A stretch of 64,000 nt of DNA, taken from positions 34,100,001 through 34,164,000 of the forward strand of contig OX597818.1 in assembly GCA_951406725.2 (NCBI GenBank). The letters are read 5' to 3'. Positions within the stretch are counted from its first letter, which is position 1; each line of letters begins with the position of its first letter. A model generated the notes under the pieces. The model was not told where the DNA came from. It saw only the letters and a list, made by a program, of their open reading frames with translations, and searched no databases. Position numbers and translations under genes: made by a program. Source of the DNA: Octopus vulgaris (taxonomy: Eukaryota). Shown one piece after another: positions 1 to 64,000 of the stretch.

Positions 1-1216
1 ATGCGGATTTATCATGAGCTAACGAATACCATTTCACCATCAAGCCCTTTCGTCCATTTCAGCCATTTTACTATTTTGCCATTTAGCCAACAAGAAATAT
101 TCAACCCAGCTATCCAAACCATCGGCCTGTCTAACGCTGAACGTTGTACAAAGCCTGGCCTGTCAGCTTATCCAGGATTGTGAAGATTTCAATAAACTTT
201 CCATTATGTATTCACATCCATAAGAAGAACGAACTAACTCCTCTAAACTTCGTAACATTAATTCGTTCTGTAAGAAATTAGATTTCAGTTGCCAGCGTCG
301 ATTAAATGTGCAAAATCAGCCACTAGGTCAATAAAAATCTTTGTCGTTACTCATTCCAAGTACGTCTTGACTTGGTATAATTAATCTTATCCTTAGAGCC
401 AATGAAATGGACTTTCATCGACAGATCGTGCCATGTCTTTACCTTACGGTCAACACCAGAATAATACGGATATTTTTCTCTTTTTTTTTTGTTCTACCCC
501 CGCCCTACAAGAAATTGGCTTTGTTCTGTTTTTTTTTGTTGTTGTTTTGGGGGTTTTTTTTTACAACTCCAGACGCCCACCGTAAACGTAGCCCCAGCCA
601 CTATCATAAGCTAGTGCTAAATAGCTTAGAAGTAAGCACAGATCTGTTATAACAGATGCCGGAGGTGGTAAGACCTGTTTGGATTAGGGCTGGGTTGGGC
701 CGGCTTGGATTGTCTTGGTCTGTTGTTACCATTGTTGATGATGGTAGCAGTGTCCGGCTTGCTATTGTTGCTGTCGTTGTTATTGCTGCTGTTGTTGGGG
801 GGGGGCGACAGTAGCGGTGGCAGCGACGGTGGTGGTGGTGGTGATGGCGGTGTTGTGATGGTGGTCTTGGCTGTGACAGTGGGAGATGATGAGGTGTCGA
901 TGGGGAAATTGCAGTGGAGGTGAGTGTGGTGACGGTGGTGGATTTGGTAGTGGTGGTGTGGTGGTCTTGGTAGTGGGGAGGGTCGTCGTCGTCATTGTCG
1001 TTGTCGTGTTTATGATGATCGTCGTGGTAGTGGATATGTTGATGTGTTTAAAATAAGAATATCGGCTGCTTTATATCCAAGAACCGAAGTTCATTTGACT
1101 GAAGGACAATTTGCTTAAAACCTTTTTAGTTAAATAGATTTGGTCAACATTCCAGAGATATAATTACTTTTATATACTCGTACTTCTTTATAGTTACACA
1201 TCCTTACACAAAGTTA

Positions 1217-1765
<549 letters not shown>

Positions 1766-1931
1766 ATTTTAAGATAACTGCTTGAAATATTGTTTTCACC
1801 TTTTTCCGCCTAGAATATCTGTTATAGTCCGTAAAATTCGATTGTTCTTTCTTAAAATATCCTTTATTCATAATGTTGTTTGTTGAATAAGTCATCATCA
1901 AGGTTTGACTTTTCCTGGGTTTTTCCTATTT

Positions 1932-2020
1932 AAAATTTTACCTGAAGATGGTGGATTTATGTTATATTACAATCTATTAATACATCAATAAAATCCTAGC
2001 GAAACAGCTGTAGTAATTTT
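1932..2020 (+). ncRNA. Partly degenerate type I hammerhead ribozyme, canonical C3:G8 core, long stem-loop II
   Basis: TTAC-CTGAAGA-T-GGTGGATTT...AAATCCTAGC-GAAA-CAGCTG-TA/GTAA. Palindromic ACAGCTGT stem III; stem II has mismatches. Confidence 0.65.
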
Positions 2021-2302
2021 TAAATTCCATTTCTGTTCCTATATATACGTGATTTTTCGAAACTACCCACTCTTTCTTTTACTTGTTTCCTCTATTTGTA
2101 ACGACGGTAAGTATTGCTTTCCCAATCGACCTGACATCGTTCGCTTGCCTTCATCGGACTTTACTCAATCCTTAAATCGTAGTCTTGGTTTCCGATGGAT
2201 CGACTTTCCACTGACAAGTTCGGCGAGGAAGCAAGATATATTTGGTATGACTCTCAGACTTATTTCTGAATTCTTTATTACAAGTGATCAAATATGGCTT
2301 CT

Positions 2303-2461
2303 TCAGGAGTGGCTGTGTGGTAAGTAGCTTGCTAACCAACCACATGGTTCCAGGTTCAGTCCCACTGCGTGGCACCTTGGGCAAGTGTCTTTTACTATAG
2401 CCTCCGGCCGACCAAGGCCTTGTGAGTGGATTTGGTAGAAGAAAACTGAAAGAAGCCCGTC

Positions 2462-2521
<60 letters not shown>

Positions 2522-2542
2522 ATATATATATAGATAGATAGA

Positions 2543-2632
<90 letters not shown>

Positions 2633-2835
2633 TGTATGTATGTATGTATTATGTATGTATGTGTGTGTATATATGTTTGTGGGTGTGTCCCCACACATCG
2701 CTTGACATCGATGCTGGTGTATTTACGTCCCCGTAACTTAGCGGTTCGGCATAAGAGACCGATAGAATAAGTCCTGGGCGGTGCTCCAGCATGGCCACTG
2801 TCAAAATGACTGAAACTAATAAAAGAATAAAAGAA
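2303..2835 (+). mobile_element. SINE family C (tRNA-like head, CORE-like box, internal microsatellite, LINE-like tail)
   Basis: TGGCTGTGTGGTAAG...GGTTCAGTCCC...CCTTGGGCAAGTGTCTT...GAAACTGAAAGAAGCCCGTCG-type segment, (TA/TG)n, then GTGCTCCAGCATGGCC...TGACTGAAAC. Confidence 0.85.
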
Positions 2836-2999
2836 TACATACAAGCATAGATATGCATATATACTGCATATATATATATAAAAACTCGGAGTTTTATCAT
2901 GGCTACGGAATAATTGTCACATATTACATTTACAGATAATTTCCTCTATTTACATAACATGGAGGTCTTTTTCATTCTTTTGTCATCTTACCATTTTAT

Positions 3000-3046
<47 letters not shown>

Positions 3047-3156
3047 TATATATATACGCACACATACATACATACATACATACATACATACATACATACA
3101 TACATACATACATACATACATACATACATACCATACATACATACATACATACATAA

Positions 3157-3600
3157 ATGCAGTTATTCTATCCAGATTACAAGTTCGTATTTATACCTGT
3201 AATTATTGGGGCCCTGGGATATATAAAACACTGCCTAAATACGAACCTTGAGAAATTAGGTTTCTCAAAATAAAAGAGGAGAAAGTTAATTCGAGGACTA
3301 CAGATCCAATCCATCACTGGAACTGTAAAATTCTGTAAAACTTCCCAGAAGTTTATCATTTAAATATATATGAGCCTGTCTAGATATGCAACTATATCAT
3401 ACATAAAGCAAATCATACAAATCTGCTCATATACATACATACATACATACATACATACATACATACATACATACATACAAACAAACAAAAATACCCTGTT
3501 GTTGATGTTGAAATTACAATGAAGAAGCCTTGGACCTAGGTTAGAAACCGACACTTTCTCTATTGGCAAGAAATCTTGAAATAAAACTGAACAGTTATAT
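3157..3600 (+). mobile_element. 3' fragment of an R4/Dong-clade non-LTR retrotransposon (restriction-like endonuclease C-terminus plus 3' UTR) in (TACA)n
   Basis: 3157-3363 translates QLFYPDYKFVFIPVIIGALGYIKHCLNTNLEKLGFSK*...IQSITGTVKFCK, with the IPVIIGALG motif of RLE elements. Flanked and interrupted by (TACA)n. Confidence 0.75.
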
Positions 3601-4168
3601 ACATACATACATACATACATACATACATACATACATACATACATACATACATGTAGGGTGTTAGATAATGGATAGATTGATGGTGAGATAAATAAACAGA
3701 TATGTGTGTATATGTGTATATATGTCTATCTATATATATATATATGTGTGTGTGTGTGTGGGTGTGTTTGTATATATATATATATATATGATTGTATATA
3801 TGTGATCTCGCTTCAGATTCCATATATTGCTTTGATGTCGAGATCCTTGCTTTAATTGCTCGTTTCCTTCTTCAGCGAATTGCTTCAGTGAATACTTTAT
3901 TTGGTGATCAATCACGAACGCGAATTCATTTAGATCCAATCGATTCCTGGAAACCATTGATATGTGAAACTCACTAGGAAAAAATATCGAACATGTATGG
4001 CAACATTCGATAAGTACCACAGCCCTGTTCTCTAACGTAATTTTAAAGTAATATTCAGCCTAATGCTGATGAATGAAAACTAAAACAAATTTTGTTTTGT
4101 CTCTGTGTGCATGTCTCTAAGTGTGTATTAGTGTGTGTGTGTGTGTGTGTGTGTACAAATATATCTAC

Positions 4169-4201
<33 letters not shown>

Positions 4202-4478
4202 TGTATGTATGTATGTATGTATGTATGTATGTATGTATGTACATGCGTATATTCACATATATATATAAGATATTTTTTATATATACACATACACATATAT
4301 ATATATAACTATATGTGTGTGTATGTATATATTAATGCATGTATTTATGTATATATACAAATATATGTATGTTTGTATATATATATATATATATATATAT
4401 ATGCATATGTGTATGTGTGTATTATGTATATATATATATATATGTATTTATGTATGTAAGTAGGTATGTATGTATGTA

Positions 4479-4529
<51 letters not shown>

Positions 4530-5213
4530 GTATATATGCGTATGTATGTATGTATGTATGTATGTATGTATGTATGTATGTATGTATGTATGTATGTATG
4601 TATGTATGTATGTATGTATGTATGCATGTATGTTCTCTTCTACGTTTAATTATTTGAATTCTTCCTCTGAAGAAGGAGCTGGTTTCTTATAAAGGTACAA
4701 AGCCCTATTGTTGGGATGTACTTGTAAGCTATCTTCAGCGTTTAATATTTATATTTTCCCTCTGATGAAGGAACTGGCTTATAATAAAGATACAAGCTCG
4801 CCATTATGAACGATCCCTTTATATTTGTGTGAGTTATTCGCTATTCTTTTGCAATGGCTCATCACTTTCCTTCTTTCAACTCTCGGGAAGCCCCTTGTTT
4901 GGGCAACCGACAGTTCGCTATTTACACGACATTGCCAGGCATTTGACACCTTTGACACGATTGTCGAGAAACTACTGTATCCATGCACCAAATGTTGGCT
5001 TGTTCCTGCACGCTGCCATTCCTCTGTCTGTTCTACCATTGGATCGGTACGATTTTCTTGAGATATGTCCTATGATTTATTTTCAATTCATGGAGATGTT
5101 GTCTATAGTTTGCCATGCACTGCGTTAATCTGGACATGAGAAAATGGTCACCGGTCTCAGAAATGCCAGCGCTATCATTACTCCTTTCAAGACGGCAGAC
5201 AAGTCTGAGATTG

Positions 5214-5251
<38 letters not shown>

Positions 5252-6751
5252 TCTGTGTGTGTGTGTGTGTGTTATCAATGCATTTTTATTTGTTTATAAC
5301 TGATTTTTTTTGTTTCGTGGGTGTTTTAATACTTTCGGCTTTCAGTATTACCATTTTTTAACTGCGTTGCCGCATTTTTCGACCACAAAATGGACATTAG
5401 AGCAATAAGTCAAGCATTTGGCAAGGTGATGTTTGAATATTTGGAAAGTGATGTTGCCATCGTGATATTGCGAAGGATATGGTACAGGCAATTTATTAAA
5501 GGTAGATAAAGCACCTTGTAACATTTATAGCAACAGCTTTTGATTTCACTTTTATTCATGACAATACTTTTTAAAATAAAACTTATATTCGATAAGTCAA
5601 CACCCATGTATTTTTTTGGTACATATGCTTTTCATTTTAAACTCAGAAAATACTTCTGGTGGGTGGATTGGGAGACTCGTTAGAACATCGGACAAAATGA
5701 ACATGGTATTTAATTAGATTCTTTGTGTTTGGTGCAGAAATCCTGCTGAGATCAGTTGTGCATTTCATCTTCAAGATTTTGGGGTCGATATAGAAATACT
5801 ATAAAACAAAGCATCAAGCTTATGCTCTGCTAACTCCTGAAGGTCCAAAATGTTAGCACAAGAGAACCGTAAGATGTTTTCAAAATGTTAAAAGGTTGCA
5901 GTCTAAAGTGTATGATTACGCAATTACTTATATAATTATTTAATTACGTGTATCTTTCATCCGAGAGGTGGAACTGGATAATATGCTCGTTATGAGTTAA
6001 TATTGTCTTATTGGACAGACAGCTTTCAAAAGGATTTTTTGGTAGTAAAAAGGTTTGGAGCCGAGCCGAAGTTAGAAAGGAAATGTTATTGCATACAAAG
6101 AAAGCAAAGACGAAGCTGCATTGTAGATTTGGTGTGCGACTTGTTGGTTTACAGTTCTACGTTCAATTCATCCTACTTGAAAATATCAAACACCAAAATA
6201 GCAGTCACTCACAAGCAAGTATCACTTAGTGACATGTACCATGGTTTCGTTAATTATTTTAGATACCTATGTCATCATAAGCAGACATAAATATCCTCTC
6301 ATTCTTCCTACTCTTCACCCACCCGAACATCGAAAATATGACAGTTAAAGGGTACTCGTGTTCTGCTAAGTAGATTGGAGAAACGTGAATAAAGTGCATT
6401 ACTCAAGGAGACAACAGCGCCACTAACAGTATAAGCAACAACAATGGGCATAACACACTAACCACTAGGCTATGGGACTTCACACTTCAAAATATACTAG
6501 CAAATAAATTTCTCTCGAATTGGGGGGAATGAAGAGTCCATGGGAAAAAAATTCCCTTGGTCTTTCGGCCTGCTGGTAATAACATCAACTTGGCCCTCAC
6601 GCCTAATCACACGCTACCATTTTAAAAAGTGGAGGACACGTTGAAAATGTAATTGTTCTGAATACACCAAAAGACGCGATGGTTACGACTGGAACGTCTT
6701 TATCATAGGTTTGTTCGATTAATGAATGAATTTACCCTAAACAATAATACC

Positions 6752-6977
6752 TGTTTCTTTACTACCCACAAGGGGCTAAACACAGAAGGGACAAACAAGG
6801 ACAGACAAACGGATTAACTCGATTATATCGACCCCAGTGCGTAACTGGTACTTAATTTATCGACCCCGAAAGGATGAAAGGCAAAGTCGACCTCGGCGGA
6901 ATTTGAACTCAGAACGTAACGGCAGACGAAATACGGTTATGCATTTCGCCCGGCGTGCTAACGTTTCTGCCAGCTCG
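6752..6977 (-). mobile_element. tRNA-derived SINE family A (Nin/Deu-like central domain)
   Basis: A box TGGCAGAAACGTTAG, B box GAGTTCAAATTCC, body GCCTTTCATCCTTTCGGGGTCGATAAA. TSD CTAAACAATRATACC. Confidence 0.88.
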
Positions 6978-7827
6978 CTAAACAATGATACCAATAGCAT
7001 AAGCAACAACAATGGGAAACACTATGATGGCGACAGACCAGTTTTTATTGCGATAGGACTTCTCCAAAAGGAACTCTTAAATTAAAAGCATCATCATTAG
7101 CATCATCAACCATACTACCCCAACCACCATCACCACCACCACAATAACAATAATGAACAGAATTACTACTGTCGTTGCTGAGGTTAACTTCACGTGCATT
7201 ACGACAATAGTAAAACCAATTTCCTCTTGTACTACTAAATACCCCCGACCTATCGGCACCATCTCACATTGTCACCATCGATAATGAGCTAAACTACCCG
7301 TAACTAACATCCAAACCGCAAACTGTCTGAAGGGGAAAGCTAACCACGTAGATTTCACCAGTCTCTTTGTGTCTACAAAGGCCGTGTGCATAGCGCCTGC
7401 TCTGAACCAAACCAATAAAATGAATGAATGTATAGATAAATAAATACATAAATAAACAAATAAATAAAATAAATGAAATAAATAAATAAATAAACAAAAA
7501 ACTTTAGTCACTACCAATATTCATTGTTATAAGTAACAACAACGCGACAAGTATAGGAGCAAAGCTAACGAGAGAGCTACTAACTGGTCATTCGACCCTT
7601 TAAAAATGGCTACTAAATAACCCTGAAATAGGCACCAAGTGAATCCAATAAAGAACATATTAGATACTCTTAGGTGGTCATCGGTACTCCAAACAAGACT
7701 ACAACTTTTGATCATTGTTCTGCTTGACCACGCTTCACCTGAACTATATACAACAGCGACAGCGACAACAACGAGTATTACAACTACTACTAATTCTACT
7801 ACTTCTTCATCTACTACTACAACAAAC

Positions 7828-7868
<41 letters not shown>

Positions 7869-7986
7869 TTGGAACCGCTCGAATACTTCGGATGGTGCTC
7901 GAAAATTAAGGGGTGTTACTTTAGTTCACTGGTAGTGAACAGCTGACACTGTAATACACCTCCAGCGTTAGAAGCTGTGCAAAGGC

Positions 7987-8057
<71 letters not shown>

Positions 8058-8094
8058 CAACAACAACAACAAAAACAATAATAATGATAATAAT

Positions 8095-8223
8095 ATTGAT
8101 AGCGATCCTTTCTACTACAGGCAAAGGTGGGGGGCGCCTAATCGATGCCTCGACCCCATTACTCAACTGGTACTTATCTTATCGACCCCAAAATGGTGAA
8201 AAGCAGAGTCTGATTCTTCAGCG

Positions 8224-8288
<65 letters not shown>

Positions 8289-8650
8289 GTTTCAAATTTT
8301 GTCACAAGGGCAGCCATTTGGGGGCGGGGGTGAGTCGATTACATCAACCCCTGTGTTTCCCTGGTACTTATTTTAACGACCTCGAAAAGATGAAAGACAA
8401 AGTGACCTCGGCGGAATTAATAAAAATAATAATAATAATAATAATAATCCTTTCTATTCTGGGTACAAGGCCTGAAATATGGTGGAAGGAGATGGTCGAT
8501 TACATCGACTGCAGTACTTGACCGGTACTTAATTTATCGACCCCGAAAGGATAAAAGGCAAAGTCAAACTCGGTGGAATTGAAGTCAGAACGTCGGAACA
8601 GGCAAAATACCGCTCAGCATTTCGTCCGGCATGCTAACGATTCTGCTAAT
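8095..8650 (-). mobile_element. SINE family A fragments interleaved with (AAT)n
   Basis: Repeated TCGACCCC / CTGGTACTTA / GAAAGGATGAAAGGCAAAGT-like segments. Confidence 0.75.
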
Positions 8651-9531
8651 AATGATAATAATGGGCTCAAATTTTGGCAGGAAGGCAAAGAATATTTTCA
8701 GCCAAATCCATCAGAGGAACTACATCATTAAAACAAATACCACAACCGCTGCTACTACCACAACAGCTAGTACATAGCACCACTAGTACTACAACCAACC
8801 GTATGCGCAGCCACCGCCTGTACAACTACCACCACCACTACACTAGTAACGCTACAGTCCCTACAGCTAATACTACTACATCAAGCACCACTATTACCGC
8901 TACATCAACATTCACCATCAAAACCACTATGGCTGTCACAGCCATCACCATCGCAACCACATGTACCGCTCCATCCACCAGTACAACCAGCACCATCCCT
9001 GCTCATCAATAAATCTCAAGGTTTATCTGGCATGACAGATCAACTGTAATCAGCAGCTTAACAATAATAACGTTGGATGGACTCGAACTTTTAAATCTCG
9101 ACGTATATCCCTTTAACTGACTCACTCTGTTTTCTCAGAAACCCCCTTCTCTCTCCCTCTCTCTCCCTCTCTCTCTCTCTCGCTCTTTATCTATCTATCT
9201 ATTTATCTATCACTCCTTCTTTGTCTCATCTTGACCTCTTATTTAGTTATGGGTTTCAACTCTAACAGCATCGTCTTCATTCCACAATTTCAAGGTCACA
9301 CAATGGACCCTGCCATACATTATACGTAATATAATTACATTTACAAAATTTTTTTCTTCATCCTTCACTCACGCACATTTACTCCCGCCCTTTCACTTTC
9401 TCTTCATCCTTCTCTCTCCTTCACTCTGGCTAAATCCATTCATTAGTTTCTATCTACGTATCTATCTCAGTATCTCTTCTTATATACTGTTTCATATATG
9501 TGCGTGTGTGTATGTGCATGTATATATATGT

Positions 9532-9739
<208 letters not shown>

Positions 9740-9771
9740 TACGTATGTGTATATATATGGAGAGAGAACAA

Positions 9772-10053
9772 AGTGTACGTACGCCGCTATATATATATAT
9801 ATATAGAATACAAAATGGGACAAGAACGCAAAACATCTAAATAGACGATACAAAAAACACGGAGGGGTCATTCGAAGCCTCTAATCTTCAGTCAAGAACC
9901 GGATCATCCGGCCACAAGGAAAAATTAAGCTAAGATTAGATTCCTTGAAAAAAGGATCGAATGTATACGAAACAAGGACAGAAAAACGGACGATGTTACA
10001 CGAATATAAATACAAAAAAAATAATAATAATACGAATATAAATACAAAAAAAC

Positions 10054-10123
<70 letters not shown>

Positions 10124-10146
10124 TTAATAATAATAATAATAATAAT

Positions 10147-10223
<77 letters not shown>

Positions 10224-10477
10224 CAGGCGTCTTTCGACTCGAGACGAATTGAAATCAGCTAGCGTATTTGAGAATTAAGCCTTACGGCAAACGAAAAGGA
10301 CGATGTTAGCATGCCCGTGGTCCGAAGCAAAAGGGCTAGTAGTTGGCCAGCGATCATCAGCCGAAATTGCGAGGATGATCCGGTTCTTGACTGAAGATTA
10401 GAGGTTTCAAATGACCCGTCCGTGTTTTTTGTATCGTCTATTTGGATGTTTTGCCTTCTTGCCCCATTTTGTACTTC

Positions 10478-10516
<39 letters not shown>

Positions 10517-10532
10517 GCGACGTACGTACACT
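9772..10532. repeat. Long imperfect inverted repeat (arms about 9772-9909 and 10373-10532) around an (AAT)n tract
   Basis: AGTGTACGTACG...AAGAACCGGATCATCC versus GGATGATCCGGTTCTT...CGTACGTACACT. Confidence 0.85.
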
Positions 10533-10534
10533 AA

Positions 10535-10935
10535 GTCAATTACACCGATCCCAGTAATTAACTGATACTTATTTTGTCAACTCCAAAAGAATAAAAAGCA
10601 AAGTTGACATCGGTGGAATTTGAACTCAGATCGGAAGGTCGACGAAATACCGCTAAGCATTTCGTCCGGCGTGCTAACGATTCTGCCAGCTCGCCGCCTT
10701 TGTAACAACGTTAATAATCCTTTCTGATATAGACACAAGGCCTGAAATTTGAGAGAAGGGCGTTAGTCGATTAGATCAACCTCAGTACGCAACTGATACT
10801 TAATTTATCGATCCCGAAAGGATGAAAGGCAAAGTTGACCTCGGCAGAATTTGAACTCAGAACGTAAAGACAGACGAAATACCGCTAGGCATTTCGTCCG
10901 GCGTGCTAACGATTCTGCCAGCTCACCGCCTTTGT
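10535..10935 (-). mobile_element. Two tandem SINE family A copies
   Basis: Same consensus, with heads ...GCCAGCTCGCCGCCTT ending near 10700 and 10932. Confidence 0.85.
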
Positions 10936-10949
10936 AATAAAGTTAATGT

Positions 10950-11140
10950 TTGCTGTGTGGTAAGTATCTTGCTTACCAACCACATGATTCCGGGTTCAGT
11001 CCCACTGCGTGGCACCTTGTGAGTGGATTTTGTAGACGGAAACTGAAAGAAGCCCGTCGTATATATGTATATATGTGTGTGTATGTATGTGTGTGTTTGA
11101 TTGTGTGTGTGTGTGTTTGTGTGTCTGTGTTTGTCCACCC
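10950..11140 (+). mobile_element. SINE family C, 5' part
   Basis: Matches the 2303 copy. Confidence 0.75.
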
Positions 11141-11989
11141 AACATCTATTTTTCATATTTCATCTACCGAGGGCTTTTGTGCCCTTATTGAAGATTTTAA
11201 GTTGGTTCTGACTTGATGAAAGAATTGTGCCTATACTTTCAAAGGCCCTCTGAGACCAGCATGATTTTAGGTGTTGGCACATGCTTTCATGTAGTTGTGT
11301 ATATTTCGATGGATCGATGGATGGATTGATACACGTATGTATGTTTGTATGTGTGTATGTAATTTAGGAATCTTTGTATGGATGTATATGTGTGTGATCG
11401 TGTGGACATATATGTATGTGTGTGTTTCTGTAACTGTGTGTACGTAAATGTGTGTGTGAGAGAGAGAAAGAGAGAGAGAGATACTTAGAGTGTTACTTTG
11501 TAATATTTTAGGCATCTCACATTTCTTCTCTCCTTTTCTCTCTTAAACACATTTTCTTTCACTTTGTCAGTTAAATCTCACCATTAGAAAGGCTTTTAAA
11601 CAAAATTGAGCCATAACATTTACAAAAACGTTAGCAACAGCGACAACATCAAACAGTACACGCAATTCTCCTAAAATATGAAAAAAGAAAGGCCAAACAT
11701 ATCTGAAAAGACATTATCCTACAAATTGAAAACACTCGTTATGCCAGTTAACAAGGAGTCACAATGTCTGTGAAGACGAAGTATCGATCACGGAGTTTAG
11801 CATTCTTCGGTTTGTACACGACCTCTGCACAATCTATGGATATTTCCTGAGCATCAAAATGATTTTAAAGGACAAGTTATTTCTGTTGATATTTTGCTTT
11901 ATTTTTTTTTTCATGATGTGCATCCAGTGACGGATAAAACTTTCAGCGGATGTGACCCTTCCCCAACCCAGTCAATTGCAGGTTATATA

Positions 11990-12205
11990 TTTGTTTCAAA
12001 TTTTGGCACAAAGCCAGAAATTTCGAAGAAGGGGTTAAGTCGATTTCATCGACCTCAATACTCAACTGGTATTTATTATTTTATTGACCCCAAAGGATGG
12101 AAGGCAAAGTCAATTTCGGTGGAATTTGAACTCAGAACGTAAAGACGGACGAAATGCCGCTAAGAATTTGGCTCAGAGGGACAATGATTCTGCCAGCTCG
12201 CCGCG
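11990..12205 (-). mobile_element. SINE family A
   Basis: Matches the other copies in the window. Confidence 0.8.
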
Positions 12206-12739
12206 GCATTTATTGCAGATAATATTCTAAGTTATTATAAACACCAGTAGAGCACTGGAAACGATGTAATCGACTTACCCCCGTCTCCGTTCAGCTGACC
12301 TTGGGCCAAAATTTGAAACTTATGTTCTAAGTTATTATGGTGCTTGATAAACACATGATCGACACGGAAGACAAATATACAAGAAATTGCCTGGTGTAAA
12401 TTTGAACTGCAAACCGTGGAGCTGTTTTGTCGAATATCATATCCATTCGGTCAGTTCACCGCAATTATTCTACCTCAGGGGCCCAAACGTGAAAGCCTTA
12501 ACGAGATTTCTGTACATGTTAGAAGTACCAATCACACCTCTTTCCAGTTATATATTATCATGTTAAATAAGGGAAGGATACACTATATGATGCATATATC
12601 ATAAGTGGAAAAATATAGAGTGGTCAGAGTAGGATTGCCCTTGATCACAGATCTGTTCGATCGGGGTTAACCTGGGGCCAAAAAGCAACAACAGCAACCT
12701 TGTTCAATTGATAAGATTGCAATATAACAAATAGACCTT

Positions 12740-12935
12740 AAGCAGTGAGATGGCAGAATCGTTACCCCCGCCGGGAAAAATGCTTAGCGGCATTTCGTCC
12801 CTCTTTATCTACAGAGTTCAAATTACGTCGAGGTCTTCTTTACCTTTCTTTTTTTCGGATTTGATTATATAAGTACCAGTAATCGACTTACCCTCTCCTT
12901 GAAGCTGATAGCTTGTGCCAAAATTTGAAATCAGT
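12740..12935 (+). mobile_element. SINE family A (diverged)
   Basis: TGGCAGAATCGTTA...GAGTTCAAATT...AAGTACCAGT. Confidence 0.75.
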
Positions 12936-13323
12936 ATATGAAGTAGACTTATTTGGTGTTGAAACACCGAGGTACATGAAATCTAATGATTGTTTTGATC
13001 ATTTTCCTTGCACAGATCGAACTTTCCTGAACGAGACGTCTAAATCCAACATCTAATGATATAGAATTCGCTGTTTTTCTCTTGTAAAATTCATATTGTA
13101 TGCAAGAACTATTTCAGTTCCTTTACTCATTGTAACTGCAATTTCAAGCTGTAATGAGTTGTTGTAATGTTTAGCCCCCGCCTTAGACTTGTAGTGAACC
13201 AGTTAGCACGTTACCAAAGGCTCTACAGATATGTAAATCATGAGTTTTCGTATATCTAGGAACACAGACTTGAGTTCCGCTTGTGGTGAAGATGTAAAAT
13301 ATTTCCTTGATTAAATATTTTTC

Positions 13324-13458
13324 GAAGAAGAAGAAGAAGAAGAAGAAGAAGAAGAAGAAGAAGAAGAAGAAGAAGAAGAAGAAGAAGAAGAAGAAGAAGA
13401 AGAAGAAGAAGAAGAAGAAGAAGAAGAAGAAGAAGAAGAAGAAGAAGAAGAAGAAGAA
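13324..13458. repeat. Pure (GAA)45 tract
   Basis: Direct reading; source of the poly-K ORF. Confidence 0.97.
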
Positions 13459-13551
13459 TTATGATAATTACTATTATTATTATGAAAGGTGGAGACGATC
13501 TGATATATTAATTAGCGTACGGAACAAAATGCCTTACGGCATTCCTTCAGG

Positions 13552-13604
<53 letters not shown>

Positions 13605-13830
13605 GAAATATTAAAATTACTAAGTCTCTCTAAAAGAGAACAACGGCAGCGTTCTCGGAAAATAATAGTTATCGCCATACTAATATGGCATTCTTATAAA
13701 AATAAGAATAAAGCTGTCCGCTTATTAGCTCCATGAGGCCATCGCCTTAAGTTAGCTATTTGATACACAAACTGTATCCATATAACCTTCGAACAAGGGA
13801 GGTCAGTCGCTCCACACTACTTGACCGGCA

Positions 13831-13872
13831 GCTGCAGACGCGTTTCGGGGTATTGCCCCTTTTCAATGCAGC
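13831..13872 (-). ncRNA. Minimal type I hammerhead ribozyme, U3:A8 core variant (copy 1)
   Basis: Minus strand reads GCTGCA-TTGAAAA-GGGG-CAATA-CCCC-GAAA-CGCG-TC/TGCAGC: 6-bp stem I, 4-bp stem II, palindromic ACGCGT stem III, GUC cleavage triplet. Confidence 0.88.
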
Positions 13873-14192
13873 GTAGCCAGACAGTAGGTGTCGCTTCTGA
13901 CAATCTCTGTTCGAAGGTTTTATTTACCTAGCTTCGGTGGAATACATCCACTTGTTTTCAATAATAGAAATATTAAAATTACTAAGTCTCTCTAAAAGAG
14001 AATAACGGCAGCGTTCTCGGAAAATAATAGTTATCGCCATACTAATATGGCATTCTTATAAAAATAAGAATAAAGCTGTCCGCTTATCAGCTCCATGAGG
14101 CCATCGCCTTAAGTTAGCTATTTGATACACAAACTGTATCCATATAACCTTCGAACAAGGGAGGTCAGTCGCTCCACACTACTTGACCGGCA

Positions 14193-14234
14193 GCTGCAGA
14201 CGCGTTTCGGGGTATTGCCCCTTTTCAATGCAGC
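14193..14234 (-). ncRNA. Minimal type I hammerhead ribozyme, U3:A8 core variant (copy 2)
   Basis: Identical to copy 1 and exactly 362 bp away. Confidence 0.88.
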
Positions 14235-14669
14235 GTAGCCAGACAGTAGGTGTCGCTTCTGACAATCTCTGTTCGAAGGTTTTATTTACCTAGCTTCGGT
14301 GGAATACATCCACTTGTTTTCAATAATAGAAATATTAAAATTACTAAGTCTCTCTAAAAGAGAATAACGGCAGCGTTCTCGGAAAATAATAGTTATCGCC
14401 ATACTAATATGGCATTCTTATAAAAATAAGAATAAAGCTGTCCGCTTATTAGCTCCATGAGGCCATCGCCTTAAGTTAGCTATTTGATACACAAACTGTA
14501 TCCATATAACCTTCGAACAATGGCGATAACTTGCCGTTGTTCTCTTTTAGAGAGACTTAGTAATTTTAATATTTCTATTATTGAAAACAAGTGGATGTAT
14601 TCCACCGAAGCTAGGTAAATAAAACCTTCGAACAGAGATTGTCAGAAGCGACACCTACTGTCTGGCTAC

Positions 14670-14711
14670 GCTGCATTGAAAAGGGGCAATACCCCGAAAC
14701 GCGTCTGCAGC
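14670..14711 (+). ncRNA. Minimal type I hammerhead ribozyme, U3:A8 core variant (inverted copy)
   Basis: Plus strand GCTGCA TTGAAAA GGGG CAATA CCCC GAAA CGCG TC TGCAGC; predicted cleavage after C14705. Confidence 0.88.
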
Positions 14712-14873
14712 TGCCGGTCAAGTAGTGTGGAGCGACTGACCTCCTTGTTCGAAGGTTATATGGATACAGTTTGTGTATCAAATAGCTAACTTAAGGCGAT
14801 GGCCTCATGGAGCTAATAAGCGGACAGCTTTATTCTTATTTTTATAAGAATGCCATATTAGTATGGCGATAAC

Positions 14874-14910
<37 letters not shown>

Positions 14911-14914
<4 letters not shown>

Positions 14915-16184
14915 AAGTTGACGGTTTCGCATCCATAAAGCACTTAGACGTATAGGTGACTCGTCAGACTGAAATGGCGTAGGCACATAACTTCTCTACA
15001 ACTGGAGGAAAAAGACGTCATGGTCAGTTAGTTTGTTAACAGAATATATGCATCTGGAATGGCCATGATGTGGAAGCCGCGCCTCCTTATTACAGCGAGG
15101 CTCTGGTGTCCAGTAGGTTCAAGTACCGATTTCTTGTATGCCGGGTTCTAGCACCCACAAAAGGAAGCACCACCGTAAAGTTGTTTGATTTTCCCCACCC
15201 TTTTCACTTAACGTCAATACTTGCGTGGGAAGAATTTTCCTTAGATTAATGGATAAAATCTTCAGTCACACAGATACGGACGTTTGTTAAACAGGCACAA
15301 CTTAAGAGTCTTTTGGTTGCGCACCCAGTATTAAGAAAATATTAGTGAGCTGCAAGCAACGGCAGGATGCTCATGTAGAGTGTACAATGGCTGCTCGGTG
15401 GCGGTGGTGGTGGTGGTGGGGAGGTCGATGCGAGGCCGAAGGGTTCATGCATGCGGCTGAGATGGTGGCCGGCTCTGGTAACTAGAACAACAGCGTAGAG
15501 CGCAACAACACATCTGCTGATAATAACAGCAATGGTGACGACACTTGCAGCGGCGATGGTAGTTGCAGCAGCAGAGACAATACCAACAAATACTACAGCA
15601 GCAATAACACCTACATTGTAGCCAGTAACAACAGGATCACCAGGATCACGTCCAAGAAAAGTAGCAACGGCAGCGACTCCAGCAACAGCAACTGCGGCGA
15701 CACTAATAACGAAATCAGGCACGGAGTTAACGAAAGAAACATCAGTGGTGGTAGCACATCCAGTACACAGACACGGAAATATGTCAGTTCTAACGGCGGC
15801 CATTTTAAGCAACGTCTGAACAACCACATGTTCACTTTTAGAATACCGGAAATAAATATTTAGTCAATGTCCTCATCTGAAACGTTTCCTATTACAAAAT
15901 TGGAATTCCCCATAGAACCACCGCAGTCTCTTTGAATATGCTGCAGCTGGAACCAATGTAAGGGGGATAACACTGTCCTGCTGGAACACCTCCAGCACGG
16001 CCACTCCGGATGGATATTTTTTGTTTACATAACTAACTCACCGTGAGATCTTTCTCCCTCGAATTCTAGAGAGGTTATGTATTTACGGCCATTTGAGTCT
16101 GACGAGTTGCCCTATACGACTAAGCGCATTATGGGCGCGAAATCAATAGTCAATATCTCACTGGTCATAATAATTAACTTCCTA
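14911..16184 (+). mobile_element. Degenerate Penelope-like retroelement (Naiad-type) 3' fragment between inverted pLTR-like repeats
   Basis: Manual translation gives RKVV*FSPPFSLNVNTCVGRIFLRLMDKIF (from about 15175) and YVSSNGGHFKQRLNNHMFTFR (from about 15779), resembling the Naiad linker and GIY-YIG motifs. About 90-bp imperfect inverted repeats at 14918-15003 and 16064-16153 each contain CTGACGA...GAAA. Confidence 0.75.
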
Positions 16185-16244
16185 AAAATATATTACTGCT
16201 CTAATATTTTAGTGTGCTACTTTTTCGGATATATGAACTACTGA

Positions 16245-16317
<73 letters not shown>

Positions 16318-16318
<1 letters not shown>

Positions 16319-16480
16319 TCTTTTAGTCTTACTTGTTTTAGTCATTTGACTGCGGCCATGCAGGGTATTAAGTCTATCGGTCTCTCTTTACCGAACCGTT
16401 AGGTTACAGGGACACAAGTACAGCAACACCGGTTGTCAAACGGTGCTGGGGGACAAACAGATATACATAAACACAGATAA

Positions 16481-16511
<31 letters not shown>

Positions 16512-16661
16512 AGGGTTTCATTCAGTTTCCATCTACCAAACCCACTCACAAGGCTTTGGTTGGCCCGAGGGCATTGTAGAAGACTGTTGCCCAGGGTGCG
16601 ACCCTATCCCGGAGCCATGTGGTTGAGAAGTAAGCTTCTTGCCACACAGTCACGTCTGCGC
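16318..16661 (-). mobile_element. SINE family C
   Basis: Reverse-complement match with internal (CA)n. Confidence 0.78.
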
Positions 16662-17038
16662 CTATATATATATATTCGTATGCAAGTATGTGTGTGTATA
16701 TATATATATATTATTTTTATAACGAAGTTGCGTATTGTCCTTGCTTTCAAAACGCGGAGTAGATGAAACAGAGACAACTGATGAAGGGGAATATTCTTTA
16801 TGTTGCATTCTCGTTTCTCTGTTTTTTCTTTGTTCGAAAAAAAGTTCATTGTTTATATTTTTATTTTTATGATTTCGTTTCTTATTGTGTTCAACATTTT
16901 TTTGATGTCCTGTACCCATATATGCATGTATATATACATACATATGTAGGTATGTACATATACGTATGTATATATGCATATATGTATATATTATTTATAT
17001 ATATACATATATATATATATATGTATGTATATATATGT

Positions 17039-17107
<69 letters not shown>

Positions 17108-17678
17108 TGTGGCGTATTCGTATACAACAAAGCAGTCGGCCCATAAGTCAGACGTTCAGTGCAGGGTTCGTTAAGGGACGGTTTCTTTAAGCGAACACAC
17201 GAGAAAAAATGTTAGTCATCAAAATGGCGCTAAAATAAGCATAAAAGTGAAATGTTAATAATTGTTTATATTGCCATGCTATTTCGAGAACAGATGCTTT
17301 TTGATGATCTGAAATAATTGCATGGACTGATTCCAGTTATGAATGTAGCCACATAATAAATTCTTCGTATGAATATTTTATGTTTCCTTTCATGCTGATG
17401 ATGATGACGACGAGACGATGACGATGATGATGATCATGATGATTATTATGATGATGGTCATGACGACCGCCGCTATATTGTCCTTATATTATTATTTTTG
17501 CTACATATGATGATGACTATGACATATTACTACTACTAATAATAGTAATAATAGGATTATTACTATTGTTGTTGTTATTGTTATTATTATAAGTCCCCCT
17601 CCCTCATCTGATACCGCTGTGGCAAATAAAAGAAATAGTTATATTTATTAATATTGTTGTTATTATCATCCTTATTGT

Positions 17679-17715
<37 letters not shown>

Positions 17716-17781
17716 GGTGGTGGTGGTGGTGGTGGTGGTGGTGGTGGTGATTTGGTGGTGGTGGTGGTGGTGGTGGTGGTG

Positions 17782-17855
<74 letters not shown>

Positions 17856-17999
17856 GGGGAGGTTTCTTCATCAAATTTAGCAGTGGGGGTAGCGAGTCAG
17901 ATAATGAAATTCACCTCACAACACTTCAGTAAATGAACAGCTGCTAGCCTTTTAGGAACTCCGAAACCACCCAACACTAGAGTACTTACTGATCACATG

Positions 18000-18051
<52 letters not shown>

Positions 18052-19412
18052 ATACATACATACATACATACATACAAACCCACCCACGCATACACATGTA
18101 CCCACGCACACATATGTACCCACGCAGATACACACAAGAACATTCACACGCCTGTATCCGATCAAATACGCATTGGGATATATCAAACTACCACGTAGAA
18201 AAAGCTGAATAAGCAAGCCCACTCCACAGTACTCCTGGAACATTAGCCCACCGGTGTTCCCTTTAATTTGTGCGCTTGTGCGCGCGCACACGATTTACAG
18301 CTAGCGCACAAAGGAAAACAAAATGTGTATACTATGTTATCAAGATGGAAATTGATATTTTTCTTAATTGAAAATATTGAATGAATGAAGAGCCCCTATC
18401 TCCACCTGCGGCACAATTTGCACTAGCATCAGAGGTTGCCTCCATAGTATGAACTTATGTGATTGGACATACCTCATGTTAGTTTCATCAACCATACTCT
18501 TCCGTGATGCTTTGGGGCATGTTGGAAGAGTGTACTATATCGATTGTTTTCACCGCAGCTAAGGAGCTCAATCTGCCCTTACAAAAATCTATTTTCTTCT
18601 AAAGATGGAACCCTGACAGGTATTACCGCTCCGGATCAGAACGGACCTAGGAGTAATGATAATTAAGGGGTGATTCAACGTTCTCTACACCTCGAGATCT
18701 CCCAAACTGAAACCGTACCAGCGGATACAGTCTAATGCTTGAATTAAATAAAATTGGAGAAATTAATTTAGGTTGATGAGGCGGGTAATATAATATTTTA
18801 CTTGTAATAGATAATAAATTAAACGATGGAGATTTTTCGAATATGATGTCTTGCAAACAACTTGCACACCAGTCAAGAACTCCGCATACCGGTAGCCAGC
18901 AAGTGTATGGGGTCATCAGGAGAGAATGCGCGCCGTTTCGGGGCCTTCCTCTCGACGATATCAATGCGCACCGGCCCCCACCTCTCACTGATATGAGGCC
19001 CCGCTTGCTAGATCAACTGGTTATTAAATAAAGCTTAATATTTCTCTAGCCATCGCTCATCAATAAACTTGAAAGCAAGCGATTTACAAGAACGAATCCA
19101 AGACAGACAAAATATATATATTACTAGGCACCGGAATTGAAGAACACTGTTAATCGTGAAGTAGACAGCACGTTACTCATCGTGTTCCAAGTATGTTTCA
19201 CCAGCTCAAATTAATGCTTCCAATGTGCCAAATGAGAATCCTTGATGTTTTTGTTTTGCAGCACTTAACAGCCGTTCGTTTCCATTCTTACTTGAAAACA
19301 CGCGAGGATTGGCGATAATGACATCTGGCTGCAGAAAGATCTACCTCGACAAATTTGGTCCGAAGCATACGAGCATAGGGAAATGGACGTTAAAACGATG
19401 GCAACGATGACA

Positions 19413-19413
19413 G

Positions 19414-19470
<57 letters not shown>

Positions 19471-19563
19471 CGATGATAGTGATGATAGTGATGATGATGA
19501 TGATGATGATGATGATGACGATGATGATGACGATGAGGATGACGATGATGATGAAGATGATGA
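19413..19563. repeat. (GAT)n tract preceded by a LINE-like 3' end (GGAAATGGACGTTAAA)
   Basis: Tract read directly; the tail assignment is inference. Confidence 0.8.
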
Positions 19564-20037
19564 GGAGGATGGGATGGGGTGGTGAAGCATAGTGCAAATG
19601 AGGAAATGCAAATTATAAAGGGGCGTTTGAAGATTTTAGTCAAAAGAAATAAACAGCCACATGATCTCAACAACAGTACTTTCGAGACTTGAGATTGTTA
19701 ATGGTAATATTCGTGTTCAGATTGAGCATTTGTAAGTAAACTTTCAAGCAAAAACAAAAAATAAATAATAATAAAACTCGAGAACCGAGTTTTCAGAGAG
19801 TTGGCTTCCTTAGAAGCAATATTACAGTAACGTGGTTAGTGCAGGAAACTTGTTAACATATATAATACGGATAATAAAAGTGAGAGAAGGCTGGGTAGAA
19901 GTGGCATGCAATAAGCTACTTCAGAGAAACAGAGATGTTTGATGTAGCGCCAGAATAGGCACAGAGAGGAGACAACGCATTTGCAGACCTGCGGTTGTAA
20001 AGTTACAGTGAACGAAACGCTTCCAATCAGATAAATA

Positions 20038-20498
20038 TTGGGTTGTCCGGAAAGTTCGTGCCGATTTATAGTAGCTTATCTTTCGACTTATTTTAGAACA
20101 TGGTTGGGTCCATAAAATAGGATTTGACTACACCTCCATTTAGATCACAGTTTAAGCTATCTTTTCGTGGAAGAAGATTTATGTTCCTATATCCTGTGTT
20201 AATTCCGTAACCCTTTAAATTGGAAGATAAGAAAGTTCATTTTCGGCACTTGATGCTTTGGGAACCAGACAAAAATTGCTGCAGTTCGGTTGAGATGTGG
20301 TACCCCTCCCTCCATATTCACCAGATATTGTTCCTTCGGATTTCCACTTATTCAAGTCTCTGCAGAATAGTCTTAATGGTAAAAATTTTAATTTCTTGGA
20401 TGATGTAAAAAGATACCTTGATGAATTCTTTGCCATGAAACCCCCTCAATTCTTTTTCTCTCCTTTAAAAATCGGCACGAACTTTCCGGACAACCCAA
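20038..20498 (+). mobile_element. Internally deleted mariner element
   Basis: TIRs TTGGGTTGTCCGGAAAGTTCGTGCCGATTT and its complement, TA target duplications. Transposase N-terminus (EDKKVHFRHLML) is fused to the C-terminus (PPYSPDIVPSDFHLF). Confidence 0.92.
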
Positions 20499-20929
20499 TA
20501 TATTACCAAAACAACAAAACATACACAAGATAACACGACCAGACACTGCATACATATGACGTAGAATAATTCCGATGCAGTAAAATAAACAAAAATATAT
20601 TGCATGTACCCAGGTCACACAGCAGCTCTTTCAATTGTGCAGTAAAAGCACCCAATACAAACAAAGCTCCTGTGAAAATAATAATGTTTTCTTTAGTTGC
20701 CAAACTGAACCGCAGAAACACATAACAGTAGCGAAGCAGAATGAGTGAGTAAATATGCATTTGTGTGCGTGCGTGTGAATGCGCACGTTCGTGTGTGTGT
20801 GCATGCGTGTGTGCGTGCTCTGTGTGCGTGTATGTGTGTGTATATAAATGCATATATATCATGTCGTACTGTACTAAAATGTAATTAAAATGAAAGTATA
20901 AAATATAATAAAATATACAAAAGAGGTTT

Positions 20930-21775
20930 CAAATTTTAGCACAAGGCCTGCAATCTTCTCGACCCTGAAAGAATGAAAAGCAAAGTTGTCTTCGGCAAGA
21001 TTTAAACGCAGAACGTAATGAGCGGGAGGGAAATACCTATTTCTTTACTACCCACAAGGGGCTAAACACAGAGAGGACAAACAAGGACAGACAAACGGAT
21101 TAATTCGATTATATCGACACCAGTGCGTAACTGGTACTTATTTAATCGACCACGAAAGGATGAAAAGCAAAGTCGACCTCGGCGGAATTTGAACTCACAA
21201 CGTAGCGGCAGATGAAATACCGCTGAGCACTTCGCCCTGCGTGCTAGCGATTCTGCCAGCTCGCCGCCTTAACGGGAAGGAAATACTTATTTCTTTACTA
21301 CCCACAAGGGGCTAAACACAGAGAGGACAAACAAGGACAGACAAACGGATTAAGTCGGTTACATCGACCCCAGTATGTAACTAGTACTTATTTAAGGCGG
21401 CGAGCTGGCAAAAACGTTTGCGCGCCGGGCGAAATGCTTCGTGGTATGTCGTCTGTCGTAACGTTATGAGTTCAAATTCCGTCGAGGTCGACTTTGCCTT
21501 TCATCCTTTCGGGGTTGATAAATTAAGTACCAGTTACGCACTGGGGTCGCTATAATCGACTTAATACCTATGTCTGTCCTTGTTTGTCCCCTCTATGTTT
21601 AGCCCCTTGTGGGTAATAAAGGAATAGGTACTTATTTAATCGACCCCGAAAGGATGAAAGACAAAGTCGAACTCGGCGGAATTCGAACTCAGAATGTAGC
21701 GGCAGACGAAATACCGCAATGCGTTTTGTCCGGTTTGTTAATGATTCTGCCAAATGGCCAGCCAAACAGGATTTC
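20930..21775. mobile_element. Nested cluster of SINE family A copies in both orientations
   Basis: Minus copies at about 21033-21270 and 21285-21770. The latter is split by a plus-strand copy (21396-21627) with TSD GTACTTATTTAA. Confidence 0.88.
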
Positions 21776-22277
21776 ATCTAACTTTCACCGCCCTTAAAGC
21801 TTTCAGTTTAAATTACGAAGCTTGCGCACTGCAATGCCAGATTCATAATTTTTCTGCACTTTACATAAAATTTATTGGGACCGGGTCAAGGCTTTACTCT
21901 TCATCTCCACGTTCCACATAACACTAGACAGCGACAATTATGTCTTTGATTAAAAGAGAGGATGTCTGAACTCAATGTGTTTAAATTCTATACGGTAGTA
22001 CATCTTTTGCAATAACTAACAGCAGGCACAAACAATACAGCCTGAACACCCTTCTAAAGAAGGAACAGCGTAGAATAAGCTTTAAAAAGACTCGGCAGGC
22101 ATTTTGATCCGTCCTGCATGACGCAGTAACTGCTCAACATAGGCTCACATGCAAACTTTACATGGGCTAATGGCTAGCATCTGTAGATCAGTTTTATATA
22201 TCCTTGCACTATTCGAATATATATTGCATGACATCACAACGGTACGTGTGTCTGTGTGTGTTCGTGTTCGTATGTGT

Positions 22278-22308
<31 letters not shown>

Positions 22309-22405
22309 TGTGCGTGCGAGTATAATTTCCGTGTCTTTGTTCATATTTAATGGTATCGAGCAACTTAGCGTTCGTTATACCGTAACTCATCGATTCAGTG
22401 TATAA

Positions 22406-22784
22406 TCTTTATATATAAAGCTGAAGTTGTCTGTGTATGGCAGGTTTGGTAGCCTTCAACTAACACTATCTCCTCCGAGACTCTGCTGCGCAAGTTGACC
22501 AACATTGAGAGTATAATAGAAGAAGGCTTGCTCTTCATTCCGTAGAAGAAAAGATTCAAATCGGACCATGTTAACACCAAAAATTATTTACTTCACAATG
22601 GTGCTTTTTTTCTATGAAAATCCCTATTTTTTACTGCTGTGTCGTCATTTTTCGATGTATTTCAACCAGGAAAATGTTCACTTAAAGAGAATAACAAGCT
22701 ACATAATGCAGAATTTTTACTTTTCAAAAATTCTAATTCTAAAGGGTCGAAACAAACTCGAGCAACGCCGGGCGATATTGCTAG
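22406..22784 (+). mobile_element. Non-autonomous Helitron
   Basis: Starts A|TCTTTATATATAAAG, ends with hairpin CTCGAGCAACGCCGGG then CTAG|T. Confidence 0.8.
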
Positions 22785-23352
22785 TGTTCGATAAAATGAT
22801 TGCCGGACTCTGAATCCAGTACTACCGATTAAAAAACCTTCCAAATGATGCCACAAGATGGCCGCACAGCAAACAATGACACCAAACGAAAAATAGTATA
22901 TATTCATATAATATTATTTTAGTTTAATTTAAAATCTTTAGTAAGAATGCTTCTAAAAAGTAATAAGTTAATATGGTTCTGCTAACATATTTCCTTAATA
23001 AGCTGCAAGTAATTCTATTCCACTATGTCGACAGTGAAAAAAATACAGGTATAAAATAGAAGGTTAAATAAAATGTATACTGCAAAAAGCACCAGAAAAA
23101 ATACACACAAGAAGCTCGCCATCCACACTTCAGTTACTTATTCCATCGAAGTAAATATGGCGTTCATCCTCGTTGCATATCCTCGCTGCCTGCCCGGACA
23201 CAGCTTTCACAGCTTTGTTATAGTAATGATGAGTATTAACAGCGTGTCATCACAGCAGGAGAAGGAAGTCCCATGAAATACAATCAGATGTGTGTTTACG
23301 AAGGTAATGATGTTATTGGCAGTGACGTGTAGCAGTTAGTAGTAGTAGCAGC

Positions 23353-23401
<49 letters not shown>

Positions 23402-23686
23402 TCGGTGATGTTGAAGGAGGGAAAAGTGTTTTTGTTTTTTTTCTGTTATGTTTTTGTCTTTTTTAAAAAAAGTTTTGGGAGGGAAGAGGAATTCGGGAAA
23501 CAGAGTTTTTGCTGTTGTTGTTGTTGTTGTTAATTTTATTTAGGGTGAGGTTTTATACTTTCTTTCTGGTGTAAGATAAGGGAGCAGCTAACAAAATATG
23601 GCCCTTGCCTTCTCTGTGGGGAAGTTTTCAAAAATGCTCCAATGATGAAATTCAAGCTTGAATATATACGTGTATTGCATATGATA

Positions 23687-24494
<808 letters not shown>

Positions 24495-24709
24495 ACCAGC
24501 ACTGAGATCTTTTTAAGTGTGTTTGTGCTTATGCCAGCTTATGTTTGTACACATCCATCTGTATTTAGACGAATATGTATTTCTTAGCTGTTTTTTCAGT
24601 TGGTTTAAAACCGTTGCAATTCTGACAGCCACGAAAGTGCATGGGCACGTGTATAAAATCTGGAATATCTTACCCTTAATTTTTTCTAAACGTTAACATT
24701 TGTTAATAA

Positions 24710-25120
24710 TAATCCTCTCTATTAAAGGTACAAATTTTATGGAAGAGGACAAGTCGATTACATTTACCCAAATGCTTGACTGGTACTTAATTTATTGACC
24801 CCGAAAGGAGGAAAAGCGAAGTCGACCCCTATGGAATTTGAACTCAGAACGTGAATACGGACGAAATGCCGCTAAACATTCTGCCAGCTCGCCGCCTTAA
24901 TGACAATCCTTTCTACTAAAGACAAAAGGCCTGAAATTTGTGGGGAGGAAGTCCAGTCAATTAGATCGACTCCAGTGTTTCATTGGTACTTAATTCATCG
25001 ACCCCGAAAGAATGGAAAACAAAATCAACCTCGGTAGAATTTGAACTCAGAACTTTGAGACGAACGAAATGACGCAAAGCATTTTGCCCGGCATGCTAAC
25101 GATTCTGCCAGCTCGCTGCC

Positions 25121-25197
<77 letters not shown>

Positions 25198-25424
25198 GAT
25201 GATGATGATAACAATAATAATTTTTCCACAAGGGCACCAACTTTGGGGGAGGGGGATGAGTCCATCACTTCAACCCCAGTGTTCAACTGGTACTTATTTT
25301 ATCGACCCTGACAGGATGAAAGGTAAAGTCACCCTCGGCGGAATTTGAACTCAGAGCGTAATGACGGGCGAAATGCTGCTAAGCATTTCGCCCAGTGCGC
25401 TAACGATTCTGCCAGCTCGCCGAC

Positions 25425-25522
<98 letters not shown>

Positions 25523-25560
25523 CGACTTATCCTCTCCCTCGAAATTGCTGGTCTTGTGCC
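24710..25560 (-). mobile_element. Three SINE family A copies separated by short spacers and (AAT)n
   Basis: Heads ending near 24898, 25122 and 25426. Confidence 0.85.
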
Positions 25561-25573
25561 AAGATTTTAAATC

Positions 25574-25725
25574 AAGAAGAAGAAGAAGAAGAAGAAGAAG
25601 AAGAAGAAGAAAGAGGAGGAGGAGGAGGAGGAGGGGGGGAGAAGAAGAAGAAGAAGAAGAAGAAGAAGAAGAAGAAGAAGAAGAAGAAGAAGAAGAAGAA
25701 GAAGAAGAAGAAGAAGAAGAAGAAG

Positions 25726-25755
<30 letters not shown>
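25574..25755. repeat. (GAA)n/(GGA)n polypurine tract
   Basis: Direct reading. Confidence 0.97.
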
Positions 25756-25758
<3 letters not shown>

Positions 25759-25946
25759 AATAATATTTCCATCGAGACTTTACTGAGTGAGTATGACTGC
25801 TCAGATTCGCAGAAATATATTTTTCTCTTCTAGACCTGACTATATAGAAAAAGGGAAAGTTTACGAAAATAAACAAAAGACGAAGGCAGGTGGAGTACAA
25901 ACAAACAAATGTATTAGTATAGCGCTCAGGAATAGAAATAGAAAAA

Positions 25947-25986
25947 GTATTTTACGTTTCGAGCCTACGCTCTTCGACAGAAAGAT
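25947..25986 (-). ncRNA. Hammerhead-like motif with atypical core (CUGUCGA)
   Basis: Minus strand TTT-CTGTCGA-A-GAGC-GTAG-GCTC-GAAA-CG-TA/AAA. Perfect stem II and ACGT palindrome, but A6 is replaced by U and stem I is weak. Confidence 0.4.
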
Positions 25987-26649
25987 ACATAGAAAAAAAA
26001 AACAAGGAGAGAAACAAGGAGAGAAAAAAATGCGTGTAGGAGCTAACGATCTATCATGGCGTCCTGGGCTCTCTTTGCCACTGGATCAATGGCGTAAAGA
26101 TAAACAATATAAGATATACAGAGGATAACGCACTATTGGATGAAGGCAATGAGGAATTACAAGAAATTGTTAGAGTTGTACTAAAGAGTATAGTAACAAG
26201 ACAAGCGTACGTATGAATGCAAAGACAAAACCACGTCACTGGTTATTAGTAATATAAAGCATACAAACATCTACCACATAAACACATTCATTTATATAGA
26301 TGAAAACTCATCATAGCAAGCACAAAACTACAGGCACCATGAATATATACACTCATATACAATGCTCAATAACATAAGCCAGAAGCAATTTTGCAAAAGA
26401 TAGTCGAATATTAACAAAAACCATCTCATATGACGTATATTCTTAACTTTGTGCTTAATTACCTTCGTGAAATATACTTAGCGATAGATCCTGGATACAG
26501 TGTTTTGCTCAAACACACATACACACACATACATACGCGTGTATGTACGTATGTATGTAGATATATATCTGTGTGTGTGTGCGTGTGTAATTAAAAAAAT
26601 TAAGTATATGTCTTAACCTTATAGTATTCAGATTAGTCTATTAAATAAT

Positions 26650-26962
26650 GAAGGTGCGTGGCTCAATGGTTAGAGAGTCAGGATCACAATCACGAGGTAG
26701 TGAATTCGATTCCCGAACCGAGCTGTGTGGTGTGTTCTCGAGCAAGACACTTTTGTTCACTCAGCAGCATAAATGAGTTGCGACGTCATTTGTTCCAACC
26801 TGTATCGACCTTTCCCTTGGATACCATCAGTGGCATGGAGAGGGGAGGCTGGTATGCATGGGCGTCTGCTGTTCTTCCGTAAAGAACCTTGCTTAGACTT
26901 GTGCTTCGGAGAAAACTTTCTAGGTGCAATTTTGTCGTCGTTCATGACCTTAGAAGGGGTCT
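26650..26962 (+). mobile_element. SINE family B (long variant)
   Basis: TGGCTCAATGG...TTCGATTCC...GAGCAAGACACTT head; tail shared with the 56862 and 63115 copies. Confidence 0.8.
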
Positions 26963-27220
26963 TTTATTACTCTGTTACATGTAATCATTATTTATTCACA
27001 TTGTTTTGTATTGATCTTGCATTATCTTGTAACTTCAAGATTTGATGTGATTATCTAGTTTTAGAATGACATTGTAGAGTACATATGAGAGGTCAGATAC
27101 GGTCAGTTTGATCATAAAATAGATAACGTATTTGGGTTGGATATGGCCGGTTTACAAGTTAATGGGTTAAGTCCCTTATTAACTAACAATCTATAATTTG
27201 CACACCATGACACTTATATA

Positions 27221-27434
27221 CGAAGGGGTGCTGAAAAGTTCCTGGCTTTGGATAAAAGAAAATACAGGGGGGATCAGTTAATTATGATTTTATTCAACAT
27301 ATTCCCCTCTCAGATTCCCACATCGCAGCGGTCCTTCAGTTTTTCTAAGCTCTGTAAAAGAACTCGGAAGTTTGGACCTTCAGCCAGGCCTTTCGCGACA
27401 TCCTTAAAGCTAAGAAGTTTTCAGTACCCACTCG
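27221..27434. mobile_element. Mariner-type MITE
   Basis: Imperfect TIRs CGAAGGGGTGCTGAAAAGTTCCTGGCTT and AAGCTAAGAAGTTTTCAGTACCCACTCG, with a 5' TA. Confidence 0.7.
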
Positions 27435-27589
27435 TGAATACAATTAGATGTATGAGAAAACTAATCATGTTTCCTTGAATATTCTGAAAAACAATGAAAC
27501 AAAATAAAGTAACTCCAGTATTTGAATGGCAAAGCCTCCTACACGGCGTAATTTGAACTCAAAACGTGAGCATTTTCTTTTTTTTTTTT

Positions 27590-28040
27590 ACTCTTTTATT
27601 CCTTTACTTATTTCAGTCAATTGACTGCGGTCATTCTGGAGCACTGTCTTGAAGGTTTTGTTTTTAGTCAAACAAATCGACTTACGATTTATTTCTTAAG
27701 CCTGGTACTTATTCTATCGCTCACTTTTGCCAAGGCGCTAAGTTACGGGGACGTAAATATATCAACACCGGTTTTCAAGTAGTGATGAGGGGACAGACTC
27801 AAACACACACACACACACACACTCACACACCCATATATATATATATATATATACATACATTTGTGTGTGTGTGTGCGTGTTTGTGCATACGACGGGCTTC
27901 TTTCAGTTTCCGTCTACCAAATCCACTCACAATACTCTGGTCGGCCAGGGACAATAGAAGAAAGTATCACACAGTGGGACTGAATCTACAATCATGTGGT
28001 TGGGAAGCAAACCTCTTGCTGCACATCCACGCCTGCACCT
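27590..28040 (-). mobile_element. SINE family C
   Basis: Reverse-complement match. Confidence 0.8.
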
Positions 28041-28227
28041 GAAGACATTTTTGTCGCTATCAAACACCTGAAAATATTTGTTTTCTTCCGAGGAGGATAA
28101 TTTGTTTTTTCGAAAGGAGTCAAATCAATCTGAGCACATCACTCCTTCACTATCTTTATGATAAGGTGCTGTGCTATACCATGATATAGAATACCACACA
28201 CGCATGCACACATACACTCACATGCAC

Positions 28228-28320
<93 letters not shown>

Positions 28321-31164
28321 CAGAATGTACCAAGGCTGTCAAACCACAATATTCCATCTGGCTGCCTTCTACTGAAAAATATTAACAATAACTCCCATAG
28401 GAAGAACAACTTCATCCACAACAAGAACAACAAATGTTTGAAAATTAACCTTATTTTACACCCGTCTCTCACAAAACAATTTCCCACCAGGAATGTTTTT
28501 TCCGCAGTTTAATCAGTTCAATGGTTTATAAGTTTTATTTAAAACTACGTCTATTAGATTAATTCACCGTCAAATCACGACGTTGAGATATAATTTACAA
28601 TGTCCCACCGGCTCTTTAAATTGGATTAGATTTGTCGCGCGAACAAACTTAGTACAACGCCAATAACTTCATTTTAAAACTGTCGACTACAATCGGTCAA
28701 CAGTGGTCACATGATGCTTATATTTTGCTATATTCATTAGAAAAAAAATCGGCGTGAACTCTTCTAAAGTTCAAATGGAGCGTGCACTGTTTAGGCCAAT
28801 AGTTGATGTAAAAGAAACTAAAATAGAAAGAAAAAAATATAGCAGAATGCTGTTGACAAGAGTTTGGATGTGTCTGTAATTATAGACTTAGATTTTGATT
28901 GTAAGTCTATGGCTCAGTTCTGACCAATTTAGTCGCGATTTGCGAAAGTTTGGCGTTGCAAATAAAAGTTGTGTGATGAATATAAATGAGTAATGAACTC
29001 CTAAAAATATCACATTTGCCCTTTTCTCAATTGCTGCGTCGACACATTTTTTACAATAACAATATCAATAATAAAAATCGCAAAAAAAATAATTTTGTTA
29101 TATTTTTCTTGTTATTTACACCGCATTATTTTGCGTATCTAAAGCAGCATTGTTCGTGCTGTTATCATTACTGCTACTGTTACTGTGTTTTGTGGTATGT
29201 TTCGCTCTTCTTCTAAATTCGCATGTTTTTTTTGTTTTTGTTTTTTTTTTGCTTTTTTGCTTCTGTTTTCTTTTTTGTTGCGTTTGTTGTTGTTTTTATA
29301 TCTCAAGTTATCTTTTATAGCCAAAAGCTCTGTTATTAATCTATAGAAAAATAAACGCAAATTTATTAATTTTTCGAAGTTTTATGAGTTTTTTTTTGTA
29401 TATATTTTCTCTCGTCTTTATTTATAATATTGTTGATGATGATGATGATGATTTTGTTATACAGTAAAGAAACACAATGTAAGCACAAAGCTATGTAACT
29501 GTTTTCGGATTTTATTCTGTTTTGTTTTTGCTTTCCTTTGTATATTTTTACTAGAAATAATTTTAGAATTATACGTTTGCAAAACAGTTGAAAATATAAT
29601 GATAAATAATACTGGTTGTAGTGCTTTGCTTTGAGGGTCGAAGTCTCATATTGTTCATTCGTTTTATTATTAAACAGCGTGTGCGTTGACAAGATATTAT
29701 GCTTGTCACAATCTTGGTTAATAAACTGTATGATTAATACTCAGGAAAACCCTGTGACATGTAATAAAGGGTAATATTAAAAGGAAAAAAAAACAGTATC
29801 GTTCTAATAAACAGATATATACAAATTTGGATATAACTAGCGAATATATATTGTATTTCTTATTTTTAATATGAGGAATTTTTTCGGGAAGTTATATATC
29901 AAGATTATGGTAACAACACACTGGAACTTCTTAATTCATGTATGAAGTTGATACGTAGAATACACCACCACCGCTATTCAGTAAAAAAAGTAGAAAAAAT
30001 ATTTTTACCCATAGAACGCTTTTTTTCCTCCTTTACAGAAAATTTTTTTGATACTAAAAAAAAATGTCCAATAACTGACTGAATTATATAGAATGACAGA
30101 ACAATGATTCAAAAGTTACACACACACAAAGAAAGAAAATCATAAAAAAACAGGAACTTTATAACATTTATCTTTTAGCAGAAGAATTTATCGATAAACA
30201 AATGTCTAAAAGCATTTATCACTCGATAATATTATAAGCACATGATAATGGTTGAAGATTCTAGAATTATGAACTAAACAATGAAAGCACCAAATTGAGG
30301 GTTTCCATTGTATCTAATGTAAAGGTATCAAAGCATAGTAATCTATAAAGTCCTCTATAATTCTTTACAGAGTAAAAAATGTTAAAGATACTAAAATATT
30401 TAATATGCATCAGCTTTCGCAGATAGATAATCGATCACCATCAGAAGAACAAATATAATTTGTCTTTTCTAGTTATTAAAAAAAAAATAGATAAGATATT
30501 AAAGAATAATTTCTACCTATTTATCAGTATGGCGCGTGAACTATCTTGACACTTGATCTGTGGCATTATGCACGATTGATTCTATATGGTTGACAAATCC
30601 TTTTACGCTATCTTTTTCTTTTCTCTTTTTTTTTTTTTTTTTTTGCAGTTCTTCCTTCTATGTACAAGAGCATCCGTTTTTTAGAATTTCCTATCAAATA
30701 TTCTCTCGCTGTCGCTATTGAATTCAGCGATTGTTCGCAACAGAATATTCGACATGTTTACTAATAAACGCATACCGTACAAGTATATGGCCATTTCAAC
30801 AAAGGAACCTATATGTAGTCACTTATCAGCCAGAAACAACAGTCAAATAATCTGTAAAGACAATTGCTACCGCCTTTTGGAAAGTATAAGTAAAACTGGT
30901 TTATGTTATCCCACATGTCTCTATAAATATGGGTTGGTTATGGAAAGAATGCTGTTTATCATAGAATTGCTCAGACTTAATCCGGAGCTAAATAGCAACA
31001 GCAACAACAACAAGGTTATATTTATGACCACTCCGAGTTTCTAACTGAGAAAAGTTGAAAGTAATCACCAAATGATTAAGATTAAGTATATCTTGTATTA
31101 TGTTGAAGTGGAGGAAGGCAAAGTCATAGTGTCAGACCGAAAATTTAACCTCTTCCATTTACCT

Positions 31165-31394
31165 ATTTCTTTACTACCCACAAGGGGCTAAATACAGAGA
31201 GGACAAACAAGGACAGACAAACGGATTAAGTCGATTACATCGACCCCAGTCCGTAACTGGTACTTAATTTATCGACCCCAAAAGGATGAAAGGCAAAGTC
31301 GACCTCGGTAGAATTTGAACTCAGAACGTAACGGCAGACGAAATACGGCTACGCAATTTCGCCCAGCGTGCTAACGTTTCTGCCAGCTCGCCGC
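31165..31394 (-). mobile_element. Full-length SINE family A
   Basis: Complete consensus with 13-bp TSD CTTCCATTTACCT at 31152-31164 and 31395-31407. Confidence 0.92.
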
Positions 31395-31550
31395 CTTCCA
31401 TTTACCTTTAAATGAAAGTCATTGCACAGCCGAACCTAGAATATATTAAGTGATGAATGCATCAATATAAAAATGAAATGAGTAATGTATAGAAAAGGCA
31501 ATTACATGTTTATTAAAATCGCCGTTTTGTAGTATCGAAACCTTATTTTT

Positions 31551-32700
31551 TAATACCCAGGCTTACTCCCCATTTTAGTAGGAGTGCGTAGCCACAAGAC
31601 ACAAACTAGGCATTCCATTCATTTCTCAGCTCAAAGAGGCGAACCCCGTTCTATGCTCGGGTCAAGGTTAGAACGCAACCCCCAATGTTAGCAGCAGGGC
31701 CCGGCAGCATATGCTGGTTTACACCCGCCGCATCATGCTGGTTCCGTACCCTTTGGAGCAACATCAACTTCACTCATCCGTCCACAAACACTCTCCAAGC
31801 TTCCCTATCATTTATAAACTTTCTTGCCTCTAACCACCAAAGCTTTCCTCACTCCATCCATCCACACAAACCGAGATCTGTCTCTAGTTCTGTTGCCTAC
31901 CACTTCTGCCTTCATCACTCCTCTTACCATCCGCTCCTCATCCATCTTCTCCATGTAGCCAAACCACCTCAACATTCGTCTATCCATTTTGGTTGTTAGT
32001 TTTTCTCTCATTCCTGCTCGCCTTCGCACCTCCTCATTCCTCATCCTGTCCATCCGTGTCACACAAACCATAGCCCTCAAACATCTCATCTCAAACACAT
32101 CTAGTCGCCTCCTTTCCGCCTCTCTCAGCACCCACATCTCTGCACCATATAACATTGTTGGCACAATCACGCCCTCATATACACCTCTTTTAACTTTAAT
32201 ACTCAACCTTTTATCTCTTAGCATACCTTTCACAACTCCAAGTATCTTACTCTCCTCCCTCACTCTGTATCCCACTTCCTCAGTCAACACCCCTCCGCCG
32301 TCACATGTGATCCCAGATACTTGAAAACACTCACCTCCTCTAACATCTCACCATTTATACTCACATCCATCCTACCAGCCATTCCATCTCTCGAACATCT
32401 CATCACCTTACTCTTAGTTACATTCACTTTCAGTTTCCTCCTCTCACACCCTCTTCCAAACTCTACCACCAGTCTCCTCAGTTGCCCTTCCGAATGCGCC
32501 ACCGGTGCTACATCATCAGCAAGCAACAAATGACTCACCTGCCATTTCACTCCATTTTGTCCCACCATTTGGGCTCCCCTACCAAGAGTTCTAGCATTTA
32601 CCTTACTCACCACACCATCCATATATACATTAAACAGCCACGAAAACATCACGCAACCCTGTCTTAACCCCACCTTCACATCAAACGCACGCCCTACTTT
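31551..32700 (-). mobile_element. 5'-truncated RTE-clade LINE (reverse transcriptase C-half, frameshifted)
   Basis: ORF 32284-32679 has GLRQGCV...LFNVYMD, LLLADD and FKYLGS; ORF 31808-32290 has YGAEMW, FEMRCLR, RNEEVR and LRWFGY. Left boundary approximate. Confidence 0.9.
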
Positions 32701-32740
32701 CTCTATAAATACGTTTAAATTTTCTTAAAACTTATTACTC

Positions 32741-32776
<36 letters not shown>

Positions 32777-33206
32777 ATCCTCCTCATTCTCTCCTTCTCC
32801 TTCTCTCTTCTTCTTCCTCTTCTCTCTCTCTCCCTCTCTCTGCTCATATGACGAAATGGAGAACATGTTAATGTCGAAATTTTATTGAAAATATAGAGGA
32901 TTTACAATCAAATAACCTCGTCCAGTGATTATATCGTCCGGGATAGCTGTGATAATTACTTTTAAACGACATGCTTGACTATTATTATACAGTGCGAACA
33001 CTGACGGCGCCTCTGAATTCTCAAACAATTGCTTTTCGTACACCATCCATTGTACATTCTTGAAGATTTATTTACTGACACTGCCATCACTACATTGGCA
33101 AATCCACTAAGTCATGGTTTTATGATAAGTTTACAATAAGACCAAAACACGTCTGCAGTTCTATCTCGTACTTGTTAAAAAACAAAAAAATAATTCACAA
33201 TATATA

Positions 33207-33717
33207 CCGTAAATCCTCGAGTATAATCCGCATTTCTTCCCAAAATTTAAAGGTCAAAATCCCTAGTGCATATTATACACGAGGTTAAGAATGAAAATTA
33301 TTTTCTAAGTAATGTTAAAGCCTCTATTTGCTGTCCGGCAATATTTATTCAGACGCATTTTGTGATGTTGGGCGCGAAAATACCTTAAGCTAAGCCTGAA
33401 AGCAACGAAGTCATAAAAGAATCATCCATAACTTGCAGTAAGCAACATTTATTAAACGTTATTACTGTTATTTCTTTATTTTCTGCAAACATAATGCACA
33501 AAAATGCTACACATTTGCATTATGTTATATATACAATAATAATAAAGGACGTTACCGTATACATTTTTACAAACCAAGGACGTTATATAGACCTCCTTGA
33601 CTCAAGTTAGAGAAGGGGTGCGTATTATACACATGGTTTAGGTTTTTCAGAGGCACAGCCCCCTAAAAATCCCCTGCGTATTATACTCAAGGGCGGACTA
33701 TTCTCGAGGATTTACGG
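33207..33717. mobile_element. Tc1/pogo-superfamily MITE
   Basis: TIRs CCGTAAATCCTCGAGTATAATCCGC and GCGGACTATTCTCGAGGATTTACGG, TA on both sides, repeated subterminal TGC(A/G)TATTATAC motifs. Confidence 0.88.
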
Positions 33718-34346
33718 TATTCATTTTTTTCCTCACCCCCAGACAGTTACTTTGGAATGTTTACTACGTTAAATATGCTAACGATAACTTAAATATTATG
33801 TAAGCACATTGATGATGTCTTTTGATAGACCATAATAAGAATGTGACACTGTAGAATGCTGGTTTCTTTTCATATCTGATATGTTTGATCGCATATCGCA
33901 TTTGAGATAATATGAATATATCAATAAATTCGTGATTTCCCTTGGGTGAAATAGCAAAGAAACGATGTCACGGCATTAAGCTTTAAATTCAAATAAATAT
34001 GTTTTAAAGTTAAATATATTATACCTACTGAATGTTATCTGGAATCGTCTTCGTATTCCATTTTCCCAATAATGGTTCGGAGACGGCACAGTTACATTTT
34101 AAAATTTAATTTGTTCTGAGTGAAACGAAATTCAATATTGTAGCAACAATTTCGATGGGCTAATTTAAAGAAATTTCAAGAGCGGGTACAGGCGTTTGAT
34201 TATAACAACAGTTTCATATTTAATTCCAACGCAACGCATATTACGAATACATTCAGTGAAGTGAGATAATACAAAGTCGACCATGACGTGATTAGGGTCA
34301 AACAAATTTCGTACGTGTGCAGGTGCGTGTGCGCGCCATCACACAT

Positions 34347-34393
<47 letters not shown>

Positions 34394-34893
34394 TATACAC
34401 ACACACACACAAACACACAGACACACACACACAAATATATATATATATATATATACATATATATACGACGGGCTTCTTTCAGTTTCCGTCTACCAAATCC
34501 ACTCACAAGGCCTTGGTGGGCCCGAGGCTATAGTAGAAGACCATGTGGTTCGTAAGGAAGCTACTTACTACACAGTAACTCCTATATATATATATATATA
34601 TGAGTATGAGTATATATACATAAACATATACACACATACATACATACATAAATAAATGCATACATACATACATACATACATGCATACATACATACATACA
34701 TACATACATACATACATACATACATGCAAACTCGTGCAGATATATACATCAAGTATTGCTCAAGGTACCGTGCAATGGAAGAGAACCCGACATTTTGAAG
34801 TTGTGAAGCGAATTTTTTGAGCATACTTCCATGCTTGTATGTATATATGTATGTGTGGGGGGTGTTAATATATGTAAGTATGAGTTTGTATAA

Positions 34894-34939
<46 letters not shown>

Positions 34940-36159
34940 GTACGCAATAATAAACAGGGAATAAACATTAATGAGCACAAACTCGAGATAAAAAGCACTT
35001 AGTTTTAGGTATAGAGTAAAATAAAATTTAATAGAACCCGAAACTTCCCTAAAGCACATGACGAACCAAAAGATGAAACACGGAATATACTCCGCGTGTG
35101 TGTATGTGCGTGTCTGCTCACGTGCACAAACATGTAATAATATATTTCGTGATTAGACTGTCTCACGTCACATGTAAATTGAATTTGGAATGACAATATT
35201 GGACATATATTATACTATATATATATTTACTTTTGGGGTTGTATGCTTCGAGAACAGGAGTTTTTTTGTTGCAATTTGAGTCTGTTCTTCCTTTCCCCAT
35301 CTTTCCCTGCCTTTTTTCTCTCTGTCTCTCTCATTTGCTGGTTCCCTTGGACTTCTCTTCCATTCTATCTCTCTCTCTACCTCTCTCGCTCGCTCGCTTG
35401 CTTGCTCATTCGCTCTATTATCTCTGTTTCTCACACAAGTCCTAAAGCGTTCTGTTACATGTCTCTACAACAGTATTCTGAAAATATATAAATTTATCTC
35501 TCAATTGATTTAGTTCTCTCTCCATCAACAGAATAACACCAGAATAAACAGATCTCTAAAGAGTGAAAGAGAACTGGAGAGAGAAAGAGAGAAAAAGAGA
35601 AGAAAGAAACAGATGACTATGTAATCAGAGACCTACAGTTGATAAAAGGGAAGTGGGTGGGGTGAAGATGTAACACAAAGAAGCATCATCGATGACATGG
35701 TGACCTTCATGTTCCCATCTCCTCCGTTCCTGATAATGACCATCATACCATCTACTGACGCAAAGTACGTGCGCGTGTCTGCGCACGTGTACGAGCATGT
35801 ATGCGCATCCGTGCATGTAATGTAATATTTCCCGATTTGTGATTCGTTCACCACGGCAAGCACCATGAAGGCTATACATCGCTAAAGAGGACAGAAGAAA
35901 ATCGAAACAAGTTTGAAATATTTTTCACAATTTCTAAAAAGATAAAAAATTATATTCGTTACTACCCATCATTATTTCTTCACAGCATATTCAAATAACA
36001 TTTTTTTAAAGCATTAAGTACCAGTTGAGTACTGGGGTTGATGTGGTCGACTAGTCCCCTTCTCCAAATTTGAGACATTGTGTCTATAGTAGAAAAGATT
36101 AATTATAACATTAAACATTAACTATTGTTAACATCAAAGCTGTTCTATTTTTAAAAGGA

Positions 36160-36470
36160 GCACTCCGTCGGTTACGACGACGAGGGTCCCAGCTGATACG
36201 ATCAACGGAACAGCTTGCTCGTGAAATTAACGTGCAAGTGGCTGAGCATTCCACAGACACGTGTACCCCTAACGTAATTCTCAGGGAGATTCAATGTGAC
36301 GCAGAACGTGACATGGCCGGCACTTTGAAATACAGGTACGACTCATTTTTGCCAACTGGTGCAACGGGAAATAAAGTGTCTAGCTCAAGGACACAATGCA
36401 TCGCCGGCAATTGAACCTACGATCTTACAAACATGAGTCGAATGCCCTAACCACTACGCCACGCGCCTTC
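36160..36470 (-). mobile_element. SINE family B variant
   Basis: Shares GCACTCCGTCGGTTACGACGACGAGGGT...GTGAAATTAACGT with the 55413 copy; tRNA-like head at the right end. Confidence 0.8.
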
Positions 36471-37670
36471 ACAACTTGTTCTAAATTCATACGCCAAACG
36501 AATGATGTGCTCCGAATAAGATTGAAACATCTCCATAAGTATTGGTGTTGCTGCTATTGCTGCTGCTGCTGCTGCTACTACTGCTACCACAACTACAGTT
36601 ACCACCACCACTACTACTACTACTACTACCACCATTACAACTACTGCTGCCGTTGCCGTAGTTGTCTAGTTGTGGGTCAATTCTGATCGAACAAGTAGCT
36701 GTCCAAGCACGACCAACAATTCCAGTTACATTATGCCTCTCTTTAACTGAACATTCATACTAAACCATCCGACATGCTGTGACGAATTGTATATGATACG
36801 GTGTGTCAAAACACAAAGGCAACCTTATTGGTTCTTAATAAAAGTAACGTTTACAAGTTGTAACAGCGGTTACTATGGCGATCAGTCGTTACCAGAGAGC
36901 GTAAGTGTTGTAAATAAAATAGCTACAAATATAATTCGAAACATGGACACGGCTCCATATTTTCGATTATATTGCCTTCGCTTCCTATGTGAAATTAAAG
37001 ACACAACTCGTTAAAATTATGAACTTGAGTATCATAACATCGTAATATGCATGCGGTCATTCACAGGAGAAGCTGATACGAATATTGATGATTCAAAGAC
37101 GCCATCCGCATGAAAAACAATAGGTATGTTAGTGATGATATAGTTAATGCTTGGAGCGTTAAAAAAAACTAAAAATGCATAAAAGTTGAGAGAAAATGAT
37201 TAATGACTAATTTTTATTTTTGGTTTTTTATTTGGGGTGTTGTTTTATTTTTTTTTTTCATCAGACACAAATGATAACTCCGGATATGTTTATAAAAGCG
37301 GTTTTTTTTTCCCCTTTGTTCATTGATGTGTGAGTGTATTATGATGTTAATATATAGATGGTCGGATAAGAGTTGAGGAATCGTTTTCCAATTGGTTGTG
37401 ATAACCAGATGCGTGGATCAACAGCTAATGGCTTCGGTTGAGTTGTTGTCATCTTGATGAGGTAAGCGTATCGGTGTGGGTCGTTTACGGTGCAAAGGGA
37501 CTTGCAGCTGATATTATATTACTGCTTGTGCCAGTGGTAGTATTAGTGGTAGTATTTGATAATATTGTGTAACCTGGTGGCATAATGAGTGAGAACTGTA
37601 AAAGATTACAGAAAATATAGTTGTATATCTTCTCTGGAGTAGAACAATTATCATATATATATATATATAT

Positions 37671-38270
37671 ATTCTCTCTAGTTTCAGCTCACAGCTGCGG
37701 CCATGCTGATGCACCACCGTTTTGCTACACTGTTATTACTAAGAGCCTCCGCTAATATGTGGCACTTAGTGAAGAATGGAGTTTGATAAAGCTACCCTCA
37801 TTTGCACCTCTTGCCGTGGAGTAGGTTCATCTGGGACTCTCAACAGGAAGAGGTCCAGCTTTGATTTAAAAACCCCCACATCTACTTTGTGCAGGTTCCT
37901 CAAACTCTTTGAGAGAATATTAAAAAGCTGTGGGCCCCTGAAAACCAGGCTTTTGCAGTAACTGGTCCTGAAGCACGATGACGTTGCTGGGATCTTTGGT
38001 ACTATGCAGTGTCGTCCCGTTCTGGCATTAGTGTAGCTTTCAATGCCAAACTTTGTCACAATTCCTTTCAGGATCTTCCAGATATATATTATTGCATACC
38101 TCTCCCGTCTTCTCTCCAGGGAGTAGAGTCTTAACTGTTTCAACCTTTCCCAGTAGCTGAGCTATTGCAAAGAGACGGTCTTCTTTGTGAATCTTCTCTG
38201 GATTGCTTCAAGATCCGCTGTTAATTTCACACTGGTGGGTGACCATATCTATGAGCGTAATCCAGGCATA
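37671..38270 (-). mobile_element. 3' fragment of a CR1/L2-group LINE with 3' tail
   Basis: IQRRFTK...SYWERLKQLRLYSLERRRERY...FKSKLDLFL...PDEP (includes ORF 37766-38143), followed by a structured tail at 37671-37720. Confidence 0.8.
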
Positions 38271-38406
38271 TTATTATCCTCAGCCCATCTGTAAATTGAG
38301 TCCAACTCCTGCTGCAGGTGTGCTACATCGTTATATATATATATATATATATATATATGGAAAAAAAGTCAAGGTAGAAAATGCTAAAATAATTTTATAA
38401 AAAACA

Positions 38407-38448
38407 TTTCAGTATCGGTTTCAGTTATTGAGACTTTTTCAACTGTAA
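38407..38448 (-). ncRNA. Degenerate minimal hammerhead, U3:A8 core, near a Penelope-like ORF remnant
   Basis: Minus strand CAG-TTGAAAA-AGTC-TCAAT-AACT-GAAA-CCGA-TA/CTG, with one mismatch each in stems II and III. Confidence 0.55.
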
Positions 38449-38648
38449 GTATGGAAAACAATTTAATTTTAGAAAAATTAAAAGAAAAGTGCTTTAAAAA
38501 AAAATTGCATACAAAAAGAAAGGGGAGGAGGGGGAGAAGAAGAAGAATGCGGGAGTGCCATGATAGTAGTAGGATGTTAAATGGTCAAGTGCCCTGGAAG
38601 TGATTTGTTGTGGATGGTAGTAGTGACTGAATTCTTGAGATATCTCTT

Positions 38649-39233
38649 GAATGTGCCCTTCAACTCAACAACCAGGAACTCAGACATCCCAAATTAAGGA
38701 AGGATTTACAACCAAAAACCCTACCATACAAATCCATATACAACCCTCTTAACAATGAAGCCTTCGACACCATTCTTCAAAACATTCCCCTGCTAAAAAA
38801 GGACCACAGAATGAACTTAATCCTCCAAACACACACCATCATAAAAAGCAAGAGACCACCTAAATCTATGAAAAGTCTCCTAACACAAACCCGAATACAC
38901 TCAACAACAACACAGAAGCCTTCAGTATAAAAGCGCCGAAAGCTCAACTGTGGAATATGCGTCAATTTAATTGAGAGATCAGAGTTCTCCTTCAAACAGG
39001 CACAACGTATCACAGTGAAAAGCAGTTTCACATGTTCTTCGGAGAACCTGATATACGCACTAACCTGCTCTGCGTGTCAAGAGCAATACATAGGCCAAAC
39101 AAAGAAACAGTCTACGTAAAAGGATGGCTCTGCACAGATCCCAGATCAAAATTCCCCAAATTAGAAAAATAGCATTCAGCCAACACATTGGCATTTGCGC
39201 CAATAACAAAAACCCGAGCTTCAAAATTTTTAA
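38649..39233 (+). pseudogene. Penelope-like (Neptune-type) linker plus GIY-YIG endonuclease fragment
   Basis: Translation includes KSKRPPKSMKSLLT, NCGIC, FTCSSENLIYALTCSACQEQYIGQT and, after a frameshift, LRKRMALHRSQI...SQHI. One internal stop. Confidence 0.85.
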
Positions 39234-39467
39234 GTTAGCATTGATTTAATATATGATACAACACGCGTATGGAGAGGAATATTTATTTAAAAAATCTAAT
39301 ATAAATACGCAGATATATAAAACTATGGTTTCGACACCTGGGCAGTACCATTCAATCTGGCGGTGCCAACAGCACTAAGTGTTGTTTGGGAACAAACATA
39401 CTTTAGATATCACTACATTCATTCAATCTTAATTCTAGGAATATAAAAGAATATATATATATATATA

Positions 39468-39637
39468 TTTTCTTTTACTTGTTTCAGTCATTTGACTGCC
39501 GGCATACTGGAACACCGCCTTTAGTCGAACAAATCGACAAATTCTCTTTTACATACGGGGACGAAAACTCACCAACATTGGTTGCCAAGCGATGGTAGGG
39601 GGACAAACACAGATACACACGCAAATATACACATCTA

Positions 39638-39731
<94 letters not shown>

Positions 39732-40090
39732 CATGCATATATGGATAAAGGACGTAACCAACGGTGCAAATAACATGAAATACGTAAACAAACGATTTAA
39801 ATATGTAAACGAGTAAAAAACATGGAAAACAGGACAATCATACACAGAGGAAAGGACCAGTTATCAGTTATCGGCTGTCTATCTACTCCCCCTTTCGAGT
39901 ATTATACATACACACACACACACACTATACATACATACATCTATATATATATACAACGGACTTCTTTCAGTTTCTGCCTACCAAATGCACTCAAAAGGCT
40001 TTGGTCGACCCGAAGCTGTAGTAGAAGACGCTGGCCCAAGGTACTATGCAGTGGGACTGAACCCAGAACCATGTGGTTGGGAAGCAAGCT
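39468..40090 (-). mobile_element. SINE family C with an unrelated repeat (about 39740-39900) inserted in its microsatellite
   Basis: Tail at 39468-39610, head at 39955-40090. Confidence 0.75.
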
Positions 40091-40128
40091 TCTTACCATA
40101 CAGCTACGCTGTGTCAATATATATAGGA

Positions 40129-40204
<76 letters not shown>

Positions 40205-40271
40205 ATATATATATATATACATACATATTATATATATATATATTCATAATATATATATATATACATAATAT

Positions 40272-40305
<34 letters not shown>

Positions 40306-40702
40306 ATATATGGATGCACTCATATATAGTCACGCACATAAATACACATAAATATATAGATATGCAAATACACACAAATATATATATATATATATGTATG
40401 TACACGTATACTTGTATGTGTGCCTGTTTATGTGTGTATGTGCTTGTGTGTGTGTGCATTGTATGTATGCTTGATAATAATGCTCTTCTGTGTGATGTAC
40501 TTCAAACGATAGACCTTATGTGCACCAATACAATTGAACTGTATAGTAAGTTCTCACCATATGCTGAACAATTATAACACAGATGACGTCATTAAAAATC
40601 TGTATCATGAAGACTGTAAAGATGGCATCGTTTCTTTAATATTTTTAACTGTTTTATTAGTTACTCATTTTGTACATCTCTAATACAAGTGAATAGTAAA
40701 TA

Positions 40703-41503
40703 TTGGGTTGTCGGGAAAGTTCGTGCCGATTTATAGTAGCTTACCTTTCGACTCATTTTAGAACATGGTCGAGTCCATAAAATAGGATTTGACTACACCT
40801 CAATTTAGACCACAGCTTAAGCTATCTTTGCGTGGAATAAGGTTTATGTTCCTATAATCTGTGTTAATTGTGTAACCCTTAAAAATTTAAGATAAGAAAG
40901 TTCATTTACGGCACTTGATGCTTTTCTTTTTCCGTAAAGGGAAAAATGCCTCACAAGCAACCAAAGAAATATGTTCAGTTTACGGTGACGTTTCTTTATC
41001 CGAAAGAACTGTGCGGAAGTGGTTTGCAAGGTTCCGAGCTGGAGATTGTAGCCTTATTGATAAAGAGCGATCAGGCAGACCATTCACTACAGATGATGAC
41101 CAAATCAAGTCATTAATTGAGAATTACCCACATTGCACAACGCGCGAATTGGCAAAAAGCCTCAATGTGGAGGCGCGTGGCTTAGTGGTTAGGGTGTCAG
41201 AATCATGATCGTAAGATTGTGGTTTCGATTCCCGGACCGGGCGACGCGTTATGTTCTTGAGCAAAACACTTCATTTCACGTTGCTCCAGTCCACTCAGCT
41301 GGCAAAAATGAGTAACGCTGCGACGGACTGGCGTCCCGTCCAGCTGGGGAACACATACGCCATTGAAACCGGGAACCGGACGAAAGCCTCAACCTATCAA
41401 AATTCGTTGTTCATGAGCACCTGGTAAAGCTTGGGTAATGGCAAGTATTTATTGACCTTTTTCTTTCCTTTAAAAATAGGCACGAACTTTCCGGACAACC
41501 CAA
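40703..41503 (+). mobile_element. Internally deleted mariner element of the same family, interrupted by a SINE
   Basis: Same TIRs with TA flanks. HTH region ORF 40915 (KGKNASQATKEIC...WFARFRAGD...RSGRP) continues after the SINE as LSKFVVHEHLVKLG. Confidence 0.92.
41166..41382 (+). mobile_element. tRNA-derived SINE family B (Meta-like domain)
   Basis: A box TGGCTTAGTGG, B box GGTTTCGATTCC, body TGTTCTTGAGCAAAACACTT...CCACTCAGCTG. TSD AAAGCCTCAA at 41156-41165 and 41383-41392. Confidence 0.88.
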
Positions 41504-42048
41504 TACATTGGTACTTATCAGTCTCATTGCTCTACGGAAAACTAGCTTTCTAGCATAGAGGTAAGAAAGAGTCGATAAAATCGATACCATTACTTATGTA
41601 CCGATTTGGCTGCTATTTCGAACGAGTCTAGGACATTTACTCCCCATGGAGAATAATCCCACCAAGGACAATTACCACTAAGGACAACAGATAATTATTT
41701 AAAACTTCTTAATATATTGGATGGAATTGTCCTATGGGTAGGGGGGATAATGAGGTCACTGTCCAGATACGATTTCAAACAGGTGAAAACAACTTGCTAA
41801 GACAATAAGGTATGGTTTGAATGACGTTTGCTTCATATTTCTAATAGGTCAACTGACTATGTAGAGTCTCCCTCATTGGCTCACGAAGACAGTAAGGTGT
41901 AGTTTGAATTGAGATTTGACTACTATTTCCACCAGGTCAAGACACTACATGCTAAGACAGTAAGATGAGGTCTGAGTGAAATTTGACTGCTTGCTCTAGC
42001 ATACTGTGTGGTCACATTATATCTATATATTATATCCATATTCACTCG

Positions 42049-42099
<51 letters not shown>

Positions 42100-42449
42100 T
42101 CACACACATACACACATAAGTCACACACACACATACACTCACACACATATACGCACTCACGCATACACACACACAGATGCATCACAACAGGGAAGACATA
42201 TGAAAGGAAACGCCCGCACAGCAAGTTTAAATTACATTTTAAGGATTGTGTTTGTATTTCACTGACAACTTTCAATATCTCAAAACGAGTCAGAAGTCTT
42301 CGGTTTGTCAAAAGCCAAACTGGAGAGAATCAAGAACTTTGAGCTCAGCTACATTTGAGGACGAAAATTAACGGCATGATACGATTAGAAAAGCAGCAAT
42401 AAAGAGAAACATTAAGGAGGAAAATTCACTTCGTTATAATTGTAATCTA

Positions 42450-42690
42450 TGTGGAGGCGCATGGCTTAGTGGTTAGGGTGTCAGCATCATGATCGTAAGA
42501 TTGTGGTTTCGATTCCTTGACCGTGCGATGCGTTGTGTTCTTGAGCAAAACACTTCATTTCAAGTTGCTCCAGTCCACTCAGCTGGCAAAAATGAGTAAC
42601 GCTGCGATGGACTGGCGTCCCGTCCAGGTGGGGAACATATACGCCATTGAAACCGGGAAACCGGGCCCATGAGCCTAGCTAAGCTTTAAA
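42450..42690 (+). mobile_element. SINE family B
   Basis: Near-identical to 41166-41382. Confidence 0.85.
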
Positions 42691-42699
42691 AGTAATCTA

Positions 42700-42856
42700 G
42701 GTCGTGGCTGTGTGGTAAGAAGCTTGCTTCCCAACCACGTGGTTCCGGGTTCAGTCCAACTGTGTAGCACCTTGGGCAAGTGTCTTCTGCGGTGGCCTCG
42801 GGCCGAACAAAGCCTTGTGAGTGGATTTGGTAACGCAAACTGAAAGAAGCCCGTCC

Positions 42857-42888
<32 letters not shown>

Positions 42889-42921
42889 TGTGTATGTGTG
42901 TGTGTGTGTGTGTAAGTGTGT

Positions 42922-42961
<40 letters not shown>

Positions 42962-43170
42962 CTGCATCACCGCTTGACAACCGGTGTTGGTGTGTTTATG
43001 TCCCCGTAACATACCGTTTCGGCGAAAGAGAACAATAGAATAAGTACTAGGGTTACAAAGAATAAGTCCTGGGGTCGATTTGTTCGACTAGAATAAAAAT
43101 ACCTTTCAAGGCGGTACTCCAGCATGGCCGCAGACAAATAACTGAAACAATTAAAATAAATAAACAGAAT
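42700..43170 (+). mobile_element. SINE family C, full length
   Basis: Complete head, (TG)n and tail. Confidence 0.85.
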
Positions 43171-43649
43171 AACAGAATAACAGAATACAGCATTTGTTTC
43201 TCGCGAGCTGATCATTAAATTCATACGTGGAGCCATGTATTGAGAGACTCAGCGCAGTGTTTCATTAATGATTTATGTACACATGACGAGACTCTCATAC
43301 GTGAGGAATGTGAAAAGGTATGCCAAGAATAAATGATCTCTCACTCACCATTCTGAAATTCATAGCGACAATGGAACGAGATACATCAAAGCAAAGTATA
43401 AATCGCGCGTGTCTTGTTTGAAATAAAAACTGCAGGACAATAGCAGAACTCACTAATATCAGCGGGACACAAGGACACAATAACAAATGAATATTTTTAA
43501 CTAATTGTCACTGATGATCGTGCGTGTACAACGAGTAGACGGTCGTCATATGTGTGTGTACGTGTGCATACATATATGTGTACGTGTATATATGTGTGTG
43601 TGCGTTTGTGTCTACGTGTATACACACATACAGACACGCACACACACAC

Positions 43650-43698
<49 letters not shown>

Positions 43699-43890
43699 CA
43701 TGCAAACATATATTTAATCATGCACGTATATATGTGTATGTATATGCGCACATTCATGCATATTCACATATGTGTGCATACATATATGTATGTGTGTGTG
43801 TGCGTATATATATATATATGTATATATATATGTATATGTATATGTATACATACATAGCTATGTATATGCTTATACATACATATATCCATG

Positions 43891-43960
<70 letters not shown>

Positions 43961-44166
43961 GATATATTTATATATACATGTATATTTATATACATACATA
44001 TTGCGTGTGTGTGTGCGTGTGTGCGTGTGTGTGTGTGTGCATGTGTGTGCCTCTAATTATCTCTCTGCTTGGTCATCCATACTTATAACACGTGCCACTA
44101 TATAAAACAAATATACTGTCGCTTCAAATATATCTGTGTTGCATGTTTATTTATTTTCATACGCAA

Positions 44167-44207
<41 letters not shown>

Positions 44208-44311
44208 CATACATATACAGACATGCATACAAACATGCGTACATATATACACATAAATACATATATATATATATATACATATGTATGTATGTATGAATAT
44301 ATGTATGTATG

Positions 44312-44343
<32 letters not shown>

Positions 44344-44448
44344 TGTATGTATGTATGTATGTATGTATGTATGTATGTATGTGTGCCTTGTTGTTTCTTA
44401 AAAGCATGTCGATGAATATAACACATACGGGCTGTTTCTGATCTGATA

Positions 44449-44545
<97 letters not shown>

Positions 44546-45129
44546 CACACACCTACACACTCACACACACCTACACACTCACACACAAATACGTACATAC
44601 CTACATATATGCATGCATACATGCATACGTACATGCGTTCGTATCAATGTATGTATGTACGTATGCATGTATGTATCATATATGTACGTATGTACGTGTG
44701 TGTGTGTGTGCGTGTGGTTGTGTAGATCCATCTGCAAATTTGCTTCTTTTGCTTGTGCGCATGTTTGTGTGTGTTTAAAATGAAAACATATCTCGCAGAC
44801 AATAATAAAAGTCTGTGCCGAGACAGCTGTTATATCCTAATTAGGGTCCACTAAACAAACGCACACGCACACCCTGGTCCTGGCAGAATTACCCGCCATG
44901 TATCACGTTTATTCAGATAGATTTCGTCCCCTGCTGTTTGGTTTGTAGACATGTTGTTTTGATCATCGGAGATGCCAATTAGAGATCAATAAATATAGTC
45001 TGAAATACGTGACTGAGGGGGTTGACAGATAGACATGCAGGCTGCCAGACATGCTGACAGAAAGACATGCGCATAGACAGGGAGTCAGAAAGAGAGATGG
45101 ATAGAGTCATTGGCAAGTAATCAAGAAAT

Positions 45130-46140
<1,011 letters not shown>

Positions 46141-46299
46141 GAACGTATGGAGTGATGGATCAATCGATGGACAAGCAGGTATCCAATCATCAAAGCAATG
46201 AGACAAAATGACAAATGAACTATATAATAGAAAAGCATAGATACTTTGTCTTTTGAACAATTTTTCCGATTTTGTTAAAATAAGTCAACCTATACGTAA

Positions 46300-47560
46300 C
46301 AAAGTCGATATAATGGCTTCTACAGTTTGCTCAAAATCTGAGTCTTTACGCCGCTATTAAAGTTCACTATTCTAGAACGAGGATTTGAATCCCGTATCTG
46401 TCAAGTGGTTGGTTACCAGGACGGAATTGCAGGCAGGTGCATTGTCCTGGTGCGTGTGCTACCTGCCCGAGTGGAGGTGCTCTGGACTTTTGTAACAAAA
46501 TCTCTACCTGATCTCCCTCAAAATCTCAATAAAGTGCTCTTTGTTGACCATCTGGCCAGAGAAAATCCCAATGGGTGCATATAATGCCCCCTTTATTGTC
46601 AAAAAAAAAAGGAGGAGGATCATGGGCTTCCAGGGGTACTTGTTTTGCCTCGTCTTTGGTCTGGAGTAGCCAGGATGCTTCCATTGAGTACTCTAGAGTC
46701 TGTGGATCTTAACAGATCATAGCAATAAATCCAGCTAACCAGAAACTCAACTACTCTTGTATTGAAGGTGATGAGCTCAAAACTATCTGTATCACCGACA
46801 CGTCTTTCTTTCTGTTCGTTGGTGAATACCTTGGCAACAAACTTTGCGCAAATTTCCGCATGTTTACGTCTTCATAAATAATTCTCATTTCTTTATTGCC
46901 TACAAGGGGCTAAACATAGAGGGGACAAGCAAGGACAGACAAACGGATTAAGTCGATTGTATCGACCCCAGTGCGTAACTGGTACTTATTTAATCGACCC
47001 CGAAAGGATGAAAGGTAAAGTCGATCTCAGTGGAATTTGAACTCAGAACTTAACAGCAGACGAAATACCTATTTCTTTCGGCGGAATTTGAACTCAGAAG
47101 GTAGCGGCAGACGAAATATCGCTAGGCATTTCGCCCGGCGTGCTAACGTTTCAGCCAGCTCGCCGTCTTAAATAATTCTTCATAAATAATTCTGTATACA
47201 GTGGTTACACCAACTCCAAACTGTATGTTATTGTCTTTATAAGCACATGAAGGTTTTCCATCCAAATAATTGTGAATTTTCCCAACAAGCTCTGATGTTC
47301 TGATGTTCCTCTCCCTCCCACACCTCCCTTCTTCTCTCACCCCCTCTCTACTATCCTTGAACCGCTTGTGGCAGCGAAAACCAGATACTCGGCTCACAGA
47401 AGTTATTCTATTAGCAATCTGGAGCATTTCATAAGTTACTATGTTTCAGTAGCGTTTTTTTTTCCCTAGCTTAACAGAAAACTTTAATGCATAGTGAGCT
47501 TCTAAATTGTCTTCACGTCTCTATAGCATTCTGCAAACTAGTCAGCTGTGACAAGCTGTG
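46300..47560 (-). pseudogene. Degraded mariner transposase split by a SINE insertion
   Basis: Minus-strand remnants YALKFSVKLGK.ATET, YEMLQIA...FRCHKRFKDSRE and HQDNAPA. Boundaries approximate. Confidence 0.7.
46886..47170 (-). mobile_element. SINE family A inserted in a mariner remnant
   Basis: Consensus match; flanking direct repeat CTTCATAAATAATTCT at 46870-46885 and 47178-47193. Confidence 0.88.
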
Positions 47561-47619
47561 TTTAGTAGGGAGTACGTCAAGTGCTGTTACAGCTGTCTCC
47601 TTCATTCTGGGGGGAAAAA

Positions 47620-47880
47620 ACGTCCCCTTTCGGTCATGAATGACCAAGGTATTGCGCCTGGAAAGTTACCCTCCGTGGCACAAGTCCGGGAAAGGTTGTT
47701 TATGGAAGATCAACAGTTGCCTATGCATACCAGCCTTCCCTCAGCACGCCACCGATATTATCCAAGGGAAAGGTAAAGGTCGATACAGCTTGGCACTAGT
47801 GATACCGCAACTCATTTTTACAGATAAGTGAACTGGAGCAACGAGAAATAAAGTGTCTTGCTTAAGAACACAACATGCAG
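47620..47880 (-). mobile_element. SINE family B body, head lost or displaced by the SINE A cluster
   Basis: AAATAAAGTGTCTTGCTTAAGAACACA and a tail like the 56862 copy. Confidence 0.7.
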
Positions 47881-47882
47881 CC

Positions 47883-48505
47883 TTAAGGCAGCTGGCAGAA
47901 TCGTTAGCACGCCGGGCGAAAAGCTTAGCGGTATTTCGTCTGCCGCTACGTTCTGAGTTCAAATTCCGCCGAGGTCGACTTTGCCTTTCATCCTTTCGGA
48001 GTCGATTAAATAAGTACCAGTTATGCACTGGGGGTCGATATAATCGACTTAGCCCGTTTGTCTGTCCTTGTTTGTCCTCTCTGTGTTTAGCCCCTTGTGG
48101 GTAGTAAAGAAATAGGTATTTCGTCTGCCGTTACATTCTGAGTTCAAATTCTGCCGAGGTCGACTTTGCCTTTCATCTCTTCGGGGTCGATAAATTAAGT
48201 AGCAGTTGCGCACTGGGGTCGATGTAATCGACTTAATCCCTTTGTCTGTACTTGTTTGTCCCCTCTATGTTTAGCCCCTTGTGGGCAATAAAGAAATAAG
48301 AATCGTTAGCACGCTGGGCGAAATGCTTATTGGCATTTCGTCTGCCGCTACGTTCTGGGTTCAAATCCCACCGAGGTCGAATTTGCCTTTCCTTTCATCC
48401 TTTCAGTGTCGATAAATTAAATACCAGTGAAACACTGGGGTCGATGTAATCGATTAGTCCCCTCCTTCTAAATTTCAGGCCTTGTGCCTTTAGTAGGAAA
48501 TATTA
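47883..48505 (+). mobile_element. Three nested or tandem SINE family A copies
   Basis: Repeated B box and Nin-like bodies; tails AAAGAAATA are followed directly by internal SINE sequence. Confidence 0.88.
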
Positions 48506-49182
48506 TTAATGACTAATTCTTATTTGGAACACATGTCTTTAGGCGAATCGACTTATTTTTAGCGATACATGAAACGGCGATGTGGGAATCAATGACAAGG
48601 TCAATTTCAGATTGATGAAACCACAAAACCTAGACAGACGGAATTAAATGCCGCAAGGCACTGGAGATTTTGATTAGTATTTCTAGCATGTCTGAAAACC
48701 ATGTAGAACCCTTCCTTGTTGGTTCATATCGGTTTTCATAGACTAGCGTTGCATAGTAAAACAGTAATTCGTGCTTTTTCCTTTTTTAACACATATGAAA
48801 GTTAAACAAAACAAAAAAAGGAAGTAATATTTTATAATGAAATTTTTTTTAAAATAAAGAATAAATATTGAGAAATAGAAGACTCTGTAAATAGACAACT
48901 TATAAAACAAAGAATTTAATACTTTATTATGTTGGTGGTAGGATATAGCTGGAGTTGAGGACACAGAGAGAAAAAAAGTCTGTGAAAATAAACAACACTA
49001 TGGAAATAAAAGCAAAAAATTATAAACGAAACAACGAGATAAATCTTCCAAGGACTCGATAAAGAAATATGACGGCATCATGCTATGAAAGTGAACCGCA
49101 TACGTAATTGGTTCCTATGCAGTATCAGGTTCATATGCTCGTGAATTTGGGCGTATATGTATATATATCTGCGTATGGGTAA

Positions 49183-49213
<31 letters not shown>

Positions 49214-49946
49214 TGTATGTATGTATGTATGTATGTATGTATGTACGTATGTATGTATGTATGTACGTATGTATGTACGTATGCGTATATTTGCTTGCGT
49301 ACGTACGTGCTTGTGTACTTTGTAGCTATTGGATATCGCAGAATACGCGAGAGCGGAGGGGTAAATATAATATAGTTCATACTATATTACTGCTTGTGTG
49401 TGGTTTTATAAGCTACAAGATATCCGGTTATGTATGGTTTTATGGCTTATCGATTACTGTTGGATATTTGATTTATCATCGGTCTTAAATAATTATAAGA
49501 TAGATATTACATCTTACAGTTATGATGTAGCCGTCTGGTTCAGAAGATAGCTTTGTTAACTAACGTTGTGCTGGGTTAAATCACACGGCACGGTTTGTAC
49601 TGTAGCACAGGGTTGGTGAAGGCAAGTTGAGTCAAATCTGAGAAAACGAAACTGCGCAGAAACACGCCATTCTTTCTTATTCTTCTTTTGCTGGTTTTGA
49701 TCATTGGACTGCTGCCATACTGGAGCACCATCTCAAATATTCTTTCATTCGTTGAATCATATTGACGCCGGTACTTATTTTTAGCCATGTGTTGTTTTAT
49801 TGGTTTCAGTTTTTTCGAGCCATTTACTTACAGAACATAAACCACACTGGTGTGTCTGCTGTGTCTTTAGTCAGTGATAAAGCAAACAGAATAAGGGAAA
49901 TGCGCCATACATATATGGACACATACATACACACACAAGCATACAC

Positions 49947-50000
<54 letters not shown>

Positions 50001-50082
50001 TATAACTTAGATATGTTTCGACCATATATATATATATGTACATATATATATATGTACATATATATATATGTATATATATATG

Positions 50083-50122
<40 letters not shown>

Positions 50123-50195
50123 AACTTAGATATGTTTCGACCATATATATATATATGTACATATATATATATGTACATATATATATATGTATATA

Positions 50196-50248
<53 letters not shown>

Positions 50249-50539
50249 GATTATGTATATATACATAGATAGATATATATATACATAAATACATATATAC
50301 ATATATACATATATATATATATACATACATACATATATATATACACACACACACACATATAATGTTGAACACGATTGATATTTCCACATACGTATATCAT
50401 GCAATTATATAAATTGAGTTGCCATTGTGTACAAGTAATATATTATCAGATAACATGCAACTTCAAATATTTAATTATTTTAGTTATTATTAATGGCATT
50501 TCAGTAGATATGTGGCAGTTTTCCTGTGACTTTATTTCC

Positions 50540-50616
<77 letters not shown>

Positions 50617-50949
50617 TGTATGTATGTATGTATATTGTTTTTTACTTGTTTCAGACGCTGGACTACAGCTATGTTGTGGCACAGCTTTGAAGGGTAAGTG
50701 AAACAAATTGTTGTGTGGAAGTAGCACACCCCTATTTGGTTGGCTCCTAATGGATCATGCCACAATATAAATGGACATGCGCAGAGAGTGTGGAGAGAGT
50801 CGCCTCGCAATTTTTAGGTTGTTGGTGTTGTAGGTCTCCCTGCACGGGTGAATCAAGATTCGTTAAATTGCTAAATTGTTGAATTCTGACGCTGTTTTGC
50901 CTGTTTTTGGAGATTGTTTCTCTACCAGTTATGGGTGAAAGGAGGTGAA

Positions 50950-52282
50950 ATGGAGCGTGTCGCGAGTTATGCATCCGCAACTACACAAGGCATTACGACC
51001 AACACCCTTGAAGTTCGCGAAATAAAAATAGACACAAAGGAATGGAAAAAAGGAAACAAATTGTTACAAAAGGAAGGGGCCATTTTAAAGCTGACCCCAC
51101 CAGAAAAAGTGACGAAGAATGTAGCAAGGAAAACGGTCGTGTACAGGACGGTATCAACCGCTACCAAAGAATAGAGATTGCCCCAATAGAGGCAATTGAG
51201 GAATGTCTACGTGACGTGAAAGGACTAATCACCTTCTATACACGTGGAAGAAAATACGGCACAGTGGAGGTTAGGTTCTCCAGCGAGGAGGATGCTATTA
51301 ACCACTCCACTGAGCCGATAAGACCACAAGAGTGGGTGCTGCTGCCGACGTACTATGGCAAACGTGTTGCCAGAGTGAGAGTCGGCAGAGTTCCTCCCGA
51401 GATCGAAGAGGCATGGGTGGTAGCAGCAGTCATGTACGGAATGGAGGAAGATGCAAGGATTCTGAAGATAACCAGGATGAAGAAAGTTAATTGCTGGGGC
51501 TATGGCCTAGAGAAGGTGATTCAAGTTGGGTTAAAAGACCTACACGGAATTGTAGAAGAGATTCTTCTGCCAGAAGACATTACGTTAAGAGTGGTAGTGG
51601 AGGGAAGACTGCCAACGTGTTTTCTATGTAAACAACGATGGCACATGAAAGCAAGGTGCCCGCAGCAAGAAAGTAAAGTAGAGGAACAACAATACGAAGG
51701 ATAACCCACCGAAGAGGAGGGGCCGGGAAAAAGGAAAATAAGGAGGAGTCATTTACTGTCGTAAATAGGTGAAAGAGGAAAGAGCAGGTGAGCTCTCCGC
51801 CAAAGAGCCAAAGGAGAATGAAGGAAACAGAGGAGAACATAGAGGAGGTGCCGAGGAACTGGTCAGATATACCAGCAGAGGTATCGCAACATAGGGTGGA
51901 AGACATAATCGTGGATGATTATTCTGTGGTACAGACGGAGGAACCAAGGGAAACGACTAGCCCGGACGGTCCAGGTCCGGAGTTTAAACAAGTAAATGGG
52001 AATGAGAAAAAGTAGCATGTAGTCACATATGTGAAAAGCACCGCCTTAGAGCGGAAAATAATGAAGTTTAAAGGTGCCATAAAGATTAAACTGTCAACAA
52101 AAAGTTACCCGAAACATACCAAAGGTGTGGTGATTGACAAGAAAAGGTTTAGAAGATTGAAAGAATTATTTGGAGATGAGGTGAACCCTTTGGAAGAAGA
52201 GATTGAATTTGAGGAACTACCAAAAGTAGTTAAATATGAAGAATTAATACCCTTAGTGAATGGTAACAGAGGAGTCATTTAA
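50950..52282 (+). pseudogene. Disrupted LINE ORF1/gag-like protein (RRM-like region plus CCHC zinc knuckle), no ORF2 following
   Basis: ORFs at 50914, 51042, 51788 and 52031 join into one reading frame of about 440 codons with two frameshifts and several stops. Motif VVVEGRLPTCFLCKQRWHMKARCP is Cx2Cx4Hx4C. Confidence 0.7.
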
Positions 52283-52519
52283 AAGTAAAAAAAGGGAAAT
52301 AGATTTTGAAAAAAATGGGAAAAAAAGATGCAAAAGGAGAAAAAAAGAAATTTCAAAAATTTTATAAATTAACAGTTAAATGGTACTGCTTGAGAGTGGG
52401 GCTCAATGCAGCCATTTCATTATCATCGATTTCATTATACATTTTTTTTTTTCATTTTCCATTTGTTTTGTTTTTTGTCCCTACTGTGGTGTTGTGTCTG
52501 TCTTTGTGCTGTCTCCTCT

Positions 52520-53460
52520 GTGTGAATGGCCGCAGTGCCAAAATAAAGAAAGAGAGAGTCGGTGAGCTGTGTAATGCTGAGAGTTGCGTATTGTCGAGTG
52601 TAATTACAAGTATTGTGTACCTTGAGTAAAAGGATTTGGGAAGACGTTATTTATTATCCCGTTATATCGTACGTCGAACGTGTGATACAGCAATGGCGAC
52701 GAGGATTCGGACAATATCGCCACTGATACAACATTGGCATCGAGGTTTCGAACAGTGTCGAGGATTCGAACAATATTGAAACTGAAAATAGTACCAAAAT
52801 GGAAGAGTAACTGAAAGCAGTCGTAAAGCAACAAGAGCAGGAACAACTATAGAAGTTAACAGATTTGCTACTGTAGTCGAGAAATACGACAGAATCATTT
52901 TCAGCGGACGGTGTTGCAAATTCCATCGAAGAATTTCAACACAAACCGGATGAAGGAACTACCTTTACAGCGTATTATAGACGATTCGAGTACATATTCA
53001 GAGAGGAATGCAAGGGAGGTCTAGTGAAAGGAAGGTGAGGCTCCTTTTGCGAAAACTTGCCCCTCCAGAACACGAAAGTTTTTCTAACTTTATTTTGCCG
53101 AGAAAGCCTGCGGAACTGGGTTTTGATGAAACGGTAAATATTTTGACTAATATTTTTAGCGAAAAATTTCGCTGTTCAACATTCGGTGGGAATGTTTAAA
53201 TTTAAAGAAGAATGAGTCCAACGAATTTGTAGCATATGCCGGTATTGTTAATAAGGCTTGTGAAACATTTAAGCTTAGAGAATTAACACCAGACATGTTC
53301 AAGTGTCTAATATTCGTTTAACGGCTTATGGTAATGGGAGTCGCAGAAATTAGAAAAAGAATATTATCAAAGCTGAATCAAGATGTTGATCTAACCTTGC
53401 AGAAAGTGGCTGAGGAATGCCAACAAATTATAAACATTCGAGAAGATACAAGAAAATACA
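52520..53460 (+). mobile_element. Ty3/Gypsy LTR retrotransposon 5' remnant: LTR part, primer-binding site and disrupted gag
   Basis: ...CA-A-TGGCGACGAGGAT at 52694-52706. Gag from 52799 includes EGTTFTAYYRRFE, KVRLLLRKL, FILPRKP, FDETV, YAGIVNKACETF and DMFKCLIFV, with stops and frameshifts. Left boundary approximate. Confidence 0.8.
52694..52706 (+). promoter_or_regulatory. Primer-binding site complementary to the 3' end of tRNA-Ser(GCU)
   Basis: TGGCGACGAGGAT is the reverse complement of ...AUCCUCGUCG-CCA (tRNA end recalled from knowledge, not searched). It sits between an LTR-like CA end and gag. Confidence 0.65.
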
Positions 53461-53462
53461 GA

Positions 53463-53491
53463 AGATGATGATGATGATGATGATGATGATG

Positions 53492-53564
<73 letters not shown>

Positions 53565-53607
53565 TGATAATAATGATAATAGTAATGATGATGATGTTGA
53601 TGATGAT

Positions 53608-53652
<45 letters not shown>

Positions 53653-53706
53653 ACAAACAGACTGACAGACAGACAGACAGACAGATAGACAGACAGACAG
53701 ACAGAC

Positions 53707-53789
<83 letters not shown>

Positions 53790-53870
53790 TAGACAGACAG
53801 ATAGACAGACAGACAGACAGACAGACAGGCAGGCAGGCAGGCAGACAGACAGGCAGGCAGACAGACAGAT
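53463..53870. repeat. (GAT)n/(AAT)n/(GATA)n/(GACA)n compound microsatellite
   Basis: Direct reading; it truncates the Gypsy gag remnant. Confidence 0.95.
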
Positions 53871-54535
53871 AGCCTTGAATGGCAAAACAAAATAAACATG
53901 GAGTTGTTGGTGTTGACTAACTTGCTCTATACTTGGTAACTTCGTTATATTAGACAGATCCCGCACATCTCTTATAACAGTATACCGTATGAGTCAGTTG
54001 ATTTCTTTCAGCAAACAAGAGAAGACTTGGTTATGCGGTAAACAAATCGTTGGTGACTTAGTTCTGTGGTAAACAAACGGACGATGTCTCGGTTGTATGG
54101 TGTAAACAAATCGAAGAGTGTGCATCGGTGCGACAGAGTAGCGATGGCGCTCATGATGGTTGTATAATACATATCTAGTTTCACTCAGCGGGTACTCCCT
54201 GTTGGTGTCAACACGATCGGATTCTGACGAGTACACACACTCATCACGCAGTTACAAACACAAATGTACACATATACAGACACACACACATGCATACACA
54301 TACACACTCACACATACACACAGACATGCACACACACACACACCACACGTACACACACATGCACAAACATTCCTGCACACATACACATGCACACACACAT
54401 ACACATGAACACATACACACATACACACACACACATGCACACACATACACACACATTCACACACATATACACACTCACACACACACCTGCTCACACATTC
54501 AGACATGCAGACCGATCAGTATAGTCTGTGTGTGC

Positions 54536-54573
<38 letters not shown>

Positions 54574-54795
54574 GCATAAGTACATACGTACCACTTATTT
54601 TTTACTCGTTTCAATCATTGGATTGCGGCCATGCTGGAGTACTGCCTTGAAGAGCTCTAGTCGAACAAATTGCCACCAGTCTTTTTTTTTTTTAAGCACG
54701 CTACTTATTCTATCGGTCGCTTATTCCGACCTGCTAAGTTACGTGGTACATAAACAAACTAACTCCGGTTATCAAGCGATGATATATGTATATGT

Positions 54796-54856
<61 letters not shown>

Positions 54857-55320
54857 CACGATCCCTGTTAATCGGCCCAGCTTCTTTTTTTTCACGATCC
54901 CTTTTGATCGGAATTCGACCGACATTCTTTTTTCTTCTCTTCTTCCTCCCCAAAAGAAAAGCTCTACTTTGTATTTTGTCCCTTCTGTGTTCAGCCCTGC
55001 GTGGCCAATAAAGAAACCTATCACCAACTCCACTTTGAGTGAACGACTGCAAAGAATATTGCTAATAAGTAGGCAGTTATAGCACTTGTAGCAGGGTTGG
55101 CAATAGGAAGTGCGGGGTTCAATTAGAGATTTGTTAGTGGGGCCCTCTACTCTACAAGAGCTGGAGATTGATATTTTATGCTTCATGTTGTACACCAATC
55201 CCAGTCAAAAAGCGTTGAGAGCTTGAAGCTCCACCATTCACCATAATGGTATATATAAATTGCATCATAGTGTCCTCAGCACGAGGGTGTGTGAGGGACC
55301 CTCTCTTGACGCGGGACCCT

Positions 55321-55385
55321 ATTTTAATAAATCTATCTAATATTTTAATAAATCTATCTAATATTTTAATAAATCTATTTAATTG
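55321..55385. repeat. About 3 x 21-bp tandem repeat
   Basis: ATTTTAATAAATCTATCTAAT repeated. Confidence 0.9.
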
Positions 55386-55412
55386 GTTTAAAACCGTCAA
55401 TGCTTATGGGAT

Positions 55413-55797
55413 GGAAGCACTCCGTCGGTTACGACGACGAGGGTTCCGGTTGATCCGAATCAACGGAACAGCCTGCTCGTGAAATTAACGTATAAGTGGC
55501 TGAGCACTCCACAGACACGTGTACCCTTAACGTAGTTCTCGGGGATATTCAGCGTGACACAGAGAGTGACAAGGCCGGCCCTTTGAAATACAGGTACAAC
55601 AGAAACAGGAAGTAAGAGTGAGAGAAAGTTGTGGTGAAAGAGTACAGCAGGGATCACCACCATCCCCTGCCGGAGCTTCGTGGAGCTTTAGGTCTTTTCG
55701 CTCAATAAACACTCACAACGCCCGGTCTGGGAATCGAAACCGCGATCCTATGACCGCGAGTCCGCTGCCCTAACCACTGGGCCATTGCGCCTCCACC
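55413..55797 (-). mobile_element. SINE family B variant, full length
   Basis: Minus-strand head GGAGGCGCAATGGCCCAGTGGTTAGGGC...GGTTTCGATTCCC. Confidence 0.85.
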
Positions 55798-56348
55798 CAT
55801 GCTTATAGAGGAAGGTCCGCAAATTTTTGTTTCATAACAACCCTAATTGTGAATATAGCATAAAAATCACAAGTGAGATTTGCAATGAAATTTGTTCCTA
55901 CACTGAGCTGCAGAAAGAGATGATGTACTATAACCGTGAAACACTCTTGGATAAGTTCTTCGTCCCTCTATTCCATATTGAAGATGCTGAACTGCAAGGC
56001 AGAATATACTGTCTTTCACTCTTCCAGTAACTTTCTTCCTGCCACCATCCCTTACACAATAGTCAACATCTTTTGTGGCAAAATCATATCATATTACGAT
56101 ATCAAGATTCTTTTTTGTTCCTTATTGTATTTCTCCTCCAATGTGGCGCCGGCGTAGCTCTGTGGTTATAAGTTAGCTTCTTATCATGTTTCTGAGTTCA
56201 GTCTTGCTGCATGGAACAATGGGCAGATGTCTTCTACTATGGCCTTCGGGCTGACTAGAGCCTTGTGGGTGGATTTGGTAAATTGATATTGAAAAGAAGC
56301 CCGTCACAAGTGTATGAGTATGGGTGTATGTGTATATATATATGTGTG

Positions 56349-56583
56349 CTGGCAGAAACGAGCTGGCAGAAACGTTAACGTGCCGGGCAAAATGCTTAGC
56401 AGTATTTCGTGTGTCGTTACGTTCTGAGTTCAAATTCCGCCGAGGTTAACTTTGCCTTTCATCCTTTCGGGGTCGATAAATAAAGTACCAGTTTCGCACT
56501 GGGTCGATGTAATCGACTTAACCCCTTTGTCTGTCCTTGTTTGTCCCCCTCTGTGTTTAGCTCCTTGTGGGCAATAAAGAAAT
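56349..56583 (+). mobile_element. SINE family A inserted in a family C SINE (about 56140-56720)
   Basis: Consensus match; family C halves lie on either side. Confidence 0.82.
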
Positions 56584-56832
56584 ATATATATGTGTGTGTG
56601 TGTTTATGAGTGCGCGTATATGTTTGTGTGTACCTTTGTGTCTATATTTTGTCCCCACCACTTCTTGTCAGCTTGTGTTAGTGCGTTTATGTCACCGTAA
56701 CTTTGCGATTCGGCAAAAGAAATCAATAGAATACTTGCTTTATAACATGAATTTCAACGTGAAAATAAATTTTGCGTTACGGAATTCCACCTTACAATAT
56801 TATTTTCAAGAACTTTGAGCTTTTATAATGCG

Positions 56833-56861
<29 letters not shown>

Positions 56862-56863
<2 letters not shown>

Positions 56864-57197
56864 AAGGCGCATGGCTCAGTGGTTAGAACGTCGAGCTTAC
56901 GATCGGAGGTTGTGAGTTCGAATCACAGACCAGGCTGCATATTGTGTTCTTGAGCAAGACACTTTATTTCACGTTGCTCAAGAACACTCAGCTGTAGAAA
57001 TGAGTTGCGACGTCACAGGTGCCAAGTTGTATAGGCCTTTGCTTTTCCCTTGGAGAACACTTATATACAAATAACACTTATAAACAGATAACATGGCCGA
57101 CTGCTGCTCTTCCATAAACATCATTGCCGGACTTGTGCCTGGGAGGGTAACTTTCTAGGTGCGATCCCACGGTCAGTCATGACCGAAGGGGGTCTCA
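56862..57197 (+). mobile_element. SINE family B
   Basis: GGCGCATGGCTCAGTGGTTAG...GAGTTCGAATC...GAGCAAGACACTTTATTTCAC. Confidence 0.85.
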
Positions 57198-57619
57198 GCA
57201 TATATATAAACGCCAAAACTAATTTCTGTGTATAATTGTGTCACACTTTGACCTCTCTCTCACTATTCAATAACATTTCTACTATTCCTCGTGGTGGGGT
57301 GAGTAATAGTAGGCATAGAGATGGTAGTAGATTGACGGTTGTGATGGTAATGGGGGTATAGTCATAGTATAAGCTGTAACTGTGATGATGATGGTGGTGG
57401 TAGTAGTGGTGGTGGTAGCTGAGGCAGTCAGGCATGACGGTGATAGCAGGCGATGTGAAAGACAGTGGGGATGATTGGTGGAAGGAAAAGCGGTGAAGTC
57501 AAAGGTATTGATGCTGGTGGCATCAGAAGTCTGAATGGTGAGAGTATAACAGCTGTGGGGGTGATGGTGGTGGCACTGGTGATGGTGATGGTTGAAAACA
57601 ATCAACAGAAAGAGAGGGA

Positions 57620-57685
<66 letters not shown>

Positions 57686-57831
57686 AAGAGGTTAGATAGA
57701 AAAAACAGAATTGTACTGATTTACGAATGGGAAGACAAAAAATGTTTATTATGCAGCTTCGCTATAAGTTGTAAGTCAATAAATTATATCATTGTTTTGA
57801 TGAAAATTGCACATTGCTTGAAAAACACACG

Positions 57832-57877
<46 letters not shown>

Positions 57878-57878
<1 letters not shown>

Positions 57879-58270
57879 TAGCAGTATCGCCCGGCGTTGC
57901 TCGGGTTTGTAAGGGAAATAATTATATAAGCATTTTTAGAGATGTAAAGTATAATAGCCATCTCAATATGGCTAACCACAAAGGGGGGTGTTACTGTAGC
58001 TTTTTACGTTCTGAGATTTAATAATAAATTTTTAGAGAGTTACTTCCCTTGTATATGCCAAAAATGCATTAAAAAATGGGAAAAATTGATGGTAATTTTT
58101 TTTTTTAATCTTAGACTCAGCGTAGACGCGCGCTAATACCCAGAAGGGCTCGATATGAATCACGACTATAAGATACCCGGTTTTGGTTAAACTGCACCGC
58201 AAAATGTGGGAGTAGTTAGGAATCTAAATCGTAGGAGACAGACAGCACACAACCTCTCTTTTATATATAA

Positions 58271-58273
<3 letters not shown>
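57878..58273 (-). mobile_element. Non-autonomous Helitron with the same termini
   Basis: Minus strand A|TCTTTATATATAAAAG...CCCGAGCAACGCCGGGCGATACTGCTAG|T, inserted in (TA)n. Confidence 0.82.
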
Positions 58274-58320
<47 letters not shown>

Positions 58321-58325
<5 letters not shown>

Positions 58326-58508
58326 GACCCAAAAGTAGATTTACAGTTGTCACGAAGGCACTTTAAATTTCTTTTAAAACATTTTATTACATTTAAATTT
58401 CTATCATTGAATAATGGCTTCATATTTTTCTAAAATTAAGATCTAAACTGTTAACATATGAAGGTGAAAGAGATAGTTGAATAATTGTAAACCTACATTT
58501 GGGGCCCT
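58321..58508. mobile_element. Small Tc1/mariner-type MITE
   Basis: Imperfect TIRs AGGGTGACCCAAAAGTAGATTTACAGTT and AATTGTAAACCTACATTTGGGGCCCT in TA context. Confidence 0.6.
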
Positions 58509-58892
58509 ATATGTGTGTGTGTGTGTGTATTATGTATAATGTAACTATACACGTTCTGTTGGCGATTTCCCTTTCTCCTTTCCGACGAAGAGCTATGCTT
58601 GAAATATCACACGTACTAATACACAGATACACATTCATACATATACACACGCATGCATATACGTACATTCATGCAACCAATATATGTGTCTGAGTGAGTG
58701 AGGGAGTAAGTGAGCGAGTAAGAGAGTGAGTGAGTCAGTGAGTGAGTGAGTGAGTGTATGTGAGCATGGATCAGTGCTACAGAATGGCATATACAGAGAT
58801 ACCAATGGATGCACGCACGCTTATATACAAATACAATGCGTCAGTATATATACATATTCACACATTCCTACACACATGTACACACACACACG

Positions 58893-58952
<60 letters not shown>

Positions 58953-59033
58953 CTAATGTAGGATAAAAAATTTTTCGGGAAAAAAAATTTATCAATGGCC
59001 AGCATATCAAAACATACATTTAAAGATTAAATT

Positions 59034-59227
59034 TATAAATAATTTACAAGATAAGGGCAAAAGAAAAATTCTAATGCCAAATATGCCGAAAAAAAGACAA
59101 AAAATGTCAATAACCATTATAATTTATGCGTCTCGAAACAAACTGCTAGAAATTTCTAAAAAACAGTAATAACGGCATATTTGGCATTAGAATTTTTCTT
59201 TTGCCCTTATCTTGTAAATTATTTATA
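59034..59227. repeat. Perfect 55-bp inverted repeat with an 84-bp spacer
   Basis: 59034-59088 is the exact reverse complement of 59173-59227. Confidence 0.92.
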
Positions 59228-59229
59228 TA

Positions 59230-59279
<50 letters not shown>

Positions 59280-59283
<4 letters not shown>

Positions 59284-59923
59284 TGCAGCGTGGAAGGTTT
59301 TTAAGCCATTTAAGAAACACACAAAAGCCGTTCGATTCACTTCAACATTTAAGTTTATTTTGTCAAAATATTTTCGTCGCTAAAATCCGCGACCTGTTCA
59401 CTGACAAAAATCCGTGCTGCATCTGAGAAAGTAACAGTTAGTTCGTCATATATATGTACGTATGTATGTGTGTATGTATGCATACATGTGTGTATGTATG
59501 TATGCATGTACGTACATACGCCTGTGTATGCATGTATGTATGTATGTATGTATGTATGTATGTATGTATGTATGTATGTATGTATGTATGTATGTATGTA
59601 TATATGTATGTGTGTGTATATGCACGCACATACACACTATAAACATAAAGCTATAAACCTGTAGCGATGGATAGATGTAGAGTGACCACTCATCACAATA
59701 ATATCAAATTTCAACTTCCCCGGCCGAAGCCTGGAAGTGATTTACGACCCTTACTCCCAAAACTATACCCTAAAACCTATTAAAAGATATTTATCTCTAT
59801 ATCACAGAACTTTTGTTTTACTATTGTGCGTATGTATGTAAATTAAACTTAAATGTTGAAGTGAATCGAACGGCTTTTGTGTGTTTCTTAAATGGCTTAT
59901 AAACACCTTCCACGCTGCAATTG
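59280..59923. repeat. Inverted pLTR-like repeat pair (59280-59356 and 59845-59923); the left arm continues into a hammerhead
   Basis: CAATTGCAGCGTGGAAGG...CAACATTTAAGTTT versus its reverse complement, with (TA)n outside both arms. Confidence 0.85.
59358..59409 (-). ncRNA. Minimal type I hammerhead ribozyme, G3:C8 core variant
   Basis: Minus strand TTTTGTCA-GTGAACA-G-GTCGC-GGATTTTA-GCGAC-GAAA-ATAT-TT/TGACAAAA: 8-bp stem I, 5-bp stem II, palindromic AATATT stem III. Confidence 0.75.
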
Positions 59924-59980
59924 TTTTCGTTTCAGCACACGATCTCAGATCAAATTACTTGCTATGCGAGTACATCTCCG

Positions 59981-60048
<68 letters not shown>

Positions 60049-60049
60049 G

Positions 60050-60264
60050 CTTTACTCTATTTACTCTTTTATTTGTTTCAGTCATTTGACTGCGGCCATG
60101 CTGGAGCACCGCCTTTAGTCGAGGAAATCGACCCCAGGACTTATTCTTTGTAAGCCTAGTACTTATTCTATCGGTCCCTTTTCCGCAACCGCTAAGTTAC
60201 GGGGACGTAAACACATCAGCGTCGGTTATCAAGCGGTGTTGGAGGGGGAGACAAACACAGACAC

Positions 60265-60300
<36 letters not shown>

Positions 60301-60358
60301 TACATATACATATAATATACATATATATATATATATAAATATAATATATATATACAAT

Positions 60359-60392
<34 letters not shown>

Positions 60393-60393
60393 A

Positions 60394-60448
<55 letters not shown>

Positions 60449-60602
60449 CATTTATAAGACGGGCTACCAAATCCACTCACAAGGCTTTGGTCGGCCCGAG
60501 TCTATAGAAGACGACACTTGCCCAAGGTGCCACGCAGTGGGACTGAACCCAGAACCATGTGGTTGCTAAGCAAGCTACTTACTACACAGCCACTCCTGCG
60601 CC
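60050..60602 (-). mobile_element. SINE family C, full length
   Basis: Complete tail (60050-60260), microsatellite and head (60457-60602). Confidence 0.87.
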
Positions 60603-60644
<42 letters not shown>

Positions 60645-60659
60645 AACGTGCGTAAATAC

Positions 60660-61141
60660 ATAACATAAACACATACATTCATACATATGTACATATATAC
60701 ATACATACATACATACATACATACATACATACATACACGCACGCATTCATACATACATACATACATACATACACACATACATACATACATACATACATAC
60801 ATACATGTATGCACACACGCATACGTACATGCACACATACATACATACATACATGCACGCATTCATACATACATACATACATGCATACATACATACATAC
60901 ATACATATATACATATATACATACATACATATATACATACATACATGCATGCACACACGCATACATGCACACATTCATACATACATACATACACACATAC
61001 ATACATATATACATACATGCACGCATTCATACATACATACATACATACATACATACATACATACATACATGCATGCATGCACACACGCATACGTACATGC
61101 ACACATACATACATACATACATGCACGCATTCATACACACA

Positions 61142-61174
<33 letters not shown>

Positions 61175-61331
61175 GCACACACGCATACATACATGCACAC
61201 ATACATACATACATACATGCACACATACATACATACATACATACATACATACATACATACATACATACATACATACATACATACATACATACATACACGC
61301 ACGCATTCATACATACATACATACATACATA
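60660..61331. repeat. (TACA)n array with recurring variant blocks
   Basis: GCACGCATTCATAC and GCACACACGCATAC recur several times among TACA units. Confidence 0.92.
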
Positions 61332-61667
61332 CCAGAATATACTACATATGTGAAGTATCACTCAGCTTTTCCATCCGCCTCTAGATAAATCCTGGATTAT
61401 CTTGAAACTTACTAAATTCGACATATTGGATGAAGAGACGGAATGACAGACAGACAGACATGCAGTCAGTCAGACAGTAAGGCAAGTGCTTAGACGGACG
61501 GCCTTAGTGATAGACGGATAGACAGAGGCAGACCGTGTAGGGTTTTTGAAAAGAAAACTCAGCATGATAAGGAAAGAGAACTGATGTGTTTGAAAGATGA
61601 GAGACGAGGAAAACTAAATATTTTACTTTCAAACTATTTGGCATCTCACACTAGATGTACATACATG

Positions 61668-61707
<40 letters not shown>

Positions 61708-61712
61708 CATAC

Positions 61713-61832
<120 letters not shown>

Positions 61833-61895
61833 ATTCAGGTTTACATATATATATGTATGTGTGCATGTGTGTGTGAATACTTTTATGTATGTATG

Positions 61896-61929
<34 letters not shown>

Positions 61930-62170
61930 TGTATGTATGTATGTATGTATGTATGTATGTATGTATGTGTGTGTGTGTGTCTACATACATGTATACATAC
62001 ATGCAAGAATATCTGTATGTATGTATGTTATGCTTTAGTTTTCTGATTAGAGTTATCTTGACTGACCACCTGCTCCGTGGCAAAGATCTAAAGAAAAGGT
62101 GAGTGTGTATGAGCGTGTGCGTATGTTTTGAGTATGTATGCGTACATATATATATATATATATATATATA

Positions 62171-62210
<40 letters not shown>

Positions 62211-62254
62211 CATTATTATCATTATTATTATTATTATTATTATTATCATTATTA

Positions 62255-62290
<36 letters not shown>

Positions 62291-62359
62291 TATACGCCCT
62301 TTTCAAGCCTAGGCCCGGTTTCTCGGTTTGTATGGCATATGTGTGTGTCCCCCCCCCCC

Positions 62360-62555
62360 CAGCGTTACTCAAGAAACAGGAAGAAAAAGTGAGAGAAAGT
62401 TGCGGCGAAAGGGGTCGCCACTACCCTCTGCCGGAGCCTCGTGGAGCGTTTTATGTGTTTTCGCTCAAACACACACAACGCCCGGTCTGGGAATCGAAAC
62501 TGCGATCCTCCGACCGCGAGTCCGCTGCCCTAACCACTGGGCCTTTGCTCCTCCA
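62360..62555 (-). mobile_element. SINE family B head fragment
   Basis: Matches 55600-55797. Confidence 0.75.
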
Positions 62556-63114
62556 CACACACAAACATATATATATATGTATGTACATATATATGTATAT
62601 ATGTATATGTATATGTACATACATACATACATACATACATACATACATACATACATACATACATACATACATACATACATACATACATACATACATACAT
62701 ACATACATACATGCATACATACATACGTAAATGTATATCCATTAACTGAGGTTCTGTTCCTTTCTTACTCTTTATGGAATTATTCATTCACTCTTTAAAA
62801 CATATCCGGCAGATTTTGTTGTCTTAGCGATACTGTTCAACTGTAGCGTATGACAAATGAAACCAAATTCTTTCTTCGATAATCTTAGTCCAGTCATACT
62901 TTGATCCAAGAGAATTCGTATATATTATTCTTCTCCAATGATAATAGATATAAAATTGAAAGTTTATTTTGGGTGCCAGTTCTGTAGTCTCCTAATTAAT
63001 GGCCCTACACGTGCCCACGGTGCCATGCAATGGAAGTGAACCTAGAACCATCTGGTTAGAAAGCAAGCTTTTTACTACACAGTCACGCCTGCCCTATATT
63101 GTGCATATAAGTTA

Positions 63115-63560
63115 AAGACCCCCATCGGTCACGAATGACCATGGGATTACACATAGAAAGTTACCCTCCAAAGCACATGTCCTGAGCAAGGACGTTTATG
63201 GAAGACCAGTACTAGCCTGGTGGTTGGTATGAAGACCAGTACTAGTCTGGTGGTTGGTATGAAGACCAGTACTAGCCTGGTGGTTGGTATGAAGACCAGT
63301 ACTAGTCTGGTGGTTGGTATGCATGGGCCATGCATACCAACCACCCTTTTCCGTGCCACCGATGTTATCCAAGGGAAAGGCAAAGGCCGGTACAGCTTGG
63401 CACTAGTGACGTTGCAGCTCATTTCTACGGCTGAGTGAACTGGGGCATAGGAGAGGATAAATAAAAATCTTGCTCAAGAAAATAACACAGCCCGGTCCGG
63501 GAATCGAACTCACTACCACGTAATTGTGAGCCCGACGCTCTAACCACTGAGCCATGCGCC
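63115..63560 (-). mobile_element. SINE family B containing an internal 30-bp minisatellite
   Basis: Minus-strand head GGCGCATGGCTCAGTGGTTAGAGCGTCGGGC; tail like the 56862 copy. Confidence 0.82.
63201..63321. repeat. 4 x 30-bp minisatellite
   Basis: GAAGACCAGTACTAG(C/T)CTGGTGGTTGGTAT at 63201, 63231, 63261 and 63291. Confidence 0.95.
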
Positions 63561-64000
63561 ATATCAGCAGTCATATTCGCGAAACCCTATGAGTTAGGCA
63601 GTATCGGCAATGTCACACTAAATAACTTGCTGTGAGCAACTTCGTCATCCTTCTAATCAGGGCTGGGATGAATGAAATAAGTAGCAGCCAGCAATTGTTA
63701 CCTCCACTAAAATGTGTACCATCGTATCTATGTTGGAAAATAATATTTCCCCAAACATTTCTTACAAATGATTTCATACTTTGTTTTAAGAGGTTCTTCG
63801 GTCGATACTTGATTAGGCACAGTGGGTCAGACAAAGATGAAACAGCGGGGAGTTGTAGTCTGTCAAACACAAATGAATCAAAATAAACGTCTCTATTTCT
63901 GTGTGAATGTGCGTGTGCCCGCGTGTGTATTTGTGCGTATATACAGTAAAAATTATGGTCATCTATTATCTATCACGCCTTGCTGCTGCTCCTCTCTGTG

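Follow-up and report, generated by a model that had tools for sequence, protein, structure and literature searches.

A two-armed insertion in a TA microsatellite

The window (the whole 64-kb stretch of Octopus vulgaris DNA analyzed here) carries at positions 13599-14879 a noncoding element that is bounded by (TA)24 and (TA)18 and represents a single insertion in a TA repeat (Table 1). The element has a minus-strand arm of 2.5 tandem 362-nt units and, head-to-head with it, a plus-strand arm of about one unit. TRF reported for the tandem portion (13599-14520) a period of 362 with 2.5 copies and 99% matches, and the inverted arm (14532-14879) is 98-99% identical to the unit. We numbered unit positions along a reference unit from 14322 (position 1) to 13961 (position 362). 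On this scale the 3' terminus is position 362 for the minus arm and position 299 for the plus arm, and both 5' ends meet at 14520. The original prediction had described the region 13601..14878 as a tandem array, a description that holds for 13599-14520; the portion at 14532-14879 is an inverted copy, and the true bounds are 13599 and 14879. The left (TA)24 overlaps the unit end by a few bases, making any TSD unreadable.

Table 1. Parts of the insertion and its flanks (window coordinates; unit positions as numbered in the text)
Feature	Position	Strand	Basis
(TA)24 target microsatellite, left flank	13554-13601		sequence and TRF
Full unit, positions 1-362; 3' end is the long (L) end, position 362	13599-13960	-	99.4% identical to reference unit
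Type I hammerhead, U3-A8 core, palindromic stem III; predicted cut 13837/13836	13831-13872	-	fold scan
Full unit, serves as reference numbering	13961-14322	-	TRF and comparison
Type I hammerhead; predicted cut 14199/14198	14193-14234	-	fold scan
5'-truncated unit, about positions 165-362, begins the minus arm	14323-14520	-	TRF and comparison
Inversion junction: 12 nt equal to unit 283-294, then unit 295-312 skipped	14520-14531	+	sequence versus unit
Inverted arm, passing from unit 313-362 into 1-299 and finishing at the short (S) 3' end, position 299	14532-14879	+	comparison
Type I hammerhead in inverted arm	14670-14711	+	fold scan
(TA)18 target microsatellite, right flank	14877-14912		sequence and TRF

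As originally predicted, the insert has no long ORF (its longest stop-to-stop frame is 59 aa). The unit is AT-rich, and a short ATG frame present in the family of the window copy (family A) is closed in a sister family (family B) described below. Two positions differ among the units of the window copy. A transcript reading through the locus would form a double-stranded RNA of ~350 bp covering one hammerhead. The antisense arm would thereby pair with one unit, so that the window copy may be a dead end and need not be the source of other copies.

The window contains other repeats. The nearest Penelope fragment lies 24 kb from the insertion; a frameshifted Penelope fragment at 38631-39294 is 45-56% identical to the 781-aa protein described below. 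We also recognized by eye broken LINE-like reverse transcriptase frames at 31808-32724 and 37766-38161 (minus). A 185-nt repeat in two tandem copies (47930-48298) is presumably SINE-like.

Predicted hammerhead and RNA fold

A script scan found exactly three type I hammerhead folds in the 64-kb window, all at the places proposed in the original prediction (minus 13831-13872, minus 14193-14234 and plus 14670-14711), and none in 50 shuffled windows. The GUC cut sites that it had proposed (14199/14198 and 13837/13836) also agree with ours and predict a monomer of exactly 362 nt. By contrast, the detection by Rfam models that it had suggested as a check failed: the search returned no match at the gathering score and no hammerhead family among the 16 matches at E≤10, and we rejected the weak matches as TA-rich chance matches.

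In the hammerhead core, U3 and A8 replace C3 and G8. The fold predicts a 6-bp stem I that is prolonged into a long rod and a 4-bp stem II, whereas stem III is a 6-nt palindrome that alone is unable to form a stable hairpin. Penelope elements of Schistosoma provide a precedent for the U3-A8 pair, and motifs of this kind generally depend on dimers (Cervera and de la Pena, 2014; PMC4209133). In the octopus unit, the minimum of a two-copy co-fold is a dimeric hammerhead (-140.5 versus 2 x -67.2 kcal/mol), and the palindromic stem III likely needs a dimer. Self-cutting of the motif is predicted from its fold and conservation. The linear monomer folds at -127 kcal/mol (z -7.4), with none of 100 shuffles equally good, and the circular monomer, with 63% of its positions paired, has a z of -8.0.

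Within family A, one stem I pair occurs as G-U, G-C or A-U, the window having the rarer G-C form (17 exact matches). Across 8 family A and 10 family B units, all hand-picked, 97.7% of the cells pair, and six pairs are altered on both sides between the families, including pairs in stem II and in the palindromic stem III. This covariation points to a conserved fold rather than to activity, because it reflects a single split between lineages, not a series of independent events, and the same sequences served to derive the structure.

A young dispersed family with paired fixed ends

A 32-nt core pattern of the unit had 890 exact matches in the genome (0 for the control), and the best matches are spread over many different chromosome-scale contigs. 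The first 100 listed core matches comprised 63 loci, of which 60 make up a position-ordered set and three were already among the retrieved loci. The 60 loci are sorted by position rather than structure, and each contains the exact core. Copies diverge on average by 1.5% from the family majority (87 loci), which upholds the recent activity proposed originally. Units of one arm differ by 0.7%, those of the two arms of a locus by 0.8% and those of different loci by 2.1%.

Copies have two fixed 3' ends, at unit positions 299 (S) and 362 (L), which are 63 nt apart and run into (TA)n. Indeed, (TA)4 lies within 30 nt of 87 of the 96 S or L ends, against a background of 6.5%. The original prediction had spoken of circularly permuted copies; with their 3' ends fixed, the copies are not permuted freely. 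The genome search that it called for did recover the copies and four Penelope fusions.

Two-armed, head-to-head loci account for 41 of the 60 in the position-ordered set. Among these 41, 37 combine an S with an L end, none has two S or two L ends, and four are irregular. When all four sets of loci were pooled, adding best-hit A loci and B loci, the 95 junctions comprised 75 S+L, 1 L+L, 0 S+S and 19 irregular cases, that is, one end of each type in 75 of the 76 classifiable two-armed insertions. Family B is less regular (11 of its 29 junctions are irregular). The arms overlap at their junction by at least 2 nt in 77% of 78 junctions versus 25% of 344 simulated ones (p 4e-16), a statistic restricted to overlaps of -3 to 12 nt, which excluded 17 observed junctions and 56 simulated ones. 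Furthermore, sublineage markers agree between the arms in 35 of the 36 loci where the markers split about evenly, an agreement that could also be explained by sublineages active at different times.

Tandem junctions are common across loci. More than half of the arms (59/102) are longer than one unit, 14/102 are longer than two, and 30/103 cross the predicted cut site twice or more. The 5' ends coincide with the cut site in 9 of 169 cases versus 3.7 expected, a weak excess (p 0.014, uncorrected), and their main peak sits at a palindrome.

The longest arrays among the examined loci have ~7.5 units (L096:2445-5001 with L192:1-914) and 5.5 units (L072:1253-3252), the latter adjoining an unrelated tandem repeat of ~200 nt. 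Private variants are common to nearly all units in both arrays. Variants present in only some units (L124, L015, L110 and, at positions 235 and 320, the window copy) suggest that local duplication operates too. In L015 and L110 every other unit carries the variants, as might result from a template of dimer length or from a dimer that was duplicated. At another locus (L021:1410-1500), a different hammerhead-like motif directly adjoins the 3' end of the unit.

Sister family B also has a 362-nt unit, about 82% identical to that of family A and with the same two ends (L149:809-1170, L131-L160 and L211-L230). One variant of its core has 184 exact matches, and one of its insertions is long-long (L216). 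The unit's words occur in sequencing runs labelled as six organisms, suggesting that the family is probably shared among related species. Contigs of four runs that we guess to be RNA cover the unit, a type of evidence that is silent on strand, ends and circles versus tandems. The search for splice-like sites in the unit yielded no spliced junction in the examined loci, and the sole motif match was a flank coincidence.

Assignment to the non-LTR retrozymes

By sequence criteria, the element is a non-LTR retrozyme, which is a known class. Metazoan non-LTR retrozymes are tandem noncoding repeats of 150-450 bp (350-390 bp in mussels) with GC below 50%, one type I hammerhead per unit, strong self-pairing and co-existing Penelope-like elements, which were proposed only as candidates for their mobilization (Cervera and de la Pena, 2020; PMC7229834). 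The octopus repeats are likewise dispersed, noncoding, low in GC and highly self-paired, have a unit length within this range, and carry a type I hammerhead in each full unit, with at least two units consecutive. Like axolotl retrozymes, they have a weak stem III that is likely to need dimers (PMC7229834). We rejected a plant LTR retrozyme, which would have a type III hammerhead in its LTRs, in view of the type I fold and tandem units. Differences from the metazoan retrozymes include the U3-A8 core, and the available portion of that paper describes no counterpart of the inverted second arm, the paired fixed ends or the TA targeting. In addition, the metazoan circles were shown by Northern blot (PMC7229834), whereas those of the octopus family are hypothetical.

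Vertebrate non-LTR retrozymes were recently described as non-autonomous Penelope derivatives (Li, Clavereau and Pollet, bioRxiv 10.64898/2026.07.22.740005). The octopus element fits their definition, which asks for two or more consecutive units and a type I hammerhead in every one of them, and the origin and carrier that we propose are those proposed in the preprint. The preprint's evidence is co-occurrence and a phylogeny of Penelope terminal repeats (pLTRs), mostly from vertebrates, whereas ours is insertion anatomy; the invertebrate groups in the available portion of the preprint include no mollusc. Unlike the cases it reports, the octopus searches found no homologous pLTR. Cercyon elements of Schistosoma share with the octopus unit the covariation of the core and the Penelope context (Cervera and de la Pena, 2014; PMC4209133). 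However, Cercyon hammerheads are minimal and mostly single, whereas the octopus motif has a 6-bp stem I in a long rod and its 6-nt palindromic stem III lies inside a tandem unit.

Earlier publications already cover the retrozyme class, the U3-A8 pair and the Penelope link separately. The original prediction lacked this published status of the class and of its Penelope link, as well as the two-armed inversion, the paired fixed ends and the TA target. Within the main texts of the accessible literature, searches on cephalopod retrozymes, Penelope hammerheads, twin priming, head-to-head insertions and the U3-A8 pair returned no description of this family.

Penelope-like elements in the octopus genome

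We also identified in the genome a young, intact two-ORF element encoding a reverse transcriptase (RT) and GIY-YIG endonuclease (L055:768-4471, G000 C6), with similar elements in L052-L067. This Neptune-like element has two overlapping ORFs: an upstream 479-residue stop-to-stop frame without a clear Pfam match and a 781-residue RT and GIY-YIG frame that is open in 16 copies. Its CX4CX2C linker suggests a Neptune or Nematis type by the criterion of PMC8557442. Canonical EN+ elements are described as having a single ORF, with a frameshifted ORF1 allowed in the legend of figure 1 of that paper (PMC8557442).

The Neptune-like element has its own U3-A8 core, with the same stem III palindrome as family B. 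It also has two fixed ends, 40 nt apart, that run into (TA)n and are paired as S+L in both of the two-armed copies examined (2/2), the same scar as that of the retrozyme copies. Outside the hammerhead core, it shares no sequence with the unit. The hammerhead of its commonest subfamily (L055:636-670) looks eroded, with a shortened stem II; the L041 and L053 subfamilies keep the full U3-A8 fold.

In 3 of the 60 A loci (L077, L126 and L117) and 1 of 20 B loci (L214), Penelope coding pieces are fused to the unit without intervening DNA. These fusions involve pieces of three families other than the 781-aa element and may have arisen by co-insertion or by separate insertions into one TA repeat. All of these Penelope families favor the same TA repeats, and some of the fusions may therefore be independent neighbors. 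We rejected L051, L006, L081 and L092 as fusions because TA or other DNA lies between the unit and the nearby Penelope pieces. Similarly, in L211 two family B core matches 3.9 kb apart were considered as the flanking repeats of an element and rejected, as no Penelope ORF lies between them.

One of the Penelope families, family C, is C-rich and Neptune-like, with 3' ends that are 99% identical and run into (TA)n (L126:1040-2286, L077:920-2105 and L161-L190). It has a hammerhead-like motif whose core is off consensus at A6. None of the 29 other family C loci has the unit within 1.5 kb. The unit and family C share a 13-nt match in antisense orientation, which we dismissed as near chance by a rough estimate.

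Proposed insertion mechanism and RNA template

Copies of the family are dispersed and young, lie in TA targets with paired fixed ends, have arms of shared sublineage that meet at microhomology, and carry compensatory changes in structure. We conclude that the region very probably represents one insertion of a dispersed, noncoding 362-nt hammerhead family, likely pasted into a TA microsatellite by a Neptune-type Penelope-like RT-endonuclease. Indeed, partial tandems, an inverted 5'-truncated copy, a tail at one end and (TA)n targets are known features of EN+ Penelope insertions of the Neptune and Nematis types (PMC8557442, PMC3846280), as are a hammerhead upstream of the tail and two RT start sites (PMC8557442, PMC3846280, PMC11167929). 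For example, the anole Penelope protein, a predicted dimer, cuts and extends both strands in vitro from two internal starts that define the tail (Frangieh, 2024; PMC11167929). By analogy, the enzyme, likely a dimer, would cut both strands of (TA)n. Priming on a single RNA would start at unit position 299 from one DNA end and at position 362 from the other. Both cDNAs would be copied upstream for variable lengths, often past one unit, before 2-6 nt of homology unites their ends head-to-head. The octopus copies differ from EN+ Penelope elements in having no ORF, a tail of 63 nt rather than 30-40 nt, and either arm as the long one. Moreover, the available portion of PMC11167929 reports no strand difference in the start site, whereas here there is almost always one of each. 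This near-obligate pairing goes further than the published account, which notes in qualitative terms that often just one end carries the tail. For head-to-head junctions, a published alternative that may also apply is self-priming with an antisense template (PMC3846280), yet it does not by itself predict one-of-each pairing.

Two further explanations were considered. The units could be solo pLTRs shed by an overlooked autonomous Penelope family, whose standard features include the inversion, the tail and the hammerhead (PMC8557442, PMC3846280), and each of our genome searches scored the best candidates only. However, position 362 directly joins position 1 in the tandem copies, and no coding flank is shared among 27 best-hit, 60 A and 49 B loci. 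The original prediction had set a test beforehand, namely whether the unit is always the terminal repeat of an autonomous Penelope family; it was the regular terminal repeat of a shared ORF in none of the 60 position-ordered A loci. Nor did the 40 GIY-YIG loci or 30 family C loci include an autonomous element homologous to the unit beyond the hammerhead core. The sole same-strand ORF fusion (L117) breaks the ORF inside GIY-YIG, and the 3' end of that Penelope family itself differs. We thus regard shed pLTRs as improbable. More improbable still is a satellite or minisatellite grown by DNA-level recombination, or an assembly artefact. Local duplication of units is visible at a few loci, yet recombination is at odds with short dispersed insertions that number in the hundreds, lie between TA flanks and vary at their 5' ends while their 3' ends are fixed. 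Both a satellite and an artefact are also disfavored by the two differences among the window units and by the occurrence of the unit in runs labelled as six organisms.

The original view of a retrozyme mobilized by Penelope-like elements is retained for a noncoding, mobile unit with a likely Penelope carrier; its tandem arms fit a circular template and also an uncut multimer. A cut linear monomer is excluded as the template by those arms that pass the cut site at least twice. We lean toward a circle, which dimer-dependent hammerhead cleavage and host ligation would produce and from which multimers would be regenerated from monomers. This reading is favored by the private variants shared across the units of L096 and L072, as truncation alone would erode arrays. 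Counting against it are the partial sharing of variants in L124, L015, L110 and the window, the merely slight enrichment of 5' ends where the motif would cut, the finding that cleavage was not needed in the anole assay, where hammerhead mutants left insertion in vitro unaffected (PMC11167929), and the cleavage in vitro of only 1 of 9 Xenopus retrozyme dimers (bioRxiv 10.64898/2026.07.22.740005). The same carrier could instead have copied uncut tandem RNA transcribed from a small number of multi-unit source arrays, perhaps only one, with circles minor or absent and the hammerhead dispensable for insertion or acting only with protein help. Uncut RNA was the dominant substrate for the anole Penelope protein, the sole such system assayed in vitro (PMC11167929), arrays of 5.5 and ~7.5 units exist, and some variants are confined to part of an array. 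We nonetheless consider an uncut template somewhat less likely. Random 5' truncation would shorten arrays each round, yet 14/102 arms exceed two units; the long arrays carry private variants in nearly all units; and the core and dimer palindrome have been kept across an 18% split. The match density on the first contigs closely predicts the genome total, which leaves little room for a very large hidden array. Combining the circular template with the Neptune-type carrier, we tentatively propose that a dimeric enzyme primes both cut TA ends on a single 362-nt RNA circle, one per start site, and rolls round it.

Implications

The route by which retrozymes enter genomes is so far mostly a matter of proposals, and there is no settled account of the way in which tandem and inverted Penelope insertions arise. 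The octopus family ties both questions together by countable scars: paired fixed ends, a shared template, microhomology joins and Penelope fusions. It also supplies a small RNA and intact candidate proteins suited to in vitro study. If the circle reading is true, each two-armed insertion would be the record of one double-priming event. The hundreds of near-identical copies would then allow Penelope integration, and the use of circular RNA as a template for retrotransposition, to be assayed directly in the genome.

Follow-up and report, generated by a model that had tools for sequence, protein, structure and literature searches.

The analysed window is a microsatellite-rich stretch of 64,000 nucleotides from Octopus vulgaris (contig OX597818.1), and the genome searched comprises 2.8 Gb in 227 contigs. 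A type I hammerhead with a U3:A8 core, identified by sequence parsing and by its predicted fold, is located at positions 14670..14711 of the plus strand, as a single copy in the inverted arm of an insertion. Its 6-bp stem I is built from a 5′ strand at 14670-14675 and a 3′ strand at 14706-14711. In between are found, in order, the core U3-A9 with the sequence UUGAAAA (14676-14682, U3 being 14676 and A8 14681), a stem II of 4 bp closed by the loop CAAUA (14683-14686/14692-14695), G12-A14 (14696-14698), the palindrome ACGCGU from A15.1 to U16.1, which takes the place of stem III (14699-14704), and C17 (14705), with the predicted cut directly 3′ of it. The layout is that of type I, with an open stem I, three helices round the core and the order stem I-core-stem II-GAAA-stem III-UH-stem I. 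The core letters U4 G5 A6, A9, G12 A13 A14, A15.1-U16.1 and H17 are all there; the Watson-Crick pair 3:8 is present as U3:A8 and departs from the literal C3:G8 consensus. This anatomy agrees with that of the canonical metazoan type I hammerhead, i.e., a helix I of 6 bp, a helix II of 4 bp and a palindromic helix III of 1-2 bp (PMC4209133).

In the predicted fold of the 42 nt, stems I and II are formed (z -2.45). An extended, bulged stem I surrounds the hammerhead at 14645..14735 (+) and covaries between subfamilies; with it, the fold of 91 nt reaches z -3.59, and none of 200 shuffles was as stable. The core with stems II and III has 1,118 exact matches in the genome and 0 for the reversed control, which shows that the motif is not due to chance. 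Judged by its sequence, the motif can securely be regarded as a real type I hammerhead with a U3:A8 core, as was originally predicted, and its self-cleavage is a prediction.

Two identical hammerheads form a tandem pair on the minus strand, the upstream member at 14193..14234 and the downstream member at 13831..13872. A generic hammerhead scan of the entire window returned no motif beyond these three. The identity of the three copies, on which the original prediction relied, is confirmed, but all of them belong to one insertion whose arms are 99-100% identical, and thus their agreement offers no independent evidence of compensation at the 3:8 pair. Rfam recognised no hammerhead family in the whole window at the gathering score, or in 13500-15000 with E up to 10, and a C3:G8 core with the identical stem II has 0 matches in the genome. 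The expectation that CUGANGA searches would miss this family is therefore borne out.

The carrier, left unnamed by the original prediction, is a non-LTR retrozyme that was likely mobilised by a Penelope-type enzyme. Its repeat unit is a non-coding sequence of 362 nt with 41% GC, a longest ATG frame of 38 codons and one type I hammerhead. A tandem arm of 2.5 units (13599..14520, minus strand; it includes a segment at 13599..13661) ends at unit position 362, and an inverted arm of about one unit (14520..14879, plus strand), with an 18-nt deletion near the unit start, ends at position 299. The target microsatellites are (TA)24 on the left (13554..13601) and (TA)18 on the right (14877..14912). The plus-strand copy described above is alone on its own strand. 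It is the minus-strand pair that is predicted to be able to release a 362-nt monomer, namely the sequence between the two cut sites (13837..14198), a strongly structured candidate circle (fold z -7.5, computed with a 2-nt shift of the unit). In a read-through transcript, 213-nt perfect complements of the plus-strand copy would also be present.

The unit has the properties of non-LTR retrozymes, i.e., a tandem non-coding repeat of ~170-400 nt with GC below 45%, dispersed and in high copy number, and no ORF with reverse transcriptase (RT) and GIY-YIG domains, as expected of an autonomous Penelope-like element (PLE), was found in it or joined to it. The metazoan non-LTR retrozymes of Cervera and de la Pena (2020, PMC7229834), with units of 350-390 bp in mussel and 330/350 bp in axolotl, similarly combine a non-coding tandem unit, GC <45%, one hammerhead of canonical size and thousands of copies. 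In contrast to them, the 362-nt unit, known here from DNA, carries a U3:A8 core, and its insertions are clearly two-armed and targeted to TA, both ends being fixed; the term U3-A8 is absent from the main text of that paper. Neither ribozyme nor retrozyme is mentioned in the main text of a paper that annotates octopus repeats (PMC13282606). Contigs of runs presumed to be RNA contain the unit in 28 of 28 bins (X2, X3, and X7) and in 14 (X1), showing no strand, end or circle; they likewise cover the autonomous element, and none of the listed sequence sets with copies of the unit is on record as RNA.

Genome copies and conservation

Many copies of 99% identity are dispersed on many contigs (40 of 1,607 candidates were scored). 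With a looser U3:A8 pattern, at least 2,072 motif matches are found genome-wide, the control giving 0. When the core letters are left free, 97 of the 100 matches listed (out of 1,521) read UUGANAA, and none of those listed has C3 or G8. Canonical cores combined with the ACGCGU palindrome were considered as relatives and rejected, as their 16 matches (control 6) do not include a family.

The 89 copies that were compared form clusters of 75-98% identity, from which 12 representatives were chosen by hand to span the subfamilies. Among these 12, none of the 11 catalytic positions varies, compared with 99 of the 229 other positions, and within the hammerhead core and palindrome only N7 and the two letters at the palindrome centre differ. 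The rough chance of such an invariance is 0.002, or 0.04 if only four subfamily majorities are counted, kinship being ignored in both. On the alignment of the representatives the named structure has 94% of its cells paired, slid controls being far lower, and pairs changed on both sides amount to 17 cells against 5.3 in shuffles that ignore kinship (0 of 500 reach this value). Stems I and II both show the covariants G-C/G-U/A-U, and the palindrome centre is GC in six and AU in six representatives. The sequence record indicates that the hammerhead is under selection.

A broader alignment of 49 copies was composed of 14 earlier representatives and 35 old copies, down to 65-76% identity. The 3:8 pair is U:A in 44 of them, and the other five have scattered single changes. 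The older relative family, 65-76% identical, likewise has U3:A8. From these sequences, U3:A8 is ancestral and conserved in the retrozyme lineage, with no covariation inside it; as the pair is invariant in the 12 representatives, the lineage alone demonstrates conservation and not compensation. A U3:G8 intermediate was suspected in one relative of 68% identity (L187), but the family of L187 has U3:A8, and the case is a single-copy change.

In the arrays of L022 and L029, every unit has an identical A6G change. This suggests a single template for each insertion.

Insertion footprints and candidate enzyme

In total, 69 insertions were mapped from best hits and hand-picked places, which are not a random sample. 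Two arms are present in 44 of these, 24 are single-stranded and one is of another kind. In 36 of the 44 two-armed insertions, one arm ends at about position 299 and the other at about 362, and TA-rich repeats adjoin 86 of 104 such ends. Insertions by EN+ PLEs, those with a Neptune-type linker (PMC8557442, PMC11167929), are marked by partial tandems, a neighbouring truncated copy in inverse orientation, an optional tail and a microsatellite target, the tail being located between two start sites of reverse transcription (PMC11167929). All four features are found here. The 362-nt unit differs from these PLEs in having no ORF and in a tail of about 63 nt, compared with 30-40.

Local tandem arrays do occur, as they would if the repeat resembled a satellite, with recombination as its means of spread and a hammerhead that is dead or present by chance. 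However, the dispersal of copies at 99% identity over many contigs, the fixed ends, the inverted arms, the TA targeting and the covarying stems largely refute this view, to which we assign hardly any probability.

In the search for the enzyme, open RT-endonuclease frames of 781 aa were found to hold 16 of 148 GIY-YIG hits; the ten frames compared are 95-99.5% identical. Against Pfam, GIY-YIG of this protein scores above the cut-off and RVT_1 just below it, and its linker, C-x4-C-x2-C, seems by sequence to fit the Neptune-type motif. Since at least 16 of these frames are intact, the autonomous PLE is probably still active. An intact autonomous element is found, for instance, at L087:931-6167, with two terminal repeats, an upstream open frame of 359 aa and the 781-aa RT/GIY-YIG frame. 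Members of the family are inserted in (TA)n, and their terminal repeats carry a minimal U3:A8 hammerhead with the palindrome ACAUGU (1,519 genome matches), the core letters of which are those of the older retrozyme subfamilies.

The terminal repeats of this intact family, the local one on which the comparison was centred (other local PLE families being covered in part), show no detectable homology to the 362-nt unit: in three of three comparisons there was no similarity beyond shuffles, the hammerhead core type being all that they have in common. As the repeats are otherwise dissimilar and no parent was found, the pairing of enzyme and unit is an inference, and the 781-aa PLE family is a candidate for the mobiliser.

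The unit might alternatively be a truncated terminal repeat of an unfound autonomous PLE, and not an independent retrozyme. This would agree with its Penelope-type ends and inversions, with the derivation of non-LTR retrozymes from PLE terminal repeats (Li et al. preprint, 10.64898/2026.07.22.740005) and with genome searches that listed only part of the copies. On the contrary, head-to-tail arrays free of ORFs extend to as many as 5.5 units, no coding extension was noticed in mapping the 69 insertions (not every one was screened for ORFs), and in 0 of 20 further loci, chosen for a tail or a wide repeat spacing, is a PLE frame joined to the unit. In two of the 20, nearby PLE fragments were inspected and found to be separate from it. 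This origin is considered very improbable.

The window also holds remains of a second PLE family. At about 38407-38450 (-) there is a decayed U3:A8 hammerhead, inverted beside a broken RT/endonuclease fragment (38631-39222, +) that is 55% identical to the 781-aa protein. The motif of this family is intact in L164 and very common among matches with the palindrome ACCGGU. Short tandem repeats with periods of 185 and 161 bp are located at 47930-48298 and 8257-8580, respectively; scans of both gave no hammerhead motif.

Palindromic stem III and the mode of cleavage

Stem III had been described as 2 bp with a 2-nt loop, which cannot close as a normal hairpin. The predicted pair probability of helix III in the monomer is 0.000, and at best one pair with a CGCG tetraloop could form. 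In this respect the unit resembles the axolotl hammerhead HHR_Amex1, with one pair and a palindromic tetraloop, which needs dimers (PMC7229834). The claim that stem III is palindromic is upheld by its conservation. The centre of the palindrome is CG in 27, AU in eight, GC in six and UA in four of the 49 aligned copies, so that 45 are self-complementary, in all four possible forms, and the remaining four look like CpG decay. Helix III is thus predicted to be too weak in the monomer, and it is self-complementary.

For the type I hammerheads of metazoans, both a short palindromic helix III and a dimer model are standard (PMC4209133, PMC7229834). In a tandem construct of 511 nt, a double-hammerhead fold is predicted with a shared helix III of 6 bp (pair probabilities 0.83-1.0), 5.5 kcal/mol below the best alternative lacking it, and an in silico break of the palindrome abolishes this fold. 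The result depends on the ends of the construct: the probability of the double fold exceeds 0.5 in 14 of 36 choices of boundaries and is 0.07-0.09 in the full arm of 925 nt. For the two other subfamily dimers whose motifs were both recognised, it is about 0. Cleavage as a paired dimer is likely. An obligatory dimer is another matter, against which stand the 14 of 36 constructs, the position of the plus-strand copy alone on its strand and the missing rescue by U:A in a published mutational scan.

The same element could be cleaved as a monomer, or in trans with the help of a protein such as a Penelope-like RT, with no need for tandem pairing in cis. A long local stem I dominates the folds of long transcripts, and of the 65 loci where the motif looks intact, only 12 have two in tandem on one strand. 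The majority of the retrozyme hammerheads of invertebrates are efficient as monomers, the monomer repeats of coral and mussel cleaving at 0.8 and 0.1 per min (PMC7229834), and the PLE hammerhead of Anolis is protein-assisted (PMC11167929). In the Xenopus retrozymes, eight of nine dimers gave no cleavage in vitro, as stated in the preprint of Li et al. What this reading leaves without a reason is that double changes keep the palindrome in four forms (45/49), which is needless for an unpaired monomer loop, and no helix III is predicted in the monomer. It is rather unlikely, and the most credible of the alternatives.

The best explanation for the whole, which we hold to be probable, remains that of a U3:A8 hammerhead in a young, protein-free retrozyme of 362 nt, spread by Penelope-type insertion into TA microsatellites. 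Cleavage of tandem transcripts would likely proceed by way of a double hammerhead, with the two palindromes forming one helix III of 6 bp. The monomer released in this way would circularise, and a Penelope-like reverse transcriptase/endonuclease would likely return it to the genome as a copy.

The 3:8 pair across hammerhead families

The view of U3:A8 as compensatory for C3:G8 agrees with published forms of the 3:8 pair. Natural U3:A8 covariation was reported by Perreault et al. (2011, PMC3088659), who cite earlier activity in vitro, and about 1,300 U3:A8 motifs, missed by a first descriptor, were reported in 2014 from Schistosoma PLEs (PMC4209133). Such minimal hammerheads, i.e., those of the Cercyon PLE of Schistosoma mansoni, share with the octopus motif the core covariation, the failure of standard descriptors, the palindromic stem III and the dimer model. 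The Cercyon motif, however, is heterogeneous, minimal and part of a PLE terminal repeat, whereas the one described here has the canonical architecture and belongs to a young, homogeneous, non-autonomous repeat. The novelty implied originally does not hold, since both features are already in print for Penelope-linked metazoan hammerheads. The U3:A8 swap and the palindrome are textbook features of the class, the 362-nt repeat joins a known class of retrozymes with a published core variant, and the finding itself is modest.

Hammerheads with the palindrome ACCGGU, positions 3 and 8 being left free, have 7,159 matches in the genome (control 23). The sample consisted of 40 places, picked from the 100 matches listed so as to cover the motif types, and 12 loci returned; it contains 69 motifs, or 67 after two duplicates were dropped. 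The letters at 3:8 are U:A in 34, A:U in 18, C:G in seven (all from one array) and G:C in one, and the pairs that are not Watson-Crick are U:G (five), C:A (one) and A:A (one). In total, 60 of 67 motifs have a Watson-Crick pair, with 27.5 expected under independence, although the copies are not independent. In a sister retrozyme of 359 nt (L179-L182), which has the CAAUA loop as well, one young array (L179) carries C3:G8, and its relatives L180-L182 (identities 88%, 84%, and 63%, respectively) carry U3:A8; this U3:A8/C3:G8 double switch was seen once.

The motif could also be nearly silent in catalysis and owe its retention to a fold that serves the retrotransposition machinery as a handle; U3:A8 would then persist because only the shape matters. 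In a deep mutational scan of a type III hammerhead, passages of the report (PMC9901934) describe a rescue of the 3:8 pair by a G:C swap only, and not by U:A. PLE minimal hammerheads are poor cleavers, and a PLE hammerhead that needed protein was dispensable for insertion in vitro, which ribozyme mutants did not reduce (PMC11167929). The invariance of 11 of 11 catalytic positions among the representatives and the Watson-Crick state of 3:8 in 60 of 67 motifs across families are, on the contrary, as expected from selection on an active fold, and render a silent handle improbable.

A bolder proposal, offered tentatively and more doubtful than not, is that the 3:8 pair of the hammerheads linked to Penelope in this genome can be exchanged freely as long as it stays Watson-Crick, given large families with U3:A8 and A3:U8, the U3:A8/C3:G8 switch of the sister and one G3:C8. 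If U:A and A:U were weak alone, these motifs might be gated switches, active only in dimers or when a Penelope protein is bound, and a large share of the hammerheads in such genomes would escape CUGANGA descriptors. In literature searches on core variants, dimers and PLE or cephalopod topics, confined to main texts, no report of natural A3:U8 families or of the 362-nt family was found; A3:U8 cores or motifs from cephalopods may appear in the supplements of PMC3088659, PMC4209133, PMC7229834, and PMC8557442.

The value of these families lies in a natural experiment, as one genome contains young homogeneous families with C:G, U:A, and A:U at 3:8. The four versions of the stem III palindrome allow clean tests of the double-hammerhead model, and the same families permit tests of a context-dependent tolerance of the core and of the mobilisation of animal retrozymes by Penelope-type enzymes. 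Canonical searches undercount such motifs: at least 2,072 and 1,519 U3:A8 motifs compare with 2,581 matches for canonical cores (control 160), the latter from a looser pattern, so that the patterns are not strictly comparable.

Minimal A3:U8 hammerheads, with a stem II of 2 bp and the palindrome ACCGGU, are found in L166 (about 1800-1765, -), L171, L176-L178, L189, L191-L194, and L199-L206, and several of these families sit just downstream of PLE endonuclease fragments. In L195, U3:A8 and A3:U8 occur on the two arms of an insertion-like pair with a shared stem II loop, a possible double switch. The G3:C8 core, with a stem I of 7 bp, is from a single hammerhead-like motif (L185, -, 614). In another tandem repeat in L166 (about 1405-1340, -), the hammerhead is canonical (C3:G8), its stem II is very long and its palindrome has 8 nt.
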